From a virus, in IMG/VR virus record IMGVR_UViG_3300045988_163643, positions 1 to 64,000 of that record: DNA of 64,000 bases. One strand, given 5' to 3'. This document shows, piece by piece, positions 1-64,000 of this stretch (positions are counted from its first letter, which is position 1; each line of letters begins with the position of its first letter). The position numbers were made by a program, and so were the translations under genes. The notes under the pieces were generated by a model. The model had not been told where the DNA came from and made no database searches. It saw only the letters and a program-made list of their open reading frames with translations.

Positions 1-82
1 GCATTTCTTTTCTTGCTACTTCTTTGTACATTGTTTAATAATATTTGAAAAGAATATCTAGCTCTGTCTATTCCTTGTAATT
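1..82 (-). CDS. hypothetical protein, N-terminal fragment (gene runs off window start)
   Basis: ATG at 80-82 preceded by AAGGAG and a consensus promoter cassette; MVNELQGIDRARYSF... Confidence 0.4.
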
Positions 83-124
83 CATTTACCATATTTACCA
101 ACTCCTTAATAATCATTTACTTAT

Positions 125-153
125 ATTATACTATTGTTCTTATTAAAAGTAAA
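125..153 (-). promoter_or_regulatory. consensus promoter cassette
   Basis: -35 TTTACT 148-153, 17 nt, -10 TATAAT 125-130, then ATAAGTAAAT. Confidence 0.6.
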
Positions 154-160
154 GCATTTT

Positions 161-478
161 TTATATTAACATTGCAAATCTTGATATTTCATAACCATTT
201 AAATAATATGTAAATTCATATATTTTTAATTCATCATTTCTTTTTTCCTCTTTAGTATACATATTTAATGAATATATAGTTAAACTTTGCATTTTTTCTT
301 TTAACTCATTAGCAAAATGAAATAATTCTTCTTTCTTCCATTCTGTAAGTTTATTGGTATCATAATATATTGATTCACATCTTGATTCATATCTTAATAT
401 TCTTTCATTAAAATGTTTTATCTCAATATCCACAAAATCCATTAACTTATTTCTATCATTATTATATTCGTCTCCCAT
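161..478 (-). CDS. hypothetical protein
   Basis: 105-aa ORF with AAGGAGG RBS just upstream of ATG. Confidence 0.6.
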   Translation of the reverse strand: MGDEYNNDRNKLMDFVDIEIKHFNERILRYESRCESIYYDTNKLTEWKKEELFHFANELKEKMQSLTIYSLNMYTKEEKRNDELKIYEFTYYLNGYEISRFAMLI

Positions 479-490
479 TAATTTCCTCCT

Positions 491-937
491 TTATATTTCA
501 TCATATTTAAGACAATTAATACCTCTTAAAGATGCTAACTTCTTACTTAATGGTGCATCATAATCTTCTAAATATATTATTGTATTTATACCACTGTTAA
601 TAATTGCTTTCATACAATTAACGCATGGAAAAGTTGTTACATAAAGAGTAGCACTTTCACAAGATACTCCTACTCTAGCACATTGTAAAATTGCATTCAT
701 TTCTGCATGAACTGCAAAACAAGTATCTAAATTTTCTCCGCTTTTACTTTCTTTTCTTATACAATAACCTTTATCATAACAAGTTTCTATACCTTGTGGT
801 GAACCATTGTATCCTGTTGCTAATATTCTTTTATCTTTTACTATTACTGCTCCTACTTGTCTTGATAAACAACTAGAACGTTTGGCTATGTCTAAACATA
901 CTGTCATAAAATATTCTTCCCATGTTAATCTTCGCAT
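491..937 (-). CDS. dCMP deaminase (cytidine/deoxycytidylate deaminase fold)
   Basis: Zn-binding motifs HAEMNAI and PCVNCMKAI at typical spacing; size 148 aa. Confidence 0.85.
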   Translation of the reverse strand: MRRLTWEEYFMTVCLDIAKRSSCLSRQVGAVIVKDKRILATGYNGSPQGIETCYDKGYCIRKESKSGENLDTCFAVHAEMNAILQCARVGVSCESATLYVTTFPCVNCMKAIINSGINTIIYLEDYDAPLSKKLASLRGINCLKYDEI

Positions 938-958
938 TTAATCATCTCCTTTATTTAT

Positions 959-987
959 ATTATACTATTAATATTATAAAAAGTAAA
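959..987 (-). promoter_or_regulatory. consensus promoter cassette
   Basis: -35 TTTACT 982-987, 17 nt, -10 TATAAT 959-964. Confidence 0.6.
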
Positions 988-989
988 TA

Positions 990-1020
990 AAATCCTAAGA
1001 AAAAATTCTTAGGATTTTTT
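990..1020 (-). terminator. intrinsic terminator hairpin
   Basis: ATCCTAAGA/TCTTAGGAT stem flanked by A- and T-runs, after the permease stop. Confidence 0.65.
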
Positions 1021-1022
1021 AA

Positions 1023-2219
1023 TTATTTCAATTCTTTATGATTTAAGATTATATTTAATATAACTCCAACTATAATTGATAATGTTAATCCACTTATAAC
1101 AATTGTACCTATTGTTATCGCAACACCACTTAAACCAACTATTAATATTGTTGCTATAACCATTAGATTTTTTATTGATTTATATGATTTATTATCTTTA
1201 ATATTTTTAAACCCAATATAAGCAATCATACAATAAAGTTGTAATGAAATACCACCTATTACAGAAGATGGTACTGATTGTAAAGTTGCTCCGAATATAC
1301 CAATGAAAGATAATACAATTGCAATTATTGCAGTTCTTCTTAATAATTTAGGGTTATAATTTTTAGTTATTGCTAATAATGAAGTGTTTTCACCATAAGT
1401 AGTATTAGGGACTGAACCTAATAAACCAGCAACTAAAGTAGCTAATCCATCTCCTAACATAGTTCTATGTAAACCTGGATTCTTAACAAAGTCTTTACCC
1501 ACAACAGTACCATTAGTAGTTATATCTCCTATATGCTCACATAAAGTACATAAGCTTAAAGGTGCAATAATCATTATTGCTTCTAAAGAAAATTTTGGTA
1601 ATGTTAAGGTTGGTATAAATATTAAACTAGAGTTTTGTATTGTTGAAATATCAACTATTCCTAAATATAATGATAATAAATAACCACATATAACACCTAT
1701 CAATATTCCTAATTGTTTTAAAAATCCTCTTCCAAATATAGATATTAATACTGAAGTTCCTAAAGTCACATAAGCAACAAGTATATTTGTTTGTATATTT
1801 GTCATAGCACTAGGTACTAAAGATAATCCTATAACTATAATCATAGCACCAACTATATGAGGTGGCAATATTTTATTGATTTTATCAACACCTATTTTAT
1901 ATACAATAAAAGACATTAATACATATATCAAACCTACAACTATAATACCACCTTGTACATAAGCATAATCATTATACATTGAACTAATAGTTATTATAGG
2001 AGTAATAAAAGCAAATGATGAACCTAAAAATACAGGTACTTTTCCTTTAGTGCATAAATGAAATATTAATGTTCCTATCCCAGCTGTTAATATTGCTATT
2101 GAAGGATTAATCCCTACTAACAAAGGAACTAAAACACAAGCCCCAAACATCGCAAATAGATGTTGTATACTTAATATCCAATCTTTTATATTTTGTTTTT
2201 TATTTGTTATTTTTTTCAT
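1023..2219 (-). CDS. uraA: uracil/xanthine permease (NCS2 family)
   Basis: 398 aa, about 12 hydrophobic segments; N-terminal LFAMFGACVLVPLL and VPVFLGSSFAFI typical of UraA/PyrP. Confidence 0.8.
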   Translation of the reverse strand: MKKITNKKQNIKDWILSIQHLFAMFGACVLVPLLVGINPSIAILTAGIGTLIFHLCTKGKVPVFLGSSFAFITPIITISSMYNDYAYVQGGIIVVGLIYVLMSFIVYKIGVDKINKILPPHIVGAMIIVIGLSLVPSAMTNIQTNILVAYVTLGTSVLISIFGRGFLKQLGILIGVICGYLLSLYLGIVDISTIQNSSLIFIPTLTLPKFSLEAIMIIAPLSLCTLCEHIGDITTNGTVVGKDFVKNPGLHRTMLGDGLATLVAGLLGSVPNTTYGENTSLLAITKNYNPKLLRRTAIIAIVLSFIGIFGATLQSVPSSVIGGISLQLYCMIAYIGFKNIKDNKSYKSIKNLMVIATILIVGLSGVAITIGTIVISGLTLSIIVGVILNIILNHKELK

Positions 2220-2227
2220 TATATCAA

Positions 2228-2256
2228 ATCCTTTCTCTATCTCTCATGGATAGAAT
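2228..2256 (-). promoter_or_regulatory. leader hairpin before the permease gene with weak PyrR-binding-loop resemblance
   Basis: UCUAUC-CAUGAGA-GAUAGA followed by GAAAGGAU, against the recalled ARUCCAGAGAGGYU. Confidence 0.2.
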
Positions 2257-2302
2257 TAAAATTATTTTATTATTAATCTAAAATATACCATTTACCACTA
2301 AC

Positions 2303-2659
2303 TTATTCCTCCTCATTTTCTTCATTTTCCATTTCTTTAATTCTTCTTTCAAACATACATAAGATTTCTTCTATTCTATCTTCTTCATATTGTTTATAGA
2401 CTTCATCTTTTACATTTTCTAATAATTTTCTTATTTGTCTTATGCCTGTTAATAAAGTAAATACTTCACCTGTTACTGGATTAATTAAAGTACCAAAATG
2501 ATAATAGTCTAAAATAAAACCATGAATTTCATTTATTTGTTCGTATATTTCAAAATTATCTTTTATGTGATATCTTTCTATTTCTTCTTTATATTTCTCC
2601 CAATCATTCCCTATCTGATTAAGCATTTCTTTAATTTTTTTATTATTATCATCTTTCAT
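2303..2659 (-). CDS. hypothetical acidic protein
   Basis: 118-aa ORF, start 1 nt after the stop of the upstream gene. Confidence 0.6.
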   Translation of the reverse strand: MKDDNNKKIKEMLNQIGNDWEKYKEEIERYHIKDNFEIYEQINEIHGFILDYYHFGTLINPVTGEVFTLLTGIRQIRKLLENVKDEVYKQYEEDRIEEILCMFERRIKEMENEENEEE

Positions 2660-2660
2660 G

Positions 2661-4076
2661 TTATTTTCCCTCCTTTAAAATATCTTCGGCACAAGCAATT
2701 CCCATACTACACGCAGTTGTTAAACCACGTCCCATTCCACTACAATCACCTATAAAATATACATTTTTATTTGAACTCTTACCATATTTATCAATTAGCA
2801 CTTTATTAGAACATAGCTTTACTTCTAATCCATATAATAATGTTTTATCACCATTAATTCCTGGTACTATCTTATCTAATTCTTCGATAAATTCAAGTAT
2901 ACTTTGTAATGTTCTATATGGCATAGCACTTGTCAAATCTCCTGCATATGCTTTAGCAGTTGGTGTTACATCTAATTCTTTTAATCTTTCATCTGTACTT
3001 CTTCTTTTAAGTTTTATATCTTTTAAAGATTGTATTATAACAGAACCATTACCTAAAGAATTAACTGCTAAAGTTAAAGGATACACATAATTACTTAATG
3101 GGTCTTCCATATCTTCATTAAAATGTCTGCTAACTAGTATTGCAAAATTTGTATTATCAGATTTTTTATTTCTAAAACTATGACCATTAGCACAAAATAA
3201 TTTTTTATCACCATATGGATAACTTTCTATTGTAACAAATCCACCTGGGTTAACACAAAAAGTTCTACAACTATCACCAAAAGAACTAGTAAAATATGTT
3301 TTAAGTTCATAGAAATTTTTATTCAACTTATCCATTATATCATTAGTTGTTTCTACTCTAACACCAATTTGAACTTCACCATTTTTATATTCAATACTAT
3401 TATTATCACATATAGTTTTTACTAATTTATTACCACTTCTACCCATAGCAACAATTATTTTATCACAACTTAAGTGTTTAATATTTCGACCTTCTTTATA
3501 CCATATTTCATTAGATACATCATCTGCTATTATATCGATAACTTCACAATTAGGTATAATATTAACATTGTTATCTTTTAAAAAATCTAGCATTCTTTTA
3601 TATATAATTCTCGAATTTTCGCTTCCAAGATGAATAGTGATACATTCTCCTATATCTAATCTAGGATTATCTTTAATTATATCCATTATTTCTTTTGCTT
3701 CTTCAGTATGTTCTTTTCCATATGCTTTAGATTTAAATTCCTCTATTCCAAATTGTTGATATATTTCATAAGTCTTTTTAAGATATTTAGTTATTTCTTC
3801 TTCGGTCATTAATTCAGCCATATCCCCTCCTACTCTACCAGTAGTATCAAAGTTAAGTTTACTATCTGAAAAAGAACCAGCTCCACCACAACCATGTGTT
3901 ATAGAACATACCTTACATTTCTTACAAGATGTATCAGCAGTTACAAAACATTTTCTTTTTTCTATTGTCTTACCTTTTTCTAACATTGTTATATTAGCAC
4001 CATTGAATCCATTGTTAATTAATTCTATTGCCGTAAATATCCCTGATGCACCAGTTCCAATAATTCCTATATTCAA
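2661..4076 (-). CDS. FAD-dependent oxidoreductase (COG2509-like, function unknown)
   Basis: N-terminal GIIGTGASGIFTAIEL dinucleotide fold; CKKCKVC...GCGGAGSFSDSKL block; C-terminal FIGDCSGMGRG. Confidence 0.7.
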   Translation of the reverse strand: MNIGIIGTGASGIFTAIELINNGFNGANITMLEKGKTIEKRKCFVTADTSCKKCKVCSITHGCGGAGSFSDSKLNFDTTGRVGGDMAELMTEEEITKYLKKTYEIYQQFGIEEFKSKAYGKEHTEEAKEIMDIIKDNPRLDIGECITIHLGSENSRIIYKRMLDFLKDNNVNIIPNCEVIDIIADDVSNEIWYKEGRNIKHLSCDKIIVAMGRSGNKLVKTICDNNSIEYKNGEVQIGVRVETTNDIMDKLNKNFYELKTYFTSSFGDSCRTFCVNPGGFVTIESYPYGDKKLFCANGHSFRNKKSDNTNFAILVSRHFNEDMEDPLSNYVYPLTLAVNSLGNGSVIIQSLKDIKLKRRSTDERLKELDVTPTAKAYAGDLTSAMPYRTLQSILEFIEELDKIVPGINGDKTLLYGLEVKLCSNKVLIDKYGKSSNKNVYFIGDCSGMGRGLTTACSMGIACAEDILKEGK

Positions 4077-4108
4077 TCTATCATCTCCAATCCAATGTCT
4101 TTAATATT

Positions 4109-4137
4109 ATTATACTAATACTATTATTAAAAGTCAA
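4109..4137 (-). promoter_or_regulatory. consensus promoter cassette
   Basis: -35 TTGACT 4132-4137, 17 nt, -10 TATAAT 4109-4114. Confidence 0.65.
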
Positions 4138-4149
4138 CATTTTTATAAA

Positions 4150-4176
4150 AAATAGGGAGAAATTTTCTCCCTATTT
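4150..4176 (-). terminator. intrinsic terminator hairpin
   Basis: ATAGGGAGAA/TTCTCCCTAT stem. Confidence 0.65.
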
Positions 4177-4179
4177 ATA

Positions 4180-4746
4180 TTATCTTGAACCTGTGCTTCC
4201 AAATGAACCTCTGTTTTCTGTACCTAAATCATCAGTTTCATTAAATTCAATAGATGGTGGAATCTTACATATCTCCATTTGACATATACGGTCACCTTTT
4301 TTAATCCATGTTCCACTTACAGTTACCTTATGTCCATTTATCATAACTTTCTCAGTTTGTTTTGCCATAGTACATTGAACTGGATACATATAGATATCAT
4401 CATTGCCACAGTATGAATTATCTATTACGCCAACGTGATTAGTTTGTATTATTCCAAAGTTTTTAAAAGTTGAACTTCTAGGATATAATTTAGCCATATA
4501 ACCTTCAGGTAGTTTTAATGAGAATCCTAAAGATATCAATGCTTGACCCATATAGGGAACAAATACATCTTCATATGCATATAAGTCTATAAAATCACCT
4601 TTTGATATTTTAAATAATTTATTAGCACCTTCTAAATATCTTATATCTGCTTTTAAAGTTTTAGTATCTTCAGAAGTATCTATAATATTTTCTCCTTTTG
4701 TATCTTTTAATCCTTTGAAATATTTATTTAAATCTATATTATCCAT
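4180..4746 (-). CDS. dut: trimeric dUTPase with N-terminal extension
   Basis: Motifs PRSS, GVIDNSYCG, GDRICQM and C-terminal RGSFGSTG. Confidence 0.85.
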   Translation of the reverse strand: MDNIDLNKYFKGLKDTKGENIIDTSEDTKTLKADIRYLEGANKLFKISKGDFIDLYAYEDVFVPYMGQALISLGFSLKLPEGYMAKLYPRSSTFKNFGIIQTNHVGVIDNSYCGNDDIYMYPVQCTMAKQTEKVMINGHKVTVSGTWIKKGDRICQMEICKIPPSIEFNETDDLGTENRGSFGSTGSR

Positions 4747-4988
4747 TATTTATCTTCTCCTTCTTTATTTTCTTCTTTTTCAGTTTCTCTTATAATTGCA
4801 TTAATCTTACCTATAATTATTTCATTCATTTTTGTTAATGCATCGCTTAATTCTTCTGAATCTTCTTTAGTCATTTTTTCTTTTATATCTATTTTTTTAC
4901 CATTTATTTCTAGTTCATATATTTCTAATGATAAAGTACCATTCTCACTAATTAATAATTCACCTATTTGTTCTTTCACAAATATCAA
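4746..4988 (-). CDS. hypothetical protein
   Basis: 80-aa ORF; stop overlaps dut start; consensus promoter upstream. Confidence 0.55.
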   Translation of the reverse strand: MIFVKEQIGELLISENGTLSLEIYELEINGKKIDIKEKMTKEDSEELSDALTKMNEIIIGKINAIIRETEKEENKEGEDK

Positions 4989-5007
4989 CTCCTTATATTT
5001 TATTTAT

Positions 5008-5036
5008 ATTATACTATTATTTTTCTTTATTGTCAA
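5008..5036 (-). promoter_or_regulatory. consensus promoter cassette
   Basis: -35 TTGACA 5031-5036, 17 nt, -10 TATAAT 5008-5013. Confidence 0.65.
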
Positions 5037-5044
5037 GAGAAAAT

Positions 5045-5383
5045 TTAAATAATCTCTCCTTTAAGTTTAATATTTTTTTCAAAAAAATATTCATCTTCAA
5101 GTATCTCAACAAACTTATCCTTTAAATCGTTCAATTGTTCTTCTGAATATAAACAATAAGATAAGTCTTCATCTGTAAGATGTAAAATTTCTTTTAATGT
5201 GCCTAATGTCATATAACAATCTAATAAAATTTTTAAATCATCATTTAAATTAAATACTTCTTTAATCATCATGTCTATATTATAATTATTATTTTTTATT
5301 TTTATATATTTCTTTTTTTGTTGATTCTTTAGAGTTATTAATAAATTTGTCAAAACTAAATTTGCATCATCATTAATTTTCAT
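5045..5383 (-). CDS. hypothetical protein
   Basis: 112-aa ORF in the co-directional array. Confidence 0.55.
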   Translation of the reverse strand: MKINDDANLVLTNLLITLKNQQKKKYIKIKNNNYNIDMMIKEVFNLNDDLKILLDCYMTLGTLKEILHLTDEDLSYCLYSEEQLNDLKDKFVEILEDEYFFEKNIKLKGEII

Positions 5384-5391
5384 TTAATCAC

Positions 5392-6569
5392 CTATTTTAT
5401 ATTATTTAATTTTTTATATAAACACTTGTTGCATTCTTCTCCTATTTTAAGATATTTTCTAACTACGTCATCACTAATATTCATTTTATTGGCTATATCT
5501 ATAACCTTATATTTATTATTCCATAGTTCCCATGTTTTTACACATAAACTACTTTGACTTTCTTCCCATGCCAACCACCAATCTACATTAGATAAATCAA
5601 AGTAATTACTAAGTTCTTTTATGATGTTTTCTTTTAACCATTCTAAAGTAGAATACCTACAATCTATTACTATATAATTATCAATATGATTTTTAGCACA
5701 TTTATACTTAAATAAATCATTCATTTGTTCTTGCTCCAAAGTTCTACCTCTAGCACTACTTTCATAATGTTGTATCCCATTTATTTCTATTATACTATTT
5801 ATTCTAGGTAAATAAAAATCATAATAAAAATAATTTTTATCACTAAATTTTTTAGATGATAATTCAGTTATAAAATCTTCATCTAATTGTTTTAATATAT
5901 TAGCCATAAATTTATTTGGAATACTAATTCCATCAGAACAAATTTCACAAGAAAATCTTCTTTTTACTACATTATCTAATATTTTTTTATTCTTTGATAT
6001 ATTGCCACAATCTAAACATTTAAAATAATATTTTTTATGACTTCCATAAGCTATATTATAACAATCTTCAAAAGTTAAATTATTCTCAGGTATGGCAATC
6101 ATTTTGGCTATATCTGGATAATTATAAGCTAAAGAATCTTTCCAATGAGCTTTTTTTCTAACATTACAATACCCACATCTTCTTCCATTATAAAAATGAC
6201 TACAAGTTATTTTATATCCAATTTTATCACCTTTTCTGTTATAATTATGATAATCATTTTCTAAACAATACAACCAAACTTTTTTCCCGACTGTTTTGAT
6301 ATTTCTTTAGGATTAACTTTATTCTTCTCCCAATTCCATATGTCATCTAAATTTAATCCTAATTCAACTTCTATATGATGTGCAAAACTTTCTTCATATC
6401 TAAAAGGATGTTTTATTTCACCTTTTTTAAAACTTCCATAACTTTTATTATAATTTATAGTATTATCTTCAAATTGAACATCTATATCCTCATAACATCT
6501 ATAAGCTATAATCGTCATTTTTTCTCCTTGTGTATTTAGATTTGTTTCTCCGGTTCTGTCTTTTTTCAT
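5392..6569 (-). CDS. free-standing homing-endonuclease-like protein (Zn ribbons + PD-(D/E)XK/Vsr-like core). Split into ORFs 6261-6569 and 5392-6273; the full length needs a -1 shift
   Basis: Colinear paralog of the intact 26624-28024 ORF (EKMTIIAYRCY.DIDVQFED..., KKVWLYC.E..YHNY, GISIPNKFM, IIEI.G). Frames meet at GGA AAA AAG (6279-6287). Confidence 0.65.
6279..6285 (-). other. A_AAA_AAG slippery heptamer in the zero frame (candidate -1 frameshift site)
   Basis: GGA AAA AAG read in frame. A -1 slip continues GUU UGG... = KKVWLYC, as in the intact paralog. Confidence 0.4.
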
Positions 6570-6570
6570 T

Positions 6571-7083
6571 TTAAACCTCTCTTTTTATTTTCTTATACAT
6601 ATATAAACCAGTCACAATAGCATCGTAAATATCACTTGTTTTTTCTATTTCTTTTGTTTGTTTATCACTATATTCTCCAATATCTATATAATTTTCTCTG
6701 ATATAATTTGCTACTCTTTCTTTTGTAGCATTACCTACACCAATTACCCCTTTTCTTATTGTTGATGGCATATATACACCAATTACAATATTTTTTTTAT
6801 ATGACATTAATGCTTGGCATACAAACCCACATAATCTTGCTAACAAAGTAGATGTCTTTGGGTTTACACCAGTATAAGTATTTTCTATTGCTACATAAGA
6901 TATATCATATTTTTCAGCTAATTCTTTTAATGTATTTGCTATATAATGCATTCTTTTTTCATCTGACCTATTAAAATCAGATGATTTAGTGCATATTTTT
7001 CCACAATATATAATTTCATCATCATTTAATATTGCAAAACCTGTTGAGCTTAATGATAAGTCTAAAGATAATATTTTTTTCAT
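6571..7083 (-). CDS. ruvC: RuvC-like Holliday junction resolvase
   Basis: N-terminal ILSLDLSLSSTGFAIL catalytic Asp block, VAIENTY Glu block, C-terminal SDIYDAI; 170 aa. Confidence 0.8.
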   Translation of the reverse strand: MKKILSLDLSLSSTGFAILNDDEIIYCGKICTKSSDFNRSDEKRMHYIANTLKELAEKYDISYVAIENTYTGVNPKTSTLLARLCGFVCQALMSYKKNIVIGVYMPSTIRKGVIGVGNATKERVANYIRENYIDIGEYSDKQTKEIEKTSDIYDAIVTGLYMYKKIKREV

Positions 7084-7242
7084 CTATTCATCTTCACCTT
7101 CTTTAGTATAATAATATTCTTTTTCTAATAGAAATATTATTAGAGAAGATGCTTTTTTACCATATTTTTCACATAATTCATCAAGTATTTTTCCTTCTCT
7201 TTCATTTACTCTAAATGAAATGGTTTTACTTTTATTATTCAA
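7084..7242 (-). CDS. small ribbon-helix-helix (CopG/Arc-like) protein, TTG start
   Basis: Below the track cutoff. GGAGAG RBS then TTG; LNNKSKTISFRVNEREGKILDELCEKYGKKASSLIIFLLEKE fits a beta-strand plus two helices; stop abuts the ruvC ATG. Confidence 0.5.
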   Translation of the reverse strand: MNNKSKTISFRVNEREGKILDELCEKYGKKASSLIIFLLEKEYYYTKEGEDE

Positions 7243-7270
7243 GATATTCACTCTCCATTTTATGTTATTA

Positions 7271-7313
7271 TTATAATGTAATACATTTTACATTATTTTG
7301 TATTACATTATAA
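7271..7313. promoter_or_regulatory. perfect 14-bp inverted repeat TTATAATGTAATAC-15 nt-GTATTACATTATAA upstream of the RHH gene
   Basis: Arms at 7271-7284 and 7300-7313; about 30 nt upstream of the RHH start. Confidence 0.5.
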
Positions 7314-7331
7314 TAATAAGACTATTATGTT

Positions 7332-7973
7332 TTATTTTTTCTTTGTTTTCTTATTTTTACTTTCTTCGCATTCTTTAATATGTTTATTTATTATAACTTC
7401 TACTTCTCTAATCGCTTCATCTAATCGACCATTATTATTTTTTATTTCATTATATACAGTATGAACTCTAAAAGGCATAAAACGTTCATAATCATCTTTT
7501 AATCTTCTATCAACTTCTGCTTCTAAATCTCCTCTAGCTAATGCTCTAGCCTTTATTTCTTCTTGTGGAGCAGTTATAAATATTGGAACTATCTTATTAT
7601 TACCTACATATGCTTTAAGTTCTTTAAAACCAATTGAATCAACTATAACTATTAAATAATCATCTTTTTCCAATTCTGCTCTTTCTATACCATATCTCCA
7701 AGTTGCATCTTTTTCTATACCATTTTCTTCTACTTTAGTATGATATACTCTTTGTTCTACAAAATCTGTTCCTCTTTCAAAAAAATCTTTATCATTAATA
7801 AAATAATATTCTATACCTTCTGTTTCACCTTTTCTCATAGGTCTAGTTGTCGTACTAATTATTGGTTTGACCATATCTAAATCTTTTAAAACTTGTTTTA
7901 ATATAGTATCTTTACCAGTTGACATATATCCGAGTAATGCGAATATTTTCTTAGCTTTTACATTTCTACTCAT
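7332..7973 (-). CDS. gmk: guanylate kinase-like nucleotide kinase
   Basis: P-loop GYMSTGKDT and the TTRPMRKGETEGIEYYFI signature. Confidence 0.75.
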   Translation of the reverse strand: MSRNVKAKKIFALLGYMSTGKDTILKQVLKDLDMVKPIISTTTRPMRKGETEGIEYYFINDKDFFERGTDFVEQRVYHTKVEENGIEKDATWRYGIERAELEKDDYLIVIVDSIGFKELKAYVGNNKIVPIFITAPQEEIKARALARGDLEAEVDRRLKDDYERFMPFRVHTVYNEIKNNNGRLDEAIREVEVIINKHIKECEESKNKKTKKK

Positions 7974-8002
7974 TTACATCTCTCCTTTATTCATTTACTT
8001 AT

Positions 8003-8031
8003 ATTATACTAATGTTCTTATTAAAAGTCAA
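8003..8031 (-). promoter_or_regulatory. consensus promoter cassette
   Basis: -35 TTGACT, 17 nt, -10 TATAAT, ATAAGTAAATGA. Confidence 0.65.
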
Positions 8032-8249
8032 TTATTTTCTTCCCATTTTGTATTTTTATAATCTGCTTCTATTTTTTCTAATACTTCATCAACTGTTAAT
8101 TCACCACTTACACCTTTACTTAAAGAAAATAACATTGAACAATAATCATATATTGGACAAAATTCTTCACATTGCATGATTGTGTCGCATGGTAAATTAG
8201 AAAAATCAATTAATAATTCACTTAATTCTAAGAGTTTCTTTTCATCCAT
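8028..8249 (-). CDS. hypothetical Cys-containing protein
   Basis: 73-aa ORF flanked by promoter cassettes. Confidence 0.55.
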   Translation of the reverse strand: MDEKKLLELSELLIDFSNLPCDTIMQCEEFCPIYDYCSMLFSLSKGVSGELTVDEVLEKIEADYKNTKWEENN

Positions 8250-8270
8250 ATTATCAACTCCTTTACTTAT

Positions 8271-8299
8271 ATTATACTATTGATATTATTAAAAGTCAA
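8271..8299 (-). promoter_or_regulatory. consensus promoter cassette
   Basis: -35 TTGACT, 17 nt, -10 TATAAT. Confidence 0.65.
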
Positions 8300-8310
8300 T
8301 ATAAAAAGAA

Positions 8311-8342
8311 AAAACCTAGATAAATTATTTATCTAGGTTTTA
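8311..8342 (-). terminator. intrinsic terminator hairpin
   Basis: ACCTAGATAAA/TTTATCTAGGT stem with flanking A/T runs. Confidence 0.65.
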
Positions 8343-8346
8343 AATT

Positions 8347-11300
8347 TTAACTACATTTACTATATCCACAATTTAAACATGAATCACACCCATTAGTTTT
8401 TATTAATGATGGTTCTCCACATTCAGGACACACATTGCCTTTAAAATCTTCTTTTTTATCATTATTTTTATTTGGTTTTTCAACAATTTTTTCTATAACT
8501 TTTTCTTCTTTTCCTATCTCTTTTAAAAATGCTTTCATTTCTTTTAATATAGCCATACCACAATAACTACCATCTGATAAATGATTTCCTTTTCCTCTTT
8601 CTCTAGTAAAACTTGGACAAGCTGACACTCCTGCGAAGCTTTTCTCAATCATAGATAAGTCTCCACCGATTCTAAGTATAGATGACATTAATATGGCTAT
8701 ACATTGTAAGTTCTTTTCACATCCACCACTACCACTCTTAGTTATATAAACATCTTGTATAGTATTTTCACTAGGAGACCATCCTATGAATAGTTTAAGT
8801 TTTCCACAACCAATTATCAAATTACGTTTTACATAATAAGTATCTTCTGCTAAAGATTTCCATTGACCACGTTTTAATAATTCTTTTTCTTCATCTTCTT
8901 TTTCATCTGTAGTTGTAAGAATACCTTGTCTAGCACATCCATCACGATATATTGTTAATCCTTTTAATCCTTCTTTCCATGCTTCCATATACAATTCTTC
9001 AACTTCTTCTATTGTTGCTTCATTCGGTAAATTTATAGTTGAACTAATTGAAGCATCTATATGTTTTTGCCATACTCCTTGCATCTTAACTCTCATATGA
9101 GGATTTAAAGTTTGAGCAGTTACAAAGAAGTTAGGCAATTCTTCTTCTTCATTTAAACCATGAAGTTCCATATATTCTTTTGCTATTGGAGTGTATACTT
9201 TATAATAAACATCTCCCTCTTTATGAAGTGATTCAGTTTTTCTAGTATATGATAAGTTAAATATAGGTTCTATACCTCCACTTACTCCTATCATTGTAGA
9301 TATTGAACCTGTTGGTGCTATTGTCAATAACTGAGAATTTCTAAGTCCATATTTTTTTACTAATTCATAAGTTTCTACACTTGTATTATTTCTTAAAAAT
9401 TCAGAATCTAATATAGAAGTTTTATATTTAGGATAACAACCTTCTTCCTTAGAAAGTAATGCACTAACTTTTATTGATTCATTTGCTAACACCTTACCTA
9501 TAGTATCACATATTTCTATCGCTTCATCTGTGTCGTATTTTAATTCAAGTTTAATTAACATATCAGCTATACCCATAACGCCAATCCCTATTTGTCTATA
9601 ATCTCTTACAGTATCTCTTTGTATTTGTAATGGATGCAATGGTAAACCTTGGTCTAATACATCATTCATTGCTTTTACTATTGTATGAATGTCTTTTTTA
9701 AATGTACATATATCGAAAGTTTTATCGTTAACATAAGCTGATAAATTTACACTTCCCAATAAACAACTTCCACCATTTGGAAGAGGTTCTTCAGCGCCTC
9801 ACACTGTACGTTTCAACTATTTTTCGTACTGTGCGCTGGACTATCGCATGTGGTATCCTCCTTTATACCACCCCTCTCGCTTAGTCTCTCACGGTCAAGT
9901 TAACAACTCGTTCCGCCCTGTCACCATATAGTTAGGTTTCCAAGTCAATCAGAGAGGGTTTTAAATCCGCACATTATTTATTGGCTAACGGATTTACACC
10001 TGCATATTCAAATTCATCATCTTCACTTAATAAATTATAATCTTCTATTTTTGACCAATACAACACCCCTGGTTCCGCAAAGTCCCAGTTGTTTTTACAT
10101 AATAATTTAAATACTTCTTTAGCTTTAACAACTTTTTCCATTTTATCATTTTCTACTTCAAAATACAATGTCCAATCTTCATCATTTTCTACAGCTTTCA
10201 TAAAGTCATCGTTAACCCTTACTGATATATTTGCTTTAGTAACTTTATTTAAATCTGTTTTAATATTTATAAAATCTATAAGTTCAGGATGTGTACAATC
10301 TAATGATAACATTAATGCACCCAACATTTTTACTGTTGTTGGACTATATCTTACCTAATTATTTCATTAGGCTTGGATTCTATTGGGGTTATTAAGAAGA
10401 TATGTCTATCTTCTCCCCTAGTCTCTACACCTTCCTACCCAGTAGGCTCGGCTCGGTATTACACTACTCTTTAGTGCTTCCACCGATTTCTTCCAATTCA
10501 AGACGCAGTACATTTGCTTTTAAATACTTTCTTTGGAGTATGATAAAATCATCATTTTTTGGATATATATAATTTATAAATTTTAATACATCTTCTTTAT
10601 TTGAAAACTCTATTATATAACAATCTTCGTTAGATTTAGGTCTTATAGTTGATGATATTCCTATATTATTATATAACATTTTTTGAACACCTTCTAATAA
10701 GTGTAATTGTGATGTGAAAGATACTTTTTGCCATATTTTATTTCTATCTTTTCTTTTACCCCATGTTATGCAACCATCTGCATCAAAGAAACCTAATAAT
10801 AAGTATCTTTCTAAATCCTTTCTAACTCTAGGATAGTGTCTTTCTTTTTTTAATCGACCACTTGTAAATTTAAGTATATCATTTACTTTTCTTGAAGTTC
10901 TTGCTCTTGGAAATCTTCTTTTTTCTTTATTAAAAGTATTGTCTATACTTACATCAGATTCTATTATATTTGATATAAAGTCGATTATTTCTTTATCATT
11001 TTTTTCTACACTTATTTCTACTATATTTTTAGGTGTTATATTACTATCAGCCAATATAAAACCCAAAGCATATGCTTTTTCTTTTGTGTCTATTTTATTA
11101 AAATTATAATTACTTTTATGTTTTTTATATTTAGTATATTCATTTAAATTATATTTGTTTATCCAATAACCAACAGTACTTTTACCTATTCCTAATTCTT
11201 TAGCTATTGTTCTTGTTGATTTACCTTCTAATAATAATTTCAATAATTCATCTCTACTCATATTATCATACTCCTTATTTTTATTTTATATTTTATCTAC

Positions 11301-11786
11301 TCTATATATTTTCGATAAACAAAGCATTTAAAATTGTTAACGTCTTCCATTCTGCCCGATTGTAGACGTAACTTGAGAGAAGGTATCCATAAAACTACAA
11401 GCACCAGTAGTTTCTTTAGAAGCATTGTTTACTTTCATACCTTTAGCTCTTAATTTAGATATATCGACACCGCATCCACCACCGTAAGAAAATGTCCTAG
11501 CCAAATCACTACAAGTTTTATATATCGCTTCTATACTATCATCTGTTTCAAGTACATAACAGTTTGAATATGTTACTTTTTTACCATGTTTTTCTAATCC
11601 TCTATTGCTTAAAATTCTCCCACCAAACAAAAATTTCTTATCTCTAATTAATTGTTTAAGTTCTTCATCTTTATTTGATATTCTATCTAACCAATCTTCA
11701 AAACTTTCACCCTCAAATTGATATTTATTATGCCATATATCAATTCCTAACTGATTATCTTCTCCTAGCCATTCTTTTATATCCAT
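8347..11786 (-). CDS. nrdJ: class II (adenosylcobalamin-dependent) ribonucleotide reductase. Three exons: 11786-11340, 10321-9988, 9797-8347
   Basis: Exon ends join to ...TIGQNGRR|GALMLSL... and ...YAGVNP|C|AEEPLPNGGSCLLGSVNL...; C-terminal CPECG...CDSCLNCG Zn finger; joined length 743 aa. Confidence 0.85.
9798..9987 (-). ncRNA. ORF-less group I intron 2 of nrdJ (about 190 nt)
   Basis: Splits the Cys codon of NPCAEEPL (U|GC). The intron ends in G. Markedly GC-richer than its surroundings and has no ORF. Confidence 0.65.
10322..11339 (-). mobile_element. group I intron 1 of nrdJ carrying a LAGLIDADG homing endonuclease
   Basis: Interrupts GRR|GALM. The 5' exon ends in U and the intron ends in G. 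GC-richer non-coding core at 10322-10463. Confidence 0.7.
10464..11261 (-). CDS. LAGLIDADG homing endonuclease (double motif) with N-terminal HTH
   Basis: YALGFILADSNI and LLLGFFDADGCI motifs; N-terminal STRTIAKELGIGKSTVGYW. Confidence 0.85.
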   Translation of the reverse strand: MSRDELLKLLLEGKSTRTIAKELGIGKSTVGYWINKYNLNEYTKYKKHKSNYNFNKIDTKEKAYALGFILADSNITPKNIVEISVEKNDKEIIDFISNIIESDVSIDNTFNKEKRRFPRARTSRKVNDILKFTSGRLKKERHYPRVRKDLERYLLLGFFDADGCITWGKRKDRNKIWQKVSFTSQLHLLEGVQKMLYNNIGISSTIRPKSNEDCYIIEFSNKEDVLKFINYIYPKNDDFIILQRKYLKANVLRLELEEIGGSTKE

Positions 11787-11814
11787 ATTATCTCTCCTTT
11801 TAAGTTTAATATAA

Positions 11815-11830
11815 CCACTATATATTGTAG
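11815..11830. promoter_or_regulatory. NrdR-box-like site 1
   Basis: CCACTATATATTGTAG against the recalled consensus acaCwAtATaTwGtgt. Confidence 0.55.
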
Positions 11831-11845
11831 CATATAAAAAATAAG

Positions 11846-11861
11846 ACACTATATATTGTAT
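11846..11861. promoter_or_regulatory. NrdR-box-like site 2
   Basis: ACACTATATATTGTAT, 31 bp from site 1 (start to start). Confidence 0.55.
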
Positions 11862-11896
11862 TTTTAACCCCTAACCTAATAAAAAAAATAAATTAA

Positions 11897-11974
11897 TTAA
11901 TATTTATAAAACTTCATGAATTGATATAATGTTAAAGTTTGTTGTTTTTCTAATGAAGCTAATATATTATTCAT
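11897..11974 (-). CDS. possible 25-aa leader peptide upstream of nrdJ
   Basis: AAAGGAGAG RBS + ATG directly after a promoter cassette; MNNILASLEKQQTLTLYQFMKFYKY. Confidence 0.3.
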   Translation of the reverse strand: MNNILASLEKQQTLTLYQFMKFYKY

Positions 11975-12010
11975 AATTCATCTCTCCTTTATTAAGATTA
12001 TTTTAATTAT

Positions 12011-12039
12011 ATTATACTAATATTATCCATAAAAATCAA
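12011..12039 (-). promoter_or_regulatory. promoter cassette (-35 TTGATT)
   Basis: 17-nt spacer, -10 TATAAT; precedes the leader ORF and nrdJ. Confidence 0.55.
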
Positions 12040-12083
12040 TAAAACAAATGTATATTTTTAAAATCTTTTGATAATAATATTAG

Positions 12084-12169
12084 TATCAAAGAGTTGTCAA
12101 CGTGCTTTCATGATAAACCTATCGCCTTTTTACCAACTGACTAATTGTAAATTTGACAACTCTTTGATA
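12084..12169. repeat. perfect 17-bp inverted repeat (TATCAAAGAGTTGTCAA) enclosing a 52-nt GC-richer loop
   Basis: Arms at 12084-12100 and 12153-12169; begins a few nt after the kinase-HD stop codon. Confidence 0.8.
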
Positions 12170-12172
12170 AAA

Positions 12173-13174
12173 TTATTTTGCTGAATTATCTGCATTATCT
12201 AAAGTCAATAATCTAATGTAATTTAAATATCCAATTTTTTTCACTAATTTTTCAGATGAACATTCTCTTTTTAACATCATATGATTATTTATTAACCAAG
12301 CTATATCCATAATATCTTTATCACAAAGTTTAGTATATTTTATTAATACATCTATAACATCATAAGCTGACATATTTTCATGATTATAATAATGACAATG
12401 TCTACCTTCTTCATCTTCTGTTTTTGCTATTGGTTTACTTATGTCATGCAACATAGAGGCTATTAATAAATTTTCATCAAGTTTACTAACTTCTTTAATT
12501 TTCTTATAACAAAAATACATATGTTTACTTAAAGATAAATTGTGCCATTTACTATCTTGTGGCATTTCTATGCAATTACTTAAGCCTAACTCAATCAATA
12601 AATTAATGTATTCTTTATAATCATCGCATTCAATAAATCTCTCTTTATCCATACCTAAGCCAAATTTTCTTCTATTGTCAATATATAATTTCATTCTATC
12701 ATCGTAATCTATAATAACTTCATCGAACCCTTCACATTTATGTGGTATTTCTATATTTTTATACATTCTTTCTACAACTTCATTAGGAACTTCTCTGTCT
12801 CTTGCTTCATTATCTATAATACAATTTGTTAAATTCTTATATTTAAATAAACAAATTGCTTTAGAATAATATTTTTTCATTTCTTTTAATAAGGCTCTTC
12901 TACGTTTGCTAGATATATTTGTAGCTTCATATATAGTCACATAACCATTAGATAAACTTTCTTTCGTTCTTTTCCTCATTATTTCAAATACTTCTTTATT
13001 TTTGCTTTGGTCTTCTATGTCATTTAATAATTCTTTTCTAATTTCATCTGATGATATAACTTCTATGTTTTTATTTTTATTTTCTTCTATATAATTTTTA
13101 ACCCAAGATGTTTTTCCACTTCCAGGTATACCAACTGTAATAATTAAGATTCCTTGCAATTTTTTTCCACCCAC
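12173..13174 (-). CDS. P-loop polynucleotide-kinase-like domain fused to an HD phosphohydrolase domain (RNA end-healing candidate)
   Basis: GIPGSGKTS Walker A at the N-terminus; C-terminal H...MLHDISKP...NH HD pattern; overlaps the RNA ligase gene. Confidence 0.7.
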   Translation of the reverse strand: MGGKKLQGILIITVGIPGSGKTSWVKNYIEENKNKNIEVISSDEIRKELLNDIEDQSKNKEVFEIMRKRTKESLSNGYVTIYEATNISSKRRRALLKEMKKYYSKAICLFKYKNLTNCIIDNEARDREVPNEVVERMYKNIEIPHKCEGFDEVIIDYDDRMKLYIDNRRKFGLGMDKERFIECDDYKEYINLLIELGLSNCIEMPQDSKWHNLSLSKHMYFCYKKIKEVSKLDENLLIASMLHDISKPIAKTEDEEGRHCHYYNHENMSAYDVIDVLIKYTKLCDKDIMDIAWLINNHMMLKRECSSEKLVKKIGYLNYIRLLTLDNADNSAK

Positions 13175-14379
13175 TTTCTTATTTCATTATATTTTTTATA
13201 CGCACCACTATGAGATTTAAGTATATTATATTTTCTTCCTAAATATTTCATTCTAACAAATTCTCTAATGTCACTATCTAAACAATTAATATATTTATGT
13301 AATTCTTTATCTGTTTGAAGATTACCTTTATTTCTTAATAATTCTATATTTATTCTATTTTTTGTTATTTTCTTATTCATTCCAACTATAAATTTTTCTA
13401 TGGTATCTATTGTGTTTTTATTTGTTTCTTTTAGTGAGGACGACATATTAGCATATAAATCATCTATTGTACCATCTGCATATGCTTTTATTATTGTGTT
13501 AGCAGAACTTAATTTATCATTTAGTCTATGTAATTGTAGATAGTCTTCACATTTAAGTTTTATTTTATGACCGTCTATATTTAATACAAACCCTTCTCCA
13601 TCGTTTATTGTCATTTTATTTAAACGTTCTAAAACTTCTTCTAAGGTATCACATTGATAAATCTTACAACAAGGAACATTAAATTTTATTGATGTTTTTT
13701 TAATGTATTTATAATCATATTCTTTACCATCTAAAACGCTTCTCATACCTATAAGATATAGACCCTTTTCTTTGGAATAGTCATAAGGAATAACATGCTT
13801 ATCTTTTTCTGATATATATTCAAATATAAATGTTATCATTGGACAACTTTTTATCATCTGTTTATGATTATCTGTTAACATTTCAAATCCTTCTTTTAAT
13901 CTAAATGAATTATTTATATCTAAAGATATACTTCCACTACCAACTATTTTTCCGTTATAATACCTATATGATTGCATACTACCATCTAATTTTTCAGATA
14001 CTTCAAACATATCGCAGTTGTTTATTTCTTCTTCTATAATATCTTTCATATTTTCTTTTACTTCATTCATATTAAAAAATTTTCTAAATGGTGTTAATAC
14101 CATTTCTTCATTTTTTATATCAAAAACTAAACTTCTTGCTTCTCTCAGTGGAGAGTTTTCATCTTCCCACATATTTCTTCCCATTTCATGTAATTTATAT
14201 CTAATTAATACTAAGTCATCTTTTTGATTAATTTGTACTTCATCAAATATTTCATTATATGGAATTCCTTCTTCTTTCATTGTATTAATCATGCCATTGA
14301 AATTTACATAATCTCCAAAATACTTAATATAATCATGTTTTAACTTAATACATTCATCAAACATTTTATTCCAACTCAT
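13144..14379 (-). CDS. ATP-dependent RNA ligase (Rnl1-like nucleotidyltransferase)
   Basis: Motif I SEKLDGSM (KxDG), EGFVL (motif IV), KIKLK (motif V). Confidence 0.75.
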   Translation of the reverse strand: MSWNKMFDECIKLKHDYIKYFGDYVNFNGMINTMKEEGIPYNEIFDEVQINQKDDLVLIRYKLHEMGRNMWEDENSPLREARSLVFDIKNEEMVLTPFRKFFNMNEVKENMKDIIEEEINNCDMFEVSEKLDGSMQSYRYYNGKIVGSGSISLDINNSFRLKEGFEMLTDNHKQMIKSCPMITFIFEYISEKDKHVIPYDYSKEKGLYLIGMRSVLDGKEYDYKYIKKTSIKFNVPCCKIYQCDTLEEVLERLNKMTINDGEGFVLNIDGHKIKLKCEDYLQLHRLNDKLSSANTIIKAYADGTIDDLYANMSSSLKETNKNTIDTIEKFIVGMNKKITKNRINIELLRNKGNLQTDKELHKYINCLDSDIREFVRMKYLGRKYNILKSHSGAYKKYNEIRKWVEKNCKES

Positions 14380-14423
14380 ATCATCATCTCCTTAAAAATA
14401 ATAGCTTGTGTATCTTTAATTAT

Positions 14424-14452
14424 ATTATACACAAACTATTATTGAAAGTCAA
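14424..14452 (-). promoter_or_regulatory. consensus promoter cassette
   Basis: -35 TTGACT, 17 nt, -10 TATAAT. Confidence 0.65.
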
Positions 14453-14468
14453 TTATTTTTTATTATTT

Positions 14469-15443
14469 TTATTCAGTATCTTCATCATATTTACTTAATA
14501 CTTCACCTAATGTTTTAGATAATTCATCTTTATCTACTTCTTCATCTACTTTATTTTCTTCTTCATCCTCAGTATCTTCTTCATCTTCTTTGTGGCAATC
14601 ACAATTTCCGTCACATTCACAGTTTCCACCACATTTGCATTCTTTTTTATCTTCCATTTCCTCATCTCCTTCATAATTTTCTTCAACTTCATCGTCAACT
14701 TCTTCTTCATCATCGTTTAATCCTAAAATTTCAGATAAACCTGTATGTAATAAAGTTATCGCTAATTCTCCTTCTTCCATATCCATTAATTGAGCAAAGG
14801 TTTGAACTGCTAAAGCAGTTGCTTGGTTAAATCTTTCATCTAATTCGTCCCAATCAGGTTCACAACCTTCATATCCATAATTTATTATTCCTAACTCTAT
14901 TGCTTCCTCATAATCTATCCAATCATAACATAATCTTGCTTTTTCAACTCTTTCTTTAGTCATATTGGTATTATCGTAAATTATTTGTTCAAATTGTTCA
15001 TCGGTTTTTGCAGAAAATTCTACTGTTCTTCTTTGTTCTTCTATGTATCCCATATTATATGAACTACCACCATGATTCATAAATCTAGCTAATTTACCAG
15101 CAGTTCTCTTCATTCCATTAACATATATTATAAACGCCATTGAATATGCAAAATTACATCGAGTATTAACTTGTATTCCCATTTCCTTCATTTCATCCAT
15201 TCTATGGATTATAGCAGTACCTGAACTAGTGCAACCACCATAACTACTTATTTCTATTGTTATAGGAGGAAAAGGTTGTAAAAATATAGGGTTGATTAAA
15301 GAAGATTCAGTTTTATATTGTTCATATGCTTCTATTATTTTATCAGTTTCTTCATAAAAATATTTAAGTGTTTCTACATTTATTTCGCCAACTATTCTTA
15401 CAGTAGTATTCATTTCTTTTTCATTTTTATTTTCCATATTCAC
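14469..15443 (-). CDS. ClpP/S14-family serine protease-like protein with acidic, Cys-rich C-terminal tail
   Basis: ISSYGGCTSSGTAI, catalytic-Ser context FAYSMAF, His context FMNHGG; tail KECKCGGNCECDGNCDCH. Confidence 0.65.
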   Translation of the reverse strand: MNMENKNEKEMNTTVRIVGEINVETLKYFYEETDKIIEAYEQYKTESSLINPIFLQPFPPITIEISSYGGCTSSGTAIIHRMDEMKEMGIQVNTRCNFAYSMAFIIYVNGMKRTAGKLARFMNHGGSSYNMGYIEEQRRTVEFSAKTDEQFEQIIYDNTNMTKERVEKARLCYDWIDYEEAIELGIINYGYEGCEPDWDELDERFNQATALAVQTFAQLMDMEEGELAITLLHTGLSEILGLNDDEEEVDDEVEENYEGDEEMEDKKECKCGGNCECDGNCDCHKEDEEDTEDEEENKVDEEVDKDELSKTLGEVLSKYDEDTE

Positions 15444-15490
15444 TAGTCTTCCCTCTTATGAGGTACTTCCTTTCTTATTATTTTAATTAT

Positions 15491-15519
15491 ATTATACTAA
15501 AAAATTTATTAAAAGTAAA
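15491..15519 (-). promoter_or_regulatory. consensus promoter cassette
   Basis: -35 TTTACT, 17 nt, -10 TATAAT. Confidence 0.6.
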
Positions 15520-15522
15520 TAG

Positions 15523-16086
15523 TTATTTCAAAATTTCTATTTCTAAAGTTATAGGATTAATGTTTATAATTTCTACAATGTTTTCTTGTTGTAAAGCATA
15601 TCTAATAGTATACCATGTCCCACCATGTTTTTCATGATTCCAACATGAAATAAGAACATTAGAATTATCTATCATTAATTCATTTCTTTTTATTAATTTT
15701 GCAATATGATATTCTCCTTCTATTGTATCTTTAACTTTATATTGTTCTACAGTGTCAACATAAATAACCTCATCACATTTTGATTTCATGATATTATAAA
15801 CTTCAATATCATTTTTTCTCCATTTTTTATATTGTTTTTCAAAAGGTATGCAACCTATTATATTGGTTTTTTGTCTACTAAACCATAATTCCTCAAAGGC
15901 TATTGTATCAAATCCTAATGCTAAACCATTATAAGCATTAATTATTTCACCATATTTATTTTCAACATAAGAAAAAACTTCTTGTAATTTATCTCTCAAT
16001 GGGTCGTATTTTTTACTGTAAATATTATCACCATATAACCCTTTTGGTCTATGACCAGTGAAAGATATATTAACCATATATTTCAC
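15523..16086 (-). CDS. SLOG-fold protein of the YpsA/DUF1273 family
   Basis: N-terminal ISFTGHRPKGL signature and GLALGFD block. Confidence 0.65.
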   Translation of the reverse strand: MKYMVNISFTGHRPKGLYGDNIYSKKYDPLRDKLQEVFSYVENKYGEIINAYNGLALGFDTIAFEELWFSRQKTNIIGCIPFEKQYKKWRKNDIEVYNIMKSKCDEVIYVDTVEQYKVKDTIEGEYHIAKLIKRNELMIDNSNVLISCWNHEKHGGTWYTIRYALQQENIVEIININPITLEIEILK

Positions 16087-16732
16087 CTACTTTTATTCTT
16101 TTTTTATTATCTAAAATTAAACATCCTTTATCTGTTATTGCATAATTTAAAGTTTGCTTAAAAGAGCAATCTAAAAATCTATTAAATTCTCTAAATAATT
16201 CTTCATGATTTTCTTTATCATAATGGACAAATAAGTTAACTATATCTATTAACCCTATTCCTTCATATTTCATTGGTATTGCATTTGTCATTACTACATA
16301 ATATTCTAATAAACACAATGAACCAGCTGACTCCCCTATTAAAATTTTATTATCCAATTGTTTTATTGTATCTAATAATTTATATTTCTTTAACATCATC
16401 ATTAGCATATCCATAGAACCACCAGTAAAATATATTATATCTGACGTATTTATTAGCCATTTAATAAGGTTTAAATTGTCCAAAGGAGTAATTACATTAA
16501 AATCTTTAATCCCATACTCTCTGAAGTGTTTATTATGTTTATTATAAAATTTACCATTATATTGTAAATCAGTTTGATTTTTAAATAAATATTCTAAGTC
16601 ACAAGCAAATGGAATACATGCTACTCTTGAATTAGGTTTTATATATTCTTTAACTTTATTATAACATTGTTTATCTTCTAAGTAATCAGCATTAGATAAC
16701 AATATGTATTTATTCATATTAACCACCACCAC
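16070..16732 (-). CDS. peptidase S51 (dipeptidase E)-like protein
   Basis: IYFTGGSMDML...ILIGESAGSL nucleophile-elbow pattern. Confidence 0.6.
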   Translation of the reverse strand: MVVVNMNKYILLSNADYLEDKQCYNKVKEYIKPNSRVACIPFACDLEYLFKNQTDLQYNGKFYNKHNKHFREYGIKDFNVITPLDNLNLIKWLINTSDIIYFTGGSMDMLMMMLKKYKLLDTIKQLDNKILIGESAGSLCLLEYYVVMTNAIPMKYEGIGLIDIVNLFVHYDKENHEELFREFNRFLDCSFKQTLNYAITDKGCLILDNKKRIKVGEIYG

Positions 16733-16736
16733 CCTT

Positions 16737-16961
16737 TTAATATATTTGTCTGAAGAATTGCACCGTACTTGAGCAACGTGTATTATAAGTTATTATTATC
16801 TCTATTCCTCTATAAAAAGTTCCAGTTTTTATACGATATCCAGTTTCTTTAGATAATTCATTAGCAAAACATTGTTGCATGATACAACTATTTGGAGAGA
16901 TACCCGTTTCCTCATAGTAGTCTTTCCTTTTTTCTATAAAAAATTTTTCATATATATCCAT
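16737..16961 (-). CDS. hypothetical protein
   Basis: 74-aa ORF tightly packed in the operon. Confidence 0.5.
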   Translation of the reverse strand: MDIYEKFFIEKRKDYYEETGISPNSCIMQQCFANELSKETGYRIKTGTFYRGIEIIITYNTRCSSTVQFFRQIY

Positions 16962-16972
16962 ATTACCAACTC

Positions 16973-17353
16973 CTATTCTTTAGCATAACCCATTACATCA
17001 CTACTAGTATTAAGTAAAATAACAGTTACGTTCGTATCGTAACCATAATCTTCATAATGATTTTTAATTGTTTCAGCTAAATCATCTAACTCATATCTAT
17101 CCTCTCCAATATTGTCATCACAATCAGCCACTGTTACTATTATGTTATCTCCATTATTTATTACTTTGGCATTATAAAAATTATCACATAAAATTTCTTC
17201 TATTTCAGAATTTATCTGTTTCTTTGTAACAAATAAATTATTTGTTTCACTCAGTCCACTATCACCTGCACCTAACACAATAATTCCTGCTAACGTTGTG
17301 AATCCTAAAGTTAATCCTATACCTAGTCCTAAAATTTTATTATTTACTTTCAT
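16973..17353 (-). CDS. membrane-anchored or secreted small protein
   Basis: N-terminal hydrophobic helix ILGLGIGLTLGFTTLAGIIVLGAG. Confidence 0.6.
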   Translation of the reverse strand: MKVNNKILGLGIGLTLGFTTLAGIIVLGAGDSGLSETNNLFVTKKQINSEIEEILCDNFYNAKVINNGDNIIVTVADCDDNIGEDRYELDDLAETIKNHYEDYGYDTNVTVILLNTSSDVMGYAKE

Positions 17354-17383
17354 ATCATCAACTCCTTTATCTTATTTACTTAT

Positions 17384-17412
17384 ATTATACTATTACTCTT
17401 ATTAAAAGTCAA
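17384..17412 (-). promoter_or_regulatory. consensus promoter cassette
   Basis: -35 TTGACT, 17 nt, -10 TATAAT. Confidence 0.65.
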
Positions 17413-17420
17413 TATAAATA

Positions 17421-17452
17421 AAAAAAGAGTAGAGAAAAATCTCTACTCTTTA
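17421..17452 (-). terminator. intrinsic terminator hairpin
   Basis: AGAGTAGAG/CTCTACTCT stem. Confidence 0.65.
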
Positions 17453-19356
17453 TATGAAAAATATACTATTATCTTTATCAGCACAAATTATTTTAGTAGT
17501 TTTATTTGATTTTCTAAGTTCTTCTTCCATCTTATCTCTAAATTTATATTTACTATCATCACTATGATGTATAACAATTAAATTAGTATTAATACCTTTC
17601 ATCATTTTAATTATTTCTTCTCCTTGTATATGAGAAGACCATGTATTATATCTTATAACTTTAGCTTTCTTTTTAAATGACATATTTTCAATTTTAACTT
17701 CTTTAGTATTGTCTTTTAATAATAATCCTCCTACTGTCGTTGGAGCACAATAGCCAATTATCATTATAGTATAATTACTATCTTCTATATTTGCTTTTAA
17801 ATGATTTAATATTCTACCTATATTACACATACCAGCAGATGATATTACAATTTTTTGTTGTTCTTTATTAAGTGCTAAATTCATAGATGATTCAAAATCT
17901 TTTACAAAATGAAGTTTTTCCCATGATAATATTTTTTCAAACATATCTTTATCTTCTTTGTTTAATATTTGTTTATAAACATCATTGATTTCCAAAGAAA
18001 GTTTACCATCTAAGAATATAGGAGTTTTAAAATTTGGGTCATTAGAAAAAGTATTATATAAGTAATATAATAAATCTTGAGTTCTGGCTTGAGCAAAAGC
18101 CGGTATTAAAATTGAATGACCTTGTTTTAATTCATTGACTATATCGTCTTTCATTTTCTTTCTTTCTTTTTCGATATCTTTTGCATTAAATCCTCTTGAT
18201 AAATCTGAATAAGTTGCTTCTGTTATTACTAAATTAGCATTTGATATAGTTTTAGTTTTTTTACGGAATGGTTGTTGATTATTAAAACTACCTGTATCTC
18301 CACTATAATATATTTTTTTTGTAACTCCACTTGGCATTTTAAAGAATAATTCTATTGAAGTTGCTCCTACTATATGGTTATTTGGCAAAAGTCTAAAGCT
18401 AACATATTCGTTTAGTTCATGTATAACATCTTCTTCATAAGTAGAAGTCTTTGACAGCATTCTATATACATCGCTTTCAGTATAAAGAGGTTCTACTTTA
18501 TATCCTTGATTACTCATTTGTCTACAATTTCTTTGTAATATATAAGCACCATCTATCAATAAAGGTTCGGATAATTCTTTATTCTCATAACCCATAATAA
18601 ATTTATCTACATTATCTACTATAGCTGGTAGATTTCCTATATGGTCTAGTGATTTCAAAGATGTGAATGAGATACAAAACAAGCTTTTATTTGACCACAT
18701 TCACAAACTTTTTCAACCACCCCCTTATTAACTACATATTCTTCTCTTAAAGCACCATTCATTTGAACCATACCACATTCAATAAGAACTTTTTCATAGT
18801 CTCCTTCTTTTGTTGGATACGATAAAAGTATAGAAGTTCCAACAACTCCATTATGACTTTCTCCTACGAATTCAACTATTACTTTATTTTTATTTTTCTT
18901 ACTTATAATATATGGATTCTTTTTCTTTTTTTTCTTTTTCTTAATTACATTGAGATTTTCTTTTCTACAATCCAAAAAATCACCATTTATAAATTCTATT
19001 TTATTATCATTTCCTAATATGTAATTTTGTAAAGTTGTATTTTTGCCTAATACATCTCCAATGATACAAGAATGTTTTTTATTCCATCTTACATTTTTAC
19101 ATGTTTTTACATCATCTAAATCTATTAATACTCTTTCTTCAAGTTCTTCTTGAAATAAAGCATCATATAATACAATTTCAGCATAATCTTTATGTATTAT
19201 TATTTCATTATTGTCAAATTCTGTTACAGGACTATCTGATATACAAAAACCATATTTCCTATATTCATCCCAATGTTTTTTACAAAGTCCATTTTTATTT
19301 TTTTTGCTTAATAATTTTCCACATTGGCTACAGTATTTTTTATTATCTTTATCCAT
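17450..19356 (-). CDS. metallo-beta-lactamase/beta-CASP nuclease with N-terminal Zn-ribbon + degenerate HNH-like module. Split into ORFs 18655-19356 and 17450-18700 inside the HxHxDH motif
   Basis: The upstream ORF ends ...CFVSHSHL*. The other frame continues LDHIGNLPA. Downstream: ITEATYSD and IVIHHSDD. Confidence 0.7.
18647..18660 (-). other. candidate translational bypass: take-off CUU (18658-18660), stop UGA, landing CUA (18647-18649)
   Basis: Skipping 11 nt gives a perfect HSHLDHIG. Confidence 0.35.
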
Positions 19357-19509
19357 TTATTTCCCTCCATCCATACCCTAATACAAATATTTTTACATTT
19401 TTAATAATAATGTTTTATGGTTAATAATAAATCTATTCTTCATATTCAACACCTCTTTACCTTCATATATTAAATAAGTCAAATTCTTTATAATTATCTA
19501 TTTACTTAT

Positions 19510-19538
19510 ATTATACTATCAGTCTTATTAAAAGTCAA
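19510..19538 (-). promoter_or_regulatory. consensus promoter cassette
   Basis: -35 TTGACT, 17 nt, -10 TATAAT. Confidence 0.65.
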
Positions 19539-19560
19539 GGAGTGAATTTCACTTCACTCC
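19539..19560 (-). terminator. hairpin abutting the -35 element
   Basis: GGAGTGAA/TTCACTCC stem. Confidence 0.5.
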
Positions 19561-19584
19561 TAATAAAACTAAAATTTTATTCAA

Positions 19585-19785
19585 TTACTCTTTTGCAAAC
19601 TCACCTAATTTTTTACCACACATGGGACAATAATTTAATTTTATCCCATATATACTTTCTTTTTTTCCTCCAACTCTATTTTCTTCTAAATAGTTGCAAC
19701 TATTAATTTTTATTGCATAATCACTATTATTTTTATACATTAATGGTTCTTTATCTATATAACTACCTTCGCAATATTTACACAT
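19585..19785 (-). CDS. small Zn-ribbon protein
   Basis: CKYC...CPMCG pairs; 66 aa; own promoter and terminator. Confidence 0.6.
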   Translation of the reverse strand: MCKYCEGSYIDKEPLMYKNNSDYAIKINSCNYLEENRVGGKKESIYGIKLNYCPMCGKKLGEFAKE

Positions 19786-19844
19786 ATTAATCCCTCCTAT
19801 AAGATTAATATAATAATTAAAAATATTATTATCTATTTACTTAT

Positions 19845-19873
19845 ATTATACTACTACTCTTATTAAAAGTCAA
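19845..19873 (-). promoter_or_regulatory. consensus promoter cassette
   Basis: -35 TTGACT, 17 nt, -10 TATAAT. Confidence 0.65.
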
Positions 19874-19883
19874 GGAGTAGAAA

Positions 19884-20282
19884 TTAATCTACTCCTAATT
19901 CTGTAATGTTTGTATTAAAATTTTCATTTAAATATTCACGCAAAATATGTCTATGGCAAAAATCAGTAGACTTTTCATAACACAATAATACAATTTCCGT
20001 ATCTGTAATTCCTTCATAATCATACATATCTTCGAGTATCTGTTCTAAATCTAATTCTTTTAATTTATCAATATACGCATTTATGAAATCTTCTTGTGAC
20101 ATATTATTATTTTTTAGTTTAAAAACATTATTACTAGATGGTGCTAATGGTTTATACTCCATATAGTATTCTTCCCTATCTAAGAACCATTTAGGTAAAC
20201 TGGTTGAAATTAATATCGGCATATATCTATCTTTTTCTTCTTTTGGTAACCTAGAAAAACGTGCATAATAACTTGTTTTCAT
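19884..20282 (-). CDS. DUF488-family protein
   Basis: MKTSYYA start and LLCYEKSTDFCHRHIL signature; start moved to the Met that follows AAGGAG. Confidence 0.6.
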   Translation of the reverse strand: MKTSYYARFSRLPKEEKDRYMPILISTSLPKWFLDREEYYMEYKPLAPSSNNVFKLKNNNMSQEDFINAYIDKLKELDLEQILEDMYDYEGITDTEIVLLCYEKSTDFCHRHILREYLNENFNTNITELGVD

Positions 20283-20297
20283 CACAATCACTCCTTT

Positions 20298-23200
20298 TTA
20301 TTTATTTGCTTTTCTATATTCATATTCTTCTCTATTTAGTTCTTCTATTTCTTCTTCATTAAGTAAATGGTATTCATCACACCATATTTCAAACTCTCCA
20401 TTTTGTACCCATTTTGTTTTAATTATTGTATTTCCATCTTTATCTATTGTTTCAACTTCTTTTTTTTCTTTTTTTGCTTTTTGGAACATATGATATACAT
20501 TAATTACACTAAATGCTTTAAACGGTTGTGCTTCATAAATTCCTTCACCAACTTTTATTTCTATAGTTTTTCCAGTACTTATATTAAAAATCCATGCTTT
20601 TTTATTTTTAAATTTAGTTATAACATCAATAACGATACAAGTTGATGAATCATAATCTTCAAAATAATAGTTGCATTCTCCTGTCATTTCAAGATTAATT
20701 TTAACTTTGTCTATTGATGACATTTCATTATCTTCTATATTCAACATTAATTCATTACATAATTCTAATGCTTTTTCTACTTTATATTGTTTATATTTAT
20801 CTTCTTTACTCTTTTCAGTTGCATATTTTTCTATTATTTCTTTAGGATATGGTAAATCAGCTTTATTAAATGACACTTCACCTTTCTTAGATTTTAATTT
20901 TTTACTCATTATTTTTTCATATAAATCTATAATATCTAATAGTTTTTGAGATTTACCAAATTCATCGAAGAAATCTATTGCTATCAATATATTAAGTTGT
21001 CTTGAATTTATAGATGTTTTATCATTTAAATCAATAAGTAAATCCATAAAACTATTATATTTATTATCTTTTAACATATATAATTCTTGTGATACTTGTT
21101 CGTTCATATATTTTATACTAGCCATACCTTTATATATAGAATTGCTTTCTTTATCCATAAAATATTCAGCTTTAGAATATCTAAATTTAGGAGGTAATAA
21201 TTTTATATCAAAATAACTTAATTCTTTTATTAGTCTATTTGTTCTAGTTGAATCATCGGAATAAATAGATAGAGCAACTGTATAATATTCAAGAGGATAA
21301 TGCGATTTTAAAAATGCTCCATACAGACTATCATAGGCATAAGAAAGTGAATGTGAAGCATTGAATGAATATTTTGAAGCATCATTAACTACTTGCCATG
21401 TTTCTTCAAATCCATCAATTGAACCAACTTTATCTATCCAACCTTTTTTTAATTTTTTTTCTAACTCTATTAATTCTTTTTCTTTAAATTTTTTCTTTGA
21501 TATTTTTTTTATAATTCCATATGTTTCAGGTTCAGGAATACCTAACCATATTAAATATTTCATAATAGATTCTTGATACATTAAATAATGATAACTATCT
21601 TCTAATAAATTATCCAATTCTTTTACACCTGTTGTATATGGTTTTCTTTCTATAAAATTATCTAATAAAGAAGCAAATCCTGGTCTAATTGAAGCAACAA
21701 ATGCACTCATTTCGGCTACACTAGAAACTTTATATCTTGATGCTAAATTGGTTGCAAAATCTGAATCAGATTGATTTATTGTACAAGTTATTTTATCTTC
21801 ATATATTTTAAATGTTTTTTCATCTAACATTTTTTCTAATTCTTTAATAGTCGGTATTTTAATATTAGCTAATTCACAAGTTTTTCTTATTAATGTCCAA
21901 ACTGTAACCGCAAGATACGTTAATACCGTTCCTTTCGGAATACTTTAACACCCATTTAAGGGTCGGACTAGACTATACCTTTATCTTCGACATTACTCGT
22001 TAAGATATGCCTATTATAGTCGTTGAAGGTTAATATGTTTATTATTTAATTATTTCATTTATAAAAATTTTATATTTTCTATCCAAATAAATATTTGCAT
22101 CTTTATATAATATATAATAAATTTCTTTTATTTTATTAAAATTTCTAGTTACACAAGTATAAGTATAATCTCCTTCTTTTTTTATTTTTGTATTAAATTT
22201 TAAATAATTTTGTATAAAAATACAAGTTTCTTTTGTACCAGTATAACCAAAATGATATTGAGGATTTTTTAAATAATTATAATGATATACTTTTATACTA
22301 CCATCACCATCGAACATACCTCTCACAAAATGATTTAATAATTCTTTAGGTATAAAAGATAAAACTCTATTAATATCAATTTCATAACTTTTTCTATTTG
22401 TAAAACCAATATTTCTTAAATCATCACAAAGTTGTTTACAACCTATACTTATACTTGGATTTCCATCTTTATTATATTTTATAGGATGAGTACTTTTAAG
22501 GGATTTTTTAAATTTTTCTATTTCATCTAAATCTTTCATACATAACATTACTTTATTTCTTTTAGATATATGTCCATCGGCTAATAATAAACCTAACCAA
22601 TATGCTTTTTCTTCTGTATCAATTGTTGAGAAATAATTTTCATCTACTTCATAAATACCATTATATCTTTTTCTTAATTTTATATCCCATCTTTTAAATT
22701 GTCTTTGTATTGTTGACCCATCACAATTATAAATTTTTCCTATTTGGATAGTACTTAATTTTTCTTTAAAATATAAATTTAATATATTATCTTTTTCTTT
22801 ATCCCAAAATTCAAATCCACCATTACTCTTATGCAATATTTCATCTCCATTTATTTTATTTAATAAACATATTATTTCCCTGCTGATTATCCATTCATTC
22901 ACCCTTAGCACCCTTACAAGGCTTTTATTTCAGCTTAGGTAATCCTTATAATTTTTTCTGCTTTCGCAACCATCAAGCTTAATGTTACCATTTACTTTGT
23001 GGTTTATAAGGCTTTAGGAACTCCCAGCAATTTAAGGCATCATAATCTACATAATTTCTTATATAGACGACTATTAAATTAATCATTCTTTAGATATTTA
23101 TAAACATCACAATTATAGCCATCTAAATTACAACATATTCCTTCTTTAGTTTTTATTAAACCAATTTCTTCTGAAACATTTTTATCATATAGTAACATTG

Positions 23201-26054
23201 AACAAGGTGATTCTGATATACTTTCTACTACTCCTTTAAATACTTTTGAATCTTTTATTATTTTTCCCCAATATTCATCATTTTCATATTGTTCTAAATT
23301 TTTAGCTATTTCATCATATTTACTAACATGCATATCATTTGCCTTACACCATAGTCTAAAAGCAGATGAATCTTGTAAAGGTTTATATGATAAAATCCAA
23401 GCACAATTTTCTTCGCCTAATAAATCTTTAGTTGCTTGTATAAATACTGAACGGTCTTCTGTATTTAAATCTACATCAGGCAATGAACGTGTACCTAATA
23501 TACGTTCTATACTCATAAATCTAGTTGGATACAATGGAACTGGTGCAGATAACCTATCTATTTCTGTTAAACCTAATAATTTATTTATAATAAAACTTAC
23601 AGCCGAATTATGAACTATCATATTATTAAGTAAATAACTATGCTCATTTTCAACTTCTATATCATATACTGTGGTTTTTTGTTTAGGTAATATAATGATT
23701 TCCTTAATAGGAAGATAATAGTAATTATTATCCTCGAAAGTTCTTTCATTTTTTTTCTGTGAATAATTAGAATTTTTATTTAATCTTAATTTATAAGATT
23801 CTTTACATAAATACCCTTCTTTCATTTTATGTTCTTTTCTTACGCTTAAACTATTTACTCCTTCATCCGTCATTAAACATAATAATTTATATGCGTTTAT
23901 TAAAGATTTTGAAGTATTATCGAAATTGATTCTATATTCACAAAAGCTTCCATCTGATAATCTTAATCCTTTTACTATACCTAATAAATTTTCTTTTGAT
24001 TGATTAAACCATTTTTCATTAAATATTTTATCTTTTCCTTTTTTAGATTCAAATAATTCCTGTTTAACAAAATTACAAAATACTGTAGAATTAATATATA
24101 ATTGACTTAATTTTTTAGTTTTACTTACATTTTCATATATAGATTTATTTAATTTAGATGCTATATTATAAAATATTTCTCTATTATATTTATCTTTTTC
24201 AGTAGTATTGTTTATGGCTAATCCAACACTAGTTTTTTTAGAAGTAAATCCGTCGCCATACATCAATCCTATAAATATATTAAATTCTTTATCTATTTCA
24301 ATATATCTTTCTAATTTTGAAAATTGTTTAGATTTAACATATTTAGAATATTCTTCTTGGGTATTAAAAGGTATATAATCCATTAAAGCTTTATATTTAT
24401 CTTTTTTCCTATTAAAACAATTTTTTTTCATATTTGCAAAATTTTCTACTAATGACTTACCAACACCTATTTTTCTTGCAACATCACTAGGAGAATATTT
24501 ATAAATAGTATTAGTTTTTTCATATATATATTTATCATCAAAATCAAATCCGTTGATATTATAATCATTTAAATCAATTATCTTATTTAAACTATCCGTA
24601 ACATTTATTTTAGGTACACATACATAATCTGTTTTCACTATATCTTTTGCTTGTATCCATTTTAATGTATTATTTCTGTTTATAAGTATTTTATGGTCTA
24701 AAGTACATACAGTTGGATAATATTTATCAGTACCATAGATATGTTTAATTTGAACTAATTCTTCTTCTATATCATATTTTGCAGTGTTAATTACCTTATT
24801 AAAATTTCCACTTTCTGTAATTACATAATCACCTATTTTAACATCCTTTATAGATTTTAAAGAATTTTTTGTATGAACTAAAGCATCTTCAGTAAAACAT
24901 CCTCTTCCAGTCTTGGTTAATAAACCATTATATTTATTTATTGCTCTTTGACATATTTTATAATCTAATATAAAATAATCTTCCATATGTGTTTTTTCGA
25001 TTATATTAAATTCATATTTTATAGCATCTAAATACTCATGCCATTTTTCTTTAGGTATCGTATCTCTTATTTCCACCCATCTTTTATTAATTATATCTTT
25101 TAATTCTTTATTTGGATTATCAGATATTGATGGCATTTTAATTTCTTTATCCAATATAATATTTTCACATTCGTCAAAAATTAAAGTATTATTAATTGCG
25201 ACTTTTATTTGTTCTTCACTTAATACATTTTGTTTATTATATCTTTCTATTATAGTTTCTACATTAGGATAATCTAATATAAAATTTGTTTCTTCTTTAT
25301 ATATAATACCTTTTGCTTTAAGAAATAATTCTCTATAAATATAATCTTGTGGATTAATATAATGAGAATCATTACCATGAATGATATTAATATTATATTT
25401 TTCACTTAAACATATAATTTTTCTATTAAGATTTTTCTGTATATCTTCATTATGGTTTTGAACTTCTAAATAAAAATTATCACCAAAATATTCTTTCATT
25501 TTTATAATCCAATCATCTAAGCCTTCATCATTTCTTAAACGACCAGCAACACAAGCAGTTGTTACGATTACATTGTTTGGATTAACACTAAATAATAATT
25601 CATCATCTATTCTATTTTTATAATATACTCCATCTATATTGCTATAGGATAATATTCTATTTAAATCTCTATATCCATCTTTGTTTTTTGCTATTATAAC
25701 TAAGTGATAATTAGAATTATCTTTTTCTTTTCTATCTTTAACATAATATACTTCTGCACCAACTACCATTTTAATACCTTTGTATGATTTATCACAAACA
25801 TCTTTATATTGACATTTTTCACAATTATGTTTAGTATATTCATTATTTTCTTGAGTAAGTTTCACACATACTTCACTACATAGAGTATGTGCTTCATATA
25901 CGTTACCTTGATAACCATGTTCAGTAGTAAAATATATTGCATCTTTACCATCTAATTCAATTGCTCTAACTATATATTCTATTGGTTTAGCGACTACATC
26001 TAAACTTTTAATATTGCTATATATTTTATGTGAATGATAATTATTACATCTCAT
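20298..26054 (-). CDS. dnaE: DNA polymerase III alpha (DnaE-type). Exons 26054-23082 and 21926-20298; exon 1 carries an intein
   Basis: PHP motif YHSHKIYS..D; TGRG|intein|SAVSFIINKLLGLTEID; exon join ...YKYLKND|VLTYLAVTVW... matches the spacing of K.DfLGL..LTvi. About 1102 aa after removing the intein. Confidence 0.8.
21927..23081 (-). mobile_element. group I intron in dnaE carrying a LAGLIDADG endonuclease
   Basis: The 5' exon ends in U (GAU) and the intron ends in G. GC-richer non-coding flanks at 22912-23081 and 21927-22041. Confidence 0.6.
22042..22911 (-). CDS. LAGLIDADG homing endonuclease (intron-encoded)
   Basis: YWLGLLLADGHI and FVRGMFDGDGSI motifs; N-terminal HTH-like segment. Confidence 0.85.
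   Translation of the reverse strand: MLRVNEWIISREIICLLNKINGDEILHKSNGGFEFWDKEKDNILNLYFKEKLSTIQIGKIYNCDGSTIQRQFKRWDIKLRKRYNGIYEVDENYFSTIDTEEKAYWLGLLLADGHISKRNKVMLCMKDLDEIEKFKKSLKSTHPIKYNKDGNPSISIGCKQLCDDLRNIGFTNRKSYEIDINRVLSFIPKELLNHFVRGMFDGDGSIKVYHYNYLKNPQYHFGYTGTKETCIFIQNYLKFNTKIKKEGDYTYTCVTRNFNKIKEIYYILYKDANIYLDRKYKIFINEIIK
23607..24899 (-). mobile_element. intein (431 aa) with LAGLIDADG endonuclease domain, inserted in the GRGS motif of DnaE
   Basis: Starts CFTEDALV, block B TLDHKIL, ends IVHN followed by Ser; internal IGLMYGDGF and VKGLRLSDGSF. Confidence 0.85.
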
Positions 26055-26084
26055 ATATATTCTCCCTTCTTTCCTTTATTTATA

Positions 26085-26112
26085 TTATACTATATTTTTT
26101 ATTAAAAGTAAA
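26085..26112 (-). promoter_or_regulatory. consensus promoter cassette
   Basis: -35 TTTACT, 16 nt, -10 TATAAT; precedes dnaE. Confidence 0.6.
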
Positions 26113-26113
26113 T

Positions 26114-26140
26114 AAGGATAGAGATAAATTCTCTATCCTT
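26114..26140 (-). terminator. intrinsic terminator hairpin
   Basis: AAGGATAGAG/CTCTATCCTT stem. Confidence 0.6.
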
Positions 26141-26146
26141 AACAAA

Positions 26147-26605
26147 TTAATATATTAATATAATCTTATCTAAATCTCTTCCATTATTATGAACTGTCAA
26201 TGGTAATAAATAACTTGTTATTATGTCACCAGTAACTTTAATATCATCATCACCTATACAGTCAATGAAAATTTGGTCAACTCGTATACCTCTAACTGAT
26301 TCTATATTACAATCACTTTTTATCATTATTAAGATTTTTTCATTATTACCTATTAAACAATCTATAATTATTTCATCAGTTTCTTTTCTTATATTCATAA
26401 TGTCCATGCAATCCATGTATGTAACTATTGTCTTATGAATTGTGCTATAAGTTTTTTCTATATCCGATGTTATAAATAACAATGTCCCATAATTTTTTTC
26501 TCTAAATACCCAATAATCATCTAATAGTTTTTCAAAGGTTCTAACTCTTCTGCTTTTTCTAATGTGCAATACACTATCACAATATTGAAATAATTCTTTT
26601 TTCAT
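26147..26605 (-). CDS. hypothetical protein
   Basis: 152-aa ORF with RBS. Confidence 0.55.
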   Translation of the reverse strand: MKKELFQYCDSVLHIRKSRRVRTFEKLLDDYWVFREKNYGTLLFITSDIEKTYSTIHKTIVTYMDCMDIMNIRKETDEIIIDCLIGNNEKILIMIKSDCNIESVRGIRVDQIFIDCIGDDDIKVTGDIITSYLLPLTVHNNGRDLDKIILIY

Positions 26606-26623
26606 TTTTACATCTCCCCTCTT

Positions 26624-28024
26624 TTATATAAAATTTTCATAATACATCCATTGTAATTTGGTTCCATCTTCTAATTCACCACATGATTTGCGTTTGCCAT
26701 TACAACAATCGCTTATATGGCTTTTAGCTTTTATATTATAAAATTCTGCTCCTTCTTTGATTGTTTCAAATATTTTACCAGTTGTTATACATATAATTTT
26801 TCTAGAATAACGTATCAATCCTTTTGTTTTATCCATACCATTTTTTTTACTTTCTTCCACTGTGTAATCACATCTTTTACATTCTACACCACGTTTTAAA
26901 TATGTAGTTACTGTACTTTGACATATATTTAATATATTACCTATCTCTTTTGTATCATGTAATCCATTGTTCCATAACTTCCATGCTTCAATACATTTTG
27001 ATTTTTGGCTTTCTTCCCATATTAAATTCCAATTAATATTATTTAAATTAAATAAATTGGATAACTCTGAATTTAATACTTGATTTTTTATATAATTAAA
27101 TTTATCATGAGTATAAATATAACTATCTATTAATTTTATTCTTATAGTTTTATATCCTCCATATTTCATATTAAGAAAATCTCTCCAATAATCATATTCT
27201 ATTAAATGTCTATCTTTAAAACATCCATCCATTTCGATTATAATATTATAATCTTTTAAAAAGAAATCAACATGTTGATTGTTTTTAAAATAATATGGTG
27301 AATATTCAGATTTAAATTTAACATTAAGTTGATTTAATAAACTATACATAAACTTATTAGGTATAGAAATACCATCTCCACATTTTTCACATGAGTAATA
27401 TCCTCTTGATACTATTGAATTTAGAATTAATTTTTTATTAGATATTATTTCACATTTATAACATTCAAAATAAAATCTTTTTTTACTATGACAAGCTATA
27501 TTATAGCAATCTTCAAAGGTTAAATCATTCTCAGGTATAGAAATCATTTTAGCAATTTTAGGATATTTATATGCTAAACTATCTTTATAATGAATTTTAT
27601 TATGCCCACAATAACTACACCTTTGATTGTTGTAAAAACTACCACATTGAATTTTATATCCAATTTTATTACCTTCTCTATCATAATTGTGATATTCTTT
27701 TTCTTGACAATATAACCAAACTTTTTTATCACTACATCTAGTTATTTTATAAGGATTAATATCTAACTCATTATTCTTTTCCCAATTCCATATGTCATTT
27801 AAATTTAATCCTAATTCAACTTCTATATGATAAGCAAAAGAATCCTCATATCTAAAAGGGTGTTTTATGTTTCCTATTTTAAAATTATAATATGTTTTAT
27901 TATATGAGACAGCTCCATCTTCAAACTGAACATCTATATCATCATAACATCTATAAGCTATAATCGTCATTTTTTCATTTTTTTTATTATAGACTATTTC
28001 TCCTATTTTATTATTAGTATTCAT
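26624..28024 (-). CDS. free-standing homing-endonuclease-like protein (intact paralog): Zn ribbons, PD-(D/E)XK/Vsr-like core, C-terminal NUMOD-like DNA-binding module
   Basis: CSYCG, CYKCE, CEKCGDGISIPNKFM, DFFLKDYNIIIEMDG; tail IICITTGKIFETIKEGAEFYN...CCNGKRKSCG. Confidence 0.65.
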   Translation of the reverse strand: MNTNNKIGEIVYNKKNEKMTIIAYRCYDDIDVQFEDGAVSYNKTYYNFKIGNIKHPFRYEDSFAYHIEVELGLNLNDIWNWEKNNELDINPYKITRCSDKKVWLYCQEKEYHNYDREGNKIGYKIQCGSFYNNQRCSYCGHNKIHYKDSLAYKYPKIAKMISIPENDLTFEDCYNIACHSKKRFYFECYKCEIISNKKLILNSIVSRGYYSCEKCGDGISIPNKFMYSLLNQLNVKFKSEYSPYYFKNNQHVDFFLKDYNIIIEMDGCFKDRHLIEYDYWRDFLNMKYGGYKTIRIKLIDSYIYTHDKFNYIKNQVLNSELSNLFNLNNINWNLIWEESQKSKCIEAWKLWNNGLHDTKEIGNILNICQSTVTTYLKRGVECKRCDYTVEESKKNGMDKTKGLIRYSRKIICITTGKIFETIKEGAEFYNIKAKSHISDCCNGKRKSCGELEDGTKLQWMYYENFI

Positions 28025-29816
28025 TAAAATGGTATATCTTTGTCTTTCTTATTCTTTTCGATGTGAGTTTGAGCATTTATAATTTCAAAACACGGTTGTT
28101 TTTTATAATCATCCCAACCTATTGAAACAGTCATAAAATCTATAATTATATCAGGTCTTCCAAATATACCCTTCATTTCTTTTTCACATAAAAAGTCTTC
28201 TTTAAATACCCTCGAACAGAAATTTTTCTTAAATTGTATTCCATCTAATTCAAAAACCAACAATGTTGGGTATGGATTTCTTATATTTTTACTATTAATC
28301 TTTAAATTAGATAGACCAAAGGTCGGCTTAGGACAAAACGTAAACCATAATGGTTTTAAATCAACTATTTCATTCATTTGTTTAAATGATATATCATCTA
28401 AATCTATTACACAATCTATATTAATTGCTACATCTTCTACTTCTACATCTTCCATAACTTTATCAATTCTCTTTTTCACTCTTCTTATATTACTATAATC
28501 TGTTTCTACACCAGCAGAACCATTATGTCCTTTTACTGTAAGTATTTCTGTCGATTCAAGAATTGATTTAAAATCATCTATACCATAAGTTCTCATACTA
28601 CCTATTAATCTATCTTTTTTAGGTGAAACAGATAATAATACTACAGGTTTTTTATATATGTCAATTAAATTAGTGGCTATTAATCCAGTTATTCTTTTAT
28701 CAACTAATTTTCTTTCTTCGTCTATTATTGTTAAAACTTTACTATCATTACAATTATTTTCTTCTATATATTTCTCACAAAGTTTTATACATTCTTTTTT
28801 CTTTTTATCTTGCTTTTGCTTAACACTTTTAGCAATTCTAACCATATGTTGTTGTAATGTTTCTATTTGAACTTGTGGGTTAGGATTATTTTTAGATTTT
28901 CTAGGTTTATATTCAAATTCTTCTTCTTCTCCTATTAATGCTTTAAATAATAATTCACATTCTTCCATACTACCAAATCTTATAGTTCCATTTATAATAT
29001 TAGCTAAATTAAACGATATTGTTTCAGGTGTTATATCATTTAAATCAAAGTCTTTTAATATTTCTTTAAAGAATTCATTTCTTATATTTTTTAAACCTTT
29101 ATGCACTAAGTATCCAACTTCTTTATCATGTATATCCATTATATCAGCTATACAACCAATAGCAACTAAATCCAAATAATGTTCTAACTCATTCTCAGTC
29201 ATTCCGACTAGGAGCTTATAAACAACTCCTACACCACTTAAATTATGTGAATATTCACCCAACTGATTATTGACAATAACTCCAATAAGAGCGTTACTTG
29301 TATCTCTAAATACTGTTTTAAACTCTTCTCCATTAGACTGTGGTTGGTGATGGTCAATGACTAAAATTCTTTTGCCTATTGATAATAACTCTTTAATTTC
29401 CTTAAAATCATTAGTAGAAGCATCAGGTATTATCAAAAATTCTACATTAGATTTCTTTATTCGTTTGAAAACTTTTGGGTCAAGTCCATGAAATTTTCCA
29501 TCATGAAAAAATAAAGTTATCTTTTCTTTAGGAATTTGACATTCGTTAATTAAAAATAAATACATTAAAGCAGAACTAGTATATCCATCTACACATCGGT
29601 ATCAACTAAGATACCGATATCACCCCCTTTATCAAGTTCACTTATAAATAACTCTATTCCTTTATCTACGTTCTTTATTTTAAATGGCATTTCTTGATAT
29701 TCTGAAGTAGGATTAAGTAAAAAATTTACATCATTTTCAGTCAATCCTCTATTTTTTAATACTATATCTCTTAATGTTTTACCAAAGGTGTTTTCTGTTT
29801 TTATATTATATTTCAT
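28024..29816 (-). CDS. recJ: RecJ-like DHH/DHHA1 exonuclease. Split into ORFs 29589-29816 and 28024-29565(+) inside DHH motif I
   Basis: The upstream ORF ends ILVDTDV*. The other frame reads DGYTSSALMY. Downstream: VIDHHQP and KGHNGSAG. Confidence 0.75.
29587..29594 (-). other. candidate +2 shift site GUG-UA-GAU (GUG followed by UAG; overlapping GUA)
   Basis: Skipping UA gives VDTDVDGYTSS, the canonical DxDxDG. Confidence 0.35.
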
Positions 29817-29828
29817 ATATTCACCAAC

Positions 29829-30050
29829 CTAATCTTCGTATTCTTCTATTTCTAATAAATTAACATACAAAAATGTTTTATATACGCTTTTATCATAACT
29901 AGATACTTCAAGTTCCACATAACTATTTGTTAAGTCAGCTATTTTTCCTATTACATTTTCATCTTTTGTTCTTACTCTTACATAATCTCCAACAATCAAA
30001 GTAAATTCATTACCATTATTTTCTATTGTATACATTTTTCTTATTTCCAT
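29829..30050 (-). CDS. hypothetical protein
   Basis: 73-aa ORF. Confidence 0.55.
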   Translation of the reverse strand: MEIRKMYTIENNGNEFTLIVGDYVRVRTKDENVIGKIADLTNSYVELEVSSYDKSVYKTFLYVNLLEIEEYED

Positions 30051-30187
30051 TATTTTATATCTTCTCCTTTTTCTAACAATGTGTTATATCCTAATAATTC
30101 ATAAAATGAATAATAACTTAATTTTTTACCTGCTATTTTTGTAATCCCAAATCTATCCTTCATGCGTTTTATAAGAATACTTTTCAT
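30050..30187 (-). CDS. hypothetical 45-aa protein
   Basis: Below the track cutoff. AAAGGAGAG RBS + ATG after a promoter cassette; TAATG overlap with the next gene. Confidence 0.45.
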   Translation of the reverse strand: MKSILIKRMKDRFGITKIAGKKLSYYSFYELLGYNTLLEKGEDIK

Positions 30188-30221
30188 ACTTAATCTCTCC
30201 TTTATTTACTTATTTACTTAT

Positions 30222-30250
30222 ATTATACTATCATTCTTATTAAAAATCAA
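30222..30250 (-). promoter_or_regulatory. promoter cassette (-35 TTGATT)
   Basis: 17 nt, -10 TATAAT. Confidence 0.55.
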
Positions 30251-30253
30251 TTG

Positions 30254-30613
30254 TTATTTAAGATTTTCTTTTGATAATTTTTCTGCAACTTCATTATTTT
30301 CATTGAAATAGAAAAATACATCATGAAATTTTTTAACTTCTTTATCTAATTCTTTAGTTCTACTATAGTGCCCATCAAAAGAACAGTGTATTCTTAAAGG
30401 TAAATCTTTATTATTTATAAGTCTACAACTGTCTAAGATAGAAGAATAAATAACATCTTCTATTTTCTTATATTGTATAACTCCACTACTAACTTTTTTA
30501 TCTGCAATAAGTTCTAATTCATCATTAATGTATTTTAAATAAATACCATAACTAGCTTTAGTTGTTTTGTTTATTTTATTAACAAATATATAAACTTCTA
30601 TCAAACTATTCAT
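30254..30613 (-). CDS. hypothetical protein
   Basis: Start placed at the internal Met whose ATG overlaps the primase stop (ATGAATAG). Confidence 0.5.
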   Translation of the reverse strand: MNSLIEVYIFVNKINKTTKASYGIYLKYINDELELIADKKVSSGVIQYKKIEDVIYSSILDSCRLINNKDLPLRIHCSFDGHYSRTKELDKEVKKFHDVFFYFNENNEVAEKLSKENLK

Positions 30614-31656
30614 ATTTTCTAGCACTTCTATAAAGTTCAAGAAATGCAAATTCACCCCTATCAATTGGAGATTGTTTTAAATCTAAGTATTTACCATTTT
30701 TATCTTCTATGATATAACACTCAAGATTAAAATTTACTATTTTTTGACATATTTTATTTAACTTATTTTCCCATTTCTCTCCTTCTTCTCTATCAAATGC
30801 TAAATATACCTTTTCACAACCATTAACTTTTAAAAGATTAAGTTGATATTCTGATACTGAACTTCCACCTACTGCAACAGAAGGATTATTACCATAAATT
30901 GAATCCATTTTCAATACTGATTTTTCTGCTTCAAATATAATACATTTTTTATATTCTTTTATTGATTCCTTATTTTTATCAATACCATATGCATTCATTG
31001 AAAGTTTATGTTTATATGTTATTTTATGTGTAAATGATGTATAAGGTACATATTTTCTTCCAAATACTTCTACTTGTTTCTTATCTAAATTTCTCTCCCT
31101 TATGCCGACCAGCCTTCCAAACTGGTCTCTATGTGGGTATGATTATTGAATTATTTTCAATGTTAAATTTAATACCATATTTATTCATAGTTTCAATTGA
31201 TATACCTTCACAAATCCATTCGATAGCTTTATAATTGACAAAAGTATTAAGTATGCTTCCATCATATTGTGGCAATTGTTCATTAAAGTCTATTTCTTTT
31301 TTTATAGGTTTTCTTATAGGAACTTCTTTTTTCTTAGGTCTACCAAATCCTTTTTGAAAATTTATATTTAAATTAAAATAATCCTCAATGAACTCAACTG
31401 ATTCTGCAAATGTTAAATCCATTACTTCTTGAACTAATGTTATTATATCAAAACTACCACAATTTGTATAACAATGGAAAATTAAAGAGTCTTTATATAA
31501 TTCACATTTCCATGATTCACCACCATGACATAGAGATGTATTCATAACCATTTTTTCATTTGTTTCCATCTGTTCATTAAATTCTCCGCCTAAATATAAA
31601 ACTAAATCAACTATCATATCCAATGTAAGTTTATCTTTAAGTTCTTTACTATTCAA
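30606..31656 (-). CDS. dnaG: DnaG-type primase (CHC2 Zn finger + RNA polymerase core + TOPRIM). Split: 31129-31656 and 30606-31142 in the +1 frame
   Basis: CHGGES..HCYTNCG Zn finger. ...NNSIIIPT* continues in the other frame as RDQFGRLVGIRERNL...KYVP. TOPRIM IIFEAEKSVL...VAVGGSS...LAFDRE. Confidence 0.75.
31128..31137 (-). other. candidate +1 shift site CCC ACA UAG A
   Basis: Either CCC to CCA re-pairing or skipping U before AGA restores the FPI.D..G..vG..gR-like block. Confidence 0.3.
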
Positions 31657-31679
31657 TTAACTCACCATCCTTTACTTAT

Positions 31680-31708
31680 ATTATACTAAAATTTTTATTA
31701 AAAGTAAA
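31680..31708 (-). promoter_or_regulatory. consensus promoter cassette
   Basis: -35 TTTACT, 17 nt, -10 TATAAT; precedes dnaG. Confidence 0.6.
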
Positions 31709-31710
31709 TA

Positions 31711-31742
31711 AAAAGAGATGTAAATATTCACATCTCTTTTTT
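31711..31742 (-). terminator. intrinsic terminator hairpin
   Basis: AAAGAGATGT/ACATCTCTTT stem plus T-run. Confidence 0.65.
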
Positions 31743-31759
31743 ATAGCATGTCTTATTTA

Positions 31760-33604
31760 TTATTTTTTTATACTCATGTTATAAGTTGTTATAAGTTCTT
31801 CTACTTCATAACCTTCTAATGTTTCTTTTTCCATTAATTCTTCAGCTATTGTTGATATTAATTCTTTATTTTCTTCTACTATTTGCATTGCTTTTCTATA
31901 TGCTTCATCAACTATTTTTTTCATTTCTTCATGTATTTTTTCTTGCATAAATAAATTTCTTTCATCTATTTTCATTTTACCTAATTCACTCATACCATAA
32001 TCACAAACCATACGTTGTGCTATTGCTGAAACACTTCCTAAATCTCCACTACATCCACTACTTTCATGACCGAAGAATACCTTTTCACTTACTGCTCCTC
32101 CAAGAGATACTATCATACTATTTATTAGGTCTTCTTTTGTTCTTATAAATCTATCATCTTCTTCATGATATAAGCAGTAACCTAAAGCATCTGCATGTGG
32201 TATGATTGTACATTTACTTAATTTCTTATTATTTAATATTTCTGACATCATTAAATGTCCAACTTCATGATAAGCAGTTATTTTCTTTTCTCTATCTATC
32301 ATGACTGTAGATTTTCTTTCTAGTCCAGCTATTTGTCTATCTATTGCTCTTAATAACATATTTTGAGTTATTTCATCGGCATCTTCTCTTATTGCTATCA
32401 TTGCACCTTCTGTTAATATAGCTTCCATATCAGCACTAGCCATACCATGTGTTTGACTAGCTATAATTTCTAAATCAACATCTTCTGCTAAAGGTCTACC
32501 AGTAGCATATAATTTTAATATTTCTAATCTTGTTTTTTTATCAGGGTTAGGTATGTATATATGTCTACTTAATCTACCTTGTCTTTTTAAAGCTGGGTCT
32601 AATATATCACTTCTATTTGTTGCACCTATTACTAATATATCCTCATTATCAGGACTTGCTAATTCAACTAATAATTGATTTAATGTGGCATTATGCTCTT
32701 TATTATTTTCTTCTTCTCTTTTTCCACCAACTGCATCAATTTCATCTATAAATATAACGGCAGGTCTATTATTTCTAGCTTTTTTAAATAAATCTCTTAC
32801 TCTTGAAGCACCAACACCAACGTATTTTTCATTAAATTCAGAACCAGCCATTGAATAAAATACTGCATCTGTTTCTCCTGCTATGGCTCTAGCTAATAAA
32901 GATTTACCATTACCTGGTTCACCTTCTAATAACACTCCTCTCGGAGGAGTAACTTTAAATTTCTTAAATTTCTCTTTATCATTAAAACCAGCTATTAGTT
33001 CCATAAGTTCAATTTTAACTTCTTCTAATCCAGCTACATCTTTTAAAGTAGTATTAGATTTTTCACCACCATCGAAATTTTCAGTTTGTTTTTTTATTTT
33101 AGAATTAAATTTAGATGTGTCAAAAGTAAAAAGTCCCATATCTATTTCTTCTTTTTCATCATCGTCATCTGTTTCTTTAGGATTTCTTATTTCATCAAAT
33201 AAATCTTCTATTTTTTTCATACTGCCTTCTATTTCTTTTCTTTCTTTTTCAATTTTTCTTTCTTCATCTTTTATTGATTGTTCTACTTGAAATATTAATA
33301 TATCAACATAACTATCTGCAATATCTTCTGCTACTGATAACGCTTTTTCATTAGGTTCTGCTATTTGAAATAATAATTCCCTAGCTTCAAATTTTGTTTC
33401 TATTGATTCAACATCTTTTATGCTTAAGCTATCTATGTCTACATCATCTTTTAATGTGTCTTTTAGAGTACATGGTGAGCAAACTAAATAATAACCCCTT
33501 ACACTAGGATAAAATAAAGCACTACCATAAGTAAAAATTATATCCATAAAATAACTTTTTTGTTCTTCTCCATTTTTTCTTATTATAACCTTATTCCTTT
33601 TCAT
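31760..33604 (-). CDS. FtsH-like AAA+ Zn metalloprotease with no obvious transmembrane segments
   Basis: Walker A GEPGNGKS, Walker B VIFIDEIDA, SRH ATNRSDILDPALKRQGR, HEVGH; the first ~200 aa are unrelated and hydrophilic. Confidence 0.8.
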   Translation of the reverse strand: MKRNKVIIRKNGEEQKSYFMDIIFTYGSALFYPSVRGYYLVCSPCTLKDTLKDDVDIDSLSIKDVESIETKFEARELLFQIAEPNEKALSVAEDIADSYVDILIFQVEQSIKDEERKIEKERKEIEGSMKKIEDLFDEIRNPKETDDDDEKEEIDMGLFTFDTSKFNSKIKKQTENFDGGEKSNTTLKDVAGLEEVKIELMELIAGFNDKEKFKKFKVTPPRGVLLEGEPGNGKSLLARAIAGETDAVFYSMAGSEFNEKYVGVGASRVRDLFKKARNNRPAVIFIDEIDAVGGKREEENNKEHNATLNQLLVELASPDNEDILVIGATNRSDILDPALKRQGRLSRHIYIPNPDKKTRLEILKLYATGRPLAEDVDLEIIASQTHGMASADMEAILTEGAMIAIREDADEITQNMLLRAIDRQIAGLERKSTVMIDREKKITAYHEVGHLMMSEILNNKKLSKCTIIPHADALGYCLYHEEDDRFIRTKEDLINSMIVSLGGAVSEKVFFGHESSGCSGDLGSVSAIAQRMVCDYGMSELGKMKIDERNLFMQEKIHEEMKKIVDEAYRKAMQIVEENKELISTIAEELMEKETLEGYEVEELITTYNMSIKK

Positions 33605-33648
33605 AAATATCTCTCCAATCTTTTTATAATTTATTTTATTTTATATAT

Positions 33649-33677
33649 ATTATACTATAAAACTTATTAAAAGTCAA
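33649..33677 (-). promoter_or_regulatory. consensus promoter cassette
   Basis: -35 TTGACT, 17 nt, -10 TATAAT. Confidence 0.65.
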
Positions 33678-33712
33678 ATAATTTTCTGAAAATTTATTTT
33701 ATTTATAATATC

Positions 33713-34267
33713 CTACAATTTATCTAATTCCTCTTGTAATCTTTTTATTTGGTTTTCTATGTCTTTTATCTTTGCTTTTCTTTTTTCTTCTTCTTGGTCT
33801 ACTTTTATTTTATAAAATTTATCTTTATAATCCCATAAATCTTTTTGTTTTCCATTAAACTCTTTACAACCTAAATCATATGCTTTCTCTATACCAATAA
33901 ATGGTGCATCCCAATCGCAATGTTCACCTGTACATCCATATCTATAGTCATAACCTTTATCGTTTTCAGTGCAATAACAATATCCTTCCATAATTTCTTT
34001 GTATCCAAAAACTAATCTATATTGATAAAGAAAGCTATCATTACTATCATATATATTTACAAAAAATATAAATTCCTCAAAAGGATTATCTGAAGTCATT
34101 GAATTAACATTATACCCATAATTTTCCATATCATAAAATAAATTTGCGAAACAATCATCATTCTCATATTGTTCTACAACTGCTAAATAAAATGAGGGTT
34201 CTATATTGTTTCTCATCAAATGTCTGTGAATTTCTTTTTTTAATTTACTCTTAATTTCTTCATTCAT
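33713..34267 (-). CDS. hypothetical Cys-rich protein with C-terminal coiled coil
   Basis: 184-aa ORF, own promoter. Confidence 0.55.
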   Translation of the reverse strand: MNEEIKSKLKKEIHRHLMRNNIEPSFYLAVVEQYENDDCFANLFYDMENYGYNVNSMTSDNPFEEFIFFVNIYDSNDSFLYQYRLVFGYKEIMEGYCYCTENDKGYDYRYGCTGEHCDWDAPFIGIEKAYDLGCKEFNGKQKDLWDYKDKFYKIKVDQEEEKRKAKIKDIENQIKRLQEELDKL

Positions 34268-34297
34268 ATTAATCTCTCCTTTATCTTATTTACTTAT

Positions 34298-34326
34298 ATT
34301 ATACTATGCTTTTTATTAAAAGTAAA
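34298..34326 (-). promoter_or_regulatory. consensus promoter cassette
   Basis: -35 TTTACT, 17 nt, -10 TATAAT. Confidence 0.6.
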
Positions 34327-34383
34327 TAAATAAAATAAACTTTTTACTTATTTTTAACACTTTTAATTAAAAGTAAAATAATA

Positions 34384-34405
34384 AAATCCCCTACAAGAGG
34401 GGAAT
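34384..34405 (-). terminator. intrinsic terminator hairpin
   Basis: TCCCCT/AGGGGA stem followed by a T-rich tract on the minus strand. Confidence 0.6.
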
Positions 34406-34427
34406 TTACTACCATTTATCTTCTTTT

Positions 34428-34556
34428 TTAATAAATAAATAATAAAAGAAATCCTACCAACAACATTACTACGCCAAGAATCATTTCACCAACCATTAAA
34501 CTTATTATTCCTATAACCATGTTGCATATACCTACAGCAATACGAAACTTATCCAC
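34428..34556 (-). CDS. 42-aa hydrophobic peptide (GTG start)
   Basis: AGGAGG RBS + GTG; paralog of the adjacent peptide; followed by a terminator. Confidence 0.45.
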   Translation of the reverse strand: MDKFRIAVGICNMVIGIISLMVGEMILGVVMLLVGFLLLFIY

Positions 34557-34566
34557 TTTATACCTC

Positions 34567-34683
34567 CTAATTAATAAACAATAAAAGAAATACTGCTAAA
34601 AACATTGTAATAGCTAAACCTATTTTACCACACATTAAATCTATCACTCCTAGAATAACACAAGCCATAATTATTAAAAACAT
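34567..34683 (-). CDS. 38-aa hydrophobic peptide
   Basis: AAGGAGGG RBS; MFLIIMACVILGVIDLMCGKIGLAITMFLAVFLLLFIN. Confidence 0.45.
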   Translation of the reverse strand: MFLIIMACVILGVIDLMCGKIGLAITMFLAVFLLLFIN

Positions 34684-34699
34684 ATCCAATTTCCCTCCT

Positions 34700-35734
34700 T
34701 TATTGATTCTTATATTCTCTTTCAACTAACCACAATAAGCAAGAGTTTGCTAAGTCTAATATAGTATCGTCAATCTTTTTTACTCTTTGTTCAGGTATAT
34801 TTGGGTCACATAATGTTAATAATTTATTATATTCGTCAGTGATTCTTACTAAGAATGACACACAACCAAATTTTTCATAAGTATCAGCAAAACTATTCCC
34901 ATAATCATTATTTTTAGCTTTATATGTTTCTTCTAAATTGTTTAATAAATATTGGTATATACCTAATCTATCCATTTTAGGCGTTGTAGATTCTTTTATC
35001 TCGACAGGTTCTAACATATCTTTATGCCATGAATAATAATTTGTATCCTCAGGGTTAGCTATAGATTTTAAGCTATAATCTCCATCAAAATCTATATCAA
35101 CTATAACATACATTTTTCCTCTATATTCTAACATAGTCTCTAAAACTTCACAACCCCCATATATTTCCCCTTTTTGTAAGCCCTCTCTTACTTTTACAAT
35201 ATCACCTATTTCATATTCCATATTATTTTTCTCCTTTATTTCATGTTTTAAATCATCTTTCATTGTAACAGGTTCTACCATGTCCTTATGCCATACATAA
35301 GTATTATCTTTATCAGATAAATATAAATCACCAACTGTATCTATATAATATATTGTGTCAGTTGTTCCTCTATATTTTAACATACCCTCTACAACATAAC
35401 AATCACCATATTTTTCTCCCTCTTTTAAATTATCTTTTATTCTAACAATATCTCTTATTTTATAGTCCATATTATTTCCCTCCTTTATTCCATCTATATT
35501 AGTAGATTCTTTTAAATCATCTTTTATTACAACAGGTTCTAACATGTCTTCACTCCACACATAAGGATTATTATTATTCGCTAAATGGTAATTTCCATCT
35601 TCATCTATATTTTCTATAATATCAAGTGTTCCTCTAAACTTTAACATGTCATTTATAGAACTACATCCCCCATACATTTTATCTTCTTGTAAATCATCTC
35701 TTACTTTAACTAAATCACCTATTTTATATTTCAT
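34700..35734 (-). CDS. three tandem SH3-like domains fused to a DUF1599/MazG-like all-alpha domain
   Basis: Three copies of IGD.VKVR..L....YGGC....ML.YRG...W..DMLEPV; C-terminal NNDYGNSF...RITDEYNKL...DTILDLANSCLL. Confidence 0.7.
   Translation of the reverse strand: MKYKIGDLVKVRDDLQEDKMYGGCSSINDMLKFRGTLDIIENIDEDGNYHLANNNNPYVWSEDMLEPVVIKDDLKESTNIDGIKEGNNMDYKIRDIVRIKDNLKEGEKYGDCYVVEGMLKYRGTTDTIYYIDTVGDLYLSDKDNTYVWHKDMVEPVTMKDDLKHEIKEKNNMEYEIGDIVKVREGLQKGEIYGGCEVLETMLEYRGKMYVIVDIDFDGDYSLKSIANPEDTNYYSWHKDMLEPVEIKESTTPKMDRLGIYQYLLNNLEETYKAKNNDYGNSFADTYEKFGCVSFLVRITDEYNKLLTLCDPNIPEQRVKKIDDTILDLANSCLLWLVEREYKNQ
35003..35734 (-). repeat. three in-frame tandem repeat units (about 250-264 nt); units 2 and 3 begin with their own SD+ATG (ATG at 35470 and 35221)
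   Basis: AAAGGAGGGAAATAATATG and AAGGAGAAAAATAATATG lie inside the ORF at the repeat boundaries. Confidence 0.8.
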
Positions 35735-35764
35735 ACTAATCTCTCCTTTATCTTATTTACTTAT

Positions 35765-35793
35765 ATTATACTACACTTTTTATAAAAAGTAAA
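35765..35793 (-). promoter_or_regulatory. consensus promoter cassette
   Basis: -35 TTTACT, 17 nt, -10 TATAAT. Confidence 0.6.
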
Positions 35794-35818
35794 GAGATAA
35801 AATAAAATTTATCTCTTT
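35791..35818 (-). terminator. hairpin overlapping the dnaB stop and the next -35
   Basis: AAAGAGATAA/TTATCTCTTT stem. Confidence 0.5.
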
Positions 35819-37391
35819 ATTGCATTAACATTCCTGTACTTACTTTTCCAGCATATCCATATTCTGTTAATCTTCCGAAACTATCCATTTGATACAATAA
35901 TACAAAATCTGTTCTTCCACTACGATTCTTATCACAAAATAACATTATATAATTTTTACTTTTATCTAAATAACCTTTCTTGTATTCATTTTGTTTATCT
36001 GTACCACCATTTTGACTATTGATTATTTTAAATTTCTTTTGTTTAAATGTTTTTTCAAATTTATTATATTCATAATAAAATGGGTCAATAAAGGCTTTGT
36101 TTTCAGGGTCTAATTCCCAAGGTCTAACCCTTCTTGCTAATAAAACACTATGAGCAACATCTAATACTTGTTTAGCAAAAGCAAGTTGAGAACCAGTTAG
36201 ATATGAAACTTTATCAGTACTTTTTAATAGTTGCATTGTCATAACTACTCCATATCCATTTTTTCTTCCCCATTTATCAAGTATTTTAGAATTATTAACC
36301 ATTTCTATCATCGCACTATCCATATCATCACTCTTAAAAGTATCAACCATTAAATAGTTATATCCTTCTGTCATTCCTAATTTATTAAAAACTTTAGTTA
36401 TTTTTTCAAAATTAAATTCTTCAACACAAACAAAAGTCATTTTTCCTTCAAATTTTTCTTTTATAAAATCATTAGCTTTTTCAAATATTTTATATTCTTC
36501 ATCTGTCAAATCTGCTTCAATTAACTTTTGTCTTGTAATAGTTTTACAATGGAATACATTGCTACATACATAACTAACCATAAGTCTTTTTAAATATATT
36601 GATTCAAATTCATTTGACACATACATAACTTTATTTCCACTTTCAACTAATGCCATAGCTACATTGCATAACATAGTAGATTTACCAACTCCTGTTGTTG
36701 ATGCTATTACATGAATACCTAATCCTCTTGATAAGCCCACCAATTCTTTATCTAAATATTTAAATGATTGTATATATCTATCTTCATTTTCTTCAGTCTT
36801 CCATGTCATTGCTATATCGAAATGAGAAGTATCACTAATTTCTTTTTCTCTTACTTTTCTTTTTTCTTCTTCAGTAAAATGTAAACTCTGTAATTTAAAT
36901 TCTTGAAATTCAACATCTACTCCAACATCTAATATAATTGACTGCATAAGGCTACTAAATTGAGTGCAATTTAAATATGGTGCTTCCTCTATTGGTATTA
37001 TATTTCTTCCACTTATTTCATATTTTCTTTCCAAATTAATACCTAAATCAATATATCTTTCTATTAATATCATTTTTTTCAAACTATCAATATATGATTC
37101 TATATTCTCTACATTAGCTTTTAAGTTTAATAAGTTTTCTATTCTTTCATATCCACCATAATTATTAAAAACTTCAATTAATCCATTACTTCCAACAAAT
37201 CCACTAACAGATAATTCATCAATTTCTTTTACCTTTTTAGCTAACTCATAAGCTAATGAAAAGAAAAATCTTGTATCATTTAAAGAAAAATATTCTGACC
37301 TTAATTCATATTCACTTGTTAATGTTAAATCTTGGTATATACAAGATAGTATAGCACATTCAGTATCTAATCTTTCTTTTGAAATTTTCAT
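35817..37391 (-). CDS. dnaB: DnaB-family replicative helicase
   Basis: N-terminal DTECAILSCIY; Walker A ASTTGVGKST; RecA-like core; 524 aa. Confidence 0.75.
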   Translation of the reverse strand: MKISKERLDTECAILSCIYQDLTLTSEYELRSEYFSLNDTRFFFSLAYELAKKVKEIDELSVSGFVGSNGLIEVFNNYGGYERIENLLNLKANVENIESYIDSLKKMILIERYIDLGINLERKYEISGRNIIPIEEAPYLNCTQFSSLMQSIILDVGVDVEFQEFKLQSLHFTEEEKRKVREKEISDTSHFDIAMTWKTEENEDRYIQSFKYLDKELVGLSRGLGIHVIASTTGVGKSTMLCNVAMALVESGNKVMYVSNEFESIYLKRLMVSYVCSNVFHCKTITRQKLIEADLTDEEYKIFEKANDFIKEKFEGKMTFVCVEEFNFEKITKVFNKLGMTEGYNYLMVDTFKSDDMDSAMIEMVNNSKILDKWGRKNGYGVVMTMQLLKSTDKVSYLTGSQLAFAKQVLDVAHSVLLARRVRPWELDPENKAFIDPFYYEYNKFEKTFKQKKFKIINSQNGGTDKQNEYKKGYLDKSKNYIMLFCDKNRSGRTDFVLLYQMDSFGRLTEYGYAGKVSTGMLMQ

Positions 37392-37393
37392 AA

Positions 37394-37963
37394 TTATTTA
37401 TCCCCTTTCTTTTTACTATCTATTATTTTAAATATATTATTTGAATTTTTATCTGCATTCCTTCTTTGTCTTTCTAATCTTTCAAATATATCGCTATCAT
37501 CTTCATATTTTAAATTTATAATTATATCATCATTAGTATTTATTTCAGTTGTGCCAAAATTTGCCGTATCATCTTTAATTTTGTTTCTAATACAAGCAAA
37601 TATATAACTTATTTTTCCATATTCATCTTGTATATTTTTCATTTCTAAATATCTTTTAATTTCTTCTTTATTGTTTTCTATACAGTTGTATATTTGTTCT
37701 CTTGTATATTCTTTTTCCAATTCCTTTAATTCATTAACCTTCACTTTAGATACAGATGTATAACCTAATATATCATCTATACTAATAAGAAGTTTTTTCC
37801 ATAGACTTTTTAAATATTTATCTCTTTCAAATTCTTCTTTAGAACAATAATATGAATTTGTTTTTTTATTTGTTTCTTCATTAATTTTTGTTATAACATA
37901 TGCTTCATTTTTTTCTATTTTATTTTTACAAATCTTACAAGTTACCTTAGCCATTTTAATCAC
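37394..37963 (-). CDS. hypothetical protein with N-terminal Zn ribbon (helicase-loader position)
   Basis: CKICKN...YYCS; lies immediately upstream of dnaB. Confidence 0.5.
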   Translation of the reverse strand: MIKMAKVTCKICKNKIEKNEAYVITKINEETNKKTNSYYCSKEEFERDKYLKSLWKKLLISIDDILGYTSVSKVKVNELKELEKEYTREQIYNCIENNKEEIKRYLEMKNIQDEYGKISYIFACIRNKIKDDTANFGTTEINTNDDIIINLKYEDDSDIFERLERQRRNADKNSNNIFKIIDSKKKGDK

Positions 37964-38000
37964 CCCCTCTTTATAAGTCTAAAATTCATTTCTTATTTAT

Positions 38001-38029
38001 ATTATACTATGTTTTTTATAAAAAGTAAA
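38001..38029 (-). promoter_or_regulatory. consensus promoter cassette
   Basis: -35 TTTACT, 17 nt, -10 TATAAT. Confidence 0.6.
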
Positions 38030-38030
38030 T

Positions 38031-38060
38031 AAAAACGACTGAAAAAATCAGTCGCTTTTA
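38031..38060 (-). terminator. intrinsic terminator hairpin
   Basis: CGACTGA/TCAGTCG stem with A/T runs. Confidence 0.6.
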
Positions 38061-38169
38061 TATTAATTATAAATTTTCTTTTTTTACAGTCACAACTTCT
38101 CCATCTTCAGTTTCCACTATATAATAAATTAATTTTTCTTTATTATAATACTCAGCTAATATTTTATAA

Positions 38170-38709
38170 TTATTCATTATTATCCCCCTCTTTATCATCA
38201 TCGTTATAGCTAAACACATCATTGAATCTATCCAAATCTAACAAATTATTTCTTTTTAAGACTTTCAAAACTGAAATCATTCTGCAACTATCATCATTAC
38301 AATTTACATATAAATTATTTATCATACAATCATTACAAGGGTCAAAATCAATTGAATATGTAACTTCATTGAAAAAATTTGCAAGTGCTTTTCGTGAATG
38401 TTCTGTTTCACGTGTACAACGATATTCTTCAACTAATTGCTCTTTAGTTTTTCCACAATCAGCTAATAAATAATTTAACAAATCATCCGTACTATATTCT
38501 ACTAACTCAAGCATTGCAAAAGAATAAGTAAATGGATAATATTTAGAATCAAGTATTCTACAACTTCTATGTTTTTCATCTACTTCTGTAGCAGTAAATA
38601 CCTTATCTTCAAATTGTGTCATACTATCTAAATAAACAATTCCATCATAACTTTCACCTACAACTAAACCATCTTTTAATCTAACTTTATCACCATTTTT
38701 TATTTTCAC
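38170..38709 (-). CDS. SH3-like-domain protein with Cys-rich C-terminal domain
   Basis: N-terminal KNGDKVRLKDGLVVGESYDG...MLELV matches the repeat family. Confidence 0.55.
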   Translation of the reverse strand: MKIKNGDKVRLKDGLVVGESYDGIVYLDSMTQFEDKVFTATEVDEKHRSCRILDSKYYPFTYSFAMLELVEYSTDDLLNYLLADCGKTKEQLVEEYRCTRETEHSRKALANFFNEVTYSIDFDPCNDCMINNLYVNCNDDSCRMISVLKVLKRNNLLDLDRFNDVFSYNDDDKEGDNNE

Positions 38710-38734
38710 AATATCATCTCCTAATAATTATTTT

Positions 38735-39115
38735 CTATTCATTATAATTACTTACATCTATTATCTCACCACATTTTGGACATCTTAGTTCAACAATAGT
38801 TATCACATTAGTTGGTGTAACTGTGTATACAAAACTTCTATGTCCTGTTTCACATTTTTTATAATGTTCATGTTGAAATTCTTTTGCTCTTTCCCTTTGT
38901 TCATCACTTAATACAACTAGACTATTTCTTTTGTAAAAATCTAACTCTTCTTTTAGTCTTTTTATTTCTTCATTCTCAAATTTTTCATCTTTAATTTTCA
39001 AATATGCTTTTCTACAATCTTCTTTATCTTCTTGGAGTATGTCTATTTGAGTTTCTAATTCTTTTAATGTTTCCTTTATATCTTTACCTCTAAGAACTGT
39101 AGTTTTCCAATCCAT
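38735..39115 (-). CDS. coiled-coil protein with C-terminal Zn ribbon
   Basis: Start at the Met after GGAGGGTG; CETGH...CPKCG. Confidence 0.55.
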   Translation of the reverse strand: MDWKTTVLRGKDIKETLKELETQIDILQEDKEDCRKAYLKIKDEKFENEEIKRLKEELDFYKRNSLVVLSDEQRERAKEFQHEHYKKCETGHRSFVYTVTPTNVITIVELRCPKCGEIIDVSNYNE

Positions 39116-39141
39116 ATTATTCACCCTCCTACACAATCATA

Positions 39142-39465
39142 TTACATCAATTTAATACCATGAATATCTTGTAAGTCTTTTAACTCATAATACAAATCAA
39201 ATACTTCATCCTTGCTTAATTCATTAGGTACATCAATTTGATATGTTTTATCAAAGTCATCAACCCAAATAGCAAATTCAGTTGGTGGAGTATACATTAA
39301 GGGTTTACCTTCTAGTAATATTAAGAAGAATCCAGTTTTCTCTTGTAATAATAAACTTATATGTTCTAACTCACTAATGGCTTCAGGCTCTAAGATAACT
39401 GTCTCAGAGTCACCATTTATAATACTTTCTAAGTAAGTTCTCAAGTTAAAATCTTTAAATCTCAT
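39142..39465 (-). CDS. hypothetical protein
   Basis: 107-aa ORF with AAGGAG RBS. Confidence 0.55.
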   Translation of the reverse strand: MRFKDFNLRTYLESIINGDSETVILEPEAISELEHISLLLQEKTGFFLILLEGKPLMYTPPTEFAIWVDDFDKTYQIDVPNELSKDEVFDLYYELKDLQDIHGIKLM

Positions 39466-39643
39466 ATTATTTATCTCCTTCTAAATAATTATCTACAAAC
39501 TCACATAAATTTATTTTATGTCTATTTCATCGTATCCTCTTTCACCTAATGGCTACTCAAGTTGGTATGACACTCCAAGGGCGTGAATTCGGGATTGAAC
39601 TTTCCTACATATTAATTTGTTTTTATTATTTTTTATAGGATTT

Positions 39644-40216
39644 TTATAAATTTTCATAATAATTTAAAATTTCACCTAAGCAGTAATCCAATTCTTCCCA
39701 ATTGTCAACTCTAGTATGAATACTAGATTTTATACTTTTATTATGTGGTGCTGAAAATAATATTGTATATGCAAGAGGATGATATTTTTTATAATTATCT
39801 AAATTTCCTATATAATCATCCACTAAAACATCAGCTGATACAATATGTTTACAATCAGTATTTACAAATTTATCAAAGTATTTATCTATATTATATTTTC
39901 TTAATAATTCAACTTTTTTATCAAAAGTATTATTTTCTTCAGTAGCTGAAACTAATATGAAGTGCACACCTTTATTATGATATTTTTCTAAAACATCTTT
40001 TATAATTTCACTTTTTATTTTCATCTCAAGTATAATGTTAGGGTCTTCTAATAATTGAAATAATCCATGTGTAAACTTTGTATTATCTATTTTCCAATCT
40101 GTTACATCATTTTCAACAGTAAAATTTGTTCCGTATTTTTCATTGTATTTATCTACTAAAGTTGGTATAAAATTTATAAGAACATCATCATTATCTAAAG
40201 CTACAATCAAATCCAT
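39644..40216 (-). CDS. 5'(3')-deoxyribonucleotidase (HAD superfamily, NT5C-like)
   Basis: N-terminal VALDNDDVL (DxD motif), LVSAT, VLVDD. Confidence 0.65.
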   Translation of the reverse strand: MDLIVALDNDDVLINFIPTLVDKYNEKYGTNFTVENDVTDWKIDNTKFTHGLFQLLEDPNIILEMKIKSEIIKDVLEKYHNKGVHFILVSATEENNTFDKKVELLRKYNIDKYFDKFVNTDCKHIVSADVLVDDYIGNLDNYKKYHPLAYTILFSAPHNKSIKSSIHTRVDNWEELDYCLGEILNYYENL

Positions 40217-40226
40217 ATCATCACCC

Positions 40227-40646
40227 CTAACTAAATTTTTCTATTTCATAATCTAGTAACATAAATTTCTCATTTGTTAATTGTGGTAAACTTTTAATCC
40301 AATTATGTAGTTCATTCCATGTTATCAATAGTAATTGTTCTTTTGTAAATAATTCAACTTCTTCTTTACTATAATATCTTCTTATTGTCATTAAATCATT
40401 ATCATCAATAGTCCAATTATCTGGAATAGTTTTTGCATATAGTTTTAATCTAAATCCTCCTATGGTGTTAAACTTTATATATGTCCCCATGTGATATATG
40501 CCATTATCTGTTTCAAAAAATTCTTTAATATGTCCTTCACAACAGAAGTCTGTAAAATATCCCATTTCATTTAATGTAATTATATCATCTGCTATATTAT
40601 CATCTAGTTCAAATACTTTAGTTTCTTTAATCAACATACACATCAC
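40227..40646 (-). CDS. hypothetical protein
   Basis: 139-aa ORF; the exact start is ambiguous among three close Met codons. Confidence 0.5.
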
Positions 40647-40658
40647 TTCCCCTTATTT

Positions 40659-40964
40659 TTAATCTAAATATTTTGAATCTAAATTTTTTATTCTTCTCAT
40701 TGGTAAGTTTTTATATTTCTTTAATATTTCTTTATTAGACATTAATCTTAAGTGCCCTTCACCTGATTCTTTATCTTTCTCAGATATTAATTTTACTCCT
40801 TTAACTTTATTGCATTTTACACAATATTCACATAAAAAGTAACCATTTACTTCATCAACATATACTAAACATTCTTTGTATTCATGTTTATGACCTGATT
40901 TCTTAACTGTTTTATTTTTCTTCTTTTTATACTTTGGTATTTCATTTTCATTATAGTTTTTCAT
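40659..40964 (-). CDS. hypothetical basic Cys/His protein
   Basis: 101-aa ORF; HKHEYKEC...CEYCVKC. Confidence 0.55.
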   Translation of the reverse strand: MKNYNENEIPKYKKKKNKTVKKSGHKHEYKECLVYVDEVNGYFLCEYCVKCNKVKGVKLISEKDKESGEGHLRLMSNKEILKKYKNLPMRRIKNLDSKYLD

Positions 40965-40994
40965 TTACATCTCTCCTTTATCTTATTTACTTAT

Positions 40995-41023
40995 ATTATA
41001 CTATTGATATTATTAAAAGTCAA
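40995..41023 (-). promoter_or_regulatory. consensus promoter cassette
   Basis: -35 TTGACT, 17 nt, -10 TATAAT. Confidence 0.65.
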
Positions 41024-41034
41024 TGATTATTTTT

Positions 41035-41062
41035 AAAAAAACTGAGAAAATTTTCTCAGTTA
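41035..41062 (-). terminator. intrinsic terminator hairpin
   Basis: ACTGAGAAAA/TTTTCTCAGT. Confidence 0.6.
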
Positions 41063-41335
41063 TATTGCTAACCAAAGCAATGCAAACATTATTACTATGA
41101 TTGCTACTATTATAAAAGTAATTGCTTTTACAATAAGATAAATTTGTTGATACAACATATCATCATCTAAATCTATATCTTTTTCTTTACAATAATCTAC
41201 AATTTCATTTGAAATTTTTTTATATAACTCACTTTCTTCACCATCTATAAATAACTTTATACAAGGTAATAAGAAAAAAAATATTAAATAGGCTACAACT
41301 CCAATAAAGCAAAGTATTAATAAAAATTTTAACAT
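41060..41335 (-). CDS. two-TM membrane protein
   Basis: Hydrophobic N- and C-terminal helices. Confidence 0.55.
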   Translation of the reverse strand: MLKFLLILCFIGVVAYLIFFFLLPCIKLFIDGEESELYKKISNEIVDYCKEKDIDLDDDMLYQQIYLIVKAITFIIVAIIVIMFALLWLAI

Positions 41336-41348
41336 ATATTCATCTCTC

Positions 41349-42404
41349 CTATTTATTATAATTTTTATATTCTTTAATTAGTTTCTTTGTATAATTGAAT
41401 AAACTATTCGAATCTTTTCTTTGTATTTCAACATCATACCACTCCATAGGTGTTCTTGAATAAAAATCTCCAAACCCTCCTGGTGCAACATGACCATTAT
41501 GTACTCCCATACCTATTTCAGTACCATAATATATACATATATCATTATTTTTAAAAGAGAACATTATTTCCAAAGCCTGTTTTATTTTATTAATATCATG
41601 ATTAAAACTTACAGATATTCTCGTTTGGTCGTGATTATCGAGAAAAATAACAGACCTTTCTTCATTATTGTCAATAACTAAATGTTGTTTATTTATAACA
41701 GTATTTTTAACCCACCCCGATTCCTGGAAGTTAAATGTCTTCATACCTGTTTCTCTTGCATACATATCACTTACTTCAAAACTATCCCATGCTTCCCCTA
41801 CAAGATAAGCATTAGGTTTTATTGAATAAACCATATCACAGAACCATTTCCAAAATTCAATTTTATCGCCACTTGCAAAAATAATAGCATCAAGTCTAAA
41901 TCCATCTACTTTATGTTCTAATAACCAAAATCTAATTACACTCTCAATCATTTCTCTAACTTTTTCAGATTGATTATTAAGCTGGGGCATCTGTTCTGAC
42001 CACGGAGCTAAATACCATTTTTTATTACTGTAACAGTATTTCCATTGGTTATCTATTTGATAATCATTCCAAAAGTAGCAGTCATTTTTTCCTTCTATAC
42101 TCTCTTGAAATAATTTATGATGATATCCAGTATGACATAAAACTAAATCTAATAATACTTCTAAACCATTTTCATGTGCCTTTTTAATAAAATTATCAAA
42201 ATCTTCTAAAGTCCCATATTGTTCTCTAATTTTAAAATATGAATCTACAGAATACCCATGTTCATTATCAGATGGATGAATAGGAGTTAACCATAAAGTT
42301 GTAATTCCCAATTCTACAAAATAAGGTATTTTTTCAGTTAAATCTTTAAAATCTCTACAGAATGATGGGAAAAATATTTCGTATATTATTCTTTTTTTAT
42401 TCAT
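41349..42404 (-). CDS. GH13 alpha-amylase-family glycoside hydrolase (compact, 351 aa)
   Basis: Regions I-IV: DLVLCHTG, GFRLDAI, GEAWD, FLDNHDQTR. Confidence 0.75.
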   Translation of the reverse strand: MNKKRIIYEIFFPSFCRDFKDLTEKIPYFVELGITTLWLTPIHPSDNEHGYSVDSYFKIREQYGTLEDFDNFIKKAHENGLEVLLDLVLCHTGYHHKLFQESIEGKNDCYFWNDYQIDNQWKYCYSNKKWYLAPWSEQMPQLNNQSEKVREMIESVIRFWLLEHKVDGFRLDAIIFASGDKIEFWKWFCDMVYSIKPNAYLVGEAWDSFEVSDMYARETGMKTFNFQESGWVKNTVINKQHLVIDNNEERSVIFLDNHDQTRISVSFNHDINKIKQALEIMFSFKNNDICIYYGTEIGMGVHNGHVAPGGFGDFYSRTPMEWYDVEIQRKDSNSLFNYTKKLIKEYKNYNK

Positions 42405-42436
42405 ACAATCATCTCCATTTATCTTTATTTACTTAT

Positions 42437-42465
42437 ATTATACTATTGCTCTTATTAAAAGTCAA
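42437..42465 (-). promoter_or_regulatory. consensus promoter cassette
   Basis: -35 TTGACT, 17 nt, -10 TATAAT. Confidence 0.65.
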
Positions 42466-42475
42466 TGATTATTTT

Positions 42476-42512
42476 AAAAAAATAGAAAGAATAATTTTCT
42501 TTCTATTTTTAC
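42476..42512 (-). terminator. intrinsic terminator hairpin
   Basis: ATAGAAAGA/TCTTTCTAT with A/T runs. Confidence 0.65.
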
Positions 42513-42518
42513 TAAATA

Positions 42519-42776
42519 TTATTTAGTCACCTTCTTATACTCTTCTTTTGTTATTCTAACAAAATTACCACATCTAATACATTTTGCAAAATAATGAGTT
42601 GGCACAAATAACATTAATATAGCTAATATAAAACATATTAAAGCACCTATCCACCCTATTATTGGAATACACATCATAAACACACCTGCTAATATGAATA
42701 TCGGAGTATAACTTCCTTTACCCATTTTACAATACTCCATATCACCATTACATTTTTTACATTTACGTCTTGTCAT
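42519..42776 (-). CDS. membrane protein flanked by Zn-ribbon halves
   Basis: CKKCNG...two TM helices...CIRCGN. Confidence 0.55.
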   Translation of the reverse strand: MTRRKCKKCNGDMEYCKMGKGSYTPIFILAGVFMMCIPIIGWIGALICFILAILMLFVPTHYFAKCIRCGNFVRITKEEYKKVTK

Positions 42777-42812
42777 TTATATCACTCCCTTTTTATTATC
42801 TTATTTACTTAT

Positions 42813-42841
42813 ATTATACTATTTTTATTATTAAAAGTCAA
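42813..42841 (-). promoter_or_regulatory. consensus promoter cassette
   Basis: -35 TTGACT, 17 nt, -10 TATAAT. Confidence 0.65.
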
Positions 42842-42850
42842 TAATTACTT

Positions 42851-42886
42851 AAAAAAAATAGGAAGAAAATTATCTTCCTATTTTTA
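42851..42886 (-). terminator. intrinsic terminator hairpin
   Basis: ATAGGAAGA/TCTTCCTAT with A/T runs. Confidence 0.65.
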
Positions 42887-42895
42887 TTTATTATC

Positions 42896-43294
42896 TTATT
42901 TATTATTTGTAATTTTAACTGGTTTAATCATTTCAGGCAAGAAGTTGACTTCATATTGATATTGACTTACGTTAGCACCACTTACATCTTCTACTGTATA
43001 AATTGTATATTCATTTAAATAAATATAATGTTTCTTATATTCATTTTTACCAGTTTGACAAGTTACTTCCAATTCATTTTCTGAATTATTATCTATTGAA
43101 AATACTCCAACCAATTCAAACACTGGTTTATCTGTTCTAGCATTAATTACAACAAGCCTTCTTAAAACATTAAAATTATCTGCTTCTTTACTTATGTTAT
43201 AACTAACTCTCTTTGATTCTCTACATCCATTTAATCCTACCATAGTCATACATAACATACCACATAATAATAAACATTTAATTTTTTTATTCAT
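42896..43294 (-). CDS. lipoprotein
   Basis: Signal peptide ending in the lipobox LNGC. Confidence 0.65.
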   Translation of the reverse strand: MNKKIKCLLLCGMLCMTMVGLNGCRESKRVSYNISKEADNFNVLRRLVVINARTDKPVFELVGVFSIDNNSENELEVTCQTGKNEYKKHYIYLNEYTIYTVEDVSGANVSQYQYEVNFLPEMIKPVKITNNK

Positions 43295-43311
43295 TACATA
43301 CTCTCCTTCTA

Positions 43312-43404
43312 TTATTTAAATATTTCAGCTACACTAACTGCAAACATAAATAGACATCCAACACATAAAACACTTACTACTACTGCACCTAACATTTGTA
43401 ACAT
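43312..43404 (-). CDS. 30-aa hydrophobic peptide
   Basis: GGAGATGATAAT-ATG; MLQMLGAVVVSVLCVGCLFMFAVSVAEIFK; paralog at 50408-50497. Confidence 0.45.
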   Translation of the reverse strand: MLQMLGAVVVSVLCVGCLFMFAVSVAEIFK

Positions 43405-43456
43405 ATTATCATCTCCTTTTTAATCTTCATTTTATCTTATTTACTTATATTAAAAA

Positions 43457-43609
43457 TCAATAATTATTTTTTTTATTATTTTCTTTTATTTTTTCTACAT
43501 CTTTCTTAATTTCTACACAACGACTAATCGAATTACAAAACATCGAAATAAATCCAACACAAATCCAAAGTACAATTGATAATCCTATGCACCATCCGAA
43601 AAATTCCAT
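43457..43609 (-). CDS. 50-aa single-TM protein
   Basis: AAGGAGATGATAAT-ATG; MEFFGWCIGLSIVLWICVGFISMF... Confidence 0.45.
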   Translation of the reverse strand: MEFFGWCIGLSIVLWICVGFISMFCNSISRCVEIKKDVEKIKENNKKNNY

Positions 43610-43624
43610 ATTATCATCTCCTTA

Positions 43625-43792
43625 TTAATCTTCATTATCATAAATGAATACTTGAATAAAACAATTGCAATTTTTACATTCAAAAGAATATACCATTCCG
43701 TCATATCCTCTTATACCTTCATCATATAATGTTTTCTCATCTACTAATACCAACTCTCCATCACAATTTATACATCTTTTGTTATTATCCAT
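43625..43792 (-). CDS. 55-aa Zn-ribbon protein
   Basis: AGGAGG RBS; CINCDG...CKNCNC. Confidence 0.5.
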   Translation of the reverse strand: MDNNKRCINCDGELVLVDEKTLYDEGIRGYDGMVYSFECKNCNCFIQVFIYDNED

Positions 43793-43803
43793 GTTATATC
43801 CTC

Positions 43804-44244
43804 CTATTTTGAAACTTTATAACCTTTATCTACAACTCTTTCCAATTTTCTACCACATATCGGACAATAGTTTATTTCTACATCTGTCAATCCATCTAAG
43901 TTACTATCAATCTTAAGTCTATTACCGTTTACTATATCTATTGTTCCATTCTTTGTCAACATAAATTTTTTAGTTTCACAAAGAAAACAAGATTCTATTG
44001 GATTTTCCGTTTTATCAATATCTCCATTAGCAATCTTTCCTTCAAACATTTCTCCTGCCCAAGAAAAATCTACATCTTTTAATTTAAAAAAAATATCAGT
44101 TTTATCAATTTTATCAATTTTATCAATAACTTGTATAGTACCCGAATATTTATTCATAAATTTATTAAAACAACAACCACTATAAAAACTATCTATTTCC
44201 AAATCATCTCTTATTTTAACAACATCACCAACACGATAAATCAT
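43804..44244 (-). CDS. SH3-like-domain protein with C-terminal Zn ribbon
   Basis: N-terminal VGDVVKIRDDLEIDSFYSGC matches the repeat family; CFLCE...CPICG. Confidence 0.55.
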   Translation of the reverse strand: MIYRVGDVVKIRDDLEIDSFYSGCCFNKFMNKYSGTIQVIDKIDKIDKTDIFFKLKDVDFSWAGEMFEGKIANGDIDKTENPIESCFLCETKKFMLTKNGTIDIVNGNRLKIDSNLDGLTDVEINYCPICGRKLERVVDKGYKVSK

Positions 44245-44248
44245 TGTA

Positions 44249-44449
44249 TCACTCCTTTATTATAACATAATTCATATGAATTTTTTTGATTTTATTATCT
44301 TTTATATAATAAATATAATCCTTTTCAAATTTCAAACCTTCATATATCTCAGTATTACATTCAGAACAATGAGGTTGTGCATTAAAACTTATAGCAGTTT
44401 CTATACATGACCTACATTCACTCAAGCTAGGTCTTATTTTAAATCTCAT
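44249..44449 (-). CDS. small Zn-ribbon protein
   Basis: 66-aa ORF; CRSC...CSEC. Confidence 0.5.
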   Translation of the reverse strand: MRFKIRPSLSECRSCIETAISFNAQPHCSECNTEIYEGLKFEKDYIYYIKDNKIKKIHMNYVIIKE

Positions 44450-44452
44450 ATT

Positions 44453-44680
44453 TTAATCCCTCCATTTAGTCCATTGAAATTCTATTACTGCTTTAGAATT
44501 TTCATCTTTCTTAAATTCATATTCTAAAAATACTCTTTTACATTCTGAACAATAAATTTTATCAAGATACATTCCTTTATCGTCCCATCTATAATCTATA
44601 TCGTGTTCAGCTACAACTACACCACCACATTTATTACAAGGAAAACTAAATTCTTTTTGATATGTTGAATCCTCAAACAT
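44453..44680 (-). CDS. small Zn-ribbon protein
   Basis: 75-aa ORF; CNKCGG...CSECK; GGAGG RBS. Confidence 0.55.
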   Translation of the reverse strand: MFEDSTYQKEFSFPCNKCGGVVVAEHDIDYRWDDKGMYLDKIYCSECKRVFLEYEFKKDENSKAVIEFQWTKWRD

Positions 44681-44910
44681 AATATATCATCCTCCAATTA
44701 CTTCTGTTGCTTATTATTTTCATAGTATCTATAATACTTACATGAATATGCTCTATGAACATCGTAATTAATATTATGACCATCAACGTAACACAAATTT
44801 TTTACACTGTAAAAACAATCTTTACAATTTTTAGTATGTGTTAAGGTTATTAATCTTATTAACAAACATTAATATTTCAATAAAATTAATTTATCAATCA
44901 ATTTATCTAA

Positions 44911-46128
44911 CTACAATAAATCTACCTTGAATGGATGTAACCCTACACCCTCTATTCCATCAGCAAATGCTTTAGGAAATACTTTTTTAATAATCTGATA
45001 AGAACCATTTACATCAGCATTTATTTTTATACCTTTATTACTTACAAATAATCCCCTATGTCTTCTTCTATTCTTATTATAATTCTCCTTAATAGGCAAT
45101 TCATTATCTAAAAATGAAGTCCCACTTGTATAACTTTCTTCAGTAATAATAACTTGTATTCCAAATTCTTCTGCTTTATATTGTACCTTCTGAATAAAAC
45201 TATAATAAGGTATACTAATAAAATTTTGATTAACTTTTTTACTCATTTTACTATTTTGTTTCCAATTCTTATTATTACCTATGATAATAGTATTAATTTC
45301 ATTATTTCTACAATAATCAACTACAAATCTACTAGCTTTATGAATATAATCTTCAACTTTATTATTTCTCTTAAATGTTAATTCTCTCATTCTATTAGTA
45401 TAATCTAACTTATTCATTTTCTTTGCTATTGATTTATAATAAGCTATTTGCTTATTATAATATTGATTTATTGATTTTAGACCCTTACCATTTATTACTA
45501 ATGGGATTAATTCACAATTATTAGTTATAGTTACAAAGTTATCTAAACCTAAATCAATACCTATATATCTATCATTATCAATCAATTCTTTAACATCATC
45601 AATTTTATAAACTACTTCAGCAACAATATATTTGTCTTTAGGTATAAATCTCACTTGTTGTAAATTATTTACTTTAGATTTCAAATAAAAACCTTTGAAT
45701 GATTTAGGAAATTTAATTATACCTTTATTAATTTTACAATTTACATAAGTTAATATTAGAATATTTCTATCATTTTTAGATTTATACTTAGGTAATTTAG
45801 GTCTACCTAAGTATTTATTTGGGTTTTTATTATAATCTTTTATACTAGCGAAAAATGATTTCCAATTTTTATCTAATAATCTTAAACACTGTTGGCTTGT
45901 TGCAGAGGATGGCATATTTCTATAATCAAAATCTTTACCTTCTTGTTTTAATATTTTGTCTAATTCATTATATCTTAACCATTTATTGTTATTTATAAAT
46001 TCTTGTCTAATGATATAATTCGCATAATTATATAGATTTTTAGATTTATAACAAAATTCATCTAGTAGACTATAATATTTATTATTTTGTTTAATAATAT
46101 GTTTTTCAACTCTATTGATTTTTATCAC
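44911..46128 (-). mobile_element. tnpB: solo TnpB (IS200/IS605 OrfB-type RuvC-like RNA-guided nuclease family); no tnpA nearby
   Basis: GIDLGLDNFVT (RuvC-I), ITEESYTSGTS (RuvC-II), RGLF...INADVNGSYQI (RuvC-III); GTG start after AAAGGAGG. Confidence 0.8.
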
Positions 46129-46140
46129 CTCCTTTATTAT

Positions 46141-46169
46141 ATGATACTAAAATAAGTAATAAAAGTCAA
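46141..46169 (-). promoter_or_regulatory. variant promoter cassette in front of tnpB
   Basis: -35 TTGACT 46164-46169, 17 nt, -10 TATCAT; flanks resemble the phage cassette. Confidence 0.45.
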
Positions 46170-46314
46170 TAGTATTTAATAAAAATTTTAATATATTTTA
46201 CATATAATTAACATTTATTTGTATTATAATTACTTTATTTTTATTTTTAGGAGTAAACTACCAACAAACTTTAGCTTGTTAGATTCCTAGGTTTAAAGGG
46301 TCATTTCAGCTCTA

Positions 46315-46782
46315 CTAATTAATAATAGTTCCTTCTTTAGCATCAATAGTCATAAAAGGTCTACCTTGATTCATGTCATAACATCTTAGTTTTACTTCAG
46401 TTGTCACATCATATAATTTCTTTATATCACTCACTAACGACTCCATGTCTTTTGTAAATCCAGTATCAACTAAAATTCTTTGTCTTTGAGTTTTGCTTAT
46501 ATCATATAAATCCAACTCTTTATCTACAATTGATATTATCACACAATCTTTTTCATAATGTGAATTTACATCAACAATGTATTTTGTCTTTGGAAACTTA
46601 TCATTTAATATAGATTTCACTATTGAATTTGAAATATCATTAAATGTTTTTGTCTTTTGTTGTTCTACCCTTTGTTCTTCAATTTGTGTCTTTTGTTCTA
46701 AGTTAACTTTGTGTTGACATATCGCATATCCACAACCCATTGATACTATTAAACAAGTAGGTATAACAACTTTTTTATTCAT
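46315..46782 (-). CDS. membrane-anchored or secreted protein
   Basis: N-terminal hydrophobic segment VVIPTCLIVSMGCGYAIC; the ATG has no adjacent SD. Confidence 0.55.
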   Translation of the reverse strand: MNKKVVIPTCLIVSMGCGYAICQHKVNLEQKTQIEEQRVEQQKTKTFNDISNSIVKSILNDKFPKTKYIVDVNSHYEKDCVIISIVDKELDLYDISKTQRQRILVDTGFTKDMESLVSDIKKLYDVTTEVKLRCYDMNQGRPFMTIDAKEGTIIN

Positions 46783-46791
46783 AAAATTATT

Positions 46792-46860
46792 GCAAGGAAA
46801 TACATTATTTTTAGATGATGAAAGGAATTATAATTTTAAGCAATATTCCCGTTTCCTTGC
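46792..46860 (-). promoter_or_regulatory. 69-nt hairpin (perfect 9-bp closing stem GCAAGGAAA/TTTCCTTGC) inserted between an SD and the start codon
   Basis: AAAGGAGAA (46861-46869) - hairpin - AATAATTTT - ATG (46782). Confidence 0.6.
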
Positions 46861-46898
46861 TTCTCCTTTCTAAATTATTAATTTGTTTATTTACTTAT

Positions 46899-46927
46899 AT
46901 TATACTATTCCTATTATCAAAAGTCAA
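46899..46927 (-). promoter_or_regulatory. consensus promoter cassette
   Basis: -35 TTGACT, 17 nt, -10 TATAAT. Confidence 0.65.
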
Positions 46928-46939
46928 CATTTTTTATTT

Positions 46940-48589
46940 TTAAAATTTATTAGCTTTCCATTCTTCCCTCAATTCTTTTAATAAGTCTTTAAATTCGTCT
47001 TCTTCATGATAATTATTAAAATCCATATCAAAATCTATTTCATTTTGTTCGTTTTGAACAACTTTTCTACCTAATATTTCGTTTTCAACTTCTCGCATAA
47101 TTTCTAATTTGTCTTTCTTAAATTTATTTGTTTTAATTTTATCTAAATTTTTATAATCATGATTTTGTATAAGAAAAACTATTTCACTTATATCGTCCAA
47201 TTTATATCCTAATCTTAATAACACTTCCATACTTAAATAAGCAGATATTTTACTATTACCTCTTAAATCATTGAAACATAATGGTTTTCCACAATCATGC
47301 AATGCAATTGCCATTAATGTATTTTTATTTTTAGTTAATTTAGCACCTTCTTTTAATGATTTATACAAATGATTATTTAAATAATAATTTCCATCTTTAT
47401 CTATATGTTCATCACTCATATGAAAACCTATATTATTTTTTAATCCTACTTTTTTTAATAATCTATTAAATTCTATAAAATCAATGTTAGTAAACTTATT
47501 ATCAATATTGTATGTAATTTCATTATTGGAATTATCTACATATCTTATCTCATCAAATCCTTCATTTATATCAGGCAAATTAAAAAATCTTAATTTTTTA
47601 TAAATATACTCATAATCTTTATTATAATTCACTATACAATCATCAAAATTTTTATATATAAACACACCAATTATTTTAGATGCTAAACAACCTAATTTAT
47701 CGATTAATGATTTTCTATTGTGCTTATTCATATTACACATATCAATTATCACGTTTTTACATTGCATTAAAAGTTCACTAGCTTCAGAAATCATAGTTTG
47801 AAATAAATTTTCTTCTTTAACTCCTTGTTTTCTTAATTTATTAGCAGATATAATAAATATAGAGTCAAATTCAACTTCTAATTGTTTACAATATAATGTT
47901 TTACCCGAATTAGGAAGTCCTGTTAATATAAATAATTGTCTTTTATTAGCATAAACATTAGATAACTTTTTTAACGCCTTTTGCTCTAATCTAGTAACGT
48001 GACTTCTATCTACACCTAATAAAGTAGCTACTTCTTGTTGAGTAGGAAAATTTTCTCCATATCTTAAATTTATAACTTTTTGTTCAGCGTTAGTTAATAC
48101 TTCTTTCATACTTTCACGTATTTCTTTATTTAGAAGATTATTTTCAGCAGATTCTTGAACATTTATTTTTTCATCAAAAAGACAATCTTCTATAACAACC
48201 GAGTCATCATCTTTTTTGGTTTCTATTGTGGTATTCATACTACACTCTTTATATTTAGCTCTTTTCACATAATTAGCAGTACGCAAAACCATTCTTAGTT
48301 CATTAGAAACACACGTTGCTAAATATGTACTCCAATTTGTATCTCCCAATATATCATATGTGTCTACAGCTTTTAACAACCCTATCATTCCAGTTTGTAT
48401 AAAATCTTCCCTATCTTGTTCATTCAATACAAATTTATTAACTATCTTAGATACTAATTTTGTATTATGTAAAATTATGTTATCCCTAATTTCTTTTGAC
48501 CCAGTTTCATTATATTCTTTTAACAAATCCATCATTTCATCTTTAGTTAAATTTTTATATTCAAACAAGTCTTTATTCAATTTAATCAT
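46940..48589 (-). CDS. sigma-70-family factor fused to a P-loop kinase + HD phosphohydrolase module
   Basis: Region 2 DREDFIQTGMIGLLKAVDTYD; region 4 TQQEVATLLGVDRSHVTRLEQKALKKL; then GLPNSGKT and ALHDCGKP...IQNHDY. Start placed at the Met after AAAGGGG. Confidence 0.75.
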   Translation of the reverse strand: MIKLNKDLFEYKNLTKDEMMDLLKEYNETGSKEIRDNIILHNTKLVSKIVNKFVLNEQDREDFIQTGMIGLLKAVDTYDILGDTNWSTYLATCVSNELRMVLRTANYVKRAKYKECSMNTTIETKKDDDSVVIEDCLFDEKINVQESAENNLLNKEIRESMKEVLTNAEQKVINLRYGENFPTQQEVATLLGVDRSHVTRLEQKALKKLSNVYANKRQLFILTGLPNSGKTLYCKQLEVEFDSIFIISANKLRKQGVKEENLFQTMISEASELLMQCKNVIIDMCNMNKHNRKSLIDKLGCLASKIIGVFIYKNFDDCIVNYNKDYEYIYKKLRFFNLPDINEGFDEIRYVDNSNNEITYNIDNKFTNIDFIEFNRLLKKVGLKNNIGFHMSDEHIDKDGNYYLNNHLYKSLKEGAKLTKNKNTLMAIALHDCGKPLCFNDLRGNSKISAYLSMEVLLRLGYKLDDISEIVFLIQNHDYKNLDKIKTNKFKKDKLEIMREVENEILGRKVVQNEQNEIDFDMDFNNYHEEDEFKDLLKELREEWKANKF

Positions 48590-48680
48590 CCCCTTTACAC
48601 TTATAACATATTTTTTTAATAAATAATTTAAGCATATTATAAATAGAATAGCAATTTTACTATTATTACTTCTATTACAA

Positions 48681-50288
48681 TTAATTTTCATAGAAAACTT
48701 TATATAATTTATATGTTTCTATTAAATCACGTTTACTAATTATTTCCATTGGACTATGCATGCCTAATGTAGACACTCCAGCATCCATTGTCTCCATACC
48801 TCTTATTCCAAAGAACATAGCAACCGTTCCCCCACCGCCTTCACTAACTTTAACTGTATCAACTTGATATTTCACATCATTATCAATACATAAATCTTTT
48901 ATATATTCTCTCATTTCTATACTTGCATCATTTCCTCTTTTTAATCCAGTAAATGGCACTAAGGCAACACCATTGCCACATACTGCTTTTGCACTATCTT
49001 CAAAATGACTACTATAATTACTATCAAATCCACCAGTTACATCTGCACTAATTACCTTTGTATTTCTCATAAATTCTCTAGCTAATAACATATTTCCATT
49101 TGCTAAAGTAAGGAATATATCATCTATAAATTGAGTTTCAGCACCACTCATTTGTCCACTTCCAGTTTCTTCATAAGCAGTAAATAAAGCTATCTTTGTT
49201 ATTTTATTAGGTTTACTAGTTAATATAGCTTCTAATTCAGCATAAGCACAACTCTTATCATCATGTCCATATCCCATTAATAAATCTTTATCTAATCCCA
49301 TTTCTAATGTTTTAAAATAAGGTACAAAACTTAAGTCAGCTAATTCAAAATTCTCTTTTGTTATTCCATATTCTTTTTCTAACATTTCAAATAGTTCTTC
49401 TTTATTTCCATTACTCATTCTTACTAATAATTTATCATAAGATAAGTCTTTCACTTCTTTTCTACCTTTTAGGTGAGGTAATAAACTAGTTATAGAAAAT
49501 AAATGTCCTTTTTCTCCAGTATTTATATATTTTATTTCATCATCTACTTTTATTTTCCCAACCATTACAAATGGTCTATCTAACCATAATTGTGGTATTA
49601 TTCCACCATATGGTTGTGTTTTTATAAAAGTACCATCATCATTAGATACAATTGGATTACCTACTATAACATCTAATCTAGGACTATCAATATGACTTAC
49701 TATTAAATTAGCACCTTTTGATATGTCCTCGCCTATTTCTATTAAAGCTATCAATTTATCTCTAAATTCAAATATAACCTTATCTCCTACATTAAAGTAT
49801 TTTGAATGATTATAAGATTTATATCCTACATCTTCTGCTTTATCCTTTATATATTTTAATACTTGTGTTTCATGCAATCCTTCTTCTAATAAATATTTAT
49901 ATTCATCTATAAAATTATCTTCTTCATTATTATCTTGTGTTTTATACAATATTTTTCCTAATAAATATTTTACTTCTTCATCAATTATTTCTTTTAAGGT
50001 ATCATATTTTATATCAGGTGAACATTTTGAATATACAACATTATCTCTAAATATTATTTTTGTTCTTGATTCTTTAGCTACAATAGTACGAGTGTTTAAG
50101 TCATAAATCTTTTTCCATTGAGTTGGTAATTCTTTTCCATTCACCCAATGATAACCTAATTCTTCTAATGATATTAACACTTGTTCAATAATTTCTTTAT
50201 CATTGTTGACTTCAATTATAATTTGTTTATCATTTTTTTCACTTAATTCTTCTATTAAATTTGTTAGTCTTTTTATACTCATATTCAT
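48681..50288 (-). CDS. M18-family (aspartyl-type) aminopeptidase with ~130-aa N-terminal extension
   Basis: SHIDSPRLD, GYGHDDKSC, YEETGSG, GGGGTVA, GMHSPMEI. Confidence 0.7.
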   Translation of the reverse strand: MNMSIKRLTNLIEELSEKNDKQIIIEVNNDKEIIEQVLISLEELGYHWVNGKELPTQWKKIYDLNTRTIVAKESRTKIIFRDNVVYSKCSPDIKYDTLKEIIDEEVKYLLGKILYKTQDNNEEDNFIDEYKYLLEEGLHETQVLKYIKDKAEDVGYKSYNHSKYFNVGDKVIFEFRDKLIALIEIGEDISKGANLIVSHIDSPRLDVIVGNPIVSNDDGTFIKTQPYGGIIPQLWLDRPFVMVGKIKVDDEIKYINTGEKGHLFSITSLLPHLKGRKEVKDLSYDKLLVRMSNGNKEELFEMLEKEYGITKENFELADLSFVPYFKTLEMGLDKDLLMGYGHDDKSCAYAELEAILTSKPNKITKIALFTAYEETGSGQMSGAETQFIDDIFLTLANGNMLLAREFMRNTKVISADVTGGFDSNYSSHFEDSAKAVCGNGVALVPFTGLKRGNDASIEMREYIKDLCIDNDVKYQVDTVKVSEGGGGTVAMFFGIRGMETMDAGVSTLGMHSPMEIISKRDLIETYKLYKVFYEN

Positions 50289-50315
50289 CTCTCCTTTATT
50301 AACTTATTTACTTAT

Positions 50316-50344
50316 ATTATACTATTATTCTTATTAAAAGTCAA
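50316..50344 (-). promoter_or_regulatory. consensus promoter cassette
   Basis: -35 TTGACT, 17 nt, -10 TATAAT. Confidence 0.65.
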
Positions 50345-50356
50345 TAATTATTTAAT

Positions 50357-50430
50357 AAAAAAATAGAAGTAGTAATTTTATAACTACTACTTCTACTGCG
50401 ATAATTATTATCTAAATAATTCACTTACAC
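50357..50430 (-). repeat. copy A of a ~70-nt module (3' end of the small-peptide gene + terminator)
   Basis: About 90% identical by eye to 51352-51425. Confidence 0.7.
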
Positions 50431-50497
50431 TAACTACAAACATAAAAATTGCACCTACTGTCAAAATACTTATTAGTAATACACCAAATACACTAAT
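50408..50497 (-). CDS. 29-aa hydrophobic peptide, apparent ATT start (or decayed copy)
   Basis: GGAGATGATATT-ATT aligns with GGAGATGATAAT-ATG of the 43312-43404 paralog; ...FGVLLISILTVGAIFMFVVSVSELFR. Confidence 0.3.
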   Translation of the reverse strand: MSVFGVLLISILTVGAIFMFVVSVSELFR

Positions 50498-50509
50498 AAT
50501 ATCATCTCC

Positions 50510-50605
50510 TTACAAAAATATTCTAATTAATTTAAATAACGACAATACACTTATAACTACTAAAATTATGTATTTTACTATCATCAACCGATACGAGTCT
50601 TCCAA
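50510..50605 (-). CDS. 31-aa hydrophobic peptide (TTG start)
   Basis: AAGGAG + 8 nt + TTG; ...YIILVVISVLSLFKLIRIFL. Confidence 0.3.
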   Translation of the reverse strand: MEDSYRLMIVKYIILVVISVLSLFKLIRIFL

Positions 50606-50619
50606 ATTTATCATCTCCT

Positions 50620-51282
50620 TTAATAATTTATAGCATTTTGTTTATTCATAAAGAAGTGTATCCCACTTGCACATTCATACCATCTGTTTTCATCAAAATT
50701 ATCTACTTTTACTATTTCTCCAACTTTATATATAAAATTAATATCATAATCACTAGGAGTACTTTCTATTTTTTCACCTGTATCTATTTTTTCTATGTCT
50801 AATACTTTAGCTTTATCACATCTACACTTAAGAGTTGTAGCACTACTTCTTTTGCTATCTTCTAATATTAATAATTTAACGATATACTTTCCAGCTTTTT
50901 TATATCCTATGAAACTACCTTCTTCAGGACAAGCTAAATTATATCCTATAGTATACATATTTGTTTTAATATTAGTTAAATTTGCATTATTTAAATTAGA
51001 ACTATATAAATTAGTACCATTTAAATTAGCACCACTTAAATTAGCATTATATAAACTAGCACCACTTAAATTAGCACTATTTAAATTAGCATATTTTAAA
51101 TCAGCGTATCTTAAATCAGCACTATATAAATCAGCACATCTTAAATCAATATTATTTAAATTAGCATATCTTAAATCAACACCTTTTAAATTAGCACCTC
51201 TTAAATCAGCACATTCTCCACCTTCACCATTTAACCATAATTCATGATTCTTTAATATTTTATCTAATTTTTCTCTTTCCAT
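50620..51282 (-). CDS. pentapeptide-repeat protein with globular C-terminal domain
   Basis: About 17 consecutive A(D/N)Lxx pentapeptides (ADLRGANLKGVDLRYANLNN...). Confidence 0.8.
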   Translation of the reverse strand: MEREKLDKILKNHELWLNGEGGECADLRGANLKGVDLRYANLNNIDLRCADLYSADLRYADLKYANLNSANLSGASLYNANLSGANLNGTNLYSSNLNNANLTNIKTNMYTIGYNLACPEEGSFIGYKKAGKYIVKLLILEDSKRSSATTLKCRCDKAKVLDIEKIDTGEKIESTPSDYDINFIYKVGEIVKVDNFDENRWYECASGIHFFMNKQNAINY

Positions 51283-51312
51283 TTAACACCTCTCCTTTAT
51301 TAATTTACTTAT

Positions 51313-51341
51313 ATTATACTATTTCTATTATTAAAAGTCAA
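51313..51341 (-). promoter_or_regulatory. consensus promoter cassette
   Basis: -35 TTGACT, 17 nt, -10 TATAAT. Confidence 0.65.
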
Positions 51342-51351
51342 TAGATAAAAT

Positions 51352-51425
51352 AAAAAATAGAAGTAGTAATTTTATGACTACTACTTCTACTAGAACTACT
51401 ATTATCTAAATAATTCACTTATATT
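51352..51425 (-). repeat. copy B of the module; keeps only a remnant ...NISELFR* of the peptide gene
   Basis: AAAAAATAGAAGTAGTAATTTTAT.ACTACTACTTCTACT...ATTATCTAAATAATTCACTTA shared with copy A. Confidence 0.7.
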
Positions 51426-51469
51426 GATAAATATCTAGTAAAGAAAGTAAATTTATATAGATAATACAA

Positions 51470-52381
51470 TTAATGTTTAACATTTATATAATCTAAAACT
51501 TCATTTAATCCTAAGTGTTCCATACAATATTTATACAATTTAGGATGAGTTTGACTTAATCTCTGAAATCTATTAGGCTCTTTTTCTAAATGGCATCCAA
51601 ATCCACAGAATATACAACCTGTTCTTTTCTCACCAGTAGTTCTCAACATTCCATCTTCACCTTTAATTATGTCTCCATAAACACTCGCTATTTCTAAATT
51701 ATTTTCAACTATATACTGAAGTATATCTTGTTCAGTCCAAAATCCCATTGGCTGACTTCTACCTGTATTAAAAGCATTGCATCCTGTCATAAGATATGCA
51801 GATTCTCTTTGTTGTCCTTCTTCTGCCATAGTTGCTATGAAAGGTACTTTTCCACTTTTCTTTTCATATTTTTTAAATGGTTTTTTCTTTAATTCATTGC
51901 AACATTCATCAGAAATTTTAAATGGAGCATCTAATAAAAATTCCCATTTTCCCTTATTAAACCTAGACCCCTTTTCTAATCCTCGTATTTGTCTTACTCT
52001 TAATGTGTTTTTTCCTTCTTTTATATTTTTTCTAGCCAATCTAACACAGTTTGCAACTGACTTACTTATAATTGGATATCCTTTTTCTTCTACAACTTGT
52101 TTAAATGTTTTTTCAGGTTTAATTATTGTTACATTTTCTTTTGTTTTAACAAATTCTCTTATTTCAGGAAATTCTAATCCAGTATCACTAAATACTGCTT
52201 CAACATCAGGATACATTTCTCTTACTATATGTAAAAGAACTGTACTATCTTTTCCACCACTAAAACTTATATACACCTCTCCATTATAATGTTCATACCA
52301 TTCCCTTATGCGTAATTTTGTTTTTTCGACTTTCATCCATAATGGATACGCTTGTAACATTCTTAATTCATCCTTGGTCAT
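51470..52381 (-). CDS. PAPS-reductase-family PP-loop protein (DndC/phage PAPS-reductase-like)
   Basis: SFSGGKDST PP-loop; C-terminal TGCIFCGFGCH cluster. Confidence 0.7.
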   Translation of the reverse strand: MTKDELRMLQAYPLWMKVEKTKLRIREWYEHYNGEVYISFSGGKDSTVLLHIVREMYPDVEAVFSDTGLEFPEIREFVKTKENVTIIKPEKTFKQVVEEKGYPIISKSVANCVRLARKNIKEGKNTLRVRQIRGLEKGSRFNKGKWEFLLDAPFKISDECCNELKKKPFKKYEKKSGKVPFIATMAEEGQQRESAYLMTGCNAFNTGRSQPMGFWTEQDILQYIVENNLEIASVYGDIIKGEDGMLRTTGEKRTGCIFCGFGCHLEKEPNRFQRLSQTHPKLYKYCMEHLGLNEVLDYINVKH

Positions 52382-52454
52382 GACATTATCCCTCCTAAAA
52401 TTTTATTTTCTATTATATATTTTATGTGAAAATTTTAATATATTTTATCTAAAA

Positions 52455-52486
52455 ATCTTAAGAAGAAAAATTGTTCTTCCTAAGAT
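52455..52486 (-). terminator. intrinsic terminator hairpin
   Basis: ATCTTAAGAAG/CTTCCTAAGAT (1 mismatch) plus T-run. Confidence 0.55.
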
Positions 52487-52497
52487 TTTTTATTATT

Positions 52498-53556
52498 TTA
52501 TTTATTTTCTTTTATTAAGTCTTTCATTTCTTCTATACATAATTCTAATGCTTCGGCATTATCTTGTATTGCTTCATCTAATGTTCTTTGTATTCCTTCT
52601 GAATCTGTACCTAATGCTTTATTCATAATCAATATAGCTTTATCTCTTAATCCTAATTCAGCACATTCTCCACCTAATTTAATTACATCTTCTTTTATTT
52701 CATCTATATCTCTATATCTTTCTGTAAATTCTCCTATTGTAGCTTGTTTTCTTTCTGTTGTTACGTTATCTTCACCAAAACCTTTTATTGCTTTTTCTAC
52801 CTCTGCCCATACTTTCTTAGCACTATCTTTTTCATTTTCTTCTAATTCTATTTCTAATGGCATTCTTACATATTTATTAGTTTTATTCTTACCAAAACAA
52901 GTTTTACATTCATCGGTTATTAAAAATCTATGAACATTTCCTTCATCATCATATCTTTTATCTATAAACCAAACATAATCCATTTCTTTTTTCAATATAT
53001 CTAAAATTCTTTTATTAGATTGTGGTTCATATCTTAAATAACTATGTCCTTTGTTATCAGTTAATTCTTCTACAGTAGCATGACAAGTCCATACAATATT
53101 CCAACCAGCAGATTTTATAGGGTCAAATATTTCATCAAAGTATCTAGTTACTAAAGAATAACCAGCATTCCATTTTTTTACTTCATCCATAAATTGTTTC
53201 CCTGCTCTTGATAATATATATGATTCTATATATGAACCAACTTTAGTAGCAGTATCGACAATTAATGTTGAAAATCCTAATTCTTCAATACTTCCTGGGT
53301 CAGATAAAACTTTTGACATTTCTTTTAAACTTTTAAATGATGCAATTTCTATTTCATTTGCACAAAGACAAGCTTTTGCACCATATTCAGTAGCTAACAT
53401 TAAATGTTTTCCTTCAAACATACCACTAACTAATGATGTTTTTCCACCATCAGGTAAAGAATAAACCAAATAAGAATAAGAACGTGGGTCTATACTTACC
53501 TTTTTCTCTTTATTTTCTTGAGTTCTTTTTTTAATATCATTTAGATTTAATGCCAT
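52498..53556 (-). CDS. Sak4-like RecA-fold ATPase (AAA_24 type)
   Basis: Walker A LPDGGKTS, Walker B LIVDTATK. Confidence 0.6.
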   Translation of the reverse strand: MALNLNDIKKRTQENKEKKVSIDPRSYSYLVYSLPDGGKTSLVSGMFEGKHLMLATEYGAKACLCANEIEIASFKSLKEMSKVLSDPGSIEELGFSTLIVDTATKVGSYIESYILSRAGKQFMDEVKKWNAGYSLVTRYFDEIFDPIKSAGWNIVWTCHATVEELTDNKGHSYLRYEPQSNKRILDILKKEMDYVWFIDKRYDDEGNVHRFLITDECKTCFGKNKTNKYVRMPLEIELEENEKDSAKKVWAEVEKAIKGFGEDNVTTERKQATIGEFTERYRDIDEIKEDVIKLGGECAELGLRDKAILIMNKALGTDSEGIQRTLDEAIQDNAEALELCIEEMKDLIKENK

Positions 53557-53593
53557 ATATCATCTCTCCTTTTTATTTATCTTATTTACTTAT

Positions 53594-53622
53594 ATTATAC
53601 CACTACTCTTATTAAAAGTCAA
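53594..53622 (-). promoter_or_regulatory. consensus promoter cassette
   Basis: -35 TTGACT, 17 nt, -10 TATAAT. Confidence 0.65.
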
Positions 53623-53639
53623 TATTTATTTTAAAAATT

Positions 53640-54116
53640 TTATAATTCAAACATGATTTCTAATTCTAACATCTTCTTTATTCGTAAAAGATAACCTAAC
53701 GCATAGTCGCCCATATTAACTTCTCTCAAATTATCTTTTTCATTTTTCACATATTCTCTTAGATTATACATATTAATATAATATAACTTATCTACTTCAG
53801 ATAAGTAATAAAACATTACATCACATTTTGTCTTCTCAAAACAACCTTTTGTACCATAATGCTTATTACTCATGTATTCATATACTATATTCTTAGAGAG
53901 ATGTGCTTGAGTATCAGTTTTCACTTCTATCTTTAACAAATCTCCATTTTTACAAATTAATATAAAATCGACATCGTTATCTCTCCAAAATTTATCATCT
54001 CTGACGTCTATTATATCTTGTGTAAAATTTTCCTTTTGTAAATATTCTATTGTTTTTATCTCTCCTATTTCACCAGTTTTAAGGTCTATTAAAAATTTAT
54101 CGTTATTATTCCCCAT
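53640..54116 (-). CDS. PD-(D/E)XK nuclease-like protein
   Basis: DVDFILI...LLKIEVKTD core; start at the Met after GGAGAGG. Confidence 0.5.
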   Translation of the reverse strand: MGNNNDKFLIDLKTGEIGEIKTIEYLQKENFTQDIIDVRDDKFWRDNDVDFILICKNGDLLKIEVKTDTQAHLSKNIVYEYMSNKHYGTKGCFEKTKCDVMFYYLSEVDKLYYINMYNLREYVKNEKDNLREVNMGDYALGYLLRIKKMLELEIMFEL

Positions 54117-54200
54117 AATTCCTCTCCAATACTTTATAAAAATAGAGATAGGAATCAATCAGCTATCTCTATTTTTATTTTATATTATACTATTTTTATA

Positions 54201-55208
54201 TTAGAATGGTAAATCTGTTGAAGCTTTTTTACCAAATCCTTTATGTGCAGTAAAATCTTTTGGTTGGTCTTGTTTAAGTTCTTCTAATTTTTTTTCATAT
54301 TCTTCTACACCTTTACTATATAATTCTAAGTTAAATGCATTGTCTCCCTCATATTCTTCTTCTTCAAGTGGGAAACCACCTATTGCTCTTATTTCTCTTA
54401 CAACTTTTGTAGAAGGTGTAAATTCAACTTTTTTACCAAATCCTCTTTTACTAGTTGGTGTTTCTTCTTCAACTGCAACTACTTTTACTGTTGGTACTAT
54501 TGAAGTTGATACAACTACATTTTCTTCAAATTCACTTTCTACGAAATCTTTAGCACCTTCAAATTCTTCATCACTACCAAAATCTTCTTTTTTCATTACT
54601 ATTTCAAATTTATCAACTGCTACACTTTCTTCTCTGTCACCCCATGCATTTCTATATTCAGGAACTGTTAATTCAAATTTTAGATATTCTCCATCGCTAT
54701 CTTCTAATACAACTGGAACTTTACTTACTACACCTATTAATTCACCTTCTAAATAAGGTTCTTTAGCATCTGTTTCTTTTGCTCTATTTACAAAGTTTAC
54801 AGATAATCTAAAGTTTGAATTTAATTGACCATCTCTCATATAATGATTCATTGAAATTTTAATACCTTTATTAGCATATACAAAGTCACATTCTTCTAAA
54901 CTACCTACTGTTGTTGCTACATCTATTTCAGGTTTTGCATCACTATTCATTCTTTTATTTGTTATTGTACTATCCAAAGATTTATATTCATCTTTTATAG
55001 TTTTTAAAGCTTGATAAGATTTATTTGCACTACCTGTTGATGTAAATTCATTTGCAAATATAGTTAAGTCAACTTCTTGATTTTCAGCAACTCTTAATTT
55101 TAATTGTCCCATCATCCAATTTTTCTTAGTTTCTCTGTTTACGCCTAACATTATATTTTTACTTATTAAATAACCACCACATTTTATTCTATTACATTCT
55201 AAAGCCAT
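54201..55208 (-). CDS. single-stranded DNA-binding-like protein with acidic tail
   Basis: Acidic C-terminal third ending in DLPF (as in the SSB tip DDDIPF); repeated GFGKK; sits in a recombination module. Confidence 0.5.
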   Translation of the reverse strand: MALECNRIKCGGYLISKNIMLGVNRETKKNWMMGQLKLRVAENQEVDLTIFANEFTSTGSANKSYQALKTIKDEYKSLDSTITNKRMNSDAKPEIDVATTVGSLEECDFVYANKGIKISMNHYMRDGQLNSNFRLSVNFVNRAKETDAKEPYLEGELIGVVSKVPVVLEDSDGEYLKFELTVPEYRNAWGDREESVAVDKFEIVMKKEDFGSDEEFEGAKDFVESEFEENVVVSTSIVPTVKVVAVEEETPTSKRGFGKKVEFTPSTKVVREIRAIGGFPLEEEEYEGDNAFNLELYSKGVEEYEKKLEELKQDQPKDFTAHKGFGKKASTDLPF

Positions 55209-55254
55209 TATACATCTCTCCTTTTTATTTTTATTTATTTATTATTTTACTTAT

Positions 55255-55283
55255 ATTATACTATTAATCTTATTAAAAGTCAA
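55255..55283 (-). promoter_or_regulatory. consensus promoter cassette
   Basis: -35 TTGACT, 17 nt, -10 TATAAT. Confidence 0.65.
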
Positions 55284-55287
55284 TACT

Positions 55288-55533
55288 TTAATAAAAAATC
55301 ATTTTAGAAAAAAAACTATTAATCATTTCTTCATCTATAAATTCTATTAGCTTATTCTTATCATCCTTATAAGTATGTATTTTCATTACTTTTTCATTAT
55401 TTTCGTCATATCCTAATGTTACTACATAGCTATTCTTACCATTATATCCTATTTTTACTACATTCTTACTTCTTATTGGTATAAATTTACCATCATATAT
55501 AGTTATTGCTCTAGGTTCTCTCACATACATCAA
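55288..55533 (-). CDS. hypothetical protein
   Basis: 81-aa ORF. Confidence 0.5.
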   Translation of the reverse strand: MMYVREPRAITIYDGKFIPIRSKNVVKIGYNGKNSYVVTLGYDENNEKVMKIHTYKDDKNKLIEFIDEEMINSFFSKMIFY

Positions 55534-55536
55534 CTC

Positions 55537-55719
55537 CTACTTATTTTTATCTAAATATATTTTAAAATCATCTGATACTACTTGATAATACTTGCCATCC
55601 ATTTTCATAGAACTATTATTTAACATTTTACAAAGTTCATTTGCGTATTCTTCATCTACTCCCATACAAAATAATTCGTCAGGTTTCATTTTATACAAAT
55701 CTCTAACTAAGATTTTCAT
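55537..55719 (-). CDS. hypothetical protein
   Basis: 60-aa ORF; overlaps the upstream gene by 4 nt. Confidence 0.5.
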   Translation of the reverse strand: MKILVRDLYKMKPDELFCMGVDEEYANELCKMLNNSSMKMDGKYYQVVSDDFKIYLDKNK

Positions 55720-56048
55720 TTTTTATCACCCACCAATTCTTTTAAAATTCTATTTTCTAATTCATTAGTTGTCATATTTAAGACATCTTTTATCAGATGA
55801 CCGAACATTCTAGTTTTTTCTAAATCTATTATTTCTACTGAAGCATTTTTATCTTTTCTAAAAAATGTTACCTTACAGTCTTTTCCAGCTATGACACAAT
55901 AACCAATTAATGTTCTTGCTCTGATTGATGATTCTGAATGAGAATAGGTAAATCCTTTTTGTAGTAAAACATCATCCAAACTTCTTGATAAAACATAATA
56001 GTCATTAGTATTAAACAAGTCTTTGAAATCTTTTTGTTCTTCTATCAT
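55716..56048 (-). CDS. hypothetical protein
   Basis: 110-aa ORF after a promoter cassette. Confidence 0.55.
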   Translation of the reverse strand: MIEEQKDFKDLFNTNDYYVLSRSLDDVLLQKGFTYSHSESSIRARTLIGYCVIAGKDCKVTFFRKDKNASVEIIDLEKTRMFGHLIKDVLNMTTNELENRILKELVGDKK

Positions 56049-56082
56049 TATTTTTCTCCTTTAATTTATCTTATTTACTTAT

Positions 56083-56111
56083 ATTATACTAATAATCTTA
56101 TTAAAAGTCAA
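56083..56111 (-). promoter_or_regulatory. consensus promoter cassette
   Basis: -35 TTGACT, 17 nt, -10 TATAAT. Confidence 0.65.
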
Positions 56112-56128
56112 TAATTATTTTAAAAAAT

Positions 56129-57490
56129 TTATTCATAACTTACTTCATCTTTTTCAAATCTACATCTTTTAAAGACAGGAAAGCGAAGACTTAATTCTCC
56201 TTTTTCATTATTTGTCTCTTCAAAATACTGGATTTCGATAATTTTATTTAAATATTTATCTTTATTATTCCATATTTCATCTCTCATATCATCTGAAAAT
56301 CCACTACCTACCCCTAAATCATATCCTTTATAATCACAAATAATTTTACCTAAAGTTCCTTTAAGTTTTCCGTCCCCTTCTTCAAATCCAATTACCTTAA
56401 GGTCGCAAGTACTCATTACTTTTAATTTTAATAAAACTTTACTACGTTTAAAATCATAAGGTCTATCTATGTTAATCATCGCACCTTCTGCACCTTTATT
56501 TCTCAAATCATTTAAAATTCTAAGTACTTCCTTATCGTCGACACCTTCATATAATATTGGAGTTATATTTATATATTTAGTGTCTTTTATTGTATTTAAT
56601 AAATTTCTTCTTTCAGAATATTTCATTTTACCTTTTTTATTATCAAATTCTACCAATGGAACGATATCGAATATTTGATATTTAATACCATGTTTTTCTT
56701 TATCTTTAGTAGATACAATTTTCATAGTATCTTTATATACTGTTTCATATGGACTTTCTATTGATAATAATTCACCATCTAAGCATATATTATCTAGTCC
56801 TAATTTAATTATTGAATCCTCAATATCAACTAACCCTTCAAAGATTTTATTTTGTCTACTTTTCATTATTATTTTTCCATCTCTTATTTGAGTAAAACAT
56901 CTGACACCATCATACTTCTCAGTTATAAATTTATTTCCTTTGGGTAATTTATTTAAATCACCCTTACTACCTAACATTATATCAAATGAAGGTATTAAAT
57001 TAGGTATAGCTTTATTAACTCCTTTTACATCTATTCCTATCTTCAATGATTTTGTAAATAAACCTATGCAAAATTCCTTATTGGTATCAATTTGTTTATT
57101 ACAAAATTCTCTTACAATAGCAATATCCACATCTCTACCACTATTATGTACTTTCAAGTATTCCATAACCTCTCTAATTGTATCTAATTTAAGTTCATCA
57201 TTGTCTAATGGTATATTTTTATTTATTTTTTTCTCACTTAATTCAGTTACTATATCACTATCCAAGAAAAGCTTCAAGTATTCTATGAATAATTCATTGT
57301 CTAATGGTACATTTTTATTTATTTTTTTCTTACTTAATCCAGTTACTATATTACTATCTAATAAAAATTTCAAACATTCTATAAATAATTCATTGTCTTT
57401 ATTTTTTTTAACTATTTTAATTTTGTCATTTTTACCACTAGTCTTTGTTATTAAGTCAAATATTTCAACAACTTCATTTAAATTTTCCAT
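56129..57490 (-). CDS. ATP-dependent DNA ligase
   Basis: Motif I ITEKYDGVR, EGAMIN, LLKLK; OB-domain-sized C-terminus. Confidence 0.8.
   Translation of the reverse strand: MENLNEVVEIFDLITKTSGKNDKIKIVKKNKDNELFIECLKFLLDSNIVTGLSKKKINKNVPLDNELFIEYLKLFLDSDIVTELSEKKINKNIPLDNDELKLDTIREVMEYLKVHNSGRDVDIAIVREFCNKQIDTNKEFCIGLFTKSLKIGIDVKGVNKAIPNLIPSFDIMLGSKGDLNKLPKGNKFITEKYDGVRCFTQIRDGKIIMKSRQNKIFEGLVDIEDSIIKLGLDNICLDGELLSIESPYETVYKDTMKIVSTKDKEKHGIKYQIFDIVPLVEFDNKKGKMKYSERRNLLNTIKDTKYINITPILYEGVDDKEVLRILNDLRNKGAEGAMINIDRPYDFKRSKVLLKLKVMSTCDLKVIGFEEGDGKLKGTLGKIICDYKGYDLGVGSGFSDDMRDEIWNNKDKYLNKIIEIQYFEETNNEKGELSLRFPVFKRCRFEKDEVSYE
57206..57397 (-). repeat. two tandem 96-nt in-frame repeats in the ligase N-terminal region
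   Basis: DNELFIECLKFLLDSNIVTGLSKKKINKNVPL / DNELFIEYLKLFLDSDIVTELSEKKINKNIPL. Confidence 0.8.
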
Positions 57491-57521
57491 ATCTTTTCTC
57501 CTATCCTATTTATTATTATTA

Positions 57522-57550
57522 ATTATACTAAAATTCTTATAAAAAGTCAA
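57522..57550 (-). promoter_or_regulatory. consensus promoter cassette
   Basis: -35 TTGACT, 17 nt, -10 TATAAT. Confidence 0.65.
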
Positions 57551-57565
57551 TATATTTTAAAAAAT

Positions 57566-58426
57566 TTATATTTTTCTTTTTAGATTATATACAGAATATA
57601 CATTTGCTTTTATATTCATATTATTTAATAAACCTTTGATTTGTTTTTCACTTAATTCAATTCCAGTTTCAAGTTCAAAGTTTTTGATTTTATCTGCAAC
57701 ATAAGAATTATATAAAGAAGTAGTTGATATTCCTTCAACATCTATTCTTCTTAATATTCTATTTATTTTATCTCTACCTGCATTTTCTTTAATCTTATCT
57801 AATCCGTCATTATTAAATTTATTTTTTCTATTTTTCCATAGATATGAATTATTTTCATTATAGTAGTAGTAATCATAATTACTTTTTTCTTTAACATACA
57901 TTTTATATCCACGTTCTTTGGATGCTTTATCAATTATTCCCATAGTATAATCATCTAAAGTTATAGTTTTATCTTCTAATTTTATTTCATTTCTATCAAC
58001 ATTAATATCATTCATTTTTATATTAATGATTTCTTCACCTTTTAATCCATTTCTTAATAATAGTACTATAGCTTTATCTAAATAATTTTCAAATATATTA
58101 ACACCCATTATAACTTCTTCATAAGGGATATATCTTAATGTTCCATTTTCTATATCTAATAAATCATTTTTATTTATATCTCTATATACTTTATTTCCTA
58201 TAAAGATTAAATATTTCTTTAATAAACTCCATTTAACTGCTAATGTATTATATTTTCTACAGTCTAAAGAAGATAACATATTTAAACAATCTTCTTTACT
58301 CCAATCTTCTATTGTTCTGTTTATTGTTGTTTCATGTGCTTCTATATTTTTGAACAATGTAATATATGATTTTCTAGTACTTTCACTCATTTCTTTTTCT
58401 TTTAAAAATCTACTTATATTATTCAT
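57566..58426 (-). CDS. tyrosine-recombinase-like protein that appears to lack the catalytic residues
   Basis: SAM-like N-terminus (STRKSYITLF); LLRNGLKGEEIINIKMNDI where the Arg box is expected; no HxxR or terminal His/Tyr block seen. Confidence 0.5.
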   Translation of the reverse strand: MNNISRFLKEKEMSESTRKSYITLFKNIEAHETTINRTIEDWSKEDCLNMLSSLDCRKYNTLAVKWSLLKKYLIFIGNKVYRDINKNDLLDIENGTLRYIPYEEVIMGVNIFENYLDKAIVLLLRNGLKGEEIINIKMNDINVDRNEIKLEDKTITLDDYTMGIIDKASKERGYKMYVKEKSNYDYYYYNENNSYLWKNRKNKFNNDGLDKIKENAGRDKINRILRRIDVEGISTTSLYNSYVADKIKNFELETGIELSEKQIKGLLNNMNIKANVYSVYNLKRKI

Positions 58427-58443
58427 AACATTCTCTCCTTTTA

Positions 58444-59325
58444 TTAATTATTTGCCTTTTGTTTGGTCATATTTCTAATATCATAAACATTTTTAGTGAT
58501 ACCAAATTCATATTTTAAATAATCCCTTAATTCACTTTGAGTTAAATTTCTTTCTATTTTATGTTGATGTTCAATTACTTTATCAACTACATGACTAAGG
58601 GTAAGGTTACTTAATATGATAGTGTTATCATTTAATTCTTCTTTTATTTTTTGAAGTCTACCTCTCATGCCACTTATTTTTAAGTGTGATAATCCATCAT
58701 TAGTCCATTTAGTTCTTCTAGTCTTAAATAAATATTCACTATCCATATTATATACTATTATTTTTTCATAACTTCCTAATGCTACATATTCTTTTTCTTC
58801 TGTTGCTCTTTTAACTAGATACATTGTATAGTCGTCTATTTTCTTATTATATATCATATTTCTTTTAAAATCAATATCTTTTACTTTTAATTTTACTAAA
58901 TCTTCTGCTTCAAATTTCATTCCTATACCATTTCTAGCTAAAAACAATAAAGCTTTATCAGAATAGTTTTCTAATTTGCTAACTAATTTTATTAAATCTT
59001 CTTTATAAATATATCTTTTTTCTTCATATTCTTTATTGATTTCTATGATTTTATTCAAATCTTTTTTTGTAATTAATTTTATATTTTTATTTCCTATGAA
59101 GTCATAATATCTTTTTAATAAACTCCATTTGCTATTGATAGAATTATATGTACCCTTATCTATGCAATGATTAAGTAATAATGTAAATTCTTCTTTAGTT
59201 TCAATATCTTCTATGTTTTTATTCAATACTTTTTCTAATTCTGTCATTTTTGTAAATAAACCTTCATACATGTTATATGTATTTTCATTATTAATTGTTG
59301 CTAAAAATATTTCTCTACACTTCAT
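58444..59325 (-). CDS. paralog of 57566-58426 (degenerate recombinase-like)
   Basis: Colinear similarity (WSLLK+Y..FIGNK, DDYTM, W.NDGL); start at the Met after AAGGAGTGG. Confidence 0.5.
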   Translation of the reverse strand: MKCREIFLATINNENTYNMYEGLFTKMTELEKVLNKNIEDIETKEEFTLLLNHCIDKGTYNSINSKWSLLKRYYDFIGNKNIKLITKKDLNKIIEINKEYEEKRYIYKEDLIKLVSKLENYSDKALLFLARNGIGMKFEAEDLVKLKVKDIDFKRNMIYNKKIDDYTMYLVKRATEEKEYVALGSYEKIIVYNMDSEYLFKTRRTKWTNDGLSHLKISGMRGRLQKIKEELNDNTIILSNLTLSHVVDKVIEHQHKIERNLTQSELRDYLKYEFGITKNVYDIRNMTKQKANN

Positions 59326-59426
59326 ATATACCACTCCTTTTATATTTTATCTATATTATAGACAAATTTTAGAAGGGATATACAAAATGATAAAGATTTT
59401 TTTATTTTTTTATCTTATTTACTTAT

Positions 59427-59455
59427 ATTATACTATTGTTCTTATTAAAAGTCAA
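59427..59455 (-). promoter_or_regulatory. consensus promoter cassette
   Basis: -35 TTGACT, 17 nt, -10 TATAAT. Confidence 0.65.
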
Positions 59456-59457
59456 TA

Positions 59458-59488
59458 AAAAAAGAGAGAAAATTTTCTCTCATTTTAA
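59458..59488 (-). terminator. intrinsic terminator hairpin
   Basis: GAGAGAA/TTCTCTC stem with A/T runs. Confidence 0.6.
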
Positions 59489-59491
59489 AAT

Positions 59492-60433
59492 TTATAAATC
59501 AAATATATTTATTTTTTCCATAGATTCTTGTATATCCTTACGTTGTTGGATGTAGTATTTCATTGATGTATTGATTGTCGAGTGTCCAAGCGTATCCTTT
59601 ATTTCTTGTAAAGTGATATTTGGATTTTCTCCCATTTTTGTACCTATTGTATGTCTTACATTATGAAAATGAACTCTAGGAACTCCAGCTATGTCACAAC
59701 AGTCATACCAAATTTTTCTTATGCCTTGCGTTTTTAATTGATTAAAATTTCTATCTGTAAGCAAATATTCTCTATTTGGGTTATATGATACTAATTCTTT
59801 TATAAGTTCAACAACTTCATTATTACAATTTGTGCTACGACCAATACGACCCTTGTTACCTTTAGAACGCACCATTATTTTATTATTATCTTCTAATTTT
59901 AAATCTTCTATTTTTATTCTACTCATTTCTCCAATTCTTAATGCAGTTGAAAATACTAATTTTACAATTACTTTATTTCTTAAATTTATATAATTACCAT
60001 GACAATTAAATTCTTCTTTATCTGTTGCTTGTAATATTGCTCTTATAATATCGTCATTAAATGCTTTATCTCCTTTATAATCATTTTCCCCTTTTTCATT
60101 AATCTTAGGAAATCTATATAGGCAATTGTCTTTTAAAAATTCTTCATTGACTAGAAAATTATAAAAACTACTCATTTGTTTTATTTTTTTATTTATTGTT
60201 GCTATTGAAATATCATCTTCATCTTTTTGTTTATTAATCCAATTAAACCAAAACTCCTTATCCATATTAATGAATTCACTAACTTCATTTATTTTTTCAT
60301 CTTTAACAAATTTTTGTAGTGTACTAACATAACTTTTAATTGTAGCTTCGCTTTTGTTTAATAAATTTAAATATTTTACATATTTAAATACACAATTATC
60401 CATACTCATATTTTTATCTAACACATCAACCAC
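59492..60433 (-). CDS. tyrosine recombinase/integrase (XerC/D-like)
   Basis: ALRIGEMSRIKIEDL (Arg I), HNVRHT (HxxR), LGHSTINTSMKYY (His/Tyr). Confidence 0.8.
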   Translation of the reverse strand: MVDVLDKNMSMDNCVFKYVKYLNLLNKSEATIKSYVSTLQKFVKDEKINEVSEFINMDKEFWFNWINKQKDEDDISIATINKKIKQMSSFYNFLVNEEFLKDNCLYRFPKINEKGENDYKGDKAFNDDIIRAILQATDKEEFNCHGNYINLRNKVIVKLVFSTALRIGEMSRIKIEDLKLEDNNKIMVRSKGNKGRIGRSTNCNNEVVELIKELVSYNPNREYLLTDRNFNQLKTQGIRKIWYDCCDIAGVPRVHFHNVRHTIGTKMGENPNITLQEIKDTLGHSTINTSMKYYIQQRKDIQESMEKINIFDL

Positions 60434-60458
60434 TCCTTTTATTTATTTATCTATAATA

Positions 60459-60487
60459 ATTATAACAGGTTATTTATATAGTGTCAA
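60459..60487 (-). promoter_or_regulatory. canonical sigma-70-type promoter with non-cassette flanks (integrase gene)
   Basis: -35 TTGACA 60482-60487, 17 nt, -10 TATAAT 60459-60464. Confidence 0.55.
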
Positions 60488-60490
60488 GTA

Positions 60491-60652
60491 TTATCTAAAA
60501 ACTCTTTTGATTTTTATATTTCTTTCTTTGCAATAAGGACAATATGATATTTCTACTTTATAAATTTTATCTTCTGTGTATAATTTGTAATATGTTTTAT
60601 CTTTTGCAATATAAGTTACTAAACAATCTTTACACCTTCTAATACCAAACAC
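60491..60652 (-). CDS. 53-aa Zn-ribbon protein (GTG start)
   Basis: AAGGAGTGG RBS; CKDC...CPYCK. Confidence 0.4.
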   Translation of the reverse strand: MFGIRRCKDCLVTYIAKDKTYYKLYTEDKIYKVEISYCPYCKERNIKIKRVFR

Positions 60653-60689
60653 CTAATCACCACTCCTTATTATTTATTTTTATACTTAT

Positions 60690-60718
60690 AATATACTATT
60701 ACTCTTATATAAAGTCAA
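60690..60718 (-). promoter_or_regulatory. variant promoter cassette
   Basis: -35 TTGACT, 17 nt, -10 TATATT. Confidence 0.5.
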
Positions 60719-60730
60719 TAGAAATTCATA

Positions 60731-60758
60731 AAAAAACTAGAGAAAATTTTCTCTAGTC
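60731..60758 (-). terminator. intrinsic terminator hairpin
   Basis: CTAGAGAA/TTCTCTAG stem overlapping the yopX stop. Confidence 0.55.
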
Positions 60759-61163
60759 ATTTTGTTTTAATAAATCTTTATTTTCGTATATATTCCCTAC
60801 CACTTCAACTTCGTAAAAACACATGCAACCGTATAAACTGTCTTCCCATTCTCCTTCCTTAATTAAAAGATATTCCCCCATATCAATATCATATTTTACA
60901 TACAAATTAATTGTCTCACCATCAGATTTAACTTTTAATATATCTCCTTCATATATTTCTTTTCCATTTTTATCTTTTAAATTTGTATATTGTCCAACGG
61001 TTTCAGGGTCTACTTTTGTAAAATCAATATATGATATTTCCGAATCATATTGCACAATATATACTTTTTTTTCATCTCTTTTAACATATCCACCATATAC
61101 AAAAGGCATTCTTACTTCCATAAGACCTTCTATTGGTTTCCCTCTAAATTTTATTTCTCTCAT
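60753..61163 (-). CDS. YopX-family protein
   Basis: MREIKFRGK start, GQYTNLKDKNGKEIYEGDIL, VVGNIYEN. Confidence 0.7.
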   Translation of the reverse strand: MREIKFRGKPIEGLMEVRMPFVYGGYVKRDEKKVYIVQYDSEISYIDFTKVDPETVGQYTNLKDKNGKEIYEGDILKVKSDGETINLYVKYDIDMGEYLLIKEGEWEDSLYGCMCFYEVEVVGNIYENKDLLKQND

Positions 61164-61181
61164 ATTTATCACCCTCCAATT

Positions 61182-61718
61182 TTAATACTCTCCTAAATCT
61201 TCTTTTAGATTTTTTATTATTTTCTCAATAGATGCTAATTCTTTTATTTTTTCTTCTCTTTCATTTTTTAATTCATTCATTCTTTTCTTTTTATAACAAA
61301 TTTCTAATCCAATTTTAGGATTGAAAATATCATCTTCATGACATCTAGCAGTGAAGACATTGAAATCTTCAGCTATCGCTATTACTTCAGGATTATTTAC
61401 TATTAACACTTTAATCCCAAAAGATTTTAAAAGACTACAAGAATCATTGGCATCTTGTCTATATATTTCCATTTTATTATTTTTTGTTATAGGCTCTAAC
61501 ATACTCTTGCTAAAGCAATATGGATTATAATAATCATCCGAATCAAGTTTTATTATATATCTAATGCGTTCTTCGTTTCTTGATATCCTTACAATTTCTC
61601 CCACTTTGCCTAAAGTATCCTTCATATCACTTATAAATTTACATCCATCATCGTAAAATGTATCAACTATTAAGTCGTTTTTAACTCTTATTTTATCTCC
61701 AATTTTGAATTTTTCCAT
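61182..61718 (-). CDS. SH3-like-domain protein with distinct C-terminal domain
   Basis: KIGDKIRVKNDLIVDTFYDDGC...SMLEPI matches the repeat family. Confidence 0.55.
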   Translation of the reverse strand: MEKFKIGDKIRVKNDLIVDTFYDDGCKFISDMKDTLGKVGEIVRISRNEERIRYIIKLDSDDYYNPYCFSKSMLEPITKNNKMEIYRQDANDSCSLLKSFGIKVLIVNNPEVIAIAEDFNVFTARCHEDDIFNPKIGLEICYKKKRMNELKNEREEKIKELASIEKIIKNLKEDLGEY

Positions 61719-61739
61719 TTTATCATCTCCTTTAAATTT

Positions 61740-62318
61740 TTAATATAATTCCAAATATTTATGTTTTATTTTTTTTATTGCTCTATTGAAAATTTGATTT
61801 ACATTTTGTTTTGATAAATGTAAAATATTACCCATTTCCTCAAAAGTATAACCAGCTAAAAATAATCTTATAATTTGCCCACTTCTTTCACTTATTAAAT
61901 CTGCACATTTTATTATTTCTTTAATTAAATCTTTTTTATACATAGTTTCTACAACTTCATTTTCTAAATCATAATCATATTCTATTAATTCTAATAATGT
62001 TTTACTTTCTTCTTCATGTACAATTTTTCTATCTAAACTATCAACTATTGAATCTCCTTTTCTTTTCATTGTATTTTTATTTTGATAAAATTTTTTACAA
62101 CTCCATTTAATAGAATTTTCTATAAAAACAGATTTTCCCATTACTTCATCTAATTTATCAAGGTCTTTTAATAAGTTCAATGTTATTTCTGATTTTAAGT
62201 CCTCAAGACTAAAATAATTATTTTTTGCATTACCATAATAAAACATTCTCGCATATTTATCTATCAGCATTTCATAATCATTAATTATATTAACCTTTAA
62301 TTCATTATTCATATACAC
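61740..62318 (-). CDS. sigma-70-family (ECF-sized) sigma factor
   Basis: Region 4 HTH FEEMGNILHLSKQNVNQIFNRAIKKIK. Confidence 0.65.
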   Translation of the reverse strand: MYMNNELKVNIINDYEMLIDKYARMFYYGNAKNNYFSLEDLKSEITLNLLKDLDKLDEVMGKSVFIENSIKWSCKKFYQNKNTMKRKGDSIVDSLDRKIVHEEESKTLLELIEYDYDLENEVVETMYKKDLIKEIIKCADLISERSGQIIRLFLAGYTFEEMGNILHLSKQNVNQIFNRAIKKIKHKYLELY

Positions 62319-62337
62319 ACATCTCCATTTATAATTT

Positions 62338-62592
62338 TTATTTTTCTAATATGTACTCTACTACACAGTATTCTCCTCCTAATAAAGTAGCATACTTAAC
62401 TTTATAGCCTTCTGATAATTTATTTTCCAATTCTTCATAACCATATTTATTGGTTCTGACCACAATCTGACTAGCATTTTTATTTTCTTTTATTGTTTCA
62501 TCACTTGTTTTTATAGGTGAAACTTCTTTTGATTTATAACCAAATACATCAAATCCATAATCATGATTATATAAATCTTTTTCAAAATCCAT
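62338..62592 (-). CDS. hypothetical protein
   Basis: 84-aa ORF after a promoter cassette. Confidence 0.55.
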   Translation of the reverse strand: MDFEKDLYNHDYGFDVFGYKSKEVSPIKTSDETIKENKNASQIVVRTNKYGYEELENKLSEGYKVKYATLLGGEYCVVEYILEK

Positions 62593-62625
62593 TTTATCAA
62601 CCCCTTTATTATCTTATTTACTTAT

Positions 62626-62654
62626 ATTATACTATTATTCTTATTAAAAGTCAA
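62626..62654 (-). promoter_or_regulatory. consensus promoter cassette
   Basis: -35 TTGACT, 17 nt, -10 TATAAT. Confidence 0.65.
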
Positions 62655-62663
62655 TACTAATTT

Positions 62664-62693
62664 AAAAAAATTAAGGAGAAATTTCTCCTTAAT
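62664..62693 (-). terminator. intrinsic terminator hairpin
   Basis: TTAAGGAGAA/TTCTCCTTAA stem. Confidence 0.6.
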
Positions 62694-62937
62694 CTTCTTC
62701 AACAGTAAGTTTTGCATTAGGCATAAGAATTAAAACTAAAAACCAGAACAATCCATTCAGTCCGTTATTATCATTTAGCATAGGTGCTAGCCAACTCAAC
62801 CAAGGGATACCACTGACATTTGCATTAGTTATATCTAAAATCCAAATTATGTAAATTGCCATTTTAACTAAACTAACTAAAGTATTAAATACAAAACATA
62901 TAAAAATATTTCTATATCTCATTTTCATCTTCTCCAA
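62689..62937 (-). CDS. small membrane protein
   Basis: Two or three hydrophobic helices. Confidence 0.55.
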   Translation of the reverse strand: MEKMKMRYRNIFICFVFNTLVSLVKMAIYIIWILDITNANVSGIPWLSWLAPMLNDNNGLNGLFWFLVLILMPNAKLTVEED

Positions 62938-63301
62938 TCTCCTTTAAATATTCTCCAAATTTAATAAAAACTTTTAAATCTCTTAAAGATTCATCAATAT
63001 AATTAGAAGTTTTTATATTTACCTTTTCTAATTTTTCATTTTCACATCGTAATTTATCTATTTCATATTTAATCCTATCACCCTTCTCATCAATTGATTC
63101 ACAATAATATACATCAATTACATATGGAACTTTATAATCAACTCTAACTTTCAATCCTTCTATTTTTCCATTTACAATATGATTTTGTAAACGTCTAAAG
63201 GCTTCTATACCTAGTGTAACCTTATTGCAACGTTTACTATGTGACATATTATATAATTTAATATTCACTACTAATTCATCATAATAACTATATTCCTTCA
63301 T
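62912..63301 (-). CDS. hypothetical protein
   Basis: 129-aa ORF. Confidence 0.55.
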   Translation of the reverse strand: MKEYSYYDELVVNIKLYNMSHSKRCNKVTLGIEAFRRLQNHIVNGKIEGLKVRVDYKVPYVIDVYYCESIDEKGDRIKYEIDKLRCENEKLEKVNIKTSNYIDESLRDLKVFIKFGEYLKEIGEDENEI

Positions 63302-63313
63302 ACTATCACCATC

Positions 63314-64000
63314 CTAATCATTAAATTTGAAAGATACTTTCATATCAGCTTTAGTGCAAGTGGCTTGAGCATTATATTTTTTATTTAATAAATTATATTT
63401 TATTGTATATTTGTTACATCCTAAAGTTTTACAAGCTATTAAATAATTGTCAAATACTTTATGATAACCATCGTTATTAAATACAATTACTTCTTTATCT
63501 TCTATTTTATCATTTTCATCTTCATAATCATATTCATTAATACTTAATTCTTCTTTATTTTTTATTAATTCTTTTCTTAATTTTATTATTAGTTGTTGAA
63601 CTCTTTGTTTACTTATTCCCATTTTACTACCTATTTCCTCGTAGTTATAACCATTCATAAGCATTATAGCTATATCATATAATCTTTTATCTTTTAAAGT
63701 TTTAATATAATTTAATATTTCATTTCTATAAATACCAGTAAAATCATCTAATCTTCCAACAGTTCTATCTCTAACTTTTTCAGTATCTTCGTCCATACCT
63801 TCGTTTTCATGTATTTTTTTCTCTCCACCTTTTTGGACATATTTATATAAATCATTATTAATAAAACTTAGCATTTTATTTCTAATTGATTTAACTGCTA
63901 AAGTACTAAGTTTTCCTTTACTTTCATCATAAGATTTAATTACACTATATAAAGTTATCATTCCGACTTGTCTTAAGTCAGCATATACATCATATTCAGT
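63314..64000 (-). CDS. sigma-70-family sigma factor, 5'-truncated by the window edge, with extra C-terminal domain
   Basis: The frame stays open to 64000 (...YADLRQVGMITLYSVIKSYD, region 2); region 4 YEEIGSKMGISKQRVQQLIIKLRKEL. Confidence 0.7.
   Translation of the reverse strand, partial: TEYDVYADLRQVGMITLYSVIKSYDESKGKLSTLAVKSIRNKMLSFINNDLYKYVQKGGEKKIHENEGMDEDTEKVRDRTVGRLDDFTGIYRNEILNYIKTLKDKRLYDIAIMLMNGYNYEEIGSKMGISKQRVQQLIIKLRKELIKNKEELSINEYDYEDENDKIEDKEVIVFNNDGYHKVFDNYLIACKTLGCNKYTIKYNLLNKKYNAQATCTKADMKVSFKFND

Follow-up and report, generated by a model that had tools for sequence, protein, structure and literature searches.

Organisation of the fusion gene and its surroundings

The window analysed here is a 64,000-nucleotide stretch of an IMG/VR virus record (IMGVR_UViG_3300045988_163643) and belongs to a gut phage of roughly 200 kb; the DnaE-type polymerase of this phage has its nearest counterparts in Clostridioides and Clostridium phages. 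A single gene of the window encodes, in order, a sigma-70-family factor (aa 10-215), an 8-residue linker, a P-loop kinase-like domain, an HD-like domain and, last, an acidic tail of 44 aa. A preliminary description had reported one uninterrupted open reading frame; the frame is real, but lies on the minus strand, and all of the motifs cited in that description were located in it (DREDFIQTGMIGLLKAVDTYD, TQQEVATLLGVDRSHVTRLEQKALKKL, the Walker A motif GLPNSGKT at 47897-47920, ALHDCGKP and IQNHDY). An open frame of 549 codons in DNA of 25% G+C is far beyond chance. The features of the gene and its upstream region are as follows:

46940 to 48589, minus strand: whole fusion gene, 549 aa from the ATG at 48589; stop codon at 46940-46942
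48275 to 48475, minus strand: sigma region 2 (aa 39-105; Pfam PF04542, Sigma70_r2, 39.2 bits against a cut-off of 24)
47963 to 48100, minus strand: sigma region 4 with the 4.2 helix-turn-helix (aa 164-209; PF04545, Sigma70_r4, 36.7 bits against 24.1)
47966 to 47972, minus strand: dnaX-type slippery heptamer A_AAA_AAG (L206-K207-K208), in frame, at the end of region 4.2
47939 to 47962, minus strand: 8-residue linker SNVYANKR; kinase beta-strand 1 starts at aa 218 in the AF2 model
47540 to 47938, minus strand: P-loop polynucleotide-kinase-like domain (aa 218-350), assigned by AF2 (pLDDT 80-95), Foldseek and a residue table
47897 to 47920, minus strand: Walker A motif GLPNSGKT (K230, T231), present
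47840 to 47842, minus strand: general-base position, Asn250 (Asp in stand-alone homologues)
47075 to 47407, minus strand: HD-like helical domain (aa 395-505), assigned by Foldseek and the residue table, with Pfam HD below cut-off
46943 to 47074, minus strand: acidic C-terminal tail, 44 aa, net charge -6, predicted terminal helix
48681 to 50288, minus strand: M18 aminopeptidase gene, upstream neighbour of the fusion gene
50316 to 50344, minus strand: sigmaA-type promoter-like site TTGACT-17-TATAAT, upstream of the aminopeptidase gene

The mechanical reading frame extends to 48691 (583 aa), and its 34-aa N-terminal extension shows no conservation. The ATG at 48589 is replaced by GTG or GGG in relatives, and the start codon common to the variants is a TTG at 48580, which has a Shine-Dalgarno sequence (AAAGGGG) 9 nt upstream. 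The protein most likely comprises 546 aa from this conserved TTG. Database entries for the gene presently read only 'sporulation-specific sigma factor' or 'DNA directed RNA polymerase subunit'; the gene holds a warning for annotators.

The fusion gene is flanked by the M18 aminopeptidase gene and a 155-aa ORF, with no RNA ligase adjoining, and the aminopeptidase lies upstream in the window and in all five loci that reach that far (L001-L004, L009). Because the closest sigmaA-type site upstream of the fusion gene, TTGACT-17-TATAAT, lies upstream of the aminopeptidase, the two genes likely form a two-gene operon. Eight IMG/VR relatives, found through an aminopeptidase 85-91% identical, carry no fusion within 6 kb of it. 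Since these close relatives have the same aminopeptidase without the fusion beside it, we regard the fusion gene as an accessory gene in a variable island and not as a core regulator. Rfam models matched nothing over the whole window, and a tRNA scan of the window found none.

The fused frame recurs in independent assemblies and is constrained

The same fused ORF was found in one 90%-identity cluster of 63 distinct sequences, which come from independent ENA, Logan and NCBI assemblies and from independent samples, on contigs reaching 199,683 bp. Human gut metagenomes, Hadza samples among them, contain the sequence in abundance. The junction is identical across 16 aligned variants. The dN/dS ratio is 0.14-0.24 for the whole gene and 0.025-0.10 for the kinase domain, and is well below 1 in every segment; purifying selection evidently acts on the gene, and most strongly on its P-loop domain. 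That the fusion is an assembly error, hides an overlooked stop or is a pseudogene of recent origin is barely credible, because the same open frame is present in 63 variants of independent assemblies; the sole point in favour of such an artefact or decay is the narrow distribution in a single cluster, and both the invariant junction and the dN/dS values in all segments speak against it. The missed stop or frameshift at the junction, which had been raised as a matter for raw reads, is thus effectively excluded by comparison of variants.

The nearest relatives of the sigma half (about 50% identity) are stand-alone proteins of 212-214 aa that end 6-10 residues past region 4.2, and the linker SNVYANKR is the counterpart of their natural C-terminal tail, so that essentially no linker was added at fusion. 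The direct succession of sigma and kinase noted in the preliminary description holds, but the spacing of about 15 residues given there does not: from the end of region 4.2 to beta-strand 1 we found 8. The nearest of these stand-alone sigmas (P0017, 49% identity) lies among phage genes in the one context examined. Its locus was considered as a trace of an origin by joining of adjacent genes and was rejected: the phage context is unrelated and no kinase-HD gene follows downstream, so it is not a 'split' ancestor locus.

The N-terminal half is a sporulation-type sigma factor

Profile searches bore out the earlier identification of the N-terminal half as a sigma factor, with both Pfam domains and the superfamily model TIGR02937 (89.5 bits against 42.9) above curated thresholds. 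The half matches sigmaF in the PDB (1l0o, 1e-18), its region 2 segment aligning with residues 11-122 of that structure, and aa 13-215 cover positions 31-230 of 235 in the SigK model. It has the full sigma2-sigma3-sigma4 architecture, and its best models are those of the group 3 sporulation sigmas SigK, SigE, SigF and SigG, with full-length coverage. All of the NCBIfam equivalog cut-offs were missed (SigK, 122 against 298.65 and 139 against 252; SigE, 94 against 339; SigF, 83 against 321; SigG, 75 against 372). Since these scores fall so far short, the N-terminal half is not an orthologue of any of the four; by its profile matches it is a complete sigma-70-family factor of sporulation type, group 3-like. 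A second sigma sought in the window by phmmer was not found.

This likeness raises the question of whether the protein, instead of specifying promoters of phage genes, acts on the host as an accessory factor, mimicking a sporulation sigma and so perturbing sporulation or dormancy, or sequestering core RNA polymerase, with the C-terminal half serving localisation, oligomerisation or stability. The sporulation sigmas among its best matches, the place of the gene in a variable island, where it is absent beside the aminopeptidase in 8 IMG/VR relatives, the relationship of the phage to Clostridial phages and the finding that phage-borne sporulation-sigma homologues alter host sporulation (PMC9429907, PMC10294663) are all in line with such a role. 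We nevertheless consider it distinctly unlikely, as the protein lies far below the equivalog cut-offs, is no orthologue, and the strong conservation of the P-loop domain would be left unexplained.

The C-terminal half is a diverged copy of the phage's own end-healing gene

Elsewhere in the window, the phage encodes a second kinase-HD protein next to an RNA ligase:

12173 to 13174, minus strand: stand-alone Pnk-HD paralog, all tabulated motif residues intact
13144 to 14379, minus strand: Rnl1-type RNA ligase gene (Pfam RNA_lig_T4_1, 67.4 bits), overlapping the start of the paralog

The resemblance of the kinase-HD half to this paralog had been proposed from motif order, and we found 29% identity over 295 aa (E 3e-21), covering both domains in the same order; identity with Bacillus phage proteins is 24-26%. 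The coupling of the paralog to an RNA ligase was likewise upheld, its gene overlapping the RNA_lig_T4_1 gene, and the cassette of Pnk-HD and Rnl1-type ligase also occurs in Bacillus phages. The paralog matches PSTK (5e-11), CthPnk (8.5e-9) and T4 Pnk (3.6e-5). The fused kinase domain gave Foldseek matches to PSTK (1e-6), mammalian PNKP (6e-6), the Trl1 kinase (1.5e-5) and CthPnk (4.5e-5), as well as to phage Pnks; phmmer of the C-terminal half against the PDB returned only noise, and the assignment needed the window paralog and structure prediction. The Pnk/PSTK-like kinase fold of the fused copy is thus confirmed at the level of the AF2 model and its Foldseek matches, and the sequence comparison identifies the C-terminal half as a diverged duplicate of the phage's own Pnk-HD end-healing gene.

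The motifs of the HD-type domain announced in the preliminary description are present (ALHDCGKP, IQNHDY and the HD dyad), but the assignment of the domain in the fused copy is weak. Pfam HD scores 16.5-17.6 bits on the fusion against a cut-off of 22, the stand-alone paralog being itself borderline at 21.3. Model confidence is low for both the region and the tail (pLDDT about 60 and below 50, respectively), and the best Foldseek matches of the region, the HD domain of a CCA-adding enzyme (3wfp, probability 0.98, E 0.34) and the HD hydrolase 2pq7, have E values of 0.3-0.4. Searched with a profile of this region, the PDB yielded no more than weak PhnZ and Cas3-HD matches (E about 0.1). The acidic tail is specific to the fusion and absent in all stand-alone homologues.

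Residues of both active sites are lost in the fused copy

We tabulated 19 motif positions, each invariant or nearly so among 125 stand-alone Pnk-HD proteins, and compared them with five fusion sequences; eight are substituted or deleted in all five. At the kinase general base (T4 D35, Cth D38), every fusion variant has Asn (D250N; 5/5), whereas all stand-alone homologues have Asp (125/125). Thr285 is replaced by Cys (T285C), with Asp283 of the (D/E)-A-T-N motif retained. The lid is shortened, carrying R324K and a 4-residue deletion that takes the second lid Arg and the Val-Pro lining the acceptor pocket; the equivalent lid arginines are R126 in T4 and R120 and R123 in Cth, which contact the NTP beta/gamma phosphate. 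K230, T231, the acceptor-phosphate Arg R253 (T4 R38, Cth R41) and D283 are retained. In T4 Pnk, Asp35, Arg38 and Arg126 are essential (PMC2831316), and CthPnk-D38N binds GTP-Mg and a 5'-OH oligonucleotide without catalysis (PMC3902929). Because of D250N, T285C, the changes in the lid arginines and the Val-Pro deletion, canonical polynucleotide-kinase chemistry is predicted to be lost.

The HD site of the fused copy is predicted to be crippled as well. H407, the H431-D432 dyad, K435 and H477 are retained, and the alterations are H403Y, H445N/E446S and D502E, of which H403, H445 and D502 are invariant in the family and E446 is adjacent. Of the H...HD...D metal-ligand set, the fused copy has H407 and H431-D432, with Glu502 in place of the terminal Asp. 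In the weak PhnZ and Cas3-HD matches (E about 0.1), the His missing from 'HE' falls opposite a metal-ligand His.

The preliminary description had proposed, as one of several options, that the fusion places an RNA end-healing activity on RNA polymerase. This is unlikely, because key kinase and HD-site residues are changed or deleted (8 of 19 motif positions, including D250N, the lid segment and three HD-site residues). More broadly, a working end-processing enzyme (kinase and/or phosphoesterase, its chemistry possibly altered) might be brought to RNA polymerase and act on nascent transcripts, tRNAs or nucleotide signals. In RNA polymerase, region 4 of a sigma is bound to the beta-flap beside the RNA exit channel, and an 8-residue tether on region 4 would put the module near emerging RNA. 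Also in favour are the retained residues (Lys and Thr of the P-loop, R253 and D283 in the kinase domain, and the HD dyad with K435 and H477), and no part of the gene is under tighter constraint than the kinase domain (dN/dS 0.025-0.10). Against these points, the exchange of the general-base Asp for Asn corresponds to D38N, which abolishes CthPnk chemistry (PMC3902929), two residues essential in T4 Pnk are Asp35 and Arg126 (PMC2831316) while the lid Arg and Val-Pro segment of the fusion are deleted, and H403, H445, D502 and the adjacent E446 of the HD site are replaced. Moreover, nascent RNA bears a 5'-triphosphate and is no Pnk substrate, and no ligase adjoins the fusion gene. We therefore judge a working enzyme unlikely. 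The retention of the P-loop, D283 and the HD dyad under very strong constraint nevertheless counts against a purely non-catalytic module, as it would fit a changed catalysis equally well, for instance NTP hydrolysis or a different phosphotransfer or phosphohydrolase reaction.

A slippery heptamer at the junction

The heptamer A_AAA_AAG at the end of region 4.2 suggests that the gene might yield two products, as dnaX does with tau and gamma: a -1 frameshift would produce a stand-alone sigma of about 210 aa (...KALKK-VI) besides the full-length fusion. The site is in the frame prone to shifting and coincides with the end of region 4.2; a -1 stop follows two codons on, and stand-alone relatives stop only 6-10 residues past the equivalent helix. 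In frame, the heptamer is a rarity in the window, with 5 occurrences in 18,325 codons as opposed to 64 in any frame. It is kept in L001, L009 and L011, but this conservation is uninformative, since no more than 6 positions vary in the 180 nt around it. No downstream stimulatory structure was detected (fold z-score +0.63), the sole upstream SD-like sequence (AAGG), at a distance of 4 nt, is missing from L009, the gene holds ten X_XXY_YYZ heptamers altogether, and the site was noticed post hoc, all of which make two products by frameshifting rather improbable. An internal translation start at the junction was also sought, and aa 200-265 contain no in-frame ATG, GTG or TTG. If two products were made, their ratio would set free versus module-bearing sigma, which fits either view of the C-terminal half.

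A putative regulatory module on a phage sigma factor

Our best reading, which we put forward tentatively and at a little short of an even chance, is that the C-terminal half is a non-catalytic regulatory module on a phage sigma, binding NTPs or RNA ends. The sigma C-terminus runs directly into a diverged duplicate of the phage Pnk-HD tRNA/RNA end-healing enzyme and then into a new acidic tail. In this reading the module would neither phosphorylate 5'-OH ends nor heal 2',3'-phosphate ends, and may instead act in cis as a domain that binds NTP and/or an RNA 5' end, in the manner of the CthPnk-D38N Michaelis-complex mutant. Held against region 4, it could gate access of the sigma to the beta-flap and the -35 element; alternatively, it may tether the holoenzyme to a ligand or partner. 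A host-sigmaA-type promoter seems to drive the gene; the protein would then be made early and might turn the host's core RNA polymerase towards promoters of a different class.

A more specific proposal is that the 'dead' RNA-end module binds 5' RNA ends and/or NTP and couples phage transcription to the RNA state of the cell, the frameshift setting the ratio of sensing to non-sensing sigma; this combination is a long shot. Variants of it would have the module sense tRNAs broken by host anticodon-nuclease defences and switch the sigma on or off, or capture the nascent RNA 5' end at the exit channel and so control promoter escape or sigma retention. If true, it would represent a new mode of sigma regulation, in which a repair enzyme has become a pseudoenzyme sensor.

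A phage group 3-like sigma thus appears to have gained a P-loop/HD module through duplication of the phage's own RNA-repair gene, a module stripped of catalytic residues and tightly constrained. Should the regulatory module that we favour indeed bind NTPs or RNA ends, a repair enzyme would have been reused as a sensor and RNA damage or nucleotide status tied to promoter selection, possibly together with a dnaX-style frameshift yielding two sigma isoforms.

Comparison with known systems

Sigma factors are usually under trans control by anti-sigma factors, and cis-acting fused sigma domains are known mainly from bacterial ECF sigmas. According to the preliminary description, a sigma fused to a polynucleotide-kinase/phosphoesterase-like module is not known to have been described, and our searches agree. 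An exhaustive HMMER search of 1.84 billion cluster representatives found sigma-only matches and not a second fusion of this kind; the full protein, used as query in a word-indexed search, returned only its own cluster, and neither scans of IMG/VR for a sigma/kinase-HD fusion nor the literature searched revealed an equivalent. Among the HMMER matches of at least 340 aa (n = 27), none had a phmmer match to the C-terminal half or to the paralog; a Pfam scan of 19 long sigma matches revealed neither a kinase nor an HD domain, and reading by eye of 19, which overlap only in part with those scanned, revealed neither a Walker A nor an HD-family motif. The extensions of the long matches are region-4-like repeats or, in P0155, a SIR2 domain. 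The sigma/Pnk-HD fusion thus has no equivalent among the databases or literature searched, while fused-domain sigmas as such are already known.

The sporulation-type sigmas of other phages (Bacillus phage SigF/SigG-like proteins and gut-phage homologues; PMC9429907, PMC10294663) share the phage-borne sigma2-sigma3-sigma4 architecture but end 6-10 residues past region 4.2, where the fusion goes on for 335 residues. Stand-alone phage Pnk-HD proteins beside an Rnl1-type ligase, encoded in the window as well as by the Bacillus phages Kirov, FADO, PK-3 and vB_BcoS-136, have the same domain order and spacing as the fused module, which differs in its 8 of 19 substituted or deleted motif residues, the missing adjoining ligase, the added acidic tail and the N-terminal sigma. 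Runella HD-Pnk, described as permuted (Munir and Shuman 2017, as cited in PMC6097658), and phrog_6931 have the domain order opposite to that of the kinase-HD half. The engineered CthPnk-D38N of Clostridium thermocellum (PMC3902929) carries the identical Asp-to-Asn exchange at the general base with P-loop and acceptor Arg intact, whereas in the natural fusion the lid arginines and the Thr, which help to hold the gamma-phosphate and the acceptor, are missing as well.

Sigma-70 modules joined to non-transcription domains occur in MzaA of the MZA anti-phage system (NCBIfam NF041931, PADLOC PDLC02203) and in the SIR2-sigma P0155, but there the sigma is C-terminal, the partners are unrelated to Pnk/HD, and similarity to the fusion is confined to the sigma region. 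A comparable layout is seen in ECF41 (SnoaL-like), ECF42 (TPR), ECF44 and other sigmas, which bear an extra C-terminal domain (PMC3426412, PMC8999054) directly after region 4; this domain modulates the sigma in cis without a separate anti-sigma, as described for ECF41 (PMC3426412). These are, however, bacterial two-domain group 4 sigmas with extensions other than P-loop/HD, whereas the fusion is phage-encoded and group 3-like.

Sigma and kinase-HD sequences share one reading frame

The window has a G+C content of 24.9% and carries nearly all of its long ORFs on the minus strand, including the gene analyzed here:

46940..48589, minus strand, fusion gene, 549 aa from ATG 48589

The mechanical ORF extends to 48691 (583 aa). 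Alignment of the 5' region with three relatives revealed that ATG 48589 varies (GTG in the related contigs L001 and L011, GGG in L009), that TTG 48580, with AAAGGGG 9 nt upstream, is invariant in the window and all three relatives, and that an indel breaks the 34-aa upstream extension in the relatives. Judging from this alignment, the protein is thus most likely 546 aa long; residue numbers throughout follow the 549-aa version. Translation confirmed the coordinates and all the motifs quoted in the preliminary description, which had reported an uninterrupted ORF.

This single ORF proved to be real. The full-length protein forms one 90%-identity cluster of 63 distinct members, on contigs from ENA, Logan, JGI, and NCBI that reach 199,683 bp; DAL24019.1, which is among these members, bears the source names 'RNA polymerase sporulation-specific sigma factor' and 'DNA directed RNA polymerase subunit'. 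Seven independent contigs yielded the gene, and the junction (...KALKKLSNVYANKRQLFILTGLPNSGK...) was invariant in 16/16 aligned variants (90-100% identity). Between the window and a 90% variant, dN/dS was 0.25 for sigma, 0.025 for the kinase, 0.34 for the middle plus HD, and 0.26 for the tail, while a 97% variant gave 0.10-0.17 in every segment (Nei-Gojobori; small counts). Purifying selection clearly acts on both halves, and most strongly on the P-loop domain. Given this selection, the shared junction, and the independent contigs, it is scarcely credible that the fusion is an artefact. In the comparison with L009, dS of the kinase segment (47540-47938; 0.12) was below that of the sigma segment (0.27) and the tail (0.23), which could reflect recombination or nucleotide-level constraint near the junction.

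The N-terminal half is a complete sigma factor

Consistent with the earlier assignment of the N-terminal half as a sigma-70-type factor, residues 10-215 aligned full-length to sigma-70-family models. The matches included the NCBIfam SigK subfamily (1.3e-40, model positions 31-230 of 235) and SigE (8e-27) models, TIGR02937 for the sigma-70 superfamily (89.5 bits; cut-off 42.9), Pfam sigma regions 2 and 4 (both over their gathering scores), and PHROG sigma families, with sigmaF (1l0o, 1e-18) and sigmaK (8vjl) as the best solved relatives. None of the sporulation-sigma equivalog cut-offs was reached and all were missed widely, which rules out an orthologue of a host sporulation sigma and, together with the full-length coverage, indicates a complete group 3-like sigma.

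The nearest relatives (~50% identity) are stand-alone proteins of 212-214 aa that stop 6-10 residues past the last region-4.2 helix. The linker of the fusion consists of SNVYANKR alone, corresponding to the terminal residues of these stand-alone sigmas, and beta-strand 1 of the kinase domain begins at residue 218. The end of region 4.2 coincides exactly with a possible frameshift site:

47966-47972, minus strand, dnaX-type -1 slippery heptamer A_AAA_AAG (codons TTA AAA AAG, L206-K207-K208)

The heptamer lies in the shift-prone frame, and a -1 slip would read Val-Ile-stop, with a stand-alone sigma of natural length as the predicted product. In-frame A_AAA_AAG is depleted in the window (5 in 18,325 codons against about 21 expected; 64 in any frame). 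We found neither downstream structure (z-score +0.63) nor a properly spaced upstream SD, and conservation of the heptamer is uninformative because the entire junction region is near-identical among variants. On these sequence features, programmed -1 frameshifting at the junction would be rather improbable.

The C-terminal half is related to a phage RNA-repair enzyme

For the C-terminal half, the KTI12 match was marginal (22.8-24.7 bits; cut-off 22), AAA_33 and HD scored under their cut-offs, and phmmer returned no match in the PDB. The likeness to ORF 12173-13174 that had been noted previously was borne out (29% identity over 295 residues, E 3e-21), marking the two by sequence comparison as clear paralogs. 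This stand-alone Pnk-HD gene belongs to an RNA-repair cassette (12173-15443):

12173-13174, minus strand, Pnk-HD gene
13144-14379, minus strand, Rnl1-type RNA ligase gene
14469-15443, minus strand, ClpP-like protease ORF (by eye and synteny)

In the paralog the P-loop kinase is solid (AAA_33, 5.6e-17) and the HD match borderline, with further matches to PSTK (5e-11), the C. thermocellum Pnkp kinase domain (8.5e-9), and T4 Pnk (3.6e-5); the overlapping ligase gene is Rnl1-type (RNA_lig_T4_1, 2e-18). The cassette is syntenic with ligase / Pnk-HD / ClpP / DNA-ligase blocks of large Bacillus phages, which are annotated with a ligase-then-Pnk-HD cassette, often with ClpP and DNA ligase close by. 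Lysinibacillus phage LC76P1 has a Pnk-HD homologue whose surroundings carry no annotation.

AlphaFold2 modelled the kinase domain of the fused C-terminal half with confidence (pLDDT 80-95), and Foldseek matched it to PSTK, mammalian PNKP, the fungal Trl1 kinase, CthPnk, phage polynucleotide kinases, and full-length Pnk-HD-like phage proteins. The HD part was modelled at pLDDT ~60, with the CCA-adding enzyme 3wfp (probability 0.98) and the HD hydrolase 2pq7 as its best structural matches; since E-values were only 0.3-0.4, the HD fold of the fused copy is supported by the model but not proven.

The Pnk-HD proteins of the window also match phrog_6931, of 'unknown function'. The kinase falls on profile positions 182-343, so this PHROG appears from its profile to have the permuted HD-then-Pnk order of Runella HD-Pnk and could receive an end-healing enzyme annotation. 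Separately, a ribonucleotide reductase-like gene (by eye; 8347-11849, minus strand) is in pieces (11337-11849, 9974-10327, and 8347-9759), amid which lies a 265-aa minus-strand ORF (10464-11261) with HTH and homing-endonuclease-like sequence. The arrangement points to insertion of an intron or intein; Rfam detected neither group I nor group II introns in the window.

The fused module has lost catalytic residues

We compared five fusion variants with 125 stand-alone Pnk-HD proteins (120 from gut phages and five from Bacillus or Lysinibacillus phages, the latter ~30% identical to the former) at 19 motif positions, all invariant or nearly so across the stand-alone proteins. The fusion retains K230 and T231 of Walker A, the acceptor-phosphate R253, and D283, as well as H407, H431-D432, K435, and H477 in the HD region. 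Essential residues of T4 Pnk are Lys15, Ser16, Asp35, Arg38, Asp85, and Arg126 (PMC2831316), and Arg120 and Arg123 hold the gamma-phosphate in CthPnk, whose D38N mutant binds GTP-Mg and a 5'-OH oligonucleotide but cannot catalyse (PMC3902929). In 5/5 fusion variants, Asn replaces the general base D250 (equivalent to T4 D35 and Cth D38), Cys replaces T285, and Lys replaces the first lid Arg; four residues are deleted, taking with them the second lid Arg and a Val-Pro that lines the acceptor-nucleoside pocket. The HD region is likewise altered in all five (H403 to Tyr, H445-E446 to Asn-Ser, and the terminal Asp to Glu502). The loss of H445 does not depend on the alignment, because the stretch between HD and QNH of the fusion contains no His; this 'HE' histidine lines up with one that serves as a metal ligand in binuclear HD proteins (weak matches, to PhnZ and Cas3-type proteins). 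The fusion ends in an acidic 44-residue tail (net charge -6) present in no stand-alone homologue.

By its residues, then, the fused module is degenerate, with an intact nucleotide-binding loop and with the general base, lid, and several HD-site residues lost. The D250N, lid, and HD-site changes in all five variants disfavour the earlier proposal of RNA end-healing activity placed on RNA polymerase. A module that is still catalytic, with altered specificity, seems unlikely.

The fusion is confined to one sub-lineage

We searched 1.84 billion cluster representatives exhaustively with phmmer and obtained 15,164 matches. Among the 150 matches listed, 149 were sigma-only and the remaining one was a 124-aa fragment of the fusion itself. 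None of the 27 matches of at least 340 aa had a phmmer match to the C-terminal half or its paralog, a Pfam scan of 19 of these 27 found no kinase or HD domain, and by eye 19 long matches (a partly different set) lacked both Walker A and HD-family motifs. The extensions consist of region-4-like repeats or, in the matched protein P0155, of a SIR2 domain. A profile search with the C-terminal half and the paralog gave 206 clusters, and the only fusion among the 120 listed was the query's own cluster. GenBank phages carry either half, never both together. Among the listed and long matches, the fusion thus occurs nowhere outside its own cluster, in keeping with the preliminary description, in which such a protein was not known to have been described.

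The search also uncovered a sizeable family of ~390-550-aa sigma factors (P0025, P0033, P0042, P0070, P0094, P0107, P0110, P0124, P0136, and others), whose C-terminal extension has one to three region-4-like repeats (TIYEYF..YTKEEID..LTEEEK.LI.LRYG.DL.NP) and a conserved terminal domain (..LKLGYIDGKYFS..IA.FL..); Pfam detected sigma regions only. P0155 (910 aa; SIR2_2 domain at residues 119-239, complete sigma at 711-901) is another enzyme-sigma fusion, possibly related to defence.

The neighbouring M18 aminopeptidase is conserved (85-91% identity) in eight IMG/VR contigs of up to 204 kb (L012-L019), and the fusion gene is absent within 6 kb of it in 8/8. Other genes, e.g., methyltransferases and a pentapeptide-repeat protein, occupy the stretch to a conserved alpha-amylase gene, so on gene content the fusion is an accessory gene of one sub-lineage, in a hypervariable island. 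Its distribution is narrow, and its function we infer only. Two further genes lie downstream:

46315-46782, minus strand, 155-aa ORF
44911-46128, minus strand, TnpB / IS605 OrfB-family gene (OrfB_IS605 and Cas12f1-like TNB domain)

The 155-aa ORF directly follows the fusion in the window and L001-L004, is preceded by a sigmaA-type promoter of its own, resembles a lipoprotein signal at its N-terminus (…LIVSMGC…), and has no Pfam match. The TnpB gene, downstream of it, is elsewhere or missing at that site in related contigs (L001 versus L002-L004) and is thus mobile within the phage population.

Expression and host

The aminopeptidase gene is preceded by a strong promoter-like site:

50344-50316, minus strand, sigmaA-like TTGACT-17-TATAAT, just after a terminator-like hairpin

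No sigmaA-like site lies between the aminopeptidase and fusion genes, and a further one directly follows the fusion stop codon. Judging from these predicted sites, host sigmaA holoenzyme therefore probably transcribes the fusion gene together with the aminopeptidase, the pattern expected of a phage sigma that goes on to redirect core polymerase. A highly conserved, extended motif with a conserved spacer, TTGACTTTTAATAAG-N-ATAGTATAAT, occurred at 35 minus-strand sites in the window against 2.7 expected. It comprises sigmaA-type -35 and -10 elements with TAG preceding the -10, and most genes have one in front. Examples of this promoter-like motif are:

4109-4137, minus strand
8003-8031, minus strand
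19845-19873, minus strand
42437-42465, minus strand
46899-46927, minus strand
50316-50344, minus strand
62626-62654, minus strand

Conservation of the spacer suggests that host sigmaA is not the only factor recognizing the motif. The DnaE-type polymerase of the window shares 63% identity with those of Clostridioides difficile phages phiCD211 and phiCDIF1296T and 55% with that of C. botulinum phage c-st, which suggests a clostridial host.

Possible roles and comparison with known systems

A complete sigma factor is tightly joined to a Pnk-HD-derived module. Sigma region 4 binds the -35 element as well as the tip of the beta-flap, where the RNA exit channel opens, so a domain only 8 residues away must abut that interface. 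Our tentative reading, slightly short of an even chance, is that the module lacks end-healing chemistry and acts in cis as a ligand-binding regulatory or tethering domain. Lying against region 4, it might occlude the interface, giving an autoinhibition that ligand would lift; alternatively, it might meet upstream DNA or emerging RNA there. We give a small chance to the fusion protein having a host-manipulating, non-canonical role instead.

The sequence databases and literature searched contained neither a sigma and Pnk-HD combination nor a repair module as an apparent sigma-borne pseudoenzyme. Singly, all three elements have precedents: fused domains on sigma factors, sigma factors encoded by phages, and Pnk-HD repair enzymes. 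For the reading of a cis-acting regulatory module, the analogies are ECF sigmas with C-terminal regulatory domains (PMC3426412), for regulation by a fused domain, and the substrate-trapping D38N kinase, for ligand binding without end-healing chemistry.
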